Assembly: GCA_051294905.1 (NCBI GenBank)
Contig: CM119373.1
Span: 28,892,001-28,956,000, forward strand
Direction: 5' to 3'
DNA length: 64,000 nucleotides
Origin: Botryllus schlosseri
Lineage: Eukaryota
Below are positions 1-64,000 of the stretch, piece by piece. A model generated the notes under the pieces. That model saw only the letters and a list, made by a program, of their open reading frames with translations, did not search any database and was not told the DNA's origin. Every line of letters begins with the position of its first letter. The first letter of the stretch is position 1. Position numbers and translations under genes: made by a program.

Positions 1-1668
1 GTCTCAAACTAAAATGTGCTCGCGGGCCAATTTCGTACTTTTTGGTGGCGCCGCGGGTCGCAGCACCAATAATAGGGGAATTCAATGTATTTCCAAGTAG
101 GCCTTATTTGACGGAGCCTTGCAGACTGACGGTTCACACTCATCGTGAAAATGTGTTTTACTATCGTGAATTCATGCCTGGCACGAGAACAAATCACATT
201 TTTTAATATTTGAATTAAATTTTTGCCGTACTTGGCATAGTTTGTCAGAACAATTATAGTTGTTGACAGACACCATGCGAAAGTACACATAAAAGCGGTC
301 GCATTATAATTCGCAGCTAGCGGACATTTGAAGTGCCACAATTATAGGTAGAATTTAGGAATTTTACAAAGATTGATATGATATCATAGCGTTGGAGGAG
401 TACTGCCTTATCCGGGTTTCGGGTATGGGCCTACTGCTAATAACTAGACTGTATTGATTATGTCATTGCCAAAGTCAGATAAAATCAACGGTAGATTTAC
501 CTTCGAATATTGGAACAGATCAATAACAACTTGAACATAATGAATACTGTGCCATAGCAATAGAAATTAGCCATCGCCGAATAATCCATTGGTGTTACAG
601 CTGCGAAGCGTAGGCTACGACTAATTAATAATCGCCACATTTAATTGGCGATAATAACATAGGCCTACATAAAGATACCCAAGATGACACCAAGGATGTA
701 TAGCCAATCATACATCAAACGGCAACATAACGCCCATGGCGGTTCGCATATTGATCTGCTTAGATATACAAATAAGCAGGGTTACCATATTTTGGAAATC
801 TTAAAAGAGGACACTTTTGCAGAATTTTCTAACTTGCAAAACCGCAGGAGAATTCTCAACAAATGGTAAATTTTACCCACTCTGTGGTCGGTTGACTAAA
901 AAAAATAGTCATCTGTCTCGCTCGGTGCCCAAAACACAGGTTTTCCACTCACATTGTCGGGTGTTTGACTAAAAAAAAAGTCGACTCTCGTCTCATCTCC
1001 TGAAATACCCGCCATAGCGTCACTTTGGTGCTGATTTACGTCATCTCAGTCGGATTTTGCTATATATATCACCAAAATTCTCAAAAAATAGAACAAAATC
1101 TCAAAAAAGAGGACAAAAGGGCGTCCTCCGAGGACACTTTCCAAAAAGTTAAAAAAAAAAGAGGACAAATCCTATTAAAAGAGGACGTATGGTAACCCTG
1201 CAAATAAACTACTCAACTCCAGCTACGACCTTCTGATATTTCACTATTTCTCATACCAGTTTGATAGTTTGTTGCGTCCGTGATTGTGCCAAGTCGCGGC
1301 ATTCCGAGTCACAAAAGCACTTCTCTGATTGTAACGTTTGACTCGACGAGTACGAGTATGCGTAATTCTACAAAAGGTCGCGTCCAAGTCCAAATCACAA
1401 TTTTCAGTCACACATCATCAACGGGTCATGTTGTACCATCAAAAACAAGTAATGTCACGTATAGTTGATATGCCACTGCGTGGTAGCTTTTTAAAGCGAT
1501 GTAATAGTGAAGTTCGATGAGTCAGGATCTTGAAGTACTTTTAGAGCGAATTTCAAGTTCTCAAATTTAAAATAAATGGTAGGTAAATATTGTCGAAGAC
1601 TTCGTAATCTAAATTGCCGTCGCGAGCCGCACAAAATGGTCTCGCGGGCCGCGTGTTTGAGACCTCTG
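1..1668. mobile_element. Non-autonomous hAT (Buster/Charlie-like) element, left end cut by the window edge
   Basis: The window opens with gtctcaaact...ctcgcgggcc. The matching right end, ctcgcgggccgcgtgtttgagacctctg, ends at 1668. Left TSD not visible. Confidence 0.5.
777..1200. mobile_element. hAT MITE, CAGGGT(T/G)ACCATA-TIR (Blackjack-like) family
   Basis: TIRs cagggttaccata / tatggtaaccctg; flanks caaataag / caaataaa (7/8 TSD); internal GAGGACA motifs. Relatives at 21957 and 51624. Confidence 0.8.
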
Positions 1669-3129
1669 CGTTAAATAGTATACATCTACCGCTAGATCCG
1701 AAATAGGGATTAACGCTAATGTTAGTGAATACAGCATATAGTTGCCATATGGCACTAATGCAGAGATATCGGTGTAACAAAGTGCTAATAAATTTACTCG
1801 ATCTGCATTGACTGACGGATCATTTGCCTAATGGAATTTAACTTGCATTGCAATCTTCAGTTGCTGAGAACTAATGAGGATATACAAAAGACATATGGTA
1901 GAATGCTCTGCATGCAGGCGAGGAAATGGGGCTGTTGAGAGCGAGGTCGGAAATATACCGAAACCCATTATTAATATTAACCAGCAACTAAACAAAGGAC
2001 CATTTCCTTCCAACCGGTTGGCAAAGTAATATTCACACCACGAAATCACCACCATTTTAGTCTCTAAAAAGGCGTGAATACATATAGTACACGTTTTGGG
2101 CCCGAACACGACCTTACTCAGCTCATCAGGAAAGGATGACCGTTCCCACGCAAGTAAACTGACAGTTTCAGTGTTTCCGTCACTGGCAATCGACACGCTG
2201 TTGTCCCAAGAGAAAACAATAAGCGTATACCCGCAATGTTATAATTCCATTTGATTCGCGTCGAACCACCTGATTCGCTATTTCGAATAATAGTCTCCAT
2301 TCTGGAGGTCTGATCCGGATCGAAGGTTAAGATTTCGCATCCTAATGACTCGCATCGCTTCCGAGTTCCGGAACGCATTTATAAAAGATAATTTGTTCAA
2401 TTTCGATAACATTTCGCTTGGATTGGTTCGAACGATACATTATGCCCCTATTCAGAGGTGACGAAAAGCAGAAAGCGTGGAAATTCATGCAGCCGAAATG
2501 ACAGCGTAAATTACTACTCAGATAAAAGTAGATTATGAATATCTGAGGAATACTCAGTAAAGTATGCTTACAACAAATTATCTAAGATGGCTACTTCCGA
2601 AATGAGAAGACGCATCTTCGCGACGGATACAAAAATTATTTATGACGCTGCAGATACGTGTGATTTACGAAGATATATTCCGTAACGATGGTACAGGGAC
2701 TACTTCGTATTGGTTGTATAATGTTTTCAATCATGGCAGTGCTGCGAACGTATTCTCAGACTATTATGTACATCACAAATTCCAGATTGTAATTTTTAAG
2801 TGGTTTTGCCTAAGAAAGTGTTCCAGTAATAGTGGCAAGCACTGTAGCCTAAAAACATTCAGTAATAAGTGCAAGTAGACAAATCCTACTTCGATACTAC
2901 TCGAAAGTCACAATGCTCCTTTGCTGACAATACCCACCCCTAATGCCCCCAGCGACCGTGATTACAGCTTTATCGTGATCCATTTCTATCAGCCTGCTAA
3001 TCATAAATTTATCGCCGTTATTACAACGTCGGGCGATAGTATATCTACTTACTCAGTGCCATTGTATTTTCGCCCTTACCCGGCTGCATCTAATACTCTG
3101 GATAGTGTTACATGGTCACTGTTGGTTTG

Positions 3130-3760
3130 ATCCTTTCCGATTGCTGTCGGGAATGCACCTGCTGCATACGCTACAATGCACGCGCTTAAATATCTCTCGC
3201 ATAGCGTGACGAGGCGCGGGATTTTGCGTAAAACTACAAAACGAGATTGCTACGTTTCGATTCCGCTATAACGAAAGAGAGGAACTCTCTCTCTTTTTTC
3301 TGATTTGCGAGAGGTGATCAATTCTTTCTTCATGACACAAAATATTTTCGGTCTGTTACGTAGCAAACGTAACGACGTGACGTGACCTTGGTGACAATCA
3401 GATCCCGTCATTCGCTCGGTGATTAAAGGAGAATTTATCGCGTCTCCTTGGCGACTCAAATCACAAAATGCAGTAGCCTACTTCACGTCCGACGTAACGA
3501 AACCAAACTATGCTTCGTTCGTGACGAATATCAGTAAGCGCGATATAATTATGCGCTGCAAGCTAGTAATTACACCGTTGGATGAATCAAGAGCAAAGCC
3601 GAGCAGAACCTATCTGCGATTCGCCTTTGCAAAAATGGCAATCGACTTATGCCCAAGTAAAATTATAGGCATGCCATGCTTTGACGAATCCCGCGCAGGT
3701 CGCAGCACATATTGGTGTGTAGGCTAATGTTTTGATAGAAAGGCCGCATTGCATGAAACT
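3130..3760 (-). pseudogene. Degenerate ORF remnant of an unidentified family, paralogous to 14954-15712
   Basis: Minus-strand peptides KANRR*VLLGFALDSSNG, LTDIRHERSIVWFRY, FCVMKKELITSRKSE, FRYSGIET*...LRKIPRLVTLCERYL align in order with the 15-kb copy. Stops and frameshifts present. Confidence 0.55.
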
Positions 3761-4723
3761 ATTATTCTGTCTTGGAGAAGCTGAGCATAATCTGTAAAAA
3801 TAACAGGCAATAGACAGTATGCGACGTGGTCAATGAGTGGTGTCTGCCATTGAGACAAAAGTAACACGCAATTTATCCGGACTGCAAAGACCAATATCAA
3901 AAACATAAATTCAGCCCGAATCCAAAACTTATTTATATTTAGAAACCCTAATCAAAATCCAACCTCAATCCAGATATGGAAGCCCTGACATCGTTGTCAT
4001 GGCAACGTTACCGCTTAACTGCGTAATTTTCAATACTGCATGAATGTATCACTCTTGCATCACGCAATCGCTTGCAAATATCACATTAAGTCAATACAAA
4101 CAAGCAGGAAGGAGAAATGACTTCGTGACTAAACGCATGTTGATCCTCGTTTTCATAGCGACGTTATGAAAGTGATCAATGTGTCTTTGCCCGCGGGTCA
4201 CAAATTGAAACTGCACTCTCACAGGCGGTGCTTCTTTCAAATCAGTGTTATAATCGTAGTAATGAAACCGAAGTTGGTATGCATTATACACGTCAGGGAC
4301 GGGCAACATACGGCCCGCGGGACGGATACGGCACACGACGTGATCTTGAGCGTCCCGCGGACAGTTTTTGGTCTTAAATGATAATACGGCCCGCGGTCAC
4401 AGTCATCCAAAATTCTCCATTACTTGCTTACTACGTCAAATTATAGTAACTTTAGGATATTATTTATTTTTTCGGGCACTTATATTAGTTCTTTGCCTTC
4501 TTTGTGTCAAACATGCAGCCAGAGTTCAAAGAATCTGAATACAACTTTGATCCACCACCGATGTCTCATCGATCTGAAACAAGAGGTTTGCAATTATAAT
4601 GAGTTCGCACAGTAGGGTATTATATTTTAGTCGAATATTCCAATGATGTGAGTCCTGACGTTCTAACAATTATGAAGCGTAATTGTCTCATGCTTTCCCT
4701 CATTTAAAAAAAATACAAATACG

Positions 4724-4900
4724 TAGGGATAGTGTGAACGTTAGGTTTACGTTCTCCTTCTGTGTGTGAACCTCAGAAATCTAGAGGTTCACGTTCACAA
4801 ACGAACCTTGGTGTGAACCTTTTTCATATATTACAATTTTCACTTCTTTATAACATCTTTGATTGAAATTTATTTTATCTCGACTGCGGGCCACTATATG
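4724..4900. mobile_element. Left-arm fragment of the TAGGGATG-TIR (GTGAACCT-repeat) MITE family
   Basis: Near-identical to the start of the copy at 6931 (gtgtgaacctcagaaatctagaggttcacg). Confidence 0.7.
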
Positions 4901-5004
4901 CGCACGGCCTGGGGAAACCGCCAAAAATTACATTTTTCCCGGCACATTGCAAGAAAATTACTAAAGGACGAAATAATTTCCCCCAAAAAAAAGCGAAACA
5001 GCAA

Positions 5005-5278
5005 GTGGCGAGATAGCGCAGTGGTATAATCCGCGGCTGCAAGACCAATGGGTGCGGCTTCGAGTGCGACCGAGGTCGACTTCCGACTTCCGATACCTAA
5101 GTGTTGGTGGCTCCTCCTCGCCACGTCATCCGCGTCAGAGGTGTCTTACAAAAGCCTAGAGGTGGGCCGTGCTATAAGTCGGCAGTTACGGAAAAATAAC
5201 AAGAATTGGTGCCTGGTGTAAATGACCATAGTAGTCGACAAACACCGTGAATACCCCAAAAACAAACAAACAAACACA
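5005..5278 (+). mobile_element. tRNA-derived SINE
   Basis: Head gtggcgagatagcgcagtgg with an A box, a degenerate B box, a body shared with five other copies, and a (CAAA)n tail. Confidence 0.8.
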
Positions 5279-6930
5279 CCTCAATCCCTTAAGTATGAAA
5301 ACTTGATCCAGGACATTGCAGAAAAACTCACTCTCGGCGACTTTACCAAAATCAATAGCCTGAAAAGGTGACCATTCAAAATGTAATTTTCGGCGGTCTC
5401 GCCTATGGGCGCTGGTGAAGTGAGAAACTATTCCAAATTTAAACGACACAGTAAATAAAGCGATCTATTTGTTCCGGCATGGTCGTGCTGGACATGGACA
5501 GTTGAGCTTCTTGCTTGCAAGCCATTTTGTCATAGATAACAATGAGATGCAGGTAGCCCATCATATAGCACTTTAAGAATAGAACCATACTAGAAACAGT
5601 TTATAGCATGTTGTTAAATCACTCCTCAACATTTCAACGCAATTTCTGATGAAAGTTGCAGTATGGCATGGAAAAAAGAGAAAAGCCTGAAAAATCTTAG
5701 TTCATAAATTCTGAGTATATAAAACTGGCCCTGGTGATCATTATCAATTGAAGGAAGTCTTCGAAAACTCAGACTGTTATTCGGCTTCTTTACGATATTG
5801 CTTCATTGGTTTTAAAATCCTATAATTATATTGACCATATAACTATCATGTGATTATTCAATTACATGCAACACGGTATTTTCATATCCCTACGAATTAG
5901 AGTCGATCAATTTGTGAAACCAAATCTCCAGGACTACCTGCTGGCAATAAGTATTATTTTTACTCATGCAGAAAGTAGATACGTATGATGTTCAATGAAT
6001 GCATTGAGCCAGAATACTTTTTACATATCGACTTCGATGCGCCTGAACGTATTTTTATTATCACCGATGCAGCAGTTCTGTTCTCGTGGAACATTAGAGG
6101 TTACCCCAACGATTCCCGGGTGCTCCCTGGCGGTCAAGACACACACTCAACTGGTACATATGATTTGTGATGATTGGGCAAGTTTTTGAAACTTTAGCAA
6201 CTTTGTTTACAGCTTCTGGCAGCTTCATAAATACTCTTAAGTTGTGTAGTATGGTATTTGAGCAGTTTGAAGGATTCTTGTATTGCTACTTTTTAAAATT
6301 TGTTTTCAATTTCTGGATTTTTCATGAAACTTTTTGCAACTTTTTTCCATTTGTGATGCAAATTTGTAAGTTTTTTTCGATTCTTTATGCAACTAACTTT
6401 TTCCGAAGTATTTGGCACTGTATGCAAATAGATCGCTTGATTATTTCACTGTAGTTTTAATTTGAGATCCTTCCTGCTTTGTCGTACATTCGTTATAGAT
6501 CGCCGAAAATTATATTTTCACTCGGTCACTGAAGTCGCTAACACTGAGTTTTGCTATTGTGCCTTGGATATACGGATCGATTCGAGTATCTCATACCCTG
6601 ATAATTTCAAGTAACTTGTCCATAAATGCACCTTTTTGGTACAACTCTTGTGAAAAATAAATGCAACTTTCCACGGATTTCACTACAAAAAGAACTCTCC
6701 CTATAGTGATGATACGCTCGTATGAGTCATCATAGGTTGCAGGTAACCATGCCGGGTCAGTACGGTTGAATCGCAACTGCTGTGGTAGTATACGTCGTGT
6801 GCATTGGCTTTCTGAAACACCAATTCGTTCTCGAATATTTATATAAGGCAAGGAAGATATGTATTTTCGTCCTTGATGTCTTTGCGACATACACCAACTC
6901 ATGATATACATACAGACGATCTGTGCATAG

Positions 6931-7880
6931 TAGGGATGGTGTGAACGTTAGGTTTACGTTCGCGTTCTGTGTGTGAACCTCAGAAATCTAGAGGTTCACG
7001 TTCACAAACGAACCTTGGTGTGAACCTTTTTCAGATATCACAATTTTTACTACATTATAACATCTTAGGTTGAAATTTATTGCATTTCAACGGCGGGCCT
7101 CTCTATGCATGGCGCTGGTAGCATAAAAAAAATCAACACTAAACGAGCATGCACCTTGACCATCTCACAAATTATACTTGCTTTGTTAAAAAAGTTTGCG
7201 CGAAATATCCAGCTTTCCATTTGCGAATATTTAGTGACTCTCGGCTGTGAGCTTGACTCGCAACCCTACAACATCATAGGGCAGGTAGTCAGTCAGCGAA
7301 TGATGCTTATTCAACCAATCAATGAAATTGATATCGATTTGTGATGTAAAAACATCTAGCAGGCGTTAAGGGTCAATCATGATTTCATATGTTTATTGTT
7401 TCATGAGAACCAAATCCGCGCGATTCGGGTATTGGCTACTGATGCATAACTTGTTAATGCTATATTATCGGTAGCAAGTATAGAAACCAGTTTTACATTC
7501 TTCTCAATATCGACGTCGCAATACCCAGACGCCGAATACAGTGTGCGGTCTGGCCTAGACCGTTAAGGCGTAAGATTATATTCAATTACAAGTCCAAATT
7601 GTTGGCAAAACGACGGGAGATATTGATTTTCTGGGAATGTCATATCAATTGATTGCCCCAGTTGATACATCTGTAGACGTTTAAAACGTCAATATGTACT
7701 TCAGCATTGTGGCCTGAGTCGTCACTGGGTATAGCAAGGCTATCACTGCATTGAAATGTAGAGTAGGAATTAGCAATATGACGTCACGTGACGTCACGAA
7801 GTTCACGTTCGCGTTCACACAGAACCTTTCAAAAAGGTTCGCGTTCACACGAACCTGAACCTTTCGCAGGTTCCTAGACT
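6931..7880. mobile_element. TAGGGATG-TIR MITE (~1 kb); right terminus degenerate
   Basis: Starts tagggatggtgtgaacg. The whole body is homologous to 61262-62241 and, in reverse, to 56233-57942. Confidence 0.75.
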
Positions 7881-8492
7881 GCATATGCATACCATGAGTG
7901 CATGATTGCATATGCCGCTGAAAAAAGGAAGGTGCAGATCTAGCCTTGTAAGGGTTTCTAAGTCTTGCACCACCCCTCCATGCTATCCTGGTTTGTAATT
8001 AGGCAATTGGTATCACGTTGTTGCGTTCGACCGAACAATACGATAACACTTTCCAAGAGAGAGAGATTCACTATTCTAATGCTAGTGAAATAAATAACAA
8101 GCAATAATGACGATACCGACAAAAACGCATACACATGTTCCGTATCGGATATAAATGAGCGATACGATGTGCGAAACAAATACAGTGTCTTCACATGGTC
8201 AGATTATAAAAATATATCAATTAAAAAAACTAGTATTAGCAAAGATATTACATTGGAAGCGCTGTCTGTCTGCCAAGTATGACAACAGTGTCAATATGAA
8301 AAAAAAATAGACAGTGAAGTATAAGTATTTTTAAAATCGGTCGCACGGCAGATCATAGATATGTTGCTGCAGTGCATAACAAATGATTGGTCGTAAGAAT
8401 AGTCAATAGATATCCTATTAGTCAAGTTACTAGCAGGTAGGGTAGAGGTACGGAGATATTTTTCTCTTTGAGGATATTGTGTTGGTATAGAG

Positions 8493-10143
8493 CAGGGGTC
8501 GCCAACTCAAAATGGGTCGCGGGCCACTTTTCAAAATTTCTAGAGGCCGCGGGCCGCATGACTTCAATATCGAGATTAACATAGCCAACACAGCTTAACA
8601 AGCTACGTATGATAACTAAACGTAAGTACAATGCTGTGCTTTCTTACATTGGCGATGGGCACAGTCAAAACAAAATGAATAATATTTTATTGAACAAACA
8701 CAAATACAACAAAAAATATCATGCTCGTCAATTTCATTATGTTTTGAACTATGAGCTGCGCACGATACCTGACAACACACTGTAGCATCTAAAACAGGGG
8801 TGGGGATCCGTTTTGTTATTCACGGCCGCATTTCGATTACTCATGCATGTAGCCCGCGGCTGCTTTATGGTGCATAGTGGCAATAAACAAACTGGGGCCA
8901 AATATCCACGTCAAACTCACCATGTCCATTGCTGGTATACAATCCAGACTAATCTATTTCCGCATATCGGCTTATTATGGGCACCGAGATCGTGAATATA
9001 GTCATGTTGTGAAGAGCGACGGGGATTCGTACTGTTGTCGCGCAATGCGCGAAAATTTTTTCATTTTCATGAGTCAATTTCATCATTTAATATTAGCATA
9101 GTTTCACTTATTACTATCAAATATTCATCCTTTCTCGGCACATGTGATCATAGATTCACCGGTAGAGTTTATGCAGGGGGTGTCTTCAAAAACATAAAAG
9201 GAGTTATTAATGCTGTGGTGCGTCTTTCGGTAGGCCAATTCTCATTAGTCCCCTATGCTGCATGCAGTTATTTCTTGACCTCCCATTAGAATTGTCGTTA
9301 TAAGGGAAATATATTAGATTCGCCCAAATGCAGGCCTCCCAGAAATAAAATAATTGGAGATGAGGACAACACGATTAAAAATTGGTATTCCTTTATGGGG
9401 TGCATCATTTTTCTCTACTGTTCGCATCTGTACTGTGGGACTCAGATTACAAAGGACGCTGCTGTATTTAAATCCAAAATCAACTCGCATTGAAGCGCGC
9501 ATAGCGCGAAGAAAATTCCAAGAATAATTCAAACCTCACATTAATTAGGGAGTCAATTCGTAAATTCAATTTGCATAATATTGAAAGCAACCAACACATC
9601 CTAATTGAATTGAGTGTCGACGACCGCATAATTTTTCTTCTACTGTCGCAGATTGCCGCCCCACGGTTGGAGAATAGATATTCGGGTTAGTTATAGACAC
9701 GGTACGACGATAGCCTATTTGCAGGAAAACTATATCCTCGTAAAGCATGGTCTATTGGAGAGACCGAAGTCGTTTATCAAGCCTCCCGTCCGACGCACCT
9801 GGCCTCACAGGCGAAAAGCGTCACTCAACTTTTCATCAATAATAATAATAATAATCAAGCCTCCCAGTCTTGGCAGTGGTGGGCCATTGCACGCCAAGGC
9901 AATAAGCCCATTCATATCAGCAAATTATTCCTCCATGTAATGATATTACCATGCCGAACCGAAGGAACAGTGACATTGGGCACAGTAGAATGGCTTACTT
10001 TGAACAACAACAACAATATGTTTAAACTGTAATCAATTTCGGCATTTCGAAATGGCTTACTGACCGTTCTTCCAAAATTTCCCCAAATCAGGCCGCGGGC
10101 CGCAAAATATGACCTCGCGGGCCGCGTGCGTTGGTGACCCCTG
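8493..10143. mobile_element. Non-autonomous hAT (Buster/Charlie-like) element
   Basis: TIRs caggggtcgccaac / gttggtgacccctg; perfect 8-bp TSD gtatagag (8485-8492, 10144-10151); GCGGGCCGC subterminal motifs. Confidence 0.9.
9788..9853 (+). mobile_element. Extremely 5'-truncated LINE (3' UTR plus (TAA)n tail only)
   Basis: 66 bp between 12-bp direct repeats atcaagcctccc (9776-9787, 9854-9865). Resembles the 3' UTR of the LINE at 34187-34753. Confidence 0.7.
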
Positions 10144-10842
10144 GTATAGAGTGAACATCTTTAGCTGAAAAAGTCATTTAACACAGTCGCGGTAATAATT
10201 ATGATGAAATATACAACATAATTGACTCATTGCGAGACCCAACGGTGCTATATTTATGTATAAACAAAGCTAAATCGATTGGATACACATAATGTATGTC
10301 ACTAAAATGGACATTCAAAATGCCTGTGGTATCGGATGCCCGAAGGCGCTACTACGGACTTGGTAGATTGCCGGCTTTACGAAGATCATATTTTTCTGCG
10401 CCGAATACGCGATCGGGAGAGCATTCCCTGGTTTGCTTTGGTAGCACGCACCACTACAACAATAGCACGCGTGCACAATGGCAAGAATCATCAAAACGAA
10501 ATTTATCCCAGTCAGGGTACCGTGAATCGCGTGCAAAGTGGAGGAAAAGGCGAAAGGGTCGAGCACAGAGGACCAGACAACAGCATTGGCACTGGGTACG
10601 TTGGGGACAGTCAGCGAGGCGATGGCGCAAATGATACTGAAGAGCATGTTGGAGATGTGGAAACATCTAATTGGTCGGCAACGCACCCCAATTCCCAAGC
10701 TTCCGGCGATAACGACAACACACCCTCACCAGAGTCCTTGCGAGTTTAGCGAGACAGCCGAAATATCTGCACCCGAGATTGTGAAGTAGAGCGAGTCCGG
10801 TATCATTGTCATTGTGACAATCGCAAGGATAATAGATATCGA

Positions 10843-12525
10843 CAGGGTTGTAATGACTCGAGTCATGACTCGACTCGAGTCAGACTCGAGTCACGAATTT
10901 TTGGTGACTCGACTTGACTCGAGTCATTTTCTTGAAAATGGAAATTGACTCGACTCGAATCGAGTCAATATTTGGATTGACTCGACTTGTACTCGAGTCA
11001 TTACGCATGACTCGACCCAAGTCATTGACTCGGCACATTTTATATGACTTGAAGATGAAGAAATTTGCGAATCGTACTAGCTAGATCAACGCATATGACG
11101 AATTCTGCCAATATCGCTATTTGACGCCACTGCTTTCGTTGCACTCGTCTGATATCAGATATGCCGCCGTAAAATAAACAGACAATGGCACATATAGGAG
11201 CAAAGCATTGTACAAAATTATCCTGTGATGAAGAGGTAATAGATCCTCCGCAATAAGAGTACTAGATACTTTTCAATTATACAAGCGAGCAATCGAAGCA
11301 AAGTTCAATTAGAGGCAATGAAATGACTCAGATGGTCAAGTACTTGGAAGAGACTGATAAGCTCATGTGTAGATTTGAAGGCGATGATTCTTTGCATTAT
11401 TGGGCGACCAGAAATAATGAGTATCCAGTGCTCTTCAATGTGGTTCAAAAAGGCTTGTCAATTCCTGTATCTAGTGCACCAGCGGAACGTGTTTCAGTAG
11501 ATGTGGATTTATTCTAAGGTCATGCCGCTATAACATATATGAGGATCTCCTTTCCACTTTAGTATTTTTGAATTGTATCTCATCATTGATTTGATCTGCT
11601 GTCAGTGAAAACACACAATACACTCCATCCATTTGACGTTTTGTTAGGTATGTGCATTGTGCACGTGAGTAATACTGAATGGCTAATGTGGTGTGATTTT
11701 TGTACAATAGGGTTGTTCAAAAATAACTTCCTATTTATTTTACTGGGTGGCTACTTGGTAAAATTGTTATGTTGCATAAAAAAAAAACACTGAATCTGGC
11801 TTAATTTTAAAAAGTAGAATCAATGATATGAAAGGAGAAAATTCTATATTTGAAAATAAAGGGAGTGTTTTTGGTGAGAAATTATTTCATATAATATAAT
11901 TAAATGCTAGTAGTAAGCCGACTATTTTTTCATATCCAAAATATTCCACTCTAATAAATTCGCTTTTTCTAGTTGGAATTGAGCCAAATTTGCTATGAAT
12001 CATATTTTTACACAATATAACAATATCAAGAGGGGGCCGATAAAATTCGAAAATCTCTATTTGTAGTTAATCCAAAATTTCCTCTCATATTAGTAACGCT
12101 CCGGCGGCTATTTCGGGGGCTGAGCAGGAAAGCTGCCCTTTTTTGAGTCAACGACCTGACAATGTGAAAGAAAAACTGTACGTCTACATAAACATGCATC
12201 TGTTGATTCTCTATCAGCTGGTATCTAGACGTGAATTCGTTGGTTCTATATCAGATAGCATGTAGATGTAGAATGAATTCGTTGATTCTCTATAAGCTAT
12301 AAGCTAATTCAGGATTGAAAACATTAGTTGAACATGACTTCAATACTGTGACTTGGACTCGACTCGAGTCATAACACCATGACTCGGACTTGAGCCTTTA
12401 AACAGTGACTTGGACTCGGACTCGACTCGGTGATGAATTGAAAATGACTCGACTTGACTCGAGTCAAAACCACAAAAGTAAGATTGACTCGTGACTCGGA
12501 ACAATGTGACTTGGTTACAACCCTG
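10843..12525. mobile_element. Non-autonomous hAT element, GACTCGAGTC-repeat family
   Basis: TIRs cagggttgtaa / ttacaaccctg; perfect 8-bp TSD gatatcga (10835-10842, 12526-12533). Confidence 0.93.
11323..11517 (+). pseudogene. Remnant of the hAT transposase C-terminal dimerisation domain
   Basis: LHYWATRNNEYPVLFNVVQKGLSIPVSSAPAERV matches the hATC pattern W..YP.L...LSIP.SSA..ER. Confidence 0.8.
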
Positions 12526-13149
12526 GATATCGATCCCAAAACGACCTCCGTAACTCGAATCCCTCGCAGTGCGTTAGAGTTTTGACGCAGTGGGCTTTCT
12601 TCAGCTTGTACAAAGCGTGGCGATACTGGTTGATACAGGTGCGTTGCTAGTTCCGACGAAGATACCATCGACGAATTAATTTGTATGCCCCGAACGGATT
12701 AAGTCCGCGTATAGACCAGTGGTCGGGAACCTTTTTTGTCCGAAGAGCCATGTTGACCTAATTTTTTCCATCTCAACTCCAAAAGAGCCATACATGTCAA
12801 TCAATTGTAACGTCACAATTGAAAATTCGTGACGTCATGATAGCAATAATTGGAACTCACTACATGAGATTCCTCGTGTGCGCCAAATTTTCTCTGTAAA
12901 AACTGATATTTATTTATCGAAAATAAAGCTGGAAGCGAGATGTATGGGGAACAGACGGGCCATGCCTCACGATTGATAACGCAATTCATCATAAGCAATG
13001 CAATTCATCATAAGTAGCTTAGAATTTATTATAACTGTTATTAATCGAATGTGACTGTCACACTGATTCCGAAAATGTAAATACTTATCGACTTCTCAAT
13101 CCTCAAAGTATTCGGCGGTAACATAACGTTGCTCTACACGCCCATATTT

Positions 13150-13830
13150 TATCGCCGGTACTACACAGAGCTATACTTGAACAGCATCTTTGAGGTACAG
13201 AACTTCAATATACAATAGAATAGTATATTCATATTGAAATGAACCCGAATATTTTCGGCTGACACTCGTCAGGGGTAATCGTCAGCAACTAGTAGAGAAT
13301 TCGAAAGAACAGCGAATATCAACAATCGTAACACAAAATATGACGTCATCAGCACGAAATGTCGAATACGAGAGCGTTCAATGTACTATTTTTAGATGAT
13401 ACACGAACTCTTTTTGTTGACACAGCCTTGGCTGGTGTATTTTGATAAAAGTCGACTCCAAGGCACACAAATGAAAGTGTGAGCGACCCTTTCCGAGTAT
13501 GCGAAATCTGTCGTCTCGATAATTTTTCGCACAGGCGGGATTATTCAACAAGTGTTTGCCAATTGCAGAATTTATGGCCTTTGATTGTTCCGCATCAATC
13601 TTGAGCGGGTGAGTTAAGGGTGAGCTTTTCACCGAGCGTGTTCTAATGAATCTAGGGACATGCTGATTTATGCGTTACTGGAAGCGCCTTGACGTTCTTT
13701 CCACGTAGCCACAATCACAGTGACACTTAAATTCATTAACTACATTGTCATAAACTACATTGCTTTGCTGAAGTGCGGATAGCACGTCTTTGCTGTTAGC
13801 GCTATACTTACAAATCAAGAACGTGGATAA
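13150..13830 (-). mobile_element. Penelope-like element 3' fragment (GIY-YIG endonuclease remnant plus terminal repeat)
   Basis: KDVLSALQQSNVVNEFKCHCDCGYVERTSRRFQ*RINQH followed by SAIGKHLLNNPAC...LESTFIKIHQPRLCQQKEF (13378-13632), typical of PLE GIY-YIG domains. Left boundary approximate. Confidence 0.8.
13243..13287 (-). ncRNA. Minimal type I hammerhead ribozyme in the PLE terminal repeat
   Basis: ACCC-CUGACGA-GUGUCAGCC-GAAA-AUAUU-C/GGGU: conserved core, 4-bp stem I, palindromic stem III (AAUAUU), UUC cleavage triplet. Confidence 0.8.
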
Positions 13831-14953
13831 CTACGACGTTGTTTGTAAGTCGAGTTTGTAATTGTCACACCACAACAGTTCATTTCGCGCCAGGATGACA
13901 AAATGTATTTGAAAACTGCCTTTCGAAATGAGCGTCACCCTGTCTGCTGTGCTCTTTGATTAATCAATGTATCGCACAATTCAAGGTTTCGAGTCTGGTA
14001 CATAAAATTCGCGAGTGATATTGGCCGCTGGCGTGACAGCAACTTAAATATGATGATTTTGAAAAGGGGTCCGAACTCCTAAACCTGAATACAACATTGT
14101 CTGTACCTCTCAAAGACATGTTTATACAACAGCCAAGAGAATAATAATTCTGGCCATGATGAAAATTCACCAAGAAGTAGCTGCAATATTTATCAATTCA
14201 GTCCAAAAATAAATATTTGGCAAAGAGCCATATCTTGTACCCAAAAGAGCCATATCTGGCTCGCGAGCCATAGGTTCCCGACCACTGGCGCAGACCAATA
14301 TATCGGCTATGGGTAACAATAGGAAATAAGTTAGATTGACCTAAAAATAAACAAAGCTTATCCATCTGTCTTTGCAAAAGAAAACATATCTATACCGCGA
14401 TAAAATGCGGTATTAGGTCACATCTTTCGAGAACCCTCAGGAGTATGGCAGTATTGGAAGTCGTAGGATGCTAGAAGGACCTTGCGTTACTAGACATTGG
14501 AAATTGTTTCTATGTACTCCGTGTCCTGTCCACAAAATCATATTATCCTTGCAATTCGCAATCCTATGTTAGTGGTAGTGTTACATGAAACTCCAAAAAC
14601 TGGTAATGATAAAAAATGGATTCGACTGTTCCCTGTTGACTGATTTTTATTTGTATTGAGGGAATATATAATGCTTACACTCGCAATATGATAATTTCAG
14701 TTGATATTCTTCGAGTCGGATGTTTCGCTATTTCAGAGAGATCAGAGATGGTCACCAACTAACTCACGAACTTTTATCTTATTCGAGAATACTTCGACGT
14801 TTACTTAATCGGGTTTTCTGCAAAACTGGTTAGTCTACACATTTTTTTGATTTGGAAAGTGCAATTCAAATTTAGTTTCAGAATGACATTGCAACGACGT
14901 TTAAAAAAATTGTTTCACGATGCAATATGCCCCAGTGCCTGATTATAGCCTTA

Positions 14954-15712
14954 TCACATTCCGACTTTTATCTCTCGGTAATCACAAAGTTGGCGCCGTT
15001 CTAAAACTGCCGGGCGATGGTATTTCCTCGTTTTCACTCTTACGAACTGAACGTGAATATGTGTTCGTCCTTTTCCTACTGCGTGCCATATGCTCGATAA
15101 CGCTGATTGTGTACAGTTTTGTGATAATTTCCAATCACTGTTGGGAAAGTAGCGGCTTGATCCGCTGTGACGCATGCGCTTTAAATATCTTGAATAGCAT
15201 TGAGAGGCGCGGGACTTTACCTAATTATAAACAAGAGATAAGTATATTTCGGTTTCGCTGTAACGCATGGGATGTACCTCGTCGTCTCTTTCTGATTTAA
15301 GAGAGAACATACCTTCTTTCTTCATCAAACAAATGGTCGTGATGCGATACAATATAACTAGCGAGTGCGGGAGAGAGATGAGAAACTCATCCCGGAAACT
15401 GATCAAAACATGGGCATGTCGTAAATCATATCCGGCACAGCGAAACCAAAATGTACTTTGTTGATGACGTGTATCAGTAACTGTAATATTGATTAAGCGC
15501 TCTGAGTAAGTAGCTGCACCGCGAGAAGCGTTAGGATTGAAGGCGATGAGAATGTATACGCGGTTTGCATTTGGACGTGCTGCACATGGGTTCAGTGTAC
15601 CAGTAAAATTGCAGTCGAATGTGGTTGATTCGGACACACCGATTAGGTATAAACCGGGCGGCTGCTGTATTAGGCTGAAGTGCCACGGGAGCGTAAAAAC
15701 GAGAAATTGCAT
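14954..15712 (-). pseudogene. Degenerate ORF of an unidentified family, paralogous to 3130-3760
   Basis: 163-aa ORF (15221-15712) with a 1-nt frameshift near 15222 continuing as LGKVPRLSMLF. Collinear with the 3.2-3.7 kb remnant. Confidence 0.55.
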
Positions 15713-15912
15713 GTCAGAAAACTCCCGTTAATTCGAACAATTTCCCGCTTAATTCGGGCACAGGCTTGCAATTGTCATCGCCAAGATACGACACAATTAG
15801 CGGTAATATTTCGTTCGTTTTAACACAAGATGAGTGATTATATGATGAAACAATGATGATCCATGCATTAACAATCGATCATCAACTGCTGCTGATATAC
15901 GGGCCTACGCAG

Positions 15913-16334
15913 CAGAGATGAGCGGATTTGAAATTTCTATGTCCTAATCCAATCCAAATCCGAACCTTCAAATCCAAATCCTAATCCATAACTTTTTCAT
16001 ATTCAAGTCCATGTCCAATCCTAATCCGATTCCAACTGGAAATTCAGAAAAAAATACCAATTTATGCAATGGAGGGATTCGAAAATTTTCTTTCATAACC
16101 AACGATTCACTTGATTCAAGACAACTTAGTAACCATAAGTACATTAATACCTGATCTGAATAAAGTTTGTCGCCATTCGCCACACGACATTTCAATCTCC
16201 CAGAAAATAGGTAAATCCAATCCAAATCCTAATCCGTTCTGAAAAAAATGTCTAATCCAAATCCAATCCAAATCCAACAAAATTTCACAAATCCTGTTTT
16301 TTCAAAACCTAATCCTAATCCATGCTCATCTCTG
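15913..16334. mobile_element. hAT-type MITE with AATCC(A/T) repeats
   Basis: TIRs cagagatgagc / gctcatctctg; perfect TSD ctacgcag (15905-15912, 16335-16342). Confidence 0.9.
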
Positions 16335-16759
16335 CTACGCAGGCCCACAGTAGAACTGTGGATTGTTGATTTCGGTTCAACAGCAATAGTACAGATATTT
16401 CGTCAAATGAGCTATATTTACCCTATATTTTCAATTGTCAATGTCAATCCACTATGATGCCACAATTGAATATTCGTGACGTAACCCTGGCTTGAAAGAA
16501 CAAATACAAAAAAATACAAAACATGTTTTTAATTAGGACCTCGTTTTAAACATGTTTGTTTTAAATGCAACTCTAAACATATGTGTGTGTTATATAGTAA
16601 TACAGTACACAGTATTTATTGAGTTCTTTACGCATGACCAGTGACCACTAAACGAACAACTGCTGTTTCGCTTAATTTGGACAAAGTTGTTTCTCCGCCT
16701 AATTTGTCTGAAATAGAGCGTAACCAAAATGTCGAAATTACGCGGAGTTGTCTGTACAT

Positions 16760-17378
16760 TAGGGCTGTTCAAAAATAACTTTTTTTCCTGAATCTTGCGG
16801 GTTACGTAATTAAATCGTTAGGTTGCCTTAAAAAACGACGCACACCAAATTTGAATTCATTCCAACCAATATTCGCGGATTTCGTAGAGTTTGAAAATTT
16901 CAAATTTGCCTATGAATGCAAAAAAAAAATTTTTTCAAATTTTTCTTCCAACCCCATAAAATTGTTGCGCTGTCTTCAAAGATGATGCAAAACAAATTTG
17001 ACTCAATTCCAAGCCGTAGAAGCGGAGTTATTTGACTTTTTCGATGATAATTCTTGGATTATCCTTGATTGGGGGATAATCCCAGAATTGTCATCAAAAA
17101 ACTCAAATAACTCCCCTTCTACGGCTTGGAATTAAGTCAAATTTGTTTTGCATCATCTTTGAAGACAGCGCAACAATTTTATGGGGTTGGCAGAAAAATT
17201 TGAAAAATTTTTTTTTTTGCATTCATAGGCAAATTCGAAATTTTCAAACTCTACGAAATCAGCGAATATTGGTTGGAATGAATTCAAATTTGGTGTGCGT
17301 CGTTTTTTAAGGCAACCTAACGATTTAATCACGTAACCCGCAAGATTCAGGAAAAAAAGTTATTTTTGAACAGCCCTA
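16760..17378. mobile_element. Fully palindromic (foldback) MITE
   Basis: ~305-bp inverted arms with about a dozen mismatches and a ~9-nt loop; perfect TSD ctgtacat (16752-16759, 17379-17386). Confidence 0.92.
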
Positions 17379-17849
17379 CTGTACATTCATCGAGTTCAAT
17401 TTTAGGTTCCATACAAAACACTGTTAAGGCTTTCTGATTGAAATGTACTCAAGGACCAATTAACTAGCTAAGACGCCACAGCGCGTCGCAGCAACAACAT
17501 CGTTGTTCAATGTTATGCAAAGACACGATCATAGTTGCCTTTGTTTTTTCGTAGTGTTTCGCTAACTACGGTCATTTGTACGAGACCGATGATTGCAGTC
17601 CTTGTTTCCTTTCTATAATCATCCTCGGATTTCGTAATGCATCACTCATATTGCGAAAAGGAGCATGAATACAGCCCTAACACTGAGGTAGGAAGTTGGA
17701 CTCAAATTCCTGACACTACGACATAGAAGTGTCCGATTGAAAGTCGGTCGACCTTGCAGATTGTCAGCCCACACACATCGTCACAATATGCAATATTATT
17801 GAAGTATCACGCGTCGAGCGCAAAAACCTTTCATTTAGAAAATTAGATT

Positions 17850-18188
17850 AAAACCGATGTTCTAATTGAGTTCGTGGCTCCCAAACTTATTAGATTCCTC
17901 GCCCCCTTATCATCGGATTATTTTATTATTTGATTATCCCAGTTGATACATTTGGCGACGTTTAAAATGTCAATATGTACTTCAGCATTGTGGCATTATG
18001 TGGCCAGAGTCTTCGCTTGGGATCGTGTGCAATGTACATTAATATGGATCATCACGTCACTGAAATTTAGAGTTGGAATTACCTATATGACGTATCGGGA
18101 CGTCACGAGGTTCACGTTCGCGTTCACATAGGACCTTTCCAAAAGGTTCGCGTTCACACTAACCTGAACCTTTCAGAGGTTCACACCA
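17850..18188. mobile_element. Right-arm fragment of the TAGGGATG-TIR MITE family
   Basis: Homologous to 7650-7880 and 61980-62240 (gttgatacat...aggttcacgttcgcgttcac). Confidence 0.65.
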
Positions 18189-18189
18189 A

Positions 18190-18329
18190 CGAGGGCTTTG
18201 GAGCAGCCGTAAATTTGCATTGCTCCAGCTCCGGCTCCGGAGCTTTCTTCTACCATACATTAGCTCCGGCTCCAGTTCCGGAGCCGCACTATTACCACTG
18301 CTCCGGCTCCATCTCCGGCTCCGGCCCTG
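18190..18329. mobile_element. Small MITE-like element of GCTCCG repeats
   Basis: gagggc...gccctg ends with tandem ctccgg units; similar units at ~39620-39680 and ~44695-44725. Confidence 0.45.
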
Positions 18330-18356
18330 AAAACTCTTGATGGTGTCTGTCTATAT

Positions 18357-19052
18357 CAGGGGTGGGCAACCCGCGGCCCATATGTGGCCCGCGAGAAGGT
18401 TTTGAGTAACCCGCGAGCTAATTTCCCATTATATTATCGAAATTCTGTTATATTATCGAAATTGAATTGCTCATATTGTGAACTTGCAAGGCCAACCAAA
18501 AATATGATTAGTCTGGCCGCGACACTTGGGATGTTGATGTCTAAAATATCAGTTCCGATGCATTGGCAGATTCAGGGTCCATTCACATTTTTAGTAAATC
18601 GTCGTACATTACAATAAACTAAAAAAGTATTAAAATGTTTTTTCACGTTTCGTGTGTTTAATTGTCACACGATTTCTTTCTTTGTAGCCTACCCCAACCT
18701 GAAAATGAAAAACGCCTGATTTAGCCGATTGAGTCTAACTATAGATTATTCGCAATTACGAGAGAAAGTATTTTCGCGTTTGCGCTCGCAGAAATATTGT
18801 CGACGATGAAATGTATAGGCACAAAATGATTGCCGTATATTAGCGGAAATCTTCGATATCGGTATGTCCAGATGTCGAATAGTCCTGTCCTTGCAAACTG
18901 CGCCCAGTGGGCGGTATACAGTCGACCCGCAATATACCCCAGTAATAATATTATTAACTTTGAAAATTTTACGCGCCTTGCGCGGCTAGTTGGCGGCGCA
19001 TATGTTCGTTAATTTCACGTGGCCCTTTATCCGAAAAGGTTAGCCACCCCTG
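18357..19052. mobile_element. ~700-bp hAT (Buster-like) MITE
   Basis: TIRs caggggtgggcaac / gttagccacccctg; perfect TSD gtctatat; homologous to 20974 and 56376. Confidence 0.92.
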
Positions 19053-19622
19053 GTCTATATAGAATACTAATATACCCGTAGGTTAGTTATCTATAGTTAA
19101 CTAGAGTCTGTCAGCCATCAGTAACATCGGATGCAGCAACGAAGACATAGATGCCGCCGTGCCGGCTTGTGACGACATAATGAATACCTGTCAGTTGTCA
19201 ATAACATCACAGTTGCACTATAGTGGTTCCATTATCGCGAAGCAACCTTGGTTTCGGAACATTACACGATATAACACAAATCGGACTCGGGGATTTTCAC
19301 TGTAAAACAGGTCCTCTCAGTATACAGTCCTCATGACATGGAATATTTGGTTCGCTAATATTTGGCCTAATTATGCCGGGAAAGGACTTACACCCAATTT
19401 AGCGAAAATATCAAATGTTTGTTTCATGGCCATGCGTGAATGTCAACACCGTACTGTTGGGAAATAAATAAGCTGCCGCTGCTCTTGCAGTAATGGATAC
19501 TGATAGCATACCATGCATGTGAGTTATACCATCATTTTACATGTATTGTAGAATAAAGCAATACCAACGGACTCAACTAGTAATGTGTACTGTATTACTG
19601 TGTAGCACACATATATAGAGTT

Positions 19623-19880
19623 TGTTTGTTTTGGGATATTTATGGTTTTTTTCGACTGCTATGGTCATTTACACCAGGCCGATATTCTTCATATTTTCCG
19701 TAACTGCCGACTTATATAGCACGGCCCACCTCTACGCTTTTGTAAGACACCGCTGACGAGGATGAGATGGCGAGGAGGAGCCTAGATAAACCTTCAACAC
19801 TTGTCGACCTCGGTCGGACTCGAACCAGCACCTATTGGTGTTGCAGCCGCGGATTATACCACTGTGGTATTTCGCCACGT
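19623..19880 (-). mobile_element. tRNA-derived SINE
   Basis: Perfect B box GGTTCGAGTCC on the minus strand; flanked by tatagagtt direct repeats (19614-19622, 19885-19893). Confidence 0.85.
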
Positions 19881-20973
19881 AGCCTATAGAGTTAAAATAG
19901 TACAGTAATTCTTCAACCACAGTAAGAGGCCATGTATATCAATGTTTTCATCTTGATAAAGTATACGGCGACACTATATAAATTAAAACTAACATATTTA
20001 ACTGCACAGAAAATAAATTACGGTAAACTGACAACGCTGGCTGAAAAGTAAATCCATAAAACACAATGCTTCGGTGGGTCGGCGCGCCCTTATATCAGTT
20101 TGTTGACGATAGTTATTGCATTTATCGTGATCGTTTCAGCATAAACAATCATCCCATGTTAAAATGAGCGAAGCATTCTGCTAGCTGTGTAATATCCTCT
20201 TATTACGATGGTGTTTCGGAATTAACCAGAGAATTGTCCGAATTACCAGGAGTTTCATAATTTTGTTTCGTTTCCGGAAGTTTTGGCTGAATAAGCAACA
20301 TATCAAGGAAATCCGGTGACCTAATAAAGCGGATCCGACTGTGGCTTACACGCAGCAGTATGCCTATAGCAATAAAGATTGGCTTTAGTAGCGAGCGAGG
20401 TTGGAAGAAGTTAATCTTCAGCGACGGGGAGGCGATTGTCGTAGGTGATCAACCACCAGCGTCACGACACCAATGAAAGTGGTTTCGAATCGCGATGCTG
20501 CGACGCATTTTACCTGGGTTTCTCCTCCTGACCTGTCTGCAACTGCAGTGCGTTGGAAAGCCTGACGTAAAGTGAGCCAAGCTGCAATTCGATAGCAAAG
20601 ACAACGATTGGGACTCGACTGCGACTAAATAATCACGTGAAATCAATTGAAATGCTTCTACGAGAGGCAGTATAGACAAACGAACATTATAAAATTAGAG
20701 TCGTGGAGCACAAATCCCAAATTTTCATTAGCTTGTTATACCGGTGACGAGATAGTGAACGCATAATCGGCTCCTTCCGTTGTTTTGGACCAATCAGTAA
20801 TATTGCTATGGCTTTGCTGTAGCGTTCGAATACGACGTCCGGGACTATGAGTTTATGTGGCACATTGTGGCAGAGGTGCGATACCTTTATAATGATTTTT
20901 GCTAGGTCTGTATCAACGTTTTGTGATTGCATCAACCCCGTCGACAAGCTGGGGAGCTTTCTTCAGGTTAGAC

Positions 20974-21673
20974 CAGGGCCGGCCGACCCGTGGCCCGCGA
21001 GAAGGTTTTGAGTGGCCCGCGAGGTAATTTCCGAAATTAGTTATATTATCAAACATGGATTGCACAGGGTGTCAACGAGCAAGGTCTACCAATAATTTGA
21101 TTAGTCTGGCCGCAACACTTGAGATGTGATGACCAAAATATCAGTTCCGACGCATTAGAAGATCCACGAGCCAGTCACATTTTAGTAGATCTTCGTACAC
21201 TACAATAAAGCAGAATAATTTGCGATAGATTTATCAAAAGTAAAAAAATTCTGCACGCTTCGCGCAACATGTTGTCACTGGATTTCTTGCTTTTACTTCT
21301 GTTACCTTTTTCTGAAAATGAAAGAACGTCGTTTGAGTCTAACTATATTCGCAATTAGAAGACAAAGTGTCGTTCAACATATATCCGACCCTGCGTTTGC
21401 GCTCGCAGAAAGACCGCCGACTATGAAACCCAGGTTCAAAATGATTGACGCGTGTTGGTCGAAGCTTTCGATATCGATATGTCCAGGCGCCGAATAGTCC
21501 ATTCCTTGCAAACTTAGCCCAGCGATATACAGCAGGCCCGCAATATAGTCAAGTGACCATATATTATTGAACTATTAACTTCGAAAAATTTTGGCGCTTC
21601 GCTTCGCTAGTGGCCCGCGCAATAGTTCGTCAATCAACTCTGGCCCTTTGGCTGAAAAGGTTGGCCACCCCTG
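20974..21673. mobile_element. ~700-bp hAT (Buster-like) MITE
   Basis: TIRs cagggccggccgacc / ggttggccacccctg; TSD ggttagac / ggttagaa. Confidence 0.9.
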
Positions 21674-21956
21674 GGTTAGAAAAAGAAGTGGTCACGTTAT
21701 TGACAACGAATTTCGTGATCATGAGGCTCCAGATTTCATGCCAGGAGTCTTCCAAAACTTCAATAGTTTTAGGTGTTTGTGAGCCTGGTAGAGTCTGCAG
21801 TGACAGCGGTAATTAACGCTGAGCTGTTTTGACGTAGGTGGTGAAGAACCTCGTCGCACGAGACTCCCTGATCATAAAAGGGGGTTCTGCGCATTGCTTC
21901 GTGGCGTGTGTGGACCTGGACAGTTTGATCTTTCATGGTGCGTAACATATTTAAAT

Positions 21957-22331
21957 TAGGCTTACCATATTTTGAAAATCCAAAAAGAGGACACACTTTT
22001 TCAGAAATTTGCAACTTGCAAAACCGGAGTGGAATTCTCAAAAAACAGTTAATTTTTCCCACTTTGTGATCGGTTGACTAAAAAAAAAAAAGGTCAACAC
22101 TCCTGCCCAGATACCGTTTTTTACCCACATTGACAAGTGGATGACTAAAAAAAAAAAAAAAAAGTCATATTTTCGCTCAGAGCTAAATTCACCGTTTTTC
22201 GCTCCGAAATACCCGCCAGAGCGTCACTTCTGTGCTAATTTACGGCATATCACTCGCAATTTGCTCTAAATCTGACCTAAATTTTTAAAAAAGAGGACAA
22301 ATCCTCTTAAAAGAAGACTATGGTAGGCCTA
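21957..22331. mobile_element. hAT MITE, Blackjack-like family
   Basis: TIRs taggcttaccata / tatggtaggccta; perfect TSD atttaaat; body homologous to 777-1200. Confidence 0.85.
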
Positions 22332-24691
22332 ATTTAAATACTTTTTCGGGAGAAATAATGTGCTGGTAACTCATATGCTCAATTATAAGTCAACAGCTAA
22401 TTAATCATAATAATGACCAATTACAATATAGATCTCGATACACACTGAAAAGCTAACAATTATGTTATATTGTGAAATCTCAATTATTCAACTGCAAGTT
22501 TGCCGTCTTTATATACTTGTAGCATTTCATACTTCAGCTTGGAGTACGCAAACAGGGACGGCAATCGCAAAATGTTGTGCATATGACAGGTAATTTCATT
22601 GCAATCTATGCAATATTCTCAGTTGAGTCCTTGAATTCAATAAGGGATATTGAAGTCGAAATGATGTGCAAGACATGTCGCAAATATTTTAAGTTGAAAA
22701 TGAGCGTGAAGTTATGTGAAGAAATCAAGTAAATTGTTTAAAAAGTAAATTTTGATCGAGTATTCGCTACTATACGAATAGGCTCAGCTACCGTAGTATG
22801 TGGCTATTTAGCCCAGTTCTGAACAAAGTTGAAACAAATCGAAATACTGGATTCTTTCTTTCCTGCGAACCTGCTCGATATATTCAGAACTTTTACATTC
22901 TTTTCATCGTATATGGCGTATATTTGTGAGCAGTAATTTTGAGTTTATTCGGGAATGCAATCTGAATGACAAACATAGAGGGATTCAACTCAAACAGCGA
23001 GTTGACAAACTCGATTCGTGGATCCGCCATTGAAAGCAACAACAACCATCGCATTGAATAACTGACGTAAATACACCATTGTGCTTGTGAATTTTACAAT
23101 GTGCGAGCAATTGAATCGTATTGTGTAAATCCCCAAGTGAACGCTAAATGCGTGTAATGTTCGGAAATACGCAGGTACGCATTGTGTAGCGTGATAGATA
23201 GCATTATACACTATGCAAATGTCAATCAGATTATGCGTAGGAATGAGAATTTCGAGTGATAAAAAATGTTGCTATAAAGCCGTCCATTTTTGCATGCGTT
23301 ATGCGAGATAGTATGTTGAAGGTTTCGGAAAGTGAGAGAGGTTAGAGTCGAAACACAGTCAAGGCGCATTCAATGTTTTCGATATATTGTAAGCCTGTCC
23401 AGGGGTACCAAGACGAGAGGTTCAGTGTATAATCATAAGAGGTCAAAATGTAACAGCGATGACCTCTTAGCAGAAGAAGCGTGGTCAATTTCTACTCGAT
23501 TACGATTCCAAGTATATCGAGACATATCTTCGTGGCTCCTGCAAAATGACTCAATGGCGATACAAATATGTTGAATCTTCCAAAATATATTCAGTCAACA
23601 TAGCACACGGCGTTGCTGTTGTTGTAGTTGTTGATATATTCATTAAGCAAAGAATTACGTGCTTATCAGCATCTTCTGCTCATCTGCGTCACGACGAGAC
23701 CACTCACAAATAAATACACCACGGTCAGTCATGGCATACAGAACTAAGAAAGCAAGAACCAAGATTTCAGCGCGATAAGAAAATGTAATCTCGGCTGAAA
23801 CATCATAAATGGCGTTTACAAGATCCCACGATTATAGTCGCGCATGTGCTGATATTTTCGTCACTAAGGACGGTCGAAAGGCTGAGATTTACATTTCATT
23901 CAGGACATTTCTTCGCGCAGAATTAACGTTAACGCATTCTGGGCCAATGTACTACGGGTTTGTAATGATTTGAGTCATAGCCCGACTCGCGTCAGACTTG
24001 ATTATCTATTTTCTGATGACTCAACTTGACTTGAGTCTTTGCGAATGACTTGAACAAAGTCATATTACTCGAGTCTCAGTCGGCCAAGACAGACATTTCA
24101 TTGTATTTTCGAATAATAATAAAGTAACAACACTGTTGGTATTTCGCCTATTGGTTCTGGTACGTGAAAATACGATCAGAAACTGTGGAAAGTGAGGAAG
24201 ATTAGTATGTTTTAAATGCGAACTAATCGATATCAGTGGGCGATTTTTTTGACCTAAAAAACGAAAGATTTTGACCTATAAAATCTAAATTTTGACATTT
24301 TTGAACCTTAAAAAAGTAAATTTTGACCAAATTTTGACCTAACGTATGCAAATTAGGTGTTTTCCCAAAAAATGTTAGAATTGTACTACTTATCCTCATT
24401 TCTGGTTTGAATTGTCGGTCCCTACGAAGTAGTTTTCCCTGAAAAACTTGTTTGACTCAAAAACTGACAAAGTTTTACATGACGAAACATTATTTTAACA
24501 AAATTTGGCCCTATGATGAATTCCAGTATACATAATGTACTATGGTGAAAATAATTAAAATTTGTTGTAGTAGAACGAAAGATACTTTCCTGCATTCTCG
24601 GCCGGGATATCTAGATATCTAGTTCTAGATATCCCTGATTCTCGGGTAAAAAGTGTCTGTCTTTACCAAGTAGCTTGCCAAGGATGAAGAT

Positions 24692-24975
24692 GTGGCGAGA
24701 TAGCGTAGTGGGATAATCCACAGCTACAACACCAATGGGTTTTAGGTTCTAGTCCGACCGAGGTCGACTCCAGAATTCCTACCTGTGTTGGAGATTTATC
24801 TAGGCTCATCCTCGCCATCTCATCTGCGTGAGCGGTGTCTTATAAAAAGCATAGAAGTGGGCCGTGCTGCAAGTCGGCAGATACTCGGCGGATACGGAAT
24901 CGAAAATAAGGAATATCGGCCTGGTGTAAATGACCATTGTAGTCGACAAACACCATGAATATACAAACAACAACA
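24692..24975 (+). mobile_element. tRNA-derived SINE
   Basis: A box tagcgtagtgg, B box ggttctagtcc, body homologous to 5005-5278, (CAA)n tail. Confidence 0.85.
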
Positions 24976-25118
24976 GCAAGATGAATGGAGAAAGAACGTT
25001 CAACTGTAGCAGCTATTGGCTGGCAACACTGAAGTTGTGCGTGCGTACACTGCTGGTGACACACCGTGTTGCTTCATTCTGACAATGGTATACATTGCAA
25101 TTTTTGTAAGAACCATGC

Positions 25119-25510
25119 TGTTAGCGCGCGCGTACGGCTTTGCAGTGCCTCGTGATATCTTGGTGTATTTAATTTAATTGTCTCGTGTTTGATCATCATC
25201 ATCATTATCAGTCTCGTTTTCTCTCCCTATATATTCAATTGCTAGACTCGTTTTCGTTGGTTACTTTGCTGAACAGACGGTTGGAAGATTCTTGGGATAA
25301 AGCATCGTTGTAAATCCTACGTTGTGCCTACTTTGTGCCTTATATTTATGCGTACTGCGTGCTGCCATTTGTGCTGTTCACGTTCTACTAAGCGTTAATT
25401 TGGATTAAAAGGTTGCTTGATTTACACCGGCCTTACATTCTACCGTCGAGATTAGACAGGCTTCTGCGCCTTAGTCGCCACACGCTCATTTCGTGTGCCG
25501 CGCAGAAACA
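25119..25510 (+). repeat. 5' LTR
   Basis: No difference from 31383-31774 found on visual comparison; TATATA at 25228, ATTAAA at 25404. Confidence 0.97.
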
Positions 25511-25685
25511 ATTTACAACGTCTGCAATTAACGTTTGCTTCATATTAGAAGCAAGACAAAGTAATCCTCTCCGTACTATTCAACGGAGATTTGGTTCGTT
25601 TCATCGTCAGAGTACTTTCGATTGCACCAATTTAGCAATCACCATTAACTGCCCTGATCTTTGAAGACAAACGATTAGTATCAGA

Positions 25686-28600
25686 ATGCCGCTGCAACAC
25701 TCTCCGACCGACGAGAAAGTTCGATTAGCTCCTTCGTTCAAGACTGTCGCCAAGATGACCGTTGAAGAGATGCGTATAGAGCTTGCTGCTCTCGAATTGC
25801 CAACCACTGGGAACAAAGCCGTGCTATCGGAAAGACTGAAGAAAGCTCGTGAGTGCAAGCCGGACAATTTGGAGACATCTAGAACGCAACCGCCAGATTC
25901 ACCGGTGCTAGATCAATCCGCGGCTTCGCCCGATCCATTTTCACTTCAGACCGAGAAGCCTAGCGACCTTATGATGATGTTTACACTAATGAAGCAACAG
26001 CAAGAGGCCGCGGAGAAAAGGTTCCTCATTCAGCAAGAAGCAGCCGAGAAGAGATTCTTCCTTCAGCTGGAAACAATGCGCCAAGAAGCGGACAAAGCCA
26101 GCTCTAACGGGGACTCCGATTTGCCCAGTGTCATCGGTAAGCGATTTAAGCGAATGAATAAAGATCTTCTCGAACTATTGCAGGCACTCGAACTGAAGTA
26201 CACAACTTCAAACTCTATCGAAGAAATTGAGGTGTTCGTGAAATCGGTCGAGACGTCCATGACGGATTTGAAATCCTACGTAGATGGCAAAATTGATCTA
26301 TTGGAAGATGGCGACTTGAAGACCGATATTATTAACGGTTTGAAAGATGCTACTCAAGTCTATTTAACCAACATTCCTCAAGCTAGGTCAAAGCTATCGA
26401 AATTGAAAGCGATTGACGAAGCTGACAGGACAGCTGGAAGTCTACCAATCGGTGTGAATCCGCCCTCATTTTATGGCGACATACTTTCTTTCCCGTCTTT
26501 CTGGGAGGCGTTTGAACCACTTGTTCATAACAACCAATCGGTCAGTAAATTTTACAAAATGACTTATTTGAAGGCTGCTATGAAGGGATCGGCGTCTGGT
26601 GTTCTAAACGGCTTTCCGTCTAATGCGACTAATTATGAGCCGGCGATTGCTGCGGTACTGCAACGATTCGGCAGGACGCAAGCAATTGTTCGCAGTCACA
26701 TTAAAGATCTGCTTGAAGGGAACCGGGTAGATTTCGAACTCGACAAAGTGCGAGGTATGCTAGACCGGGCTAATGCAAAGAGGTCAATACTGACTAAAAA
26801 TAACATCACCTGGGATCAAATGTTCACTCAGATATTGGAATCGCAGCTGCCTCAGAAATTACTCGAGCGTTGGATGCGTAAAATAAGCCCATTGATAGAG
26901 TCCAACGAAATAGCTTCGTCCGATCTAATGTTTGAGTTCATTGCAACAGAATTGGCGACTATGGACACTCTGAAGAGGTCTAGCTCCAAGCAATCGGAGA
27001 AGCAACCGAAGACGAAGCAGCAGACCTCCAACAACACCGATAAGTATTGTTCTGCTCAGTCTTTGGTAACTCAATCGATGTCGTCTCTCTGCGCATATTG
27101 CAGCAAGTCTCATCCGTTACTGGATTGTAGAGAATTTCTGAAATTGACCCCTGCTCAACGAATGTCTCGTTTGTTAATGAATCCGGGAAAGGTGTGTTTC
27201 AGGTGTCTCGCATCGCAGGGTGAGTCTGGACATCCTAAGCAGTTCTATCAGTGCAAAGCTCGGTGCGAGGTCGAAGGATGTGGGAAGGCTCATCACCGAC
27301 TACTGCATGTCACGGAATCGTCGAATGCGAAAACAATGGTATCCACTGCTAGGCGATCAGCAGCGTCGGACTCCGAAATTGATACCTTGCTCCCCACCGC
27401 ACTCGCGCAAATCTCAAACCAGGGTAAGACTATGCGTGTTCGCATTGCTTTCGATTCGTTGTCGGAGAAGTCCTTTATAACCCGGAACGCCGCTAATTAC
27501 TTGCAGCTACCGCCTATTCGAAGCCAACAAATGAACATTAGTGGATTTGGCGGTAGTTCAACCTCTAGTTCAATGGATCTAGTTACATTCAATCTGGAAC
27601 CATTACATTCAGAACCGAGAGGCTGTATTGAAGTTCAAGCGTTCGTTCAAGATGGTGTCATTTGCACGCCCTTAGATAACGTCACTTTACGTTGCGATCA
27701 GGTTAGACACCTTGACGGATTGCCGCTGGCTGACCCTCTCCCAAGGGACGACGGTACGGTAGATATACTATTGGGAGGACGTTATTATTTCTCGCTGATG
27801 CAAGGATCGGTTATTAGTCCTGAAATCCCCGAATCTGGACCATTTGCAATTGAAACTATGTTCGGTTGGGTATTGGCTGGACCATGTAGTCGTAATTCCT
27901 CAGTTAATCGTTCTTCTAATTGTTTACTTACCAGAAGCTCGTCAAAAGTACAGCGCTCTGAATTGGATCCTTGGCAACTGTTGGACAACAAACTCGAACG
28001 ATTCTGGAAGCAAGACTGCATTGGGCTTACAGATAAGGATTTGGTTCATACTTCTGACGAGGTTGATGCGATTGCACAATTCAATGATTCAGTGTCGTTC
28101 GATGGGGATAAGTATTGCGTGTCGTTACCATTTAAACGCGACGCAATAGAGTTGCAGCCAAATTTCGCGCAGGCATATTCCCGATTGCTAACAACAGAAA
28201 AAGTTCTAAAGAAAAACCCTGACAAATTTGCTAAATACGATCAGGCAATCATGGAATACGTGGACAACGGTTTCGCTCGGAAATTGTCGCAAGCGGAATT
28301 GGATAAGATTAGTACGATTACTCATTACTATGTCCCGCATCATCCGGTTTTTCGTGAAGCGAGTTGTTCCACGAAATTGCGAATTGTTTTCGACGCAAGC
28401 GCTAAAAATGGCTCTGGGTATTCGCTAAATGATTGCGTTTTGAAGGGCCCAAATTTGCTACCCGACATAGGAGCTGTGCTGCTACGATTTCGCACTCATA
28501 AAATTGCTTTGAGCGGTGACATTCGGAAAATGTTTTGCCAGACTGCTATTAATCCGGATCATCAGCGTTTCCAATTATACCTTTGGCGCAATTGCGAATC

Positions 28601-31388
28601 GCGTAGAGCGCCAGACGTCTACGTTATGGAGAGAGTAATGTTCGGAGTCTCGTCAAGTCCTTTTCTCGCTATTCAAACAATCCGCCATCATTCTAATACT
28701 GCGCCGATTATTGATAAATTTGGTCGCGACTTGGGCGATGAAATCGTTCGCAATATGTACGTCGATGACATTCATGTAGGTGGAAATAGCGTTGAAGAGG
28801 TTGTCTGCAAGCAAAAAAACTTGGTTGAGTTTTTCAATGACGGTGGATGGTCCTTGGTCAAATTTGCGTCCAATAATCGAGAAGTCATGGATTGCATTCC
28901 CGAGGAAGCTCGGTTACCGAATTGCGTTCTCGATCTCGATGACGCCAACAATGGCGAGGCCTCGTCTCTCGGTTTGAAATGGCACACGACGCAGGATGTC
29001 ATGTATTGTAATGTAAAACCCAAACTGCTTGAGCAGGATAAAATCGTGACAAAACGATCTATTTTGAGTAAGCTCAGTCAAATCTACGACGTGTTTGGAT
29101 TTTTTTCAGCATTCGTTATCACAGCAAAGATTTTGATGCAAGAATTGTGGAAACGAAAACTCGATTGGAACGATCCGGTTGACGACACACTCGCCAAGAA
29201 GTATCGACAATGGACCGACGAGCTGTCGCTTCTGGAGTCCATCAAAATTCCACGGTACCTTTTTTGTCGAATACGTTCTCCAAATTCCATGCAGCTTCAT
29301 GGTTTTGCTGATGCCTCCGAAAGTGCTTATGGGGCTGTAGTCTACATTAGAGCTGAAGATGACGTAGGCAATATTCAGACCCAGTATTTGATCGCTAAAA
29401 CGAGAGTGGCCCCATTGAAATCGACATCTGTTGCGCGACTCGAGCTAATGGCAGCCCACTGTCTAGCTAAATTAACTAGATACGTTTTGGATGCGCTGAG
29501 TTCTGAAATTTGTATTGATAGAGTCTATTTGTGGCTCGACTCCGAGATAGCTCTGGCATGGATTGCCAAGCCAAGTTCACATTGGAAAACGTTTGTGAGG
29601 AACAGAGTTCAGGAAATTCATGATCTCGTATCCCCACACGCTTGGAGACATTGTCCAGGCATCGAAAATCCAGCAGACTACCATAGCCGCGGCATGGCGC
29701 TTCAGGAGTTGAAGAGTTGTTCGGCCTATTGGCACGGACCGGGCTGGCTGAGGTCTGAAGAGTCGGACTGGCCTGTGAAATCGCACCTAGAACAATCGAA
29801 TCCGCAAGTCGACACAGAAACCGCAACTCCTCGCGTGTTGGTGAACATCACACAGCCACCAGTTCCTTTTTATGTTGATCGCTACGGTAACTATTCCAAA
29901 ATTGTTCGTATTACAGCGAGAATTTTGCGTTGGCGGCATCGTGATTACATGAAAATGGACCCAGAGTGCAACAATCGATTCGTTGGACCAAATGAGTTCA
30001 GGAAGGTGGAATACTTCCTTTTACGTCAGATTCAACGCTCAAGATTTAGCAGCGAATTCGAAAATCTCGACAAAGGTAAGAATGTGTCGAATAAATCAAA
30101 AATTAAAGACATGGATCCCAGAGTAGACCTCGAAAATAAGCTAATCGTTGCCGGTGATCGGTTGAGTTTGTGTGATTTGCCAGAGTTCACGAGTTCTCCG
30201 ATTATTCTTCCCGCCAAGGAGCCGTTAGTGGAAAAACTCATTCTACATGTCCACGAAAGCAACTCTCATTCTCCTCAGGACACAACCATCGCTATTCTTC
30301 GTGAGCGCTTCCTTATTATTCATATCAGGAGCGAGGTAAGAAGGGGATTGCGAAATTGTATCGTTTGTCGACATTGGAACACGAAACCACTCCAACAGAA
30401 AATGGGTATTCTTCCAAAGGAACGCATTTGCGCTTCTCCGGCATTTTCTGAAGTCGGGTTGGATTTCACGGGGCCAATTTATATTGAAGTAGGTGACGAC
30501 GCAATGCAAAAGGCGTATATTTGTTTGTTCACTTGCCCCCACAGTAGAATGATTCATTTGGAATTGACCAACGATATGTCCACGGAGGAATTCATCGGTG
30601 CTCTGCAACGAATGATAAACAGGCGTGGCTGGTGTCGAGAGATTATATGCGACAATCAACTGACTTTCAAAAAGGCTGAACGTATAATTCAGATTTCGAC
30701 ACGCGCGTCCTTCAAAAAGCGGTCAGACAATGAAGCTCTACAAAAATTCCTTACCGACAACGGGATAACGTGGAAATACATTGCCGAACGCGCTCCACAC
30801 CGCGGTGCCTTTTACGAGAGGATGAACAGATCCATTAAAGAACCTCTCAGAAAGATTCTGGGTAAGGCAAAGTTGAACTTCACTGAACTATACACCATTT
30901 TGACAGATATCGAGTGTGCGATGAACCAGCGGCCGTTGACGTATCTCGGTTCCGATCCGAGAAACCCACAAGCAATCACTCCAGCTCATTTGGCAATTGG
31001 TCGGCCACTGCGACATATCCCGAATTTTCCGTCCAAAGCGAGTGTCAACGTCTCGAAGCGATTTCGCTATCTCCAAACGCTGTTGCGGCATTTCTGGGCG
31101 AGATGGTCGAAGGAATATCTCCCGACGTTGATCAAGAGAAAGAAATGGGCTTTCGAACATTCTGTTCCAAACGTCGGAGACATTTGTTTAATCGCAGACG
31201 ACGGATACGCGCGCTCGAATTGGAAGGTCGGCAGAATCGTGCATGCTTTCAAGGGCAAAGATAGCCTCGTGAGAACATTCAAATTGAAAACCGCTCGCGG
31301 ATATCTTACGCGACCTATACAAAAACTCCATTTACTGGAGAAAGACTATTCGGTTGACTATGACCAGTCAAAGGGGGGTGGATGTTAG
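25686..31388 (+). CDS. BEL/Pao Gag-Pol polyprotein, 1900 aa (SAP-like, DUF1759-like Gag, Cys-His boxes, aspartic protease, RT, RNase H, integrase, DUF5641-like tail)
   Basis: PPSFYGDILSFPSFWEAF; CAYCSKSHPLLDC / CFRC..H / CEVEGCGKAHHRLLH; KLRIVFDASAK; YVDD; LHGFADASESAYG; GLDFTGP / CDN / FYERMNRSIK; FWARWSKEYL. Order PR-RT-RH-IN. Confidence 0.97.
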   Translation: MPLQHSPTDEKVRLAPSFKTVAKMTVEEMRIELAALELPTTGNKAVLSERLKKARECKPDNLETSRTQPPDSPVLDQSAASPDPFSLQTEKPSDLMMMFTLMKQQQEAAEKRFLIQQEAAEKRFFLQLETMRQEADKASSNGDSDLPSVIGKRFKRMNKDLLELLQALELKYTTSNSIEEIEVFVKSVETSMTDLKSYVDGKIDLLEDGDLKTDIINGLKDATQVYLTNIPQARSKLSKLKAIDEADRTAGSLPIGVNPPSFYGDILSFPSFWEAFEPLVHNNQSVSKFYKMTYLKAAMKGSASGVLNGFPSNATNYEPAIAAVLQRFGRTQAIVRSHIKDLLEGNRVDFELDKVRGMLDRANAKRSILTKNNITWDQMFTQILESQLPQKLLERWMRKISPLIESNEIASSDLMFEFIATELATMDTLKRSSSKQSEKQPKTKQQTSNNTDKYCSAQSLVTQSMSSLCAYCSKSHPLLDCREFLKLTPAQRMSRLLMNPGKVCFRCLASQGESGHPKQFYQCKARCEVEGCGKAHHRLLHVTESSNAKTMVSTARRSAASDSEIDTLLPTALAQISNQGKTMRVRIAFDSLSEKSFITRNAANYLQLPPIRSQQMNISGFGGSSTSSSMDLVTFNLEPLHSEPRGCIEVQAFVQDGVICTPLDNVTLRCDQVRHLDGLPLADPLPRDDGTVDILLGGRYYFSLMQGSVISPEIPESGPFAIETMFGWVLAGPCSRNSSVNRSSNCLLTRSSSKVQRSELDPWQLLDNKLERFWKQDCIGLTDKDLVHTSDEVDAIAQFNDSVSFDGDKYCVSLPFKRDAIELQPNFAQAYSRLLTTEKVLKKNPDKFAKYDQAIMEYVDNGFARKLSQAELDKISTITHYYVPHHPVFREASCSTKLRIVFDASAKNGSGYSLNDCVLKGPNLLPDIGAVLLRFRTHKIALSGDIRKMFCQTAINPDHQRFQLYLWRNCESRRAPDVYVMERVMFGVSSSPFLAIQTIRHHSNTAPIIDKFGRDLGDEIVRNMYVDDIHVGGNSVEEVVCKQKNLVEFFNDGGWSLVKFASNNREVMDCIPEEARLPNCVLDLDDANNGEASSLGLKWHTTQDVMYCNVKPKLLEQDKIVTKRSILSKLSQIYDVFGFFSAFVITAKILMQELWKRKLDWNDPVDDTLAKKYRQWTDELSLLESIKIPRYLFCRIRSPNSMQLHGFADASESAYGAVVYIRAEDDVGNIQTQYLIAKTRVAPLKSTSVARLELMAAHCLAKLTRYVLDALSSEICIDRVYLWLDSEIALAWIAKPSSHWKTFVRNRVQEIHDLVSPHAWRHCPGIENPADYHSRGMALQELKSCSAYWHGPGWLRSEESDWPVKSHLEQSNPQVDTETATPRVLVNITQPPVPFYVDRYGNYSKIVRITARILRWRHRDYMKMDPECNNRFVGPNEFRKVEYFLLRQIQRSRFSSEFENLDKGKNVSNKSKIKDMDPRVDLENKLIVAGDRLSLCDLPEFTSSPIILPAKEPLVEKLILHVHESNSHSPQDTTIAILRERFLIIHIRSEVRRGLRNCIVCRHWNTKPLQQKMGILPKERICASPAFSEVGLDFTGPIYIEVGDDAMQKAYICLFTCPHSRMIHLELTNDMSTEEFIGALQRMINRRGWCREIICDNQLTFKKAERIIQISTRASFKKRSDNEALQKFLTDNGITWKYIAERAPHRGAFYERMNRSIKEPLRKILGKAKLNFTELYTILTDIECAMNQRPLTYLGSDPRNPQAITPAHLAIGRPLRHIPNFPSKASVNVSKRFRYLQTLLRHFWARWSKEYLPTLIKRKKWAFEHSVPNVGDICLIADDGYARSNWKVGRIVHAFKGKDSLVRTFKLKTARGYLTRPIQKLHLLEKDYSVDYDQSKGGGC
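31370..31382 (+). promoter_or_regulatory. Polypurine tract
   Basis: aaaggggggtgga directly abuts the 3' LTR. Confidence 0.85.
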
Positions 31389-31774
31389 CGCGCGCGTACG
31401 GCTTTGCAGTGCCTCGTGATATCTTGGTGTATTTAATTTAATTGTCTCGTGTTTGATCATCATCATCATTATCAGTCTCGTTTTCTCTCCCTATATATTC
31501 AATTGCTAGACTCGTTTTCGTTGGTTACTTTGCTGAACAGACGGTTGGAAGATTCTTGGGATAAAGCATCGTTGTAAATCCTACGTTGTGCCTACTTTGT
31601 GCCTTATATTTATGCGTACTGCGTGCTGCCATTTGTGCTGTTCACGTTCTACTAAGCGTTAATTTGGATTAAAAGGTTGCTTGATTTACACCGGCCTTAC
31701 ATTCTACCGTCGAGATTAGACAGGCTTCTGCGCCTTAGTCGCCACACGCTCATTTCGTGTGCCGCGCAGAAACA
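31383..31774 (+). repeat. 3' LTR
   Basis: Identical to the 5' LTR; followed by TSD catgc. The ORF stop (TAG 31386-31388) lies inside it. Confidence 0.97.
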
Positions 31775-33206
31775 CATGCAATGCCCACGCAGTCTTGCTT
31801 CACTTAGAATATTTCGGTACGCTGAGCATAACACCGTGTCAACCTATTTGTTTCATTTGACTGTTTATGATTCACAACGAGCAGACAATGCGCAGTCTGC
31901 CACGGTACGCGTATAAAGTAGGCTACAAACTGTAAAATGTCAAACGATAAGTTCACCGATTGCGCAAAATCTACGATACAAATAAAATGCAGGTTGCGAA
32001 AAATTTTGTCAATTTTGACATTTTTTGACCTAACGCTAAAATTTTGACCTTATTTTGACTTTTTTTGACATATCAAAAAAAATCGCCCTAGATATCACCA
32101 AACAGAGGTATAAAAGTGTTCTTCGCAATCAGACATGGGGTGATTACTTCACGAATGTAATCGATTGCGATTACGATTACTTGTGAATACCGCGATTACG
32201 ATTACGATTACGATTACAGCCAAATCAGGAAGTAGTCGATTACGATTACGATTACTTTCCAAAAGTAATCACGATTACTCACGATTACATTTGTTTTGCT
32301 TCTTAGAACTAATTTCAGAAGAGATATTAAAAGACAATATAAATAAGGCTTGCGATGAAAAGGTCTAATGAGATAAAAACTTTCTTTATTAATCATACGT
32401 GATTCGCTTATTACGTCATAATGCACCCATTGCCCACCTTTATGCAGGACTATTCGTCGCACCAAACGATTTGCATTCTTGCCAGGTTCGTAACTGCCAC
32501 ACCCCAAACTCTCCAATAGGACTGGGAGCGAGCTCTAAGGGGACTCAAAAGCATTTCGTAAATCAACATATTTTCAAGAGAGTTAATTAACTTGAGAATT
32601 TTCTTCGAGCTTCGGGATTTAATGTCTCTTAATAGCTTGATTTTGAAATGCGTACCTCTCCCCCTCAAGAAAAAAAGCATGCATAATTTATAGGAATAGG
32701 CATTTCGGTGTCGGTCATTACCCCGCCACGACACCAAAAGACGCATGCAATTTCGGCCAACATGCAACTCCACAAAGTGTGCTACCAAATAATGACCTTG
32801 GCCAAAACGTTGGGTATGTGTCCATTGTCAGTAGCCGCGCTCTGTGGACGTGGCAAATAGTCCGGTCCTTCCAATCTGAGCCCTAACAATGCAAATGCCA
32901 CCCGGGGCACTCACAGAGGAATGAAGACATCACAATTTGTGTGTGCGTCTCACGAAAGTTTTTATTTTAGTCTGCTACGTTAGGGCGACTACAGAATCTT
33001 TTGAATATATAAAAGACGGGAGTTCACGAATTAACAACATACAATAATGAAAATATAACAACATACCAGATGCTATAATTATGAATTACTTGCCCCCAGC
33101 TCTACCGGTAAATCTGAATGAATAGCAATATAATGCAATTACCAATATTATTGACGAAATTCAGTCATCAACTTGAAAACTGACCCCCCTATGGGGCCCC
33201 AATACC

Positions 33207-33754
33207 CAGGGTTGTAATACTCGAGTCATGACTCAACTCGAGTCGCGATTTTTTGGTGACTAGACTTGACTCGAGTAATTTTTTGTATTGACTCGATTTG
33301 TACTCGAGAGTCATTTTGCATGACTCGAACCAAGTCATATGACTCGAGACTAGAACGGCCAAGACAGACATTCCATGTAACTTCGAAGAATAGCAAAGTT
33401 ACCACATTAATTGTATTTCGTCTATCAGTCCCGATACTTGGAAATAGGGCCGTAAAGTATGAAAACTGATGAAAATTACCATATTATGAATACGAGCCAT
33501 TCTATATCACTCGAGCAGAGTTTAAAAAAGTGGGTTGAATCGGATTGATCAGAAAACTGATCTGTGAACATAACGACTTGGACTCGTAGCCTACTCGAGT
33601 AAAAAATATGACTCGGACTCGACCCTATACAAGCTGACTTGGACTCGGACTTGACTCGGGGGTGAATTGAAAATGACTCGACTTGACTCGAGTCAAAACT
33701 ATAAAAGTGAGATTGACTTGTGACTCGGAACATTGTAACTTGGTTACAACCTTA
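33207..33754. mobile_element. GACTCGAGTC-family hAT MITE (548 bp)
   Basis: TIRs cagggttgtaa / ttacaacctta; perfect TSD ccaatacc. Confidence 0.9.
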
Positions 33755-34186
33755 CCAATACCAACGTTTGAAGTGGGGACGAATTGCTGTTTTGGTCCTG
33801 ATTGTACCTACAACCCACGCTAACATGGTGTATAAGCGGATGGCTATGGCGACAGGTATAAATGTCGAGTGAAGAATTGTGAAATAACGATTGGCGCCCG
33901 TTTCAAGTAGTCAGCATATGAGAATAAGATAAAGTGAACTTAAAATTCTACCTTCAACTTAATACAGATACTGCAAACTGCCGTTATGCCGTTACGAGAA
34001 ACGGCAAAGAACGGCTCGGTAATGATATATAAACGCAGCTGTTGATTTTAACCATCGTAATGTTATATTTGACGAGTACAAAACCTAAAATCTTTGTCCA
34101 GTGTATGTACAATATATAGCCTACGTATACTACATAGATAGGCCTACTGCTCGCCAAGCAGCAACGGTCAAACTGCGTTCAACTAT

Positions 34187-34753
34187 TATTATTATTATTT
34201 ATTGGAAGAAGAAAAAGAATGGCGCCTATCACCGTCAGGTCTTGTGCGCCACGACATTACTCAATTTTAATTTAGCAGCAATTCAAATAAATCGATCACA
34301 ACTCAGCAAATATTCTACCACGTATTTCAAAATGCTTGGATCCGTTAGTAAGTTCACGAGGCGAAATGGAACATTCATACAAACACAAGCACGGCGCAGG
34401 AACGTTCTATGAAATTCATGAAAGCGGCAGTCTATTATAAAGTGCTCAACCGTCTCAGGTTCATTGCAGGAGCTACAATGTGGTGATGGTGCGATTCCAA
34501 TCATAAACAAGTGTGCGTTCAGTCCGCAATGACCTGAGCGCAATCGAAATAATATTCGGTCGCTAATGCAATTTTCAAGAGGTGGTGTACTAAGATGAAG
34601 GGATTCACGAAAAAGTTTGAAATGAGAGCCTTTATCTTCTTCGAGGTAATGTTGGTTCCAAATTTGCTTGCAATATTTCAGTATGACTTGCTTCGCTTCA
34701 TGCCTTGTCAAAACTGTATGTGTAGGATTCCGCCCTTCAGATGACGTTGCTGA
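34187..34753 (-). mobile_element. 5'-truncated I-group (Nimb/Ingi-like) LINE, ORF2 C-terminus with CCHC motif and (TAA)n tail
   Basis: RLRSGHCGLNAHLFMIGIAPSPHCSSCNEPETVEHFIIDC; 12-bp TSD gcgttcaactat (34175-34186, 34754-34765). Confidence 0.88.
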
Positions 34754-36234
34754 GCGTTCAACTATAAGCATAACCAAACATCAATGCATAAGTTACTATT
34801 TGAAACTAGGCAGAGTGGTGATTATTATATTGCTGCGAGGTAGTGGCGTCTGAAGTGTATTGATAACCTGGCTGATATACAGCATGGCATACACCGTTTT
34901 AACAATCACACAAAAATGTACATCGAATATATATTTACCATGGATACTTCTTACGCAAGGACGAGCAAAGCTGTTACTTCTGACGTAATAATGAGCAGTG
35001 GCGTTTGAAAATCAACCGCTTGCGCTATCAATAACCTGGTATAATATCTCTTCCTTGTTCACGAATGTTCGGTTATGTCATATTCATTGTACTAATAAAA
35101 AGTAATCGTTCTTTCACAAAAAAATCGATTAGATATGTGAAGTAGTCGATTACGATTACGATTACTTTGAATTTTTTTCGAATGTAATCGATTGCGATTA
35201 CGATTACTTGAAAATGCTGTAATCGTCGTAATCGATTACGATTACTAATCGCGATTACCCCATGTCTGTTCGCAATATTTCAACTTGAAACTGAGCTGTC
35301 AGCGCAATGACTTGTGACTCGGACTCGAGTCATAATACCATGACTCGGACTTCACCCTATGCTCACTGACTTCAACTCAGACTTGACTCGGTGGAGAATC
35401 AAAAATGACTCGACTTGATCCGAGTTAAAACTATAGAAGTGAGATTTACTTGTGACTCGGAGCCTTGCGACTTGGTTACAGCCATGATGGACGATGAAAT
35501 TAAATGATAAGAAACGACACCACGTTCTTATGACGACTACACCGATAAAAGGGATTTAGACTTATCAAGCACTACTTTCTACGATGCGTACGTTTTTGTG
35601 CATAACACTGTTCCAGTAGAGGTTAAAGTACTCCGTGAACATCAGCACTTGAGTGCGTATAATGCACATAAGGATGACCTTCTTGAGTGTATGCTACAAT
35701 AAAGAATCAATACTTCTTAACTGATCACCTCGACCATTTTAATGTTAGCAATTGTGATGACTTCATTTCGTGACTGTTGCATTTTAGTTATAACGTCACT
35801 TGGAGGTTCTTTACTATACAGAGATTCTCCCGCGACGAATTAGTGTGGCTATAAGCAACATATATGCAGATCGGTAAAAGTTGAAGAGATTAAAAAAAAC
35901 TATGCCTATGGAGTTCTTTTTACGTGTAGGCTACAATCCTTTTTCGTGTTCTTGAGGTTGTACTGAAGGACGGAGCAATATGAATTGATGTATTTTAATT
36001 GTTTGCAGCCATTAGAGTGGGTTTGAGGGAGACATTTTACACCTGATATTAATACCTTGCGATATCATTGAAAACGGTCCACTTCATGATTTTCATTCAG
36101 AGCGTACGTTTTCATAATATGATTACACTATAGCCTACTAACGAACATATGTATTCGTCCGTGTTCCAAACAGGTCAAATCGAATTATCACGCTGCTGCT
36201 AGAGTTGTAAGCTGTTACTGCTCCGTGCTCAAGA

Positions 36235-36852
36235 ATGTCTGTTCAACCACAAGTTTTGGTGCAACACCAAGGACAAGCTCGAAGTGGAAGAATCCATGTC
36301 GGATACATCAGCAACATTCGTAAATTTGGAATAGCCGAACTAACTCTGGGGTCGTTTATATTTGTTGTCGGGATCGGCACGGTCTTGCTCACGAAAGCTG
36401 AGATCATAAAGTACTTCGAGAGTCTCGGTTACCCGTCTGTCTCGGTTACTGTCAATTTGTTCGCCACGACACCCTTTATTTGGTGCGGGCCCGTTGCTAT
36501 TAAAACTGGCATTTGGGGTGTCGTTATAAAATCACGGCCAACCGAATCCGTTCACACATGGAATACGGTAATGGCCATAATTTGTGCGCTCACAGCGTTT
36601 TCTGCACTAGTGTTCTCTGGTGTCAGAGCGTACCAATCTTCAGCTATTTCTGCTGGTTTGGTAGCTATCCAAGCCGTCATGGCACTGTTAAATGTGGGTT
36701 TGCTGATGGTGAGCATAAATCACGTAAAACTTAGCACGCGTGGCGGAGAGCAAGGTATCGATAGCGGCCCTTATCACATCGCCTTCTCCCAACAGCAAAA
36801 CAGGATGGGTGCGCCGCCTCCGCACGGCCAAGGTGAAAACTTGCAACAATAG
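36235..36852 (+). CDS. CD20/MS4A-like four-TM protein C, 205 aa, intronless CDS, tail shortened by a frameshift
   Basis: Four hydrophobic segments; FGIAELTLGSFIFVVG and PFIWCGPVAIKTG; homologous to 41598-42269 and 59130-59834. Confidence 0.75.
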   Translation: MSVQPQVLVQHQGQARSGRIHVGYISNIRKFGIAELTLGSFIFVVGIGTVLLTKAEIIKYFESLGYPSVSVTVNLFATTPFIWCGPVAIKTGIWGVVIKSRPTESVHTWNTVMAIICALTAFSALVFSGVRAYQSSAISAGLVAIQAVMALLNVGLLMVSINHVKLSTRGGEQGIDSGPYHIAFSQQQNRMGAPPPHGQGENLQQ

Positions 36853-38166
36853 GAACCAGCGCACTGCACAGATTCCAGTGGCTTCACTGTATCCATACAA
36901 AGCGGATGGGACAAGGTCATAGCTGTTACCAAAAGACAATCGTAGTAACGAAGCAATGACACCCCGAACTGCACATCATCCTTTTCCTATATGTTAATCA
37001 TGCTTATACTCGATTTAATTCAACATATTAACGTATAGCCAATGGAGTAGCCTAGAGTGTATCTTAACCATTTTGCTAAAGTACCGGTCAAAAGTGTACG
37101 ACCTCCCTCGCACAAATATTGAGGTATTTATCGTAGGTATACTCTTCAATATTTCTCGAATCATATATCATTGCGTATTCGATAATAATAATATCGCATA
37201 TATAAGCCCAATATTGTAAGTAAACAGGAAGTGATTTCCCACTGTGGTGGTAAGACCAAAACTTGCCCGTGAAACACATTCGCAGCTTCCCGGCTATAGG
37301 CACTCGGTATCACAGGATGACTTGAAGCAACAAACGTTACGAATGCTTGACATCCCCATCACAATCAGCGTGATTGTGCTGACGAATAAAATAAACTGCA
37401 ATTCTATACTTTCTTTAACAGCCTAGTTGTCGTTGGTCCTACTTCCATCGTTTTACTCTGCGTGTGATATACATCGCTATTTCAGAATAACTTCAAGATG
37501 AGCTGCTAGGATGAAATGACTTGACTATGACTATGACTAGAACCACTGCTATATGCGATAAGGGTTGGGGAAATTGACAAATTGAATCGGTATTCTTATT
37601 TCAGTGTCCTAACACAGTAGTTTTGAAATTTGTGAATTCGTGTTATTCACCTGGTGCCGGAATTCAACACTTGAACAGGGCTGACACTGCAAATGTCCTT
37701 GTGCTGGAGCTTGTTGCATACGTATGGCAGCATAAATTGTCCATTCGGGCTCTGAACATACTGCGGTTGCGGTTGGTACACCACATTCGACTGCGGAAGT
37801 AGACTATATACAAAACCGATTGGTTTACTCTGGAGGTTATCCCGTAGCATACCCCGCCGCAGCAAAATGAGGCATGAAATATCGTTACAACCATCGATGC
37901 AAGATTAAGCAATGTTACAATGACGTGTATTGCGAGCAATGCTGATGAGTAACTGGAGAAAGCGGCTGCAATGCCCGATATAAAAGTCGATGCGAATGTA
38001 ACGCAACCAGCAATTATCTCCGATGTCATATTCGCGATGCGCATACATCTTGAGCGATCGAACCTAATACGTATTCTCAATATCCCTGTGTCAATAACCC
38101 ATAATCCTTCCCATATTCCCGGCGATGAATTCGTGAACCTTTCCGGGATGCGATAAGTAGTGAGGG

Positions 38167-38448
38167 ATTGTTTGTTTGTTATTTATGATATTTGCCGACT
38201 ACCATGGTCAATTGGTCATTTACACCAGGTCTATTTGCTTCAATTCAATCCTGTATCTGCCGACTCGTACCACGGCTCACTTCTTTTTTTTTATGAGACA
38301 TTGCTTGCAGGGACGAGTAGGCGAGGAAGAGCCTGGATAAGCCTCCAACACTTAGGTTGGAATTATGGAGTCGACCTCGGTAGGACTCAAACGCGCAGCA
38401 TACAGGTGTTGCAGCAGTGTATTAAGCCACTACGCTATCTCGCCACAC
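38167..38448 (-). mobile_element. tRNA-derived SINE inside gene D
   Basis: 12-bp TSD aagtagtgaggg (38155-38166, 38449-38460); A and B boxes. Confidence 0.9.
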
Positions 38449-38462
38449 AAGTAGTGAGGGTA

Positions 38463-38934
38463 TGTATATATAGAGGGTTTTATGGTGCTCGACTACTATG
38501 GTGTTGTGCACCAGGCCTGAGGGAACTATAGTTGAATCAGATACGCCTACGCAAGACAAAAAATGTATTGCCGGATTAACCATGAGCGGGTCAGTTAACA
38601 GACATTCCAAGTTAAAGCCCACACTTTTTCGTCCAGATACATTTTTAAATATTGTCTCCGGTGCTCGTATCGAGGACATGTCAATAGAAAATGTTCGACA
38701 GTTTCTGGTACGCTGCACGTTTCGCAGAGACCACTGTCATTACAACTCAAACGATGGAGGTGCGGGTTCAATTTACAGTGTCCAGTTTGTGGTCGCAATA
38801 TAATCGATGATTCCCTCAGCGACAAATTTCGTGGACGGAAAATGCATGAGAACGGTGCGTGCGTACGAAGATACGTATAGTCTCGCTCGATGCCGTTCAA
38901 TTGCGACACGCACTTCTCAATACATATTCCCTTG
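38463..38934 (-). mobile_element. 5'-truncated I-group LINE inside gene D
   Basis: QTGHCKLNPHLHRLSCNDSGLCETCSVPETVEHFLLTCPRY; 10-bp TSD agtgagggta (38453-38462, 38935-38944). Confidence 0.85.
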
Positions 38935-39924
38935 AGTGAGGGTAGTTGGACGCTAATACCACACGCTTTCGCGTTCCGTGATACATAGAGTCACCATCGC
39001 TACAATTGATACAGCATCCATCACTATTTCCGCAATGCCAAGTCTAAATATTATGGTCTTATTTTTCGAGCGTGGATCTTTATTCGACACCGCAATCGGC
39101 ACTGCAGTCACGGTCGTATTGCTTGATTACTTCCGGGAGCTTGAAAACGGCTAACGTCGTCGTTTTCGAAACTGATCAATCCTTTCGTAACAGCGAAACG
39201 ATTACCAAAATCACCTGATATATTTATAAAGAATATAGGTCGAGGATGTCGAACCTGCGAAGGTGAATAATAAGTAATGCAACCGTTAACACGTAATTTT
39301 ATAGGCATTCGTGGGCAACCGTCAATATACAATTCCAATTTAAAAATTGTCTCGAAAGCCGACCTATATAATACACGGAATCGCACCCACCCAATTGACA
39401 GATGTGAATCACGAGCTCAGTGTAGATCGCAGATAGGTAGATTTACAACTTCAAATTTGAGTCCTGCCCCGATTCGAACTTCGAAGTCACATTTCCTGGC
39501 TACCATAATCCAGGTCTAATACGCGATTCTGTGGCGCTTACTTGCGTGTGGTTGGTTGGTTGGTATTTATTTAGTTACAAAAGTCATGCTTTACAATAAA
39601 GATTCAAGCAGGATCAAAAAGCACTGATCCGGCTCAGGCAGAAATTATAAAAATCCATCCGAATATCGAACCCGGCTCCGGTCGATGGTCCACACTACTA
39701 CTAGTCTACTTCTACTTACGAAAAGATTACCCCGATAGACTTACGTCCGTGAATAAATATCGAGTATATAGCTTCATAATTTGAACTGGAACCTCATCGA
39801 TAACTTTCAAGCATTCTCAATCGTTAAATATACATTCATGTCGTAGCGGATCAGGCTGGGTATAATGGTTCGAGACTGAAAGGTAAAGTACTAACGAAAA
39901 TTATAGTTTTGATACTATTTCCTA

Positions 39925-40230
39925 CTGAGGAAGCCTTGAAACCTTGATAGGCTGTGTCGCAGCATACGAGATATAGTAGAGAGCTACGAACGGTACTGGA
40001 AATAACACATTTCCGAAGTCACGATCATCCCACAACATTGCCCAGAAGCGTAATGAAATCGATATGGCCGAAAGAATACTGAAGTATCTTTAATGTGACT
40101 GATAACAGGCATCATGTTCTTTGTGGAGGAATATAAGGTACATATATGAACTTGGACATCGTACATTCTGTTGTGACGTCATCATGTTTGATACTCGAAT
40201 ACTCGAAACTCGACTCGAAGCTTAACTCGG
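39925..40230. repeat. Partial copy of the MITE at 44093-44608
   Basis: gaaaccttgat...gtgtcgcagcatac...tgtgacgtcat...actcg shared with 44270-44560. Confidence 0.7.
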
Positions 40231-40789
40231 AAATTGTGAGCCTGTGCGCAGTATTGTAGTTGATATGCATGAATACAAATTATCGTGCGAATGAATTATA
40301 AAAGCCATAGCCCCGATTTATAAATAACATATACAATAGCAACGTTACTAAATGTGACTGCCGAATTATTTTTCGGTGTATATAATTACATAATTTTAAT
40401 CAGTCTCTCTCTCTCTCGCTTGCATTCCAACGGTGTATAGCTGATCAACGTTGAATTCATGGGGATATAATGCAATCAGCGTGGGTCGGTTATAGAGAGC
40501 CCCAATAATACATTGACACGCAGATTCAGTCAGAAACGTGACTGAATCTACTCTATTGGATATGGTAACGGTGATATGGATGCAAAGTGCGCCTTCTACT
40601 TACCCCGGAGCGTCGTTAATGTATTTGCGGAACTGTTCTTCAATTTCAACAGTTTGCTTCAAAGGCTATGGCTATAGTCTATGCGTTAATTTCTACTTCA
40701 TCGACTCCCACCGACTTTGAATTGGTATTTCATTATAGTTTTTGCTATTGCCTCATTTTTCACAAAAAGGAATTCTAGCTCCAAGTAGC

Positions 40790-43140
40790 TTTACCGTTTC
40801 TCGCACTGTCGCCGACATCCTTTAAATTGAATACGCCACACAATTAACGGAACAGAATCGAACAAAACGAATAACCACTAGGGATTCAAAGTAAAGTTGG
40901 TGAACTAATGTTTTCTTCTCAATATCACGGTGATCCTAAGGTTCTGACGCTGCTGTTCCGTCGGCATCATTGATCATTCAACGAATATTATTGACGAATA
41001 ATAAATTTGACTCTGGAGTATCATTGCCAGGAAGCAATTTGATAATTCATTTCAGGAATACAATAAATATCGTTTACCGAACAAACACCCACAACCTTCA
41101 TGATCGCGCTATTGATTTATTACATTTGTCAAATGTTCTGTTCAGACATAAGGCGAAGGATTTGCGGGACGAAATGTCGTGGAAATGCATTGGTTACTAT
41201 GAGTAGCATCCTAATGAACGTAATATATTCCCAAATATAAACGAGTTCATGCAATTAAAGTTACGTTTCAACATTGAGAAGATAATACTTATATTAATTT
41301 GTAATATGGCCAATACAATTGTGTGCTTGTGCATGGAAAAAACACCCAAAACTGGAAATAAAATTACAAATTCTTAACATATTACCTCACACAAGCGATA
41401 GATTCAATTCGTTCGTTTTTACATGGATATTCTGAAGCCCCACGACTAAAGCATAAACATAATGACACAAAATCGTAATAAATGATCATAAATGGATTAC
41501 ACAGACATCCCTAACATTCATATGCATATACGTCTACGGAGTCCATTACTTTGTTTCCACTAATGTGACCGGTTATGGCATGGTTCCCTGCATTTTTTTA
41601 TGGATAGGGTGATGCTATGGGAATCTGACCCGTCGGTTGATTGGTATTTTGTTGTTGCCAGTTTTGTTCCGGATCATAGGTGGGCGGCGCGTTTAAATAT
41701 CCGTTCGGCTGCTGGGCTAGGGTTATTTGAGACTGTACACCTTCGGGGATTGCCACGAAACGCGCGCCACCGTAGCAAAGTACAGCATGAATTATGCACA
41801 CTATCATTAGAACTGAAGCCAGCACTGCCGTTAGGGCGTGGAGTAAGACTACACGTGTGGAGATTTTTGAGAATTCGGCCGCTCTGATACCGGACAATAC
41901 CACTGCAGAGAGGGCAACCACCACGCATATTATGGCGAATGACAAATTGGTGACGTGACTGGGTTTCGTTGGTTGCAAACCTGTACCCACGCCTCCGGTG
42001 ACTATAGCGACTGCTCCGCACCAAATGAACGGCGTATAGGTGAAAAAATTTATAGTGATTGAACAATAGCTGATGCTATTGCTCTCGCAGTACTTTAAGA
42101 ATTCGGGAATCGTTATAATCGTATTTGCCAATCCAACAGCAATCACCAACACTCCCAATACTATTTCGGCGACTCCCAATTTCCGAACTTTGCTCGTGTG
42201 TCGGACAAGAGGTCCTCTAATTTCGGTGGATTCTTGAATTGGTCCGTGGATATCTTGATGAACAGACATTCTTGATTGCTAGTCTAACAGGACAATAAAC
42301 TTCAAGTCTGCTAAAATCGGTAAATAGAAGCTGTGAAATCGAGGTTATGTATGCTTTCTGACTAATATAGATAGGCCTTTACAGAATCTGTCTATAGTAC
42401 ACTCAGATTAAACAATTATTATTAGTCTGATTGCCAAGAAATAACCATGGTTTTTACTTAGACTATCGCAGTATTCTCAAACGCGGAATATAATATTATC
42501 AAAGTGAAACAAACAATGAATATTGAGAAGCAAGGGTTGGTTGGTACCAGCATGGTATATTCAGAACTAGAGCGACTATTTTAAGTTGACCATAAACTTC
42601 CAATCCCACTGAGGAAGCACTAGGCTATACTGGAAATATCTACAGTAAAGATAGTCTGGCCCTTTCGATTGCATATCGGTTCTAGTCAATGTCAATTACG
42701 GGCATGGATATCCAGTACGCAGCAAAATACTTTCATGCTCTCGTCAAGTGGTATGGGCTATATTACATCGCGATAACTGGAAGCCCGCTACCGAATGTGA
42801 ATAAAAACACTTCGAGTGATATAACACAAAACTTCACGCGGGGATATTAAATCAGGCCCACCGGCACCAGTGTCTCTTATGAATATGAATATTCCTCAAT
42901 AAATTATGTGATAAACTTTGCACGTTACTCTATATTGTTTTTGCAGTTTATACTTTTCGTATGTCAAATGCAGGAGGAGATTTTAGCACCCTCTTGTCAG
43001 TCGCGCAAGCATACTGCAGCATGCGGCCAAAATATGACCATCATAACAGACAGAACATGCGCTAGCTTTTCAAGAGTCGAACATCACAGAATTGCAGACA
43101 TCCACATTTGATTCCGCTTAATAAATTCAGCAGAACATAT
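40790..43140. repeat. Duplicated ~2.4-kb block containing gene E; paralog at 58310-60760
   Basis: Collinear non-coding similarity on both sides of the CDS, e.g. aacaaaacgaataa.cact..ggattcaaagt, gtcggcatcattgatc and aagtctgc..aaatcggtaa. Confidence 0.8.
41598..42269 (-). CDS. CD20/MS4A-like four-TM protein E, 223 aa, intronless CDS
   Basis: LGVAEIVLGVLVIAVG; TPFIWCGAVAIVTGGVG; four TM segments; P/Q-rich tail with PPTY. Confidence 0.82.
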   Translation of the reverse strand: MSVHQDIHGPIQESTEIRGPLVRHTSKVRKLGVAEIVLGVLVIAVGLANTIITIPEFLKYCESNSISYCSITINFFTYTPFIWCGAVAIVTGGVGTGLQPTKPSHVTNLSFAIICVVVALSAVVLSGIRAAEFSKISTRVVLLHALTAVLASVLMIVCIIHAVLCYGGARFVAIPEGVQSQITLAQQPNGYLNAPPTYDPEQNWQQQNTNQPTGQIPIASPYP

Positions 43141-43639
43141 GCAATTATATAATTATAGCTTATTGATATTCGTGTGCGGCCTCAAATGATTTTCCAGTTT
43201 TAGATCATTATAGTTTTCATCATGTTGTTATTTAACTACAATGGTAATTTAATCCAAGATATTCATTTTCATTCTGTGGCTGCCGACTTGAGCCTACGTA
43301 CACTGTAAAAAATAAAGGTGGGTTTTTGGCAAAAATGGAGGAAGAAACTATAATCCTTCCTTTTACGAGAGGTAGATTATGCCATACACCTGTCAAGAAG
43401 GTATCATACATTTTCCTACCTCCAGAAATACATATTCCACCTCCCAAAACCCTCCTATAAAGTGATATATACGATACATTACTTTATAGGAGGGTTTTGG
43501 GAGGTGGAAGATATATTTAAAAAACTGCATCGCGCATAATAGCTCCGATAGTTATCATGCATATTCCAGTCAAAATACATACAATTTCTACTGAATCAAT
43601 ACCATAGTCAGATCAAGATTACCGGACCATCGACCTGAC

Positions 43640-44081
43640 GGTTCTATACCAATACCGAGAAAACCATTACCGAGAATGGACATTACCGAGAATGCCATTA
43701 CCGAGAATGGATATTACCGAGAACGGACATTACCGAGAATGGTCATTACCGAGAATGGACACCACCGAGAATGGACATTACCGAGAATGGTCAATGTCAA
43801 GAATATAGATTACTGGGACTGACGTTGTCGAGAAATTTATACCTGAGCATCGATACCGAATGTGGCAACGCCGTGATGCACTCACGGCACGACCTGTGCA
43901 TATGCATAACATGCCTGTATTGCATATATTGCATTCTCGGTAATGTCCATTATCGGTGGTGTCCATTCTAGGTAATGTCCATTCTCGGTGGTGTCCATTC
44001 TCGGTAATGTCCATTCTCGGTGGTGTCCATTCTCGGTAATGGCATTCTCGGTAATGGTTTTCTCGGTATTGTCCGGACACC
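43640..44081. mobile_element. Mutator-type foldback MITE with inverted arrays of a 15-bp unit
   Basis: 9-bp TSD cgacctgac (43631-43639, 44082-44090); (cattaccgagaatgg)n on the left and its reverse complement on the right. Confidence 0.8.
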
Positions 44082-44092
44082 CGACCTGACAT

Positions 44093-44608
44093 TAAGGCTG
44101 CTGGGCACAATGATTCGAGTACTCGAATCTGAATCGAGTATTAATTTTAATGATTCGAGTCGAGTAGTAAAATACGATTTTTTCGAGTACTGAAATTATA
44201 CGCTCTTCGCAACTGACAGTTAATTTATCAACGAGAATTCTAGTTTTGACACTATTTTCCACCGAGAAAGCCTTGAAACCTTGATTGGCCGTGTCGCAGC
44301 ATACCAGACATAGTACAAAGCTACGAACGATACTGGAAAAACATATTTCCGAAGTCATGATCATCGCAAAACATTGTCAAGAAGTGTAATGAAATCGGTA
44401 TGGTCGAAAAATACCAAAGTATCTTTAATGTGACGGATAACAGCCATTATGTTCTTTGCGATGGCATAAAAGGTACATATTTGAACTTCGACATAGTACA
44501 GTCTTTTGTGACGTCATAATGAGTGATACTCGATTACTCGACTCGACTCGAAGCATATTACGTGATTCAGAATCGAATCACTCAGGTACTCGATTTTGCC
44601 CAGCCCTA
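44093..44608. mobile_element. hAT-type MITE with ACTCGA repeats
   Basis: Ends taaggctgctgggca / tgcccagcccta; perfect TSD cctgacat. Confidence 0.85.
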
Positions 44609-46274
44609 CCTGACATATCGATCCAATTTTTTTTATCACCTGCATGTCCTTTTATATCATCATTCTTTTACTCTTCGCATGCAGTGCACATATACTGCTC
44701 CGACTCCGGCTCCGACTCCGGACTGTGGCCATCTCTGCACGTGGCCCATGCACAGATATCGATCTATAGTCTTTGAAGAGTTGCAGTCGCTGCAGTTGGT
44801 GGTGTTGGGCGATAGTTGCTCGGTTTATGATTATGGAATGGAATTGTCCCGTTGAGTCGTGCAAGATAAAAGCATTCTCTAGCCGACTATATCTATTAGA
44901 TCATTTACGAAGCATTAGGTTACCGTTACGCGTTACTGATTTTTCTGAGATTCGTAGTAAACAACCAATGCATCACTGTGACATCACAAGCAGCGTCTGC
45001 ATGGTTACGTCAGTACGGTAAGTAGTGACATCACATGGAATAAATATCAATTTATACGCAATTAGATGGGAAAGAAAGGGACTAGATGTAATGATAAATG
45101 CTTCTGTAAAAAAAAAACGACCTAAATCAAACATTATAACGCAGTGGCCTGTAAATATTATTGGTGGCATGTCAGCGGATGAATACCACTTATTTTGAAA
45201 TCGTTAGAGTGGCGTATCGTCGTCTGGCCATTATAGAGATTTGAGCAAAGGGTGGAGCGAAGCTTGTGCTTGAAGAAAGTGGGCACGATCGTTGAAGATT
45301 CCTAGGAATGCTGATTGGGATACGCATCGTAAAAGGTACGTTTAGTAAACCATTTCGAAATGCCGAAATTGATTTCAGTTTAAACATATTGCTGTTGTTG
45401 TTCACAGTAAGCCATTCTGATTCTACTGTGCCCAATATCACTATTCCTTCATCGGTATCCTTCATCGGTATCCTTCATCACTATTCCTTCATCTTCACTT
45501 AATTTTGTACAGAATCTAAAGATCTTGGCTGGATGGCTGCTTTACCCACCATTTTTAATGAAGCATATTCACATTTTTTACTGGTTGACGAGAAGGTATG
45601 AATACTTATTAATATTATATGTTACCAATGCGGACAACTATTCTAGTCGAATAGAGTTATACAATGTTTGCCAAATTTGATTCGCAAGGAAATTGGATTA
45701 GATTTAAATTAACAAAAATTTCAGCAATGAGATTAGAATTTTATTACCGACGGCATCTGTTTGTCAAATCCGCATTACTACGCTAAATATAGATATGGTG
45801 ACTGAGAACTGATCTATAGAACGTGTGTGTGTATTTGACCTGATTCTTTTTCACATACTAACAGACACCAAAGTCTGGATACCCTATCATCTGCTTCAAC
45901 ACTGAAAAGCAAGAGTGGAAAGTCTGTTTTGATGGGGAGCAGGTGCACAACATCCATAACTTTCAAGAGGCATTGGCAGTGATGTTATCCATTCAATGGA
46001 TCTTCGATATGGAGTTCTCACCCAAAATTAAAAATTCCCTGACGTTCTTGTCAGTGATTCTGGAACATTTGCCTGGTGTGCACATCACCAATGCTGTGAA
46101 GAAGAAACTCCGTGCAATGCACCACCAAATAAAATCTTTCGACTGACTAATGACGTCTTGAATTGTAAATAATAAATCCAATGTCATGTCAACATGTGAT
46201 GCATTATATATGTATGTTGCTGTTTGACGAGGATATGCGTATGCCATAATAGGATGGGTTGGTCGGATAGAGGT

Positions 46275-46390
46275 GTAAGGTAGAAAGATAAGGTAGAAAA
46301 ATACCTACCTGTGAAATAAGGTAGAAAAATACCTACCTGTGAAAAAAGGTAGAAAAATACCTACCTATGTGAAAAAAGGTAGAAAATTTT
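46275..46390. repeat. ~30-bp tandem repeat, about 3.5 copies
   Basis: aaggtagaaaaatacctacctgtgaaa units. Confidence 0.85.
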
Positions 46391-49300
46391 CCTCCTGTCT
46401 GTAAGGTAGACCGTGAACCACCTCTAAAGGTGGGCACAGTTTTTACAGTGTACTAGCTAGACCAGCGTTTCGCAACTGCGGGTCCGCGATGCATTTTCAG
46501 TGAGTCCTTGAAAGGTCCATATTCCGAGAGTGATTGCCTACCTTATTTGTGTTTTTGTCAATTAGAGAAATCACGCGGTAGTTTTGCTTGATAACTGCTG
46601 AAACACCACACCTCAGATCTACAGAATTGCCGTCTGCGTGATGAAATATCCTATGCTGTGCAAACTAATTTTCATTTTCAAATTGCCATTATTATACTCA
46701 TAGAAACATCTGCTGGGATTTTGATACCTTAATTCTTCACAAAAACCCCATTTTCGCCTATTATATATATAACCACTATTCCAGAATAACCTCAAGACAA
46801 GCAGCAACATGGAAAGGACAATGTTAGACGTTTTATGTTCACCACAGATCTGTTTCTCAATCCTGGCGTATCATGTTGCGATCATACCCAAAGGTATCGT
46901 CGGGAGCGCTGTGCGGTATCAAAATAGTCGCCACACTTATCTTTGTGGAAATGGGTTGTCGGTACGCGTTCTTAACAAATAACAGCGGGGATTTTCAACA
47001 CACGAGCTCGTAATTCAAACAATTTGATGGTATGATTCGCTCTGAAATAAATAAAAAAGTATTTCAAACTTGTATACCTGAATAGTTCGCTGTGATGTTA
47101 TTTTCAATAAGGAAGAGTTTTTCTGTTTGTAACTAGCTTACACATATATATGAACATGGAAAATGATGGCTGCATGAAAACAAGAGTTATTGGGTTTGTG
47201 GCAGTCCAAAAGGGTTACGTGAACACAAAAAGTATGAGAAACACTGACTTAGACGATCGGCGTACTTGAGTGGTAATATTGAGGTATAGACTATCAGAAT
47301 ACCGGTGATTAAGTAACAAAACAGCCCGAACTGTATATCTTCTGTCATTTTCAATACTCTGTAGTATATTTCCGACAAGAATAAATGAACGATCAGCAAC
47401 GAGGAGACCTTGATTAAAAGCGACTACCCTTATGCTTATCGAAAACTTCGGTATATGCAACAGTGCTTTTCAACCTTTTTGTCGTGGACATCCTTTAAAC
47501 GTTTACTGAAAACTCGCATACCCCTGACCATATGACACACGTCTTCAACAATAAGCCTTATCCGTATGGCGGTTACCCTATCCGTTCAGCGATTCCCAAT
47601 TCATGAACTGTTTCTGTACGTGCAAGAAGGAAATTTCGGATTGAAGTTGTCTCTTATAGGAAATAACTTGAAAATCTATATCAGGTCGTGAAATATCAAA
47701 CTACAAAGCTTTTGAAACAAATTGTATTTTGATTCGCATCTCCACGCCACCTTTCGCCTGCAGAAGTGGTTCTAAACCTTTTCCTCCACGACCATTTTAA
47801 AAATTATACTGGTGTTTTGAGTGGTTTTAGTGTATTCGTCTCCCGTAATGTGTCACTGTGTAGGGGGTAAATCGTAGCTTTTTTGACTTTTATACTGCGG
47901 ATAAATAGATAATAGACTATATGAAGAAACCTTACGTAGCTCTTGGTTATTAATTCAATCTTAGCTTAACCTGTTGTGAGGTATTGTTTTTTTCATCTGA
48001 GTAGTCTCTGTCTGTCTGTACTTCTGCACATAAAAAATAAATTTCCCTTGTATAAATCGTTCAGAGTACCGACAAGAAAAAGGAGTATGCAGTTATGTAA
48101 ATTTGCGCTTTGGAAGCTTAACTACAGTACACACATTTTTGTTGACTTTCTAATGACCAATTTACTGCTGAAAGTTGTAAAATTTCAATTATTGATGTTT
48201 TTTTGGTAGATATTTATGATTCATTCCGTTGAATATTACACAAGGTGAGGCTTGTGGCGTCCAGTTAAATACCATTAAATTGATCGTAATTATTCCCTAT
48301 CCTTCGAAATAATAAATTCTGTTTGCCATCTTTATTATACTGCTCTTAATGCTTAGTTGCAATGCCAGAATTCAACGACGTTTGTTTAGATGTCATTTAC
48401 AGCTTTCACTCGTCAGAAATGAGTCAGAGACTACTATCAAACAGTTTAAAACAGGGGTGTCAAACTCAAATTGTGTCGCGGGCCGGATTCAAGGCTCCAA
48501 AACACCCGCGGGCCGGACCAGTCAACTGATCCCAAAATTTTACCTTCTACCCATGCTTTCCACTTTTAGTATCAAACCTATCCACTTTTAGTATCAAACA
48601 TATATGGATAATACATGACTTATAGAGTTTTTAGTATCACTTATAGTATCAAACCTATCCACTTTTAGTATCAAACATATATGGATGATACATGACTTAT
48701 AGAGGTTTTATTCTAGCAAGTCGCAACACCTTTAATCGCGAACAATGGAATTATCAAAAATATTTTGATTGTTCGGCTGAATACAGTTTAAGAACCGATA
48801 AAACAGTGGCGCTAACGATGATATAAGTTAGCATATTTCTATGATCCATTTTCAACGGTGTCATGGTGGCGTTCTCTATCATGTGAATAACTGCTTTTTG
48901 GTCCGTTTTTCCACAAAACTCTGAAATCAGCTGTAGTCGTACTAAGGTGTATGCGCTGTGAGGAATACAAGATATTCAACTATAAACGCGGACGTTCGAA
49001 TTTGGTTCATTAATATGAAATCGCAAATGAAATCGCAAATAGAGTTTCTCTCAAAGTCCATGGACCTGTTGGGTGGGAAGTGACACAGCAGCGCGATCAT
49101 AGATATTAGGATTATATAGTTGTGTACCTGATATATATCTTACATGTAAACTACATATAACGGTGCCGTGTTGGCGTTCTCTATTATGTGAATAACCGCT
49201 TTTTGGTCCGATTTTCCACAAACTCTGAAATCAGCTGTAGTCTTACTAGGGCGTATGCGCTGTGAGGAATACAAGATATTGAACTGTAAACGCGGACGTT

Positions 49301-49497
49301 CGAATTCGATTCATTATTATGAAATCTCAAATGGAGTTTCTCCCAAAGTCCGCGGACCTATTGGGTGGGAAGTGACACAGCAGCACGATCATAGATATTA
49401 GGATTATATAGTTGTGTACCTGATATATATCTTCTATGTAAACTACATATAAAGGTGGCGTGTTGACGTTCTCTATTATGTGAATAACTACTTTTTG

Positions 49498-49587
49498 AAT
49501 GGTATATAGACTATTCATAGTGAAATGGAACCCGAATATTTTCGGCTGACACTCGTCAGGGGTAATCGTCAGCAACTAGTAGAGAAT
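49498..49587 (-). mobile_element. 90-bp PLE-derived insertion consisting mostly of the hammerhead ribozyme
   Basis: 11-bp direct repeat actactttttg (49487-49497, 49588-49598); the uninterrupted site is present in the sister tandem units. Confidence 0.8.
49530..49574 (-). ncRNA. Minimal type I hammerhead ribozyme, identical to 13243-13287
   Basis: Same sequence base for base as the 13.2-kb copy. Confidence 0.8.
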
Positions 49588-49704
49588 ACTACTTTTTGGT
49601 CCGTTTTCCCACAAAGCTCTGAAATCAGTGCATACTTTTTGCGTTTTCGAATTAGAGAGAGTGAAACCACAACGCCGTACTCGGTGATTTAAAGGTGGCT
49701 GCAA

Positions 49705-49912
49705 TCGACTCCAGAACGACATCAACCTAAATGTTGAAGGTTTATTTTATGCTCCTCCTCATCATCTCATTCGCGTAAGCGGTGTCTTACAAAAGTATGG
49801 AAGTGAGCAGTGCTACAAGTCGGCAGTTACGGAATCAAACATGGAATCTCGGCCTGGTGTAAATAACCAACACCATTGTAGTCAACAAACACCATGAATA
49901 CCGCAAACAAAA
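49705..49912 (+). mobile_element. 5'-truncated SINE of the same family
   Basis: Body and tail homologous to 24760-24975; tRNA head absent. Confidence 0.75.
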
Positions 49913-51623
49913 GCATAATGTGGCCTATGAACTGAACAGTGAACATGCTCTACATTTGCTGTCTTGGGGGAATATTCAATGGAATCATTTCCTGCAAATA
50001 TCTCTATATTTGTTACAAATGTACTGGATATTATAAGAATTTTTAAAATCTACTCAGAATTGCTTCGCGGGCCGGAATGAATGGTCCGGCGGGTCGGATG
50101 CGGCCTGCGGGCCGTATGTTTGACACCCCTGGTTCAAAACAAAACTTGCACAATTGTGACACACCCAGAGCAGACGATGAAATCTCTATAACGACACAAC
50201 ACATAAATATGTACGTCCAAAGCTTCTCAATAAATAATTGGATGATTAATGTTCCTCAATAATGAGCAAGCTTCCCTTTTCCGCATTCAAGAATTGAGAT
50301 ATAAAATTTCCAATATCTGCCGCGGACCGACAGGAAACTTGCCCCTGACCAGGAGTTGAAGACCACTGTTTTAGACTACCTTCCCTTCTACTTATATTTT
50401 TCCAGGAGAATCATAAAAAATGTCTACACTTTGGATGTCGTACAGCAGCGAAAATAGTTTGCTTGTGAATGTGTTTGCGTAACGTTTATGAGTGTAGTGA
50501 CTAACTGGCAGACCTGCGGTTGGGAAGCGCTCCTTTGGACTACTTGCACTTCTACTATTTATTTTTCAGGGAGATCTAAAAAATATGCACCGACATGGGG
50601 AATTCAAAATATCAAAATCGTGATGCCCTTTTTGCAATCCAACGCTTTCTTCAGGAGGAATATGTCATTTTTTCAAAAAGTTTCCCGTGAAGATTTGTAA
50701 CTTAGAGCAAAGTAGATGTAGGCCAAACGACTCTTAGCTAAACACAGGTCTCGATGTTAGCTTTTTAATAAACCCTGAGTTAATACTATACGACATATAA
50801 TTCATTCAAATTTAAATAACATGAAGCTGTTGAACAAAATTTTACAATGGAGATAAACGTTAATAAACTTTTTACCAGCAATAAAAGATACAAAACCGGT
50901 GTCATTGAAAATCGAACTCATGTAGTTTTTAGATGTGATGTGATGTGGATAAGATAGGTCTATGAGGTAGGAGTATCGGTACTCTGTAGGTAGATATATC
51001 GAGCCAAGAAAAAAAATGAAAATTTTGATATTTTTTCGTAATTTTGACTTGCTAGTCCCCATGTATTTCCAATCAAATTTACTGCCCTTGAGAAACCTGA
51101 AATATGCTGTCTCAGATAACCAATCTGAACAAGAACGGCTTTAGAGCTGCATTTTTTATCTCCTCCGAATTCCCTATTCCTACGCACCATATGATTGTTT
51201 GTGAAATTTCCATACTTAATTATGATGTTTGTCTGCCAGTGTCTTTCTCCTTCTCTTGCAAGTCGACTCCCCTGCGCATAAGATGGCTAAGATTGCCCTA
51301 ACTAGAAAAAACATCCAACTTTTTAGCAGTTTAAAGTACCAGCACTATGCTATATGGGTCACCGCCATGTACCATAATGTATTGGATGTAACTGCCCCAT
51401 GTTGCAGGAGCCCACATTGTAAAGGCATTAAGTTTAATAATCCAACTATCTTCAGGCATCTCTCAGACATGCATGCTCGTGATGTCGATAGTGATTGCGC
51501 TGATTAAAGATGTTTGCCTTAGGCATGGGTAATAGGCCTATACATACAATGATATATTTCGTAGCATTGCATTCATGATTCTATGTATCTCGCTATGAGT
51601 TTCAATTTTATATTCCTCAACTG

Positions 51624-52333
51624 TAGGGTGACCATATTTTAGAATCGGAAAAGTTGGTGGTTCTGGTCCAAAAACGGCCGAATTTGTATTTTCGCAGAAA
51701 AATTTGTTAAGTGGACTAATAAAGATGATCGCATTCGATCGACTCTCGATTTTCTCACTTTCTACTGGAATTTAGTTGTGTTAACTGAAAAAACTTCCTT
51801 ATCGATATCTGCAGGGCGACCCCCTGATTGGTAAAGATAGGAACAATTATGGAAAATTGATAAATTGATTTACGGATGTAAGATTTTCTTGATCGCCGAC
51901 GGATTGATTTCTGGAGCGAAAGCACGAAACGAACACAGCAAGATGAAGCTTATGCGCTATGAAGTTTATTCGTTGCAGCAATGCAAATCTGTGGCGTCAC
52001 ACTCATATGAGAAAAAACGTTTCATGTGGATTTGTGACGTCACTTTTCAAATAAGTCAATTGAAAGATCTTTTGCGAAACTTCAACTCCGGGAAACGCAG
52101 GAAGTTGAAAGGATAAAAAAACAAGGCTATCACCTCCGCTCGGCTCGCGCATGGCCCGTTCTAACGTCCGCATTATCTATTTCGCGCCATTTATGGCGAT
52201 TTTCAGTCGAACTTTGCCATTATCCAAGTTAATGAACTTCTAAAGGACGACGAATTGCCAAGAAGGAGGACATTTAGGCGTCCTGGGAGAAAATATTCAA
52301 AAACCTTAAAAAGGATGACATATGGTAACCCTA
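51624..52333. mobile_element. hAT MITE, Blackjack-like
   Basis: TIRs tagggtgaccata / tatggtaacccta; TSD ctcaactg / cccaactg. Confidence 0.85.
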
Positions 52334-54429
52334 CCCAACTGTCTCTTTGTAATCAATTGATAATGTTATCGCGCTGCACTGAAGCAGATTATTTTGTAGC
52401 GGTACATCACGTTTGAACAAGTCTGTTGACCATTGGTTACAAACGTTCATCGGTGTCGAAGCCGCATTACGAACTTAAAGTACCTATGGATCGACAGGAA
52501 AACACTCGAGTAGACCACAAATACCTAAGGATCTCGTGATCCAGCTAATTCAAAAGCATGCACATTGCACGTTGCAAATGAAATTCTATGGTTTCTATAT
52601 CGGCCCTTTTAGCACTGATAGACGCAGACTGGCGAGTGCTTTATATTGATGAAATTGAAATGCATATCATTATTACAACCTACTAATGTGTCGTTATGTG
52701 ATAGTTCTTCATCATACCACCTAGCACTCAATACGCATGTTTGAGGCGATTATGCAATGAGCAGTATTGGACTTATTGCAATTTCTACTTGACTATTATC
52801 CCGTATTCTAATTTGGATTACGATGAAATTTGCCCTTTGCAGAGACGATATATAAAGGTCTTTGATCAGCAAAACTCAAGATAAGTCCTTGTCTGACGGT
52901 TATATATGCATGCGCTAGTGTGCAGTAATTCTCTTTTCCGATTTTCAGAAGCGGCCTTGCCGGCTTTAGACATAGTCGATATCTATAATTTTAGCATTCA
53001 CATACATTGACTATGACTATTCATAGAAATAAACAACAACTGTCCTTTATTATAGTTTTGTGGAATATTTAGCAGTCAACCGAAGCCTGATGTTTGAAAT
53101 CTCAAACTGTGAGAATTTAGCAAAAATTCGATTTCTTATGATAAGACGGTCACAAGCGGTCGACATCATCTTGCCGGCGCTTAAGCCTGAACAACCATGC
53201 TCTGATATCTGAAAGCCCCCTTCACCGTCATTCTGTCAGTCTGAAAATTAATTGCAAAACATTGCTGATGCATGACAACATATTAATCATTCAAAAGTGG
53301 TGTGATCAAAAAGTTGTCGATGACCCATATTTTCCTAAAATTCATAGTTCACCATGAAGAAAAATCTCGTAGCTGCGAATTCGATAAATAAAAGCCATGA
53401 AATTTTACCGGAAAATAAGTCGCTTCAACAAAGCACACAAATTTCGGAAACTGAACGAACTTAAACTTGTGATACATGACGTCACGACTTCACAGCGTAA
53501 AATTTGGAGTTGGAAAAACAAATAGCAATCAATGCCGCACATTTAGTATGCTGCCAATTAGTATTTTTCTTATGTTAGGGTATATATACAATAAAGAATT
53601 CGTGACAGATCATTGACATTGATCCCATTGGCGAAGCCACAAAATATACTCGACATGCTCTCTGCTTCCTCTCATATTTGGCCTTGGTTGGTGCAACGTC
53701 ATTTACGTATGATCAATAAGACACAATTGATCCCCATGTCAGGTCGAGGCCGAAAAATGTTAACCCGAAAAAATTCATATCTAGGAGACGCATGTATCTT
53801 TAAGCCACGTGGTTATCTCAATATTGCAACTTGAATTAAACGTATCAAAACTTACTACATCAGCAAGGCCACGTCTAGAGTATAAGCGCCATATATCTAA
53901 TATACGCGATACCCGTAAACCTGGAGCAACCAACATAAATTCCAACTATAAAATCGTGGTCATGTTCAAATGTGATGTCTAGAAGGAGAAAAAATGACTT
54001 GAAAACACATCTGGCCAGAATGTGACAACGACATCCTGCCCACTTAAAAGACACAAACTTTGCTCTGGGCCAGTGTTAGACAAACTTTGTCCCATCGCGC
54101 ACAACCGATTTGTTTTTGTTTTTACCACATAACGTACCATTAATTTGTTTTCCACTACATGGCGAACCACCAGAATTACTTATGTTACTCGAAAAGACCG
54201 GTGTCATTCCTGGTGTTACTATACCGCAACACTAGTGGATAGCAAGAGACGCCATATAATGAAATACTTACAGCAGTTGTTGAAGCAGAAGCTCGTCAAT
54301 TTGGTGTATATCACATTCTACTCACAGCATTCTTCGCGTGGACCTAGGATCTAAAACTTTCGGGTATACCACCATGGTATGCGTACCACAGTTTGACAAT
54401 CACTGCCCGGGGCAATAAAGTTGAGAAAA

Positions 54430-54765
54430 TCAACAAGAGCTATAAGAATTAATTCTGTTGTCGCATTTGAGTGTCGTAACATGGTGGTTGTGGCATTTCT
54501 GAAATCGTGTTGTTGACCTGATGGCCGGTATACAACACGCGAACATGACTAACACTGCGCATATGGCTTTGCGCTTGAGCACGTATGCCGACATCACTGC
54601 CCTTTCAGGCCTTGAACATAGTGTGTCTGTGTTTGGTATACTACAGTTGAATGCGGAAGTATATACATAACCGATTGGTTTACTTTTGACGTTTTCCTGT
54701 AGCATACCCCGCTGCAGAAAAATGAGGCATGAATGAATTTTACAACGAACGATGCAACATTAGGC
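54430..54765 (-). pseudogene. 3' remnant of CD20/MS4A-like gene F
   Basis: IHASFSAAG and KSKPIGYVY match gene D (FHASFCCGG, SKPIGFVY); cut upstream by a SINE. Confidence 0.6.
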
Positions 54766-54771
54766 AATGGG

Positions 54772-54905
54772 GAAGCGAGTGGCGCAGTTGGTTAAACACT
54801 GCAGTCACGACACCAATGGATGCTGCCATGTTTCTATGTGTCGAAGGTTTATCCGGGCTCCTCATCGGCGACCTCGATGCTTGAGCGGTGTCGTACGAAA
54901 AGCCC
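54772..54905 (+). mobile_element. Diverged partial SINE
   Basis: A box tggcgcagttgg, caccaatgg and gagcggtgtcgtac shared with the family. Confidence 0.6.
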
Positions 54906-55967
54906 AGACGGATAAAGTGGAGTCGAGCGTATAATCGACAGCATCAGATACTGAAGCGGAGCAGTAGCGTCGCAGCTAAGTGCGACTTTCGAATTATATT
55001 TTAGTACATCGGAGTTGGTTTGGTTGCAATTGGTATTAGAGCTGGATTTAATTTACCACAGTTTTAATGTAATTGTACTTGTGATGGAAGCATTTTATTG
55101 CCCGTAATTGTATTTACAATTACATTACATTGGTATTGAGACTTGGCGAATACAACATAAAATATTGAAGCCTATTTACATAAGTATGCTTTGCTTGTTG
55201 TGTTAACTAGATAATTCAGCCATGCTAAACTGTTTCCCACACTTCAGGAGCAACAGACAACTTATTAAATTGTAATGTAGCACAATTCCTGACAGTTCTG
55301 AAATAGATGAACCGCAAATAAACTCTTCCGAAACCCGTGCTGAACAATTTCCTGAACCCTGTCCGAGTCAATTTAAATCTTTGCACAGTACTGGGGCTTG
55401 CTGTAATAATTACAAGGAGAAATTCAAGTTTTCAACCAAGGCTCCATAAAACTTGATCACGCATTTGAAGAGATATTTTTAAATCTTTATCCCACTAATT
55501 TATTGGAGTTAGAAGACGGAAAAACCTCCCACGCTTGCTACAGTAACCTAGGATTATTTGGAACTAACAGCAACATCAGCCCATTGAGTTAATGTTTTTA
55601 AATAGCGCCTAAACTTGATAAGACAAGAAGATATTCGCTGGGCCTAATGTTCATCAAATGCAATCAAACAGTTTTCTAGCAAGTGGAAATGTAGATGTGA
55701 ACCAAAATTTTGTAATGTGTAATCATCAGGAGATTCTTTCCTTTTGAATTTCTTTTATTTTTACACACCTGATCGCTGACGCCTCACCCATTACATGTCA
55801 TATCCTTACTCAGCTTTGTTTATTCGATTGATTACATTTAATTGCCTGCCGTGTAGCATATTCAGTGTTAGTCGTTGCCAGTCGCACAATAAAATTTTTA
55901 GTAGTTTGCATTTTTGAGTACTCATGATTAGGCATGGCTCGAAAACGCTCGAAACTATTTAATTAAT

Positions 55968-56025
55968 GGACGAGTATCAGCCGAAAATATTTGGGTTCAT
56001 TTCAATATGAATATACAATTTGATA
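55968..56025 (+). repeat. Degenerate PLE terminal-repeat / hammerhead fragment
   Basis: gacgagtatcagccgaaaatatttgggttcatttcaatatgaatatac; the CUGA core and stem I 5' strand are missing and the cleavage-site C is now U. Confidence 0.7.
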
Positions 56026-56232
56026 AATGGTGTTTTTTGTATCAGGAGTGATACATGAATAGCTTGTTTCTACGGTTATTTAAGAACACCTCTCAACCAA
56101 AGTTGAATTTATGAATAATCGATCATATCTTTGGAAAAATTGAAGTTGTAATTTGATATTTTCAGCATAGAGTAAATTATTGGTAATGTAATTGAAACAT
56201 AAAATTAATCCAAATACAGTATGCATAATTAC

Positions 56233-57942
56233 TAGGGATGGTGTGAACCTGTAAAAGGTTCGGGTTCATGTGAACGCGAACCTTTTTGAAAGGTTCTGTG
56301 TGAACACGAACGTGAACCTCGTGACGTCATATTGCTAATTCCAACCCTATCTTTTAATGAAGTGATAGCCTATATCAGGGCCGGCCAACCCGTGGCCCGC
56401 GGGCCACATGTGGCCCGCGAGAAGGTTTTGAGTGGCCCGCGAGGTAATTTCCGAAATCATCAAAAATGGATCGCACAAATTGTGAACTTGCAAGGCCAAC
56501 GAAAAATTTGATTATTCTGGCCGCAACACTTGAGATGTGATGACTAAAATATCCGTTTCGACTCATTGACAGATCCATCAACCATTCACATATTGGTATA
56601 TCTTCGTACACTACAATAAAGCAGAATAATTTGCGATAGATTTATCAAAGGTAAAAATTTTCTACAAGCTTAGCGCAATATGTTGTCACTCGATTTCTTG
56701 TTCTTAATATTGTTGCCCTTTTGTGAAAATAGAAGAACACCCAATGTATCAGATTGAGTCTAATTATATTAACGATTACGAGACAAAGTGTCGTTCAACA
56801 TGTGCGACCATGCGTTTGCACTGGCAGTAAGACTGTCGACTATGAAACCTAGGCACGAAATGATTGACGCATGTTGGTCGCAGCTTCCGATATCGATATG
56901 TCCAAGTCCATGCGCCGAATAGCCCAGTCCTTGCAAACTTAGCCCAGCGATATACAGCAGGCCCGCAATATAATCAAATGACAATATTATTGACCTATGA
57001 ACTTCGAAAAATTTTCGCGCTTCGCGCGGATAGTGGCCCGCGCGAAATTTCGTCAATCGAATGTGGCCCGTCGGCCGAAAAGGTTGGCCAGCCCTGGCCT
57101 ATATTATTGTACACGATACCTAGAGAAGACTCGGGCCACATAATGTTGCATTGCTGAAGTACATATTGGCGTTTCAAACGTCGCTAAATGTATCGACCGC
57201 GGTTATAAAAGGATATAATAATCTCATAAAATCAATACATTCGTCGTTTTGTCAACAATTTCGACGAGGACTTACCAGGATATATAAGCTTACGCCTTAA
57301 TGGTCTTAGCCAGACCGGACGATGTGTTCGGAATCTGAGTATTGCTACATTGCTATTGAGCAGAGTGTAAAACGTGTTTCTATACTCGCTACTGATACCG
57401 TAAACAACAAGTTATATAGCTGTAGCCAGCACCTTAATCGCACGGATTTGGTTTTAATGATACAGTAAAGATATGAAGTCGAGATTGACCCCATACGCCC
57501 GCTCGATTTTTTACATCAGAAAACGATATCAATGTCATTGATTGGTTTAATAGGCATCATTCGCTGACTACGTATATCGCTCGTGATGTTGTGTGATTGC
57601 GGGTCAAGCTCACGGCAGAGAGTCACTAATTATTCACAAACGGAAAGCTGGATATTTCGAGAAATTTTTGGTAACAAAAATGAAAGTTAAACTTTTAAGG
57701 CTGTCATGGTGCATGCTCGTTTAGTGTTGACTTTTTATGCTGCCAACGCCATGCATAGAGTGACCCACAGTTGAAATGCAATAAACTTGAACCAAAGATC
57801 TTATAATTAACTGCAAATTACAATTTACCAAAAAGGTTCACAGTGCAGAACCTACCAAGGTTCTGTTGTGAACGCGAACCTCTAAATTTCCGAGGTTTAC
57901 ATACAGAACACGAACGTGAACCTCACGTTCACACCATCCCTA
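56233..57942. mobile_element. TAGGGATG-TIR MITE carrying a nested Buster-like MITE
   Basis: TIRs tagggatggtgtgaac / gttcacaccatcccta; perfect TSD ataattac. Confidence 0.92.
56376..57096. mobile_element. ~700-bp hAT (Buster-like) MITE
   Basis: TIRs cagggccggccaacc / ggttggccagccctg; perfect TSD gcctatat. Confidence 0.92.
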
Positions 57943-58309
57943 ATAATTACATAATGTGAATTAGCGTTCCTTTCTATCCATCTCTTTCGCGTGCATTCTT
58001 CTAACAGCCGTTAGCTCACCCACGTTAAATTCCTAAATGTACTGCAATCAGCGACGGGTCGCCAATAAAAAAGCTCCAATAATTCTTTTACATGCAGAGG
58101 ATAGTCGAAAGTGTGGCTGAATCCACTTTCATGGATATGCCACCGGTCGTATGGGACCACAGTGCGTCATTTACTTAACCGTATTTTAAACACTGTTTTT
58201 GCATTTATAGTTTCTGCTCTATATATCATGGCTATTGCTTATGAGCTCATTTGTGAATCATCGACTCCCAAGTCTATTTAAATCGCAATTTCAGTATACA
58301 ATTTGCTAT

Positions 58310-60760
58310 TGCATCATTTTCCGAATAAAATGGAATTCTTCTCGCAGCTTAGCTTTCTCGTTTATTAGACTGCCGTCCAAGTCTTATAAAAGTGACTACG
58401 CGACCGAATTAACAAAACGGAAACAAACAAAACGAATAAACACTCCGGATTCAAAGTATATAGTTTATTAGGATGGATTTTCTTTTTAAAATCGAAACGA
58501 TCTCAAGGTGCTGACGATGCTTTTTTGTCGGCATCATTGATCCTCGGACGATGAATATTGACAAATCATACATATGCCTCAGGAATATCAATGCTGAAAA
58601 TCACTTGGAAAACAATATGTCGGTTAACAAACAAACACTCACCATCTCAATGGTCACTCATGTCATTTATTGCATTTGAAAAACGCTCTATACAGATGTA
58701 ACGTGAAAGATTTGTGCGTCGGAATGTCGTAGTAACAAATGGTTTATTGTGGGTAGCATCCTAATGAATATAATATAATTACAAATATAGACGACTTCAT
58801 ATGAATTACAGTACCGCCCCAGCATTTGAGGTAATACAATTATACTTATATTTTTATATTACAGCACTTATACTGCTGTATTGCGTCTGCATGAAAAAAA
58901 GACCTAGCACTCGATCTGAATTCATAAATTATGAACACTATGGTTCACGCAAACTCAAAAGTTGGATTTGAATAATTAGTTTTTAGATGTATATACAGAA
59001 ACACCACTAATATAACACAATACTAATAGATTGCATTGCATTATTACACATTGATTGCACATGCATCACTACATTTGAAAGCGTATACATCTACTGCGTC
59101 CATTACTTCGTTGCTACCAATGCGACCGGCTATGGCATAGCTCCCTCCAATTTGTATGGATAAGTTGACGCTATGGGTAACTTAGCCGTCTGTGGATTAG
59201 TATTTTGTTGTTGCCAGTATTGATTAGCATGACCATAAGTTGACGGTACGTTAAAAGGTGCGTTTGCCTGCTGGGCCAGGGTTATTTGGGGATGTACGTT
59301 CTCTGGAACTGCCACGTAACGCGCGCCGCCGTAGCATAGTACAGCGTGCGATATGCACGTTATCATTAGGACTGAAGTTAGCACTGCCATCAAGGCGTGG
59401 AATGACACTAAACGCGCAGAGATTATTGAAGATTCTGCGGCTCTTATACCAGACAGCACAACCGCAGAAAACGCATCCATCGCACATATTATGGCGATTG
59501 CTAAATTTGTAACGTGAGCGGATTTTGTTGGCCGTGATTTCAAACGTACACCAACACATCCAGTGGCTATAGCGACTGTTCCGCACCAAATGAATGGTGA
59601 ATAGGTGAAAAGGTTTATAGTAATTGTATATGAGCCAACGCCGAGGCTCTCAAAGAATTTGGCGTAGTCGGCAAACGCTACCACCACGGTCACAATGCCA
59701 ACAGCAATCACCAACACTGCCAATACTATTTCGGCGACTCCCAATGCCCGAACTTTGCTCGTGTGTCGGACAAGACGTTCTCCGATTTGAGTGGATTCTT
59801 GAATTTGTCCGTGGATTTCTGGATGGACAGACATTCTTTATTGCTTTTCTAACAGAATAATAAACTTAAAGTCTGCACAAATCGGTAAGGGGCAGCAGTG
59901 AATTCAAGGAGATATATGCTGCCTGACGATACTATAGTATATACAGACCCTGTCTAGTGTCTATACTCAGACTGAACGATTTATCATAGTCTGATTGCTT
60001 AGAAATAATAATGGATTTTCATGGCTACAACAATTTTCTGAAACGCGGATAATTGTAACATGAAGGTCGAACAAACAATAAAAATCGAAAAGTAACGGGA
60101 GTTTAAGATAGCTCATATACCATATTCAGCATTAGAGCGGGTGCTATAAGTTGTCAAGAGAAGCCAAATCTCATCGAACTAGCACTGCGCTACTGACAAT
60201 ATCTAAAATAAGGATGGGCTAGGCCATTGGATTGCATATTTAATATAGTCGATACCATTCCAATTATAGGTAGGCCTACGTATTTGTATATTCCTTACGC
60301 AACACAAATACTCTAATGTCCAAGTGGTATATTAGATTACGATATCTGAAAGCCTGCTATGATATATGAGAATATATCCTATACTAGAGGAAGGTGCGTG
60401 ACAAAACGCAAATCTTAACCCGGTTGTATTAAATTGGCCAAACAGGTAGAAGTGTCCCCTCTTATGAATATTGATATTCGTCGGTAAATCACACAATAAA
60501 CTTTGAACGCTACTGTATATTGTTTGCACAGTTCAAACTCTATGATTCTAAATTAAATTGAATCGTTTATCAAGTAGCCTACTGCAGGAGATTTTGAAAC
60601 CTGCTAGTTAGTCACGCGAGCAAGTTGTAGCATGCAACCATACTACAACCCTCTCAACAGACAGAGCAAACGCTAGCTAACTTCTCGAGGATGACACACC
60701 ACAGAGTTCAAGGTATCCATATTTCTTTGGCGATTAATACATTCATCAATCATGCAATTA
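58310..60760. repeat. Duplicated ~2.4-kb block containing gene G; paralog at 40790-43140
   Basis: Collinear similarity across flanks and CDS. Confidence 0.8.
59130..59834 (-). CDS. CD20/MS4A-like four-TM protein G, 234 aa, intronless CDS, most complete copy
   Basis: LGVAEIVLAVLVIAVG; SPFIWCGTVAIATGCVG; HAVLCYGG; tail ending IASTYPYKLEGAMP. Confidence 0.85.
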   Translation of the reverse strand: MSVHPEIHGQIQESTQIGERLVRHTSKVRALGVAEIVLAVLVIAVGIVTVVVAFADYAKFFESLGVGSYTITINLFTYSPFIWCGTVAIATGCVGVRLKSRPTKSAHVTNLAIAIICAMDAFSAVVLSGIRAAESSIISARLVSFHALMAVLTSVLMITCISHAVLCYGGARYVAVPENVHPQITLAQQANAPFNVPSTYGHANQYWQQQNTNPQTAKLPIASTYPYKLEGAMP

Positions 60761-61261
60761 GATTGATGTCATTCAAATATAATCAAATCATGTAAGGCCT
60801 AGACTGATTTGTCAGTTTTGAATCTATTTATCATGGTTTTATTGGCTGTATGCAGAACATCAGATGATCCTGTATACACAATGATCTTGTACTGGACGAT
60901 CACCGCCCTTGCATGATAAAATTGAATTATAAGGCTACCGGAGATGAAGCACCACAAATTACCAATTGACACGTTGAAGTTGTATAAAGATGTGCCAATC
61001 GTTGATTGCATTTGTGCTTGGTATAAACGCTCATGTTCGTGTGTCGGTATGCGAACCCCCATAACCTGACGGTTCGCGTTCGCAAAAAAACCTAGGTAGG
61101 TTGTATATGTTATGTTTTGGCCAAACTATAATTAATTACTGGACCATAGAGATATCTTTAACTAGTTCCCGCTCACTGTATATATTTTTTAAAGGAAAAA
61201 CTACTTACCATTTACACTTTCGAGCTTGGCTGTGGAGAGTAGTTTGTCGGTAAGTGTGCAT

Positions 61262-62241
61262 TAGGGATTGTAGAAACGTCAGGTTCACGTTCGCGTTCTG
61301 TGCGTGAACCTCGAAAATTTAGAGGTTCACGTTCACAAACGAACCTTTTTGATGTATTACAATTTTCACTTCATTATAACATCTTGGGCTGAAATTTATC
61401 GCGTTTTGAATGCGGGCCACTCTATGCATGACGCTGGCTGCATAAAAAATATCAATACCAATCAAGCATGCACCTTGATCATCGCAAAGATTTTACTTGT
61501 TTTGTTTGCTCAAAATATCCAGCTTCCCGTTTATGAATATTTAGTGACTCTCTGCTGTAAGGTTGACCTGCAATCAAACATCATCAAGAGAGAAATACAC
61601 TATACTTGTAGGTACGCAGCGAATGATGCTTATGATATCTATTTCACAAATTCATATCGTTGTGTGATGTAAAAAATCTAGCAGGCGTACGGGGTCAATC
61701 TTGATTCCATAACTTTATTGCACCATAAAAACCAATCTCGTGCGGATGGGGTGTTAATTACTGCTGTATAACTTGTTAGTAGGGTAATACCGGTAGCAAG
61801 CATAGATACTCGTTTTACACTCTGCTGAATATCAACGTAGTAATACTCAGACGCCGAATACATTGTCCGGTGTGGCCTAGACCGTTAAGGCGTAAGTTTA
61901 TATTCCTTTGCAAGTCCTAGTCGAAATTGTTAGCGAAGCGACGGAATATATTGATTTATGGGATTATTAATATATCATTTAATTTCCCCGGTTGATACAT
62001 TTTGTGACGTTTGAAACGTCAATATATAGGCCTACTTCAGCATTGTGGCTTTATCTGGCTCGGGTCGTAGCTGGGTATCGTGTCCCGGTGTACATTAATA
62101 TAGGCTATCACTTCACCGAAATGTAGGGTTGGAATTAACAATATGACGTCACGTGACGTCATAATGCTCACGTTCTCACACAGAACCTTTCAAAATGGTT
62201 CGCGTTCGCATGAACCTTAATGTGGTTTACAACATCCCCTA
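61262..62241. mobile_element. TAGGGATG-TIR MITE
   Basis: Ends tagggattg / catccccta; tgtgca on both flanks; body homologous to 6931-7880. Confidence 0.8.
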
Positions 62242-64000
62242 TGTGCACCATATTCTCGAATGAAATTATGAGGAACGGCCTAATCATATATTGTGAAGGA
62301 TTTCATACCATCATGCCATCCAGTATACAGATAATGCTGTTGGAAGAGGAGTGCTGCTGTAGTGAAAAAAAAAGAAATTCCAGCAATTTGAAATAGGCTG
62401 TCGAAGATTATGGAATGATTGCGTTCGCCACAGCGAGGTGGACTGATATCTCTGACGGAAATAGAACCAAGGTACACCCGCTCTCTGATCACTTTGCATA
62501 TTGAAGCAAGCTCTCAAAGATGTGGAAAATTAGGATCCAGTAGCTTACTCAAAAAACTAAGAACTGGAAATCTGGCAATTTCAGTTAGTCAAAGGAGTCT
62601 CTTCTTACACCGATCGACATCAAGTTATCCTTCTTTAGCAGCATCCAATGCTACCAGTGAGTGACTATTTACGACATAGGGTGCAATGCGATTACAAAGA
62701 AAATCTGATTGGTGGTACAAAACTTGAAGACGGCGTTCAACAGTAAATTCATATTTATTGACTCGAAGAACTTTTCGCGTGCCTCTTATCAAGAGCAACC
62801 GGCACGATAAAGAATACAGAACAGAGAGGGATTCAAAACCAAATGACGAATTGTGACGCAATAATGAAAATTATACATAACATGAATTGAAATTCAACCA
62901 TAGCCACAATGCGGCGTATATAGCAACAAGCAACTTGAAGAAGTAGTGCCCGTGAGAAATAACATACAAATACAATGAGACGATGCAGCAACGCAGAAAA
63001 ACTGTACAAAAACACGGACGAACAGCTAAGCAACGACAACTAGTGTGATACTTTAAGAACATACAAAAATTCTTTCTGGCGACGAAGGGCCTGGTTGTTC
63101 AGTTTGATGAAAGTGAATTCCAAAGCTGTTAAATGAAATATGGATCTACCCCTGGATAAAACTGAAAACATGCCGTCTGAATAGTTTGAGGCGCAAGACG
63201 GTTTGTCGATCTAATGCTGGCCAATTGAAGAATTGCATGCCAACACTTGGCTGTACGATTGGGATTTTAATGTGTGTTTCTGTTTACATTGCTGAGTGAC
63301 ATTTTCGGAATCAGGAGACTGCGATGCCGATCTTATCCCTTTAGGACAGTGGTTCTCAACCTTTTTGACCTCGCGGCACCCTTTGCAAATGAAAAATAGT
63401 TCGCGGCACACCATCACGGTGGTTCTGAACTTTTTTGGCTTACGGCGCCTACAAACTACCAGAATAGGCCTACTTATTACCGCCCAGTAGTAACGCCGAC
63501 TAATGTGACTAATTCTGCAGTCAATCCAAAATGTTTCTGTGCTCCCCCTTTTTAAATAAACTAAAAGTAAACTTTTGTACGAAGAGCGTCTACCATCTAG
63601 CTTACTAAGCCGTGATAGAAACTCGTCGTTTTCTTCGGGCCAGAATATCGTTCCTTCGTGATTACAACAAACAAGGGGTCATTTTGATATAGGCCTACGA
63701 CCTCACAGAAACTTGAGGCTGCCTTAGACACGATTTCATAAGATTTGTTTGACAATAAATCTGCCCACTGTCGTATTGGGTTGAAGAGGTAAAGGACGAC
63801 CGCCGCTAACGAATACTGTGACGTTGAGGTGCAGGCTATGCAATGCATTTTCACGCAGATCGTGTAGCACGCTTGAGGATGGCCACTCCTCAATAGTTCT
63901 ACTGACAAATACCCGCAGTTCAATTATACTTCCAACAAACCAAGATTATAGCCTCAGCGGCGTAGCGAAGAGGTTTTTTACCCGATTTAATTTGGTCAAC

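What the first reader, a model, noticed from the sequence alone, without database searches (positions are those of the whole stretch)
25306..25520. BEL/Pao element with no tRNA PBS but a perfect self-complementary one: candidate self-priming
Seen: the bases right after the 5' LTR are atttacaacg (25511-25520), with no TGG complementary to tRNA CCA. Their exact reverse complement, cgttgtaaat, lies inside the LTR at 25306-25315, between the TATA-like box (25228) and ATTAAA (25404). Pairing would put the primer 3' end flush with the LTR boundary. Established: fission-yeast Tf1 and related Ty3/gypsy chromoviruses prime from their own 5' end after RNase H cleavage. I know of no such report for BEL/Pao, which normally use tRNA. 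Inference: independent evolution of self-priming. Caveats: the match is only 10 bp, and the TATA position predicts a start nearer 25260 than 25306.
Basis: partly seen in the sequence, partly recalled or inferred. Interest (0 to 1): 0.8.

Follow-up and report, generated by a model that had tools for sequence, protein, structure and literature searches.

The report
Self-complementary primer site in BEL/Pao retrotransposon
A young, intact BEL/Pao retrotransposon has no tRNA-type primer site; the bases right after its 5' LTR pair with a segment inside the LTR, and nine related lineages keep this pairing with different sequences, so this clade probably primes its own reverse transcription, as fission-yeast Tf1 does.

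Summary
The element spans window 25119-31774. Its two 392-bp LTRs are identical, the target-site duplication is CATGC, and one ORF of 1900 aa carries Pao-type domains. The 10 bases after the 5' LTR (25511-25520) are the exact reverse complement of LTR bases 25306-25315, and the pairing ends flush with the LTR end (11 of 20000 shuffles do as well).

The pairing is conserved by covariation.
- A diverged subfamily in the same genome changed two positions on both sides and still pairs perfectly (10-11 bp).
- Seven relatives from other assemblies (42-59% identity over the RT-to-integrase part of Pol) have different sequences that are again flush and complementary over 8-16 nt.
- An eighth relative pairs over 9 nt, one base off the LTR end.
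- In 9 lineages the first 8 pairs are all Watson-Crick, and 6 of those 8 positions show two or more pair types.

More distant BEL/Pao elements (Bombyx and a marine contig) have ordinary TGG-type tRNA sites and no self-complement. Most members also have a U5 hairpin 1-3 nt before the LTR end, as Tf1 and retroviruses do.

Best reading: Tf1-like self-priming in one BEL/Pao clade. The transcription start, the RNA cleavage and actual priming are not shown. I found no earlier report for BEL/Pao, and the ICTV profile describes the family as tRNA-primed. Verdict: new variant of a known kind.

The parts
25114..25118 (+). target-site duplication CATGC, 5' copy
25119..25510 (+). 5' LTR, 392 bp, TGT...ACA, 100% identical to the 3' LTR
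25228..25235 (+). TATA-like box; would predict a start near 25258-25263 (TTACTTT initiator-like, a conserved block)
   Evidence: function inferred
25306..25315 (+). candidate self-primer CGTTGTAAAT (T25305 adds an 11th pair in copies whose 11th PBS base is A); its 3' end would pair with the first base after the LTR
25404..25409 (+). ATTAAA, likely poly(A) signal; sense-strand 3'-biased scRNA depth falls to about 2 in the first bin after it and below 1 in the next
   Evidence: site not mapped exactly
25462..25507 (+). U5 terminal hairpin (arms TTCTGCGC / GCGCAGAA) ending 3 nt before the LTR end; like a U5-IR stem-loop
   Evidence: compensatory variants in relatives
25511..25520 (+). primer-binding site ATTTACAACG, flush with the LTR end, no tRNA-type TGG
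25527..25539 (+). degenerate second copy of the PBS unit (tandem with 25511-25526); in subfamily B this copy reads ATTTACAACG
   Evidence: meaning unknown
25686..31388 (+). single gag-pol ORF, 1900 aa, uninterrupted
31370..31382 (+). polypurine tract AAAGGGGGGTGGA
31383..31774 (+). 3' LTR (second copy of the 10-mer at 31570-31579)
31775..31779 (+). target-site duplication CATGC, 3' copy

Best explanation
This BEL/Pao clade starts minus-strand DNA synthesis from its own RNA rather than from a host tRNA. A 9-16 nt segment of the LTR-derived 5' untranslated region (25306-25315 here) folds back onto the sequence directly 3' of U5 (25511-25520). A U5 hairpin sits beside the duplex. The RNA is cut at the 3' end of the paired LTR segment, presumably by the element's RNase H as in Tf1. 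The new 3'-OH is then extended into U5 and R. Later, plus-strand strong-stop synthesis copies the RNA primer back into DNA, so any change in the LTR segment is written into the PBS. That would explain why the two always match. Shown here: the pairing, its flush geometry, its covariation, the absence of a tRNA-type site, and transcription of the family. Inferred: the cleavage, the priming itself, and the position of the transcription start.
For: 1. Exact 10-nt complement flush with the LTR end; 11 of 20000 shuffles do as well.
2. Same genome, subfamily B (LTR about 75% identical): the LTR reads TGTTATAAAT and the PBS reads ATTTATAACA(A). That is two double (compensatory) changes and 10-11 bp perfect; 6 of 20000 shuffles do as well.
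3. Relatives from other assemblies have different sequences that are again flush. Lengths: L110 16 nt, L103 15, L108 14, L113 13 (its LTR end was found by scan and falls at ...AACA), L109 12, L114 9, L105 8 plus 7 across a 1-nt bulge, and L104 9 nt at offset 1. Shuffles reaching the observed length: 0 of 20000 for L110, L103, L108 and L113 (the L113 figure is not comparable, see the Against line); 5 of 20000 for L109; 123 of 20000 for L114.
4. Pairs 1-8 are Watson-Crick in 9 of 9 lineages, and 6 of those 8 positions have at least 2 pair types.
5. All of these lineages fall in one clade with 100/100 support. The Bombyx relative in the sister clade has a TGG-type PBS and only a 5-nt self-match. 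A marine contig, L119, which was not placed in the tree, also has a TGG-type PBS.
6. 30 of 33 A-type LTR copies in the genome keep the 10-mer. Its mean identity is 0.965 against 0.886 for the whole LTR.
7. A U5 hairpin lies 1-3 nt before the LTR end in most members, with compensatory arms: CUGCGC/GCGCAG, CUGUGC/GCACAG and UUCAAAG/CUUUGAA. When the RNA is taken from 25304, both the MFE and the centroid fold pair the 10-mer with the PBS.
8. No tRNA-like context for either 10-mer in the genome: hit counts equal the reversed-pattern controls and ARAGORN finds no tRNA. No Rfam family matches.
9. The family has several uninterrupted 1900-1970 aa ORFs and sense-strand RNA reads, so it needs some primer.
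Against: The transcription start is unknown. The TATA-like box predicts a start about 45 nt upstream of the 10-mer, and with that start the MFE fold uses a different pairing.

The position of the LTR segment varies (LTR positions 78 to 531), and so does its order relative to a conserved TATTTGAATAAG-like block. In L105 it lies about 95 nt downstream of an AATAAG. If that hexamer is the poly(A) signal, the segment would be in U5, and a Tf1-style first strand transfer would fail.

L104 is imperfect. The Patella member of the clade shows no complement. L113's LTR end was chosen by the scan itself, so its shuffle figure is not comparable with the others.

The second flanking duplex of the Tf1 'pretzel' was not confirmed: the 8-bp candidate is not kept in subfamily B.

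Only 6 host tRNA isoacceptor types could be sampled.

No cleavage product or primer-linked cDNA was observed.
Confidence: 0.72

Rival explanations
1. The LTR:PBS duplex is only a structural stem of the 5' UTR (packaging, dimerisation, translation control, or presentation of the initiation site). The real primer would be an unidentified host RNA.
For: Retroviruses and Ty elements have conserved long-range stems around the PBS, so covariation alone shows pairing and not priming. The start site is unresolved, and the host tRNA sampling was incomplete.
Against: The duplex ends exactly at the U5 boundary in 9 of 10 lineages, which priming requires and a stem does not. There is no TGG or other conserved host-RNA-like site in the leader. 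The PBS sequences differ between lineages, so a single conserved host primer cannot fit them. No tRNA context was found for either 10-mer.
Confidence: 0.13
2. The pairing acts between the two ends of the RNA, or between two co-packaged RNAs. The copy of the LTR segment in the 3' U3/R pairs with the 5' PBS, giving cyclisation as in Ty1 or priming in trans.
For: The segment is certainly present in the 3' LTR part of the transcript: sense reads cover U3 and R. Its variable position in the LTR fits this reading at least as well as a 5'-terminal primer.
Against: It needs a cut far from any RNA end. Cyclisation alone gives no reason for the flush geometry. When the RNA starts near the segment, the local fold pairs it in cis.
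Confidence: 0.1
3. The match is a chance inverted repeat.
For: It is only 10 nt in an AT-rich LTR.
Against: Shuffle frequency is about 5e-4 for this copy alone, and the feature recurs with different sequences in 8 further lineages.
Confidence: 0.01

Closest known systems
Tf1/sushi group of Ty3/gypsy chromoviruses (Tf1, Tf2, Tj1, sushi-ichi; Tcn1 clade in plants)
   Same: The PBS lies next to the 5' LTR, is about 11 nt long, and is complementary to the element's own LTR-derived 5' UTR rather than to a tRNA. A U5 stem-loop lies beside the duplex. The LTR ends in CA (PMC10085805, PMC4600332, PMC6317226).
   Different: It belongs to a different superfamily: Pao-type pol domains, no chromodomain, and DUF1759 gag. 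In Tf1 the primer is the first 11 nt of the mRNA, whereas here the start is unknown and the TATA-like box suggests the segment may be internal. Duplex length varies from 9 to 16 nt. The full three-duplex 'pretzel' is not shown. Cleavage and priming are untested.
Ty1/copia TAR lineage (Houba, Osr-1), where self-priming is predicted
   Same: It is a sequence-based prediction of self-priming outside Ty3/gypsy (PMC6317226).
   Different: It is a plant copia lineage, unrelated in pol, and also without experimental proof.
Canonical BEL/Pao (Belpaoviridae, Semotivirus)
   Same: Gene content, LTR termini, 5-bp TSD and PPT.
   Different: The ICTV profile describes an 18-nt PBS complementary to the 3' end of tRNA-Arg or tRNA-Gly, and tRNA-primed replication (PMC8742986). 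This clade has neither. The more distant Bombyx and marine relatives do have TGG-type sites.

Membership tests
Self-primed LTR retrotransposons (Tf1-type mechanism) | PBS directly 3' of the 5' LTR is complementary to a segment of the element's own LTR/5' UTR | tested here: met
   10 nt, flush with the LTR end
Self-primed LTR retrotransposons (Tf1-type mechanism) | Complementarity is kept among relatives while the sequences change | tested here: met
   Subfamily B plus 8 other lineages
Self-primed LTR retrotransposons (Tf1-type mechanism) | The self-primer is the first nucleotides of the mRNA | tested here: inconclusive
   The 3'-biased scRNA reads give no start. Motif-based predictions are 25210, about 25263 or about 25304.
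Self-primed LTR retrotransposons (Tf1-type mechanism) | No complementarity to a host tRNA | tested here: inconclusive
   There is no TGG. Pattern searches for the 10-mers in a tRNA context are at control level. Only 6 isoacceptor types were sampled directly.
Self-primed LTR retrotransposons (Tf1-type mechanism) | Flanking duplexes (U5-IR-like stem; 'pretzel') | tested here: inconclusive
   The U5 hairpin is present with compensatory arms. The second duplex is not conserved.
Self-primed LTR retrotransposons (Tf1-type mechanism) | RNase H-dependent cleavage of the RNA duplex, and the primer found on strong-stop DNA | not testable with these tools
   Needs biochemistry
Tf1/sushi chromoviruses (phylogenetic group) | Ty3/gypsy pol with an integrase chromodomain | tested here: not met
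   Pfam shows Pao-type domains only
BEL/Pao (Belpaoviridae) | Pao-type pol (Peptidase_A17, DUF5641), DUF1759 gag, LTRs, PPT, 4-6 bp TSD | tested here: met
   tree
BEL/Pao (Belpaoviridae) | 18-nt PBS complementary to the 3' end of host tRNA-Arg or tRNA-Gly (ICTV profile) | tested here: not met
   No TGG-type site in the leader. Distant relatives have one.

The most novel reading that the evidence does not exclude
Self-priming arose independently in a third LTR-retrotransposon superfamily, and it works differently from Tf1. The primer would be an internal segment of R or U5 rather than the capped 5' end. That would need a defined endonucleolytic cut and would leave a primer with a 5' tail. The segment can move within the LTR during evolution because reverse transcription rewrites the PBS from the primer in every cycle. 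The tandem PBS copies in the leaders would be footprints of that process.
Probability: 0.3. Interest if true: 0.8.

Novelty: new variant of a known kind. Interest (0 to 1): 0.68.

Why it matters
BEL/Pao elements (Belpaoviridae) are described as tRNA-primed, and their replication is almost unstudied. A whole clade with a covarying self-complementary primer site would make self-priming a recurrent solution in all three LTR-retrotransposon superfamilies. That bears on the old question of whether hairpin or self priming preceded tRNA priming (PMC3601003). It also has a practical side. LTR annotation tools that require a tRNA-type PBS will score these active elements as lacking a PBS. Host defences that act through tRNA fragments aimed at the PBS would not see them either; that last point is my inference.

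Tried and rejected
- **Transcription start from reads.** The single read-laying run used 3'-biased single-cell runs. It shows sense transcription and a fall in depth after ATTAAA, but no 5' ends. Run X21, from another organism, laid nothing.
- **Host tRNA repertoire.** The Rfam tRNA search of the genome returned mostly one tRNA-Lys-like array. Only 6 isoacceptor types were recovered and none is complementary, so this is a weak test.
- **L106.** The LTR is not in the contig, and the 11-nt complement found by scan is probably inside the leader, so it is uninformative.
- **L107.** A chimeric or truncated contig; dropped.
- **Third 'pretzel' duplex.** The window candidate (CGTTAATT 25393-25400 with AATTAACG 25526-25533) is not kept in subfamily B and is treated as chance.
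- **JGI metagenome relatives.** These are distant (27-39%) and mostly collapsed contigs. They served only as negative controls.
- **Literature.** No paper linking self-priming with BEL/Pao was found. The BEL/Pao survey PMC3118150 does not discuss the PBS at all. The original Tf1 papers are not held.
- **Consensus lines.** The consensus lines that the alignment tools print by default were not used.

Full report
**The element.** Window 25119-31774 is a complete LTR retrotransposon. The two LTRs (25119-25510 and 31383-31774) are 392 bp, 100% identical, and run TGT...ACA. CATGC flanks both ends as the target-site duplication. A polypurine tract, AAAGGGGGGTGGA, abuts the 3' LTR. One uninterrupted ORF of 1900 aa (25686-31388) carries SAP, DUF1759 (gag), Peptidase_A17 (Pao; 1.5e-47), Integrase_H2C2, rve and DUF5641. 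This is a young BEL/Pao element. The host genome is 495 Mb and holds dozens of copies and solo LTRs at 75-100% identity. Several copies have uninterrupted ORFs of 1900-1970 aa.

**The observation.** The ten bases after the 5' LTR are ATTTACAACG (25511-25520). There is no TGG in the first ~60 nt of the leader. The exact reverse complement, CGTTGTAAAT, is at 25306-25315 (LTR positions 188-197). The pairing cannot be extended into the LTR end, because the next pair would be C:A, so the 3' end of the LTR segment pairs with the first base after U5. No other anchored match in the LTR exceeds 3 nt. Only 11 of 20000 shuffles of the LTR give a flush match of 10 nt or more.

**Covariation inside the genome.** Thirteen fetched loci carry an LTR followed by the leader; two of them (L005, L006) are duplicates of one element.
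- The seven A-type copies other than L005/L006 and L035 keep the 10-bp duplex perfect.
- In five A-type loci the 11th PBS base is A and pairs with T25305, giving 11 bp; three of these (L005, L006, L035) also carry one of the single changes described below.
- Subfamily B (L031-L033) has an LTR only about 75% identical, although its pol is about 96% identical in protein. It has TGTTATAAAT in the LTR and ATTTATAACA(A) after it. Two positions changed on both sides and the duplex stays perfect at 10-11 bp (6 of 20000 shuffles).
- The decayed copies L034 and L035 each have one mismatch.
- The G in the 5' LTR of L005/L006, which makes a G:U pair, is absent from the 3' LTR of L006's element (L015), so it probably arose after insertion.
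- Among 33 A-type LTR copies, 30 keep the 10-mer. Its mean identity to the window copy is 0.965 against 0.886 for the LTR as a whole, which places it in the top 12% of 10-nt windows.

**Relatives elsewhere.** A protein search found relatives at 42-59% identity over the RT-to-integrase part of Pol (residues 900-1500), and their contigs were fetched. Where LTR ends could be set from two LTR copies, from the TSD, or by homology of the conserved LTR end (...CAGAAACA), the bases after the 5' LTR are again the exact complement of an LTR-internal segment and again flush:

| Locus | Flush complement |
|---|---|
| L110 | 16 nt |
| L103 | 15 nt |
| L108 | 14 nt |
| L109 | 12 nt |
| L114 | 9 nt |
| L105 | 8 nt, then 7 more across a one-base bulge in a T run |
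| L113 | 13 nt; LTR end found by scanning, and the best match falls exactly after ...AACA |
| L104 | 9 nt, one base off the LTR end; a decayed copy |

The sequences differ between lineages. Counting pairs back from the flush end, pairs 1-8 are Watson-Crick in all nine lineages, and six of those eight positions show two to four pair types. Shuffle frequencies are 0 of 20000 for the four longest matches (L113 is not comparable, because its end was chosen by the scan), 5 of 20000 for L109 and 123 of 20000 for L114.

**Controls and phylogeny.** The Bombyx relative (36% identity) has a TGG-type site 6 nt after its LTR and only a 5-nt self-match. A marine-metagenome element, L119, has a TGG-type site 1 nt after its LTR. 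Other distant contigs show only 4-8 nt. In a maximum-likelihood tree of Pol residues 900-1500 (RT to integrase), all lineages with the self-complement fall in one clade with 100/100 support, separate from the clade holding the Bombyx element (L119 was not placed in the tree). The Patella member of that clade shows neither a self-complement nor a TGG site, and its 5' LTR is interrupted by an insertion.

**Neighbouring RNA structure.** In most members a hairpin closes 1-3 nt before the LTR end. Its arms differ in a compensatory way: CUGCGC/GCGCAG here, CUGUGC/GCACAG in L103, L108 and L110, and UUCAAAG/CUUUGAA in L105. Folding the RNA from 25304 to 25560 gives the 10-mer:PBS duplex in both the MFE and the centroid structure, with this hairpin beside it. 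Folding from 25263 gives a different MFE. That alternative rests on an 8-bp match which subfamily B does not keep.

**Is a host RNA the primer?**
- ARAGORN finds no tRNA in the window.
- Genome-wide patterns that place either 10-mer upstream of a T-loop, or at an acceptor 3' end, occur no more often than reversed-pattern controls. The five A-type hits fetched are not tRNAs by ARAGORN, and none of the matched strings looks like one.
- No Rfam family matches the LTR or leader.
- The direct sample of host tRNAs was poor: only six isoacceptor types.

The strongest argument is comparative. The PBS differs between lineages and each time matches the lineage's own LTR, which a fixed host RNA cannot explain.

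**Transcription.** Single-cell RNA reads of the same species lie on the sense strand over U3 and R. Depth peaks at 25256-25306, falls through the bin that ends at ATTAAA (25404-25409) to about 2 in the next bin, and drops below 1 before the LTR end. This fits 3'-end reads from the 3' LTR and a poly(A) site soon after ATTAAA. These reads give no 5' ends. Most are 95-99% identical to the window, so they come from sister copies.

Candidate start sites from motifs and conservation are TCAGTC at 25208, TTACTTT at 25261 (35 nt after the TATA-like box), and the CA at 25303-25304.

Across relatives, the LTR segment lies at LTR positions 78 to 531, and its order relative to a conserved TATTTGAATAAG-like block varies. 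So the segment is not positionally homologous, and its place in U3, R or U5 is unresolved. In L105 it lies downstream of an AATAAG, which would be a problem for a Tf1-style strand transfer if that hexamer is the poly(A) signal.

**Mechanism.** The best reading is self-priming of the Tf1 type. The LTR-derived segment of the genomic RNA folds onto the PBS, is cut at its 3' end, and is extended into U5. Plus-strand strong-stop synthesis then copies the RNA primer, which rewrites the PBS from the LTR segment in each cycle. That gives a mechanistic reason for the perfect covariation. The flush geometry, the absence of a tRNA site in a family that has uninterrupted ORFs and is transcribed, and the adjacent U5 hairpin all fit. 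The cleavage, the priming and the start site are inferred and not shown.

The main rival is a purely structural stem with an unknown primer. It does not explain the flush boundary or the lineage-specific PBS sequences. A variant with pairing between the two RNA ends, or between two RNAs, remains possible.

**Comparison with the literature.**
- Self-priming was demonstrated for Tf1 and is inferred for the Tf1/sushi group and Tj1. [quoted passage not shown]
- It is predicted for the plant Tcn1 (gypsy) and TAR (copia) lineages (PMC6317226).
- For Belpaoviridae, the ICTV profile states an 18-nt PBS complementary to tRNA-Arg or tRNA-Gly and tRNA-primed replication (PMC8742986).
- The BEL/Pao survey does not treat the PBS (PMC3118150).
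- Full-text searches combining self-priming with Pao, Bel-Pao, Belpaoviridae or Semotivirus found no such report. Subscription-journal papers are not covered.

I therefore rate this as a new variant of a known kind: the known mechanism class, in a superfamily where it has not been described, supported by covariation across a clade but not by experiment.

Noticed in passing
window 25001-25102: A short segment just 5' of the element has very high depth in one run's contigs (up to about 12400). It also has single-cell RNA reads on both strands, with loose ends at 25041-25054 and 25084-25089. It looks like an abundant short repeat.
   Followed up: no
window 25511-25539; L031-L034 leaders; L104:9817-10045: The PBS unit is tandemly repeated in the leaders. 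The window has two 13-16 nt copies. In subfamily B the second copy is the A-type PBS, ATTTACAACG. L104 has five 45-nt units, each starting with the LTR-end ACA plus the PBS. These may be footprints of strand-transfer slippage.
   Followed up: partly
L032 (G000 C3:20474567-20476100) and row C3:20478334: Subfamily B has a pol about 96% identical in protein to the window element, but its LTR and leader are only about 75% identical. Either the LTR evolves fast or it was exchanged.
   Followed up: no
L074, L075 (G000 C3:34486000-34514000): A dense array of tRNA-Lys(UUU)-like genes; across all fetched tRNA loci there are 34 distinct tRNA-Lys(UUU)-like sequences. They dominate the best Rfam tRNA hits of the genome.
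   Followed up: no
L112:5864-5890; L119:2120-2140: More distant BEL/Pao elements (Bombyx mori and a marine metagenome) have TGG-type primer sites, 6 and 1 nt after the LTR. The Bombyx site reads like a T-loop followed directly by GGACCA, which is not a standard tRNA 3' end.
   Followed up: no
window 25746-25850: SAP domain at the Gag N-terminus (Pfam E 1.5e-7). It is also present in relatives P0004 and P0008 and in the gag ORF upstream of P0002 in L108.
   Followed up: partly
L111:3673-5936: In the Patella relative, the 5' LTR appears to be split by a 1.47-kb insertion, and satellite-like repeats flank the element. It has neither a self-complement nor a TGG site.
   Followed up: partly
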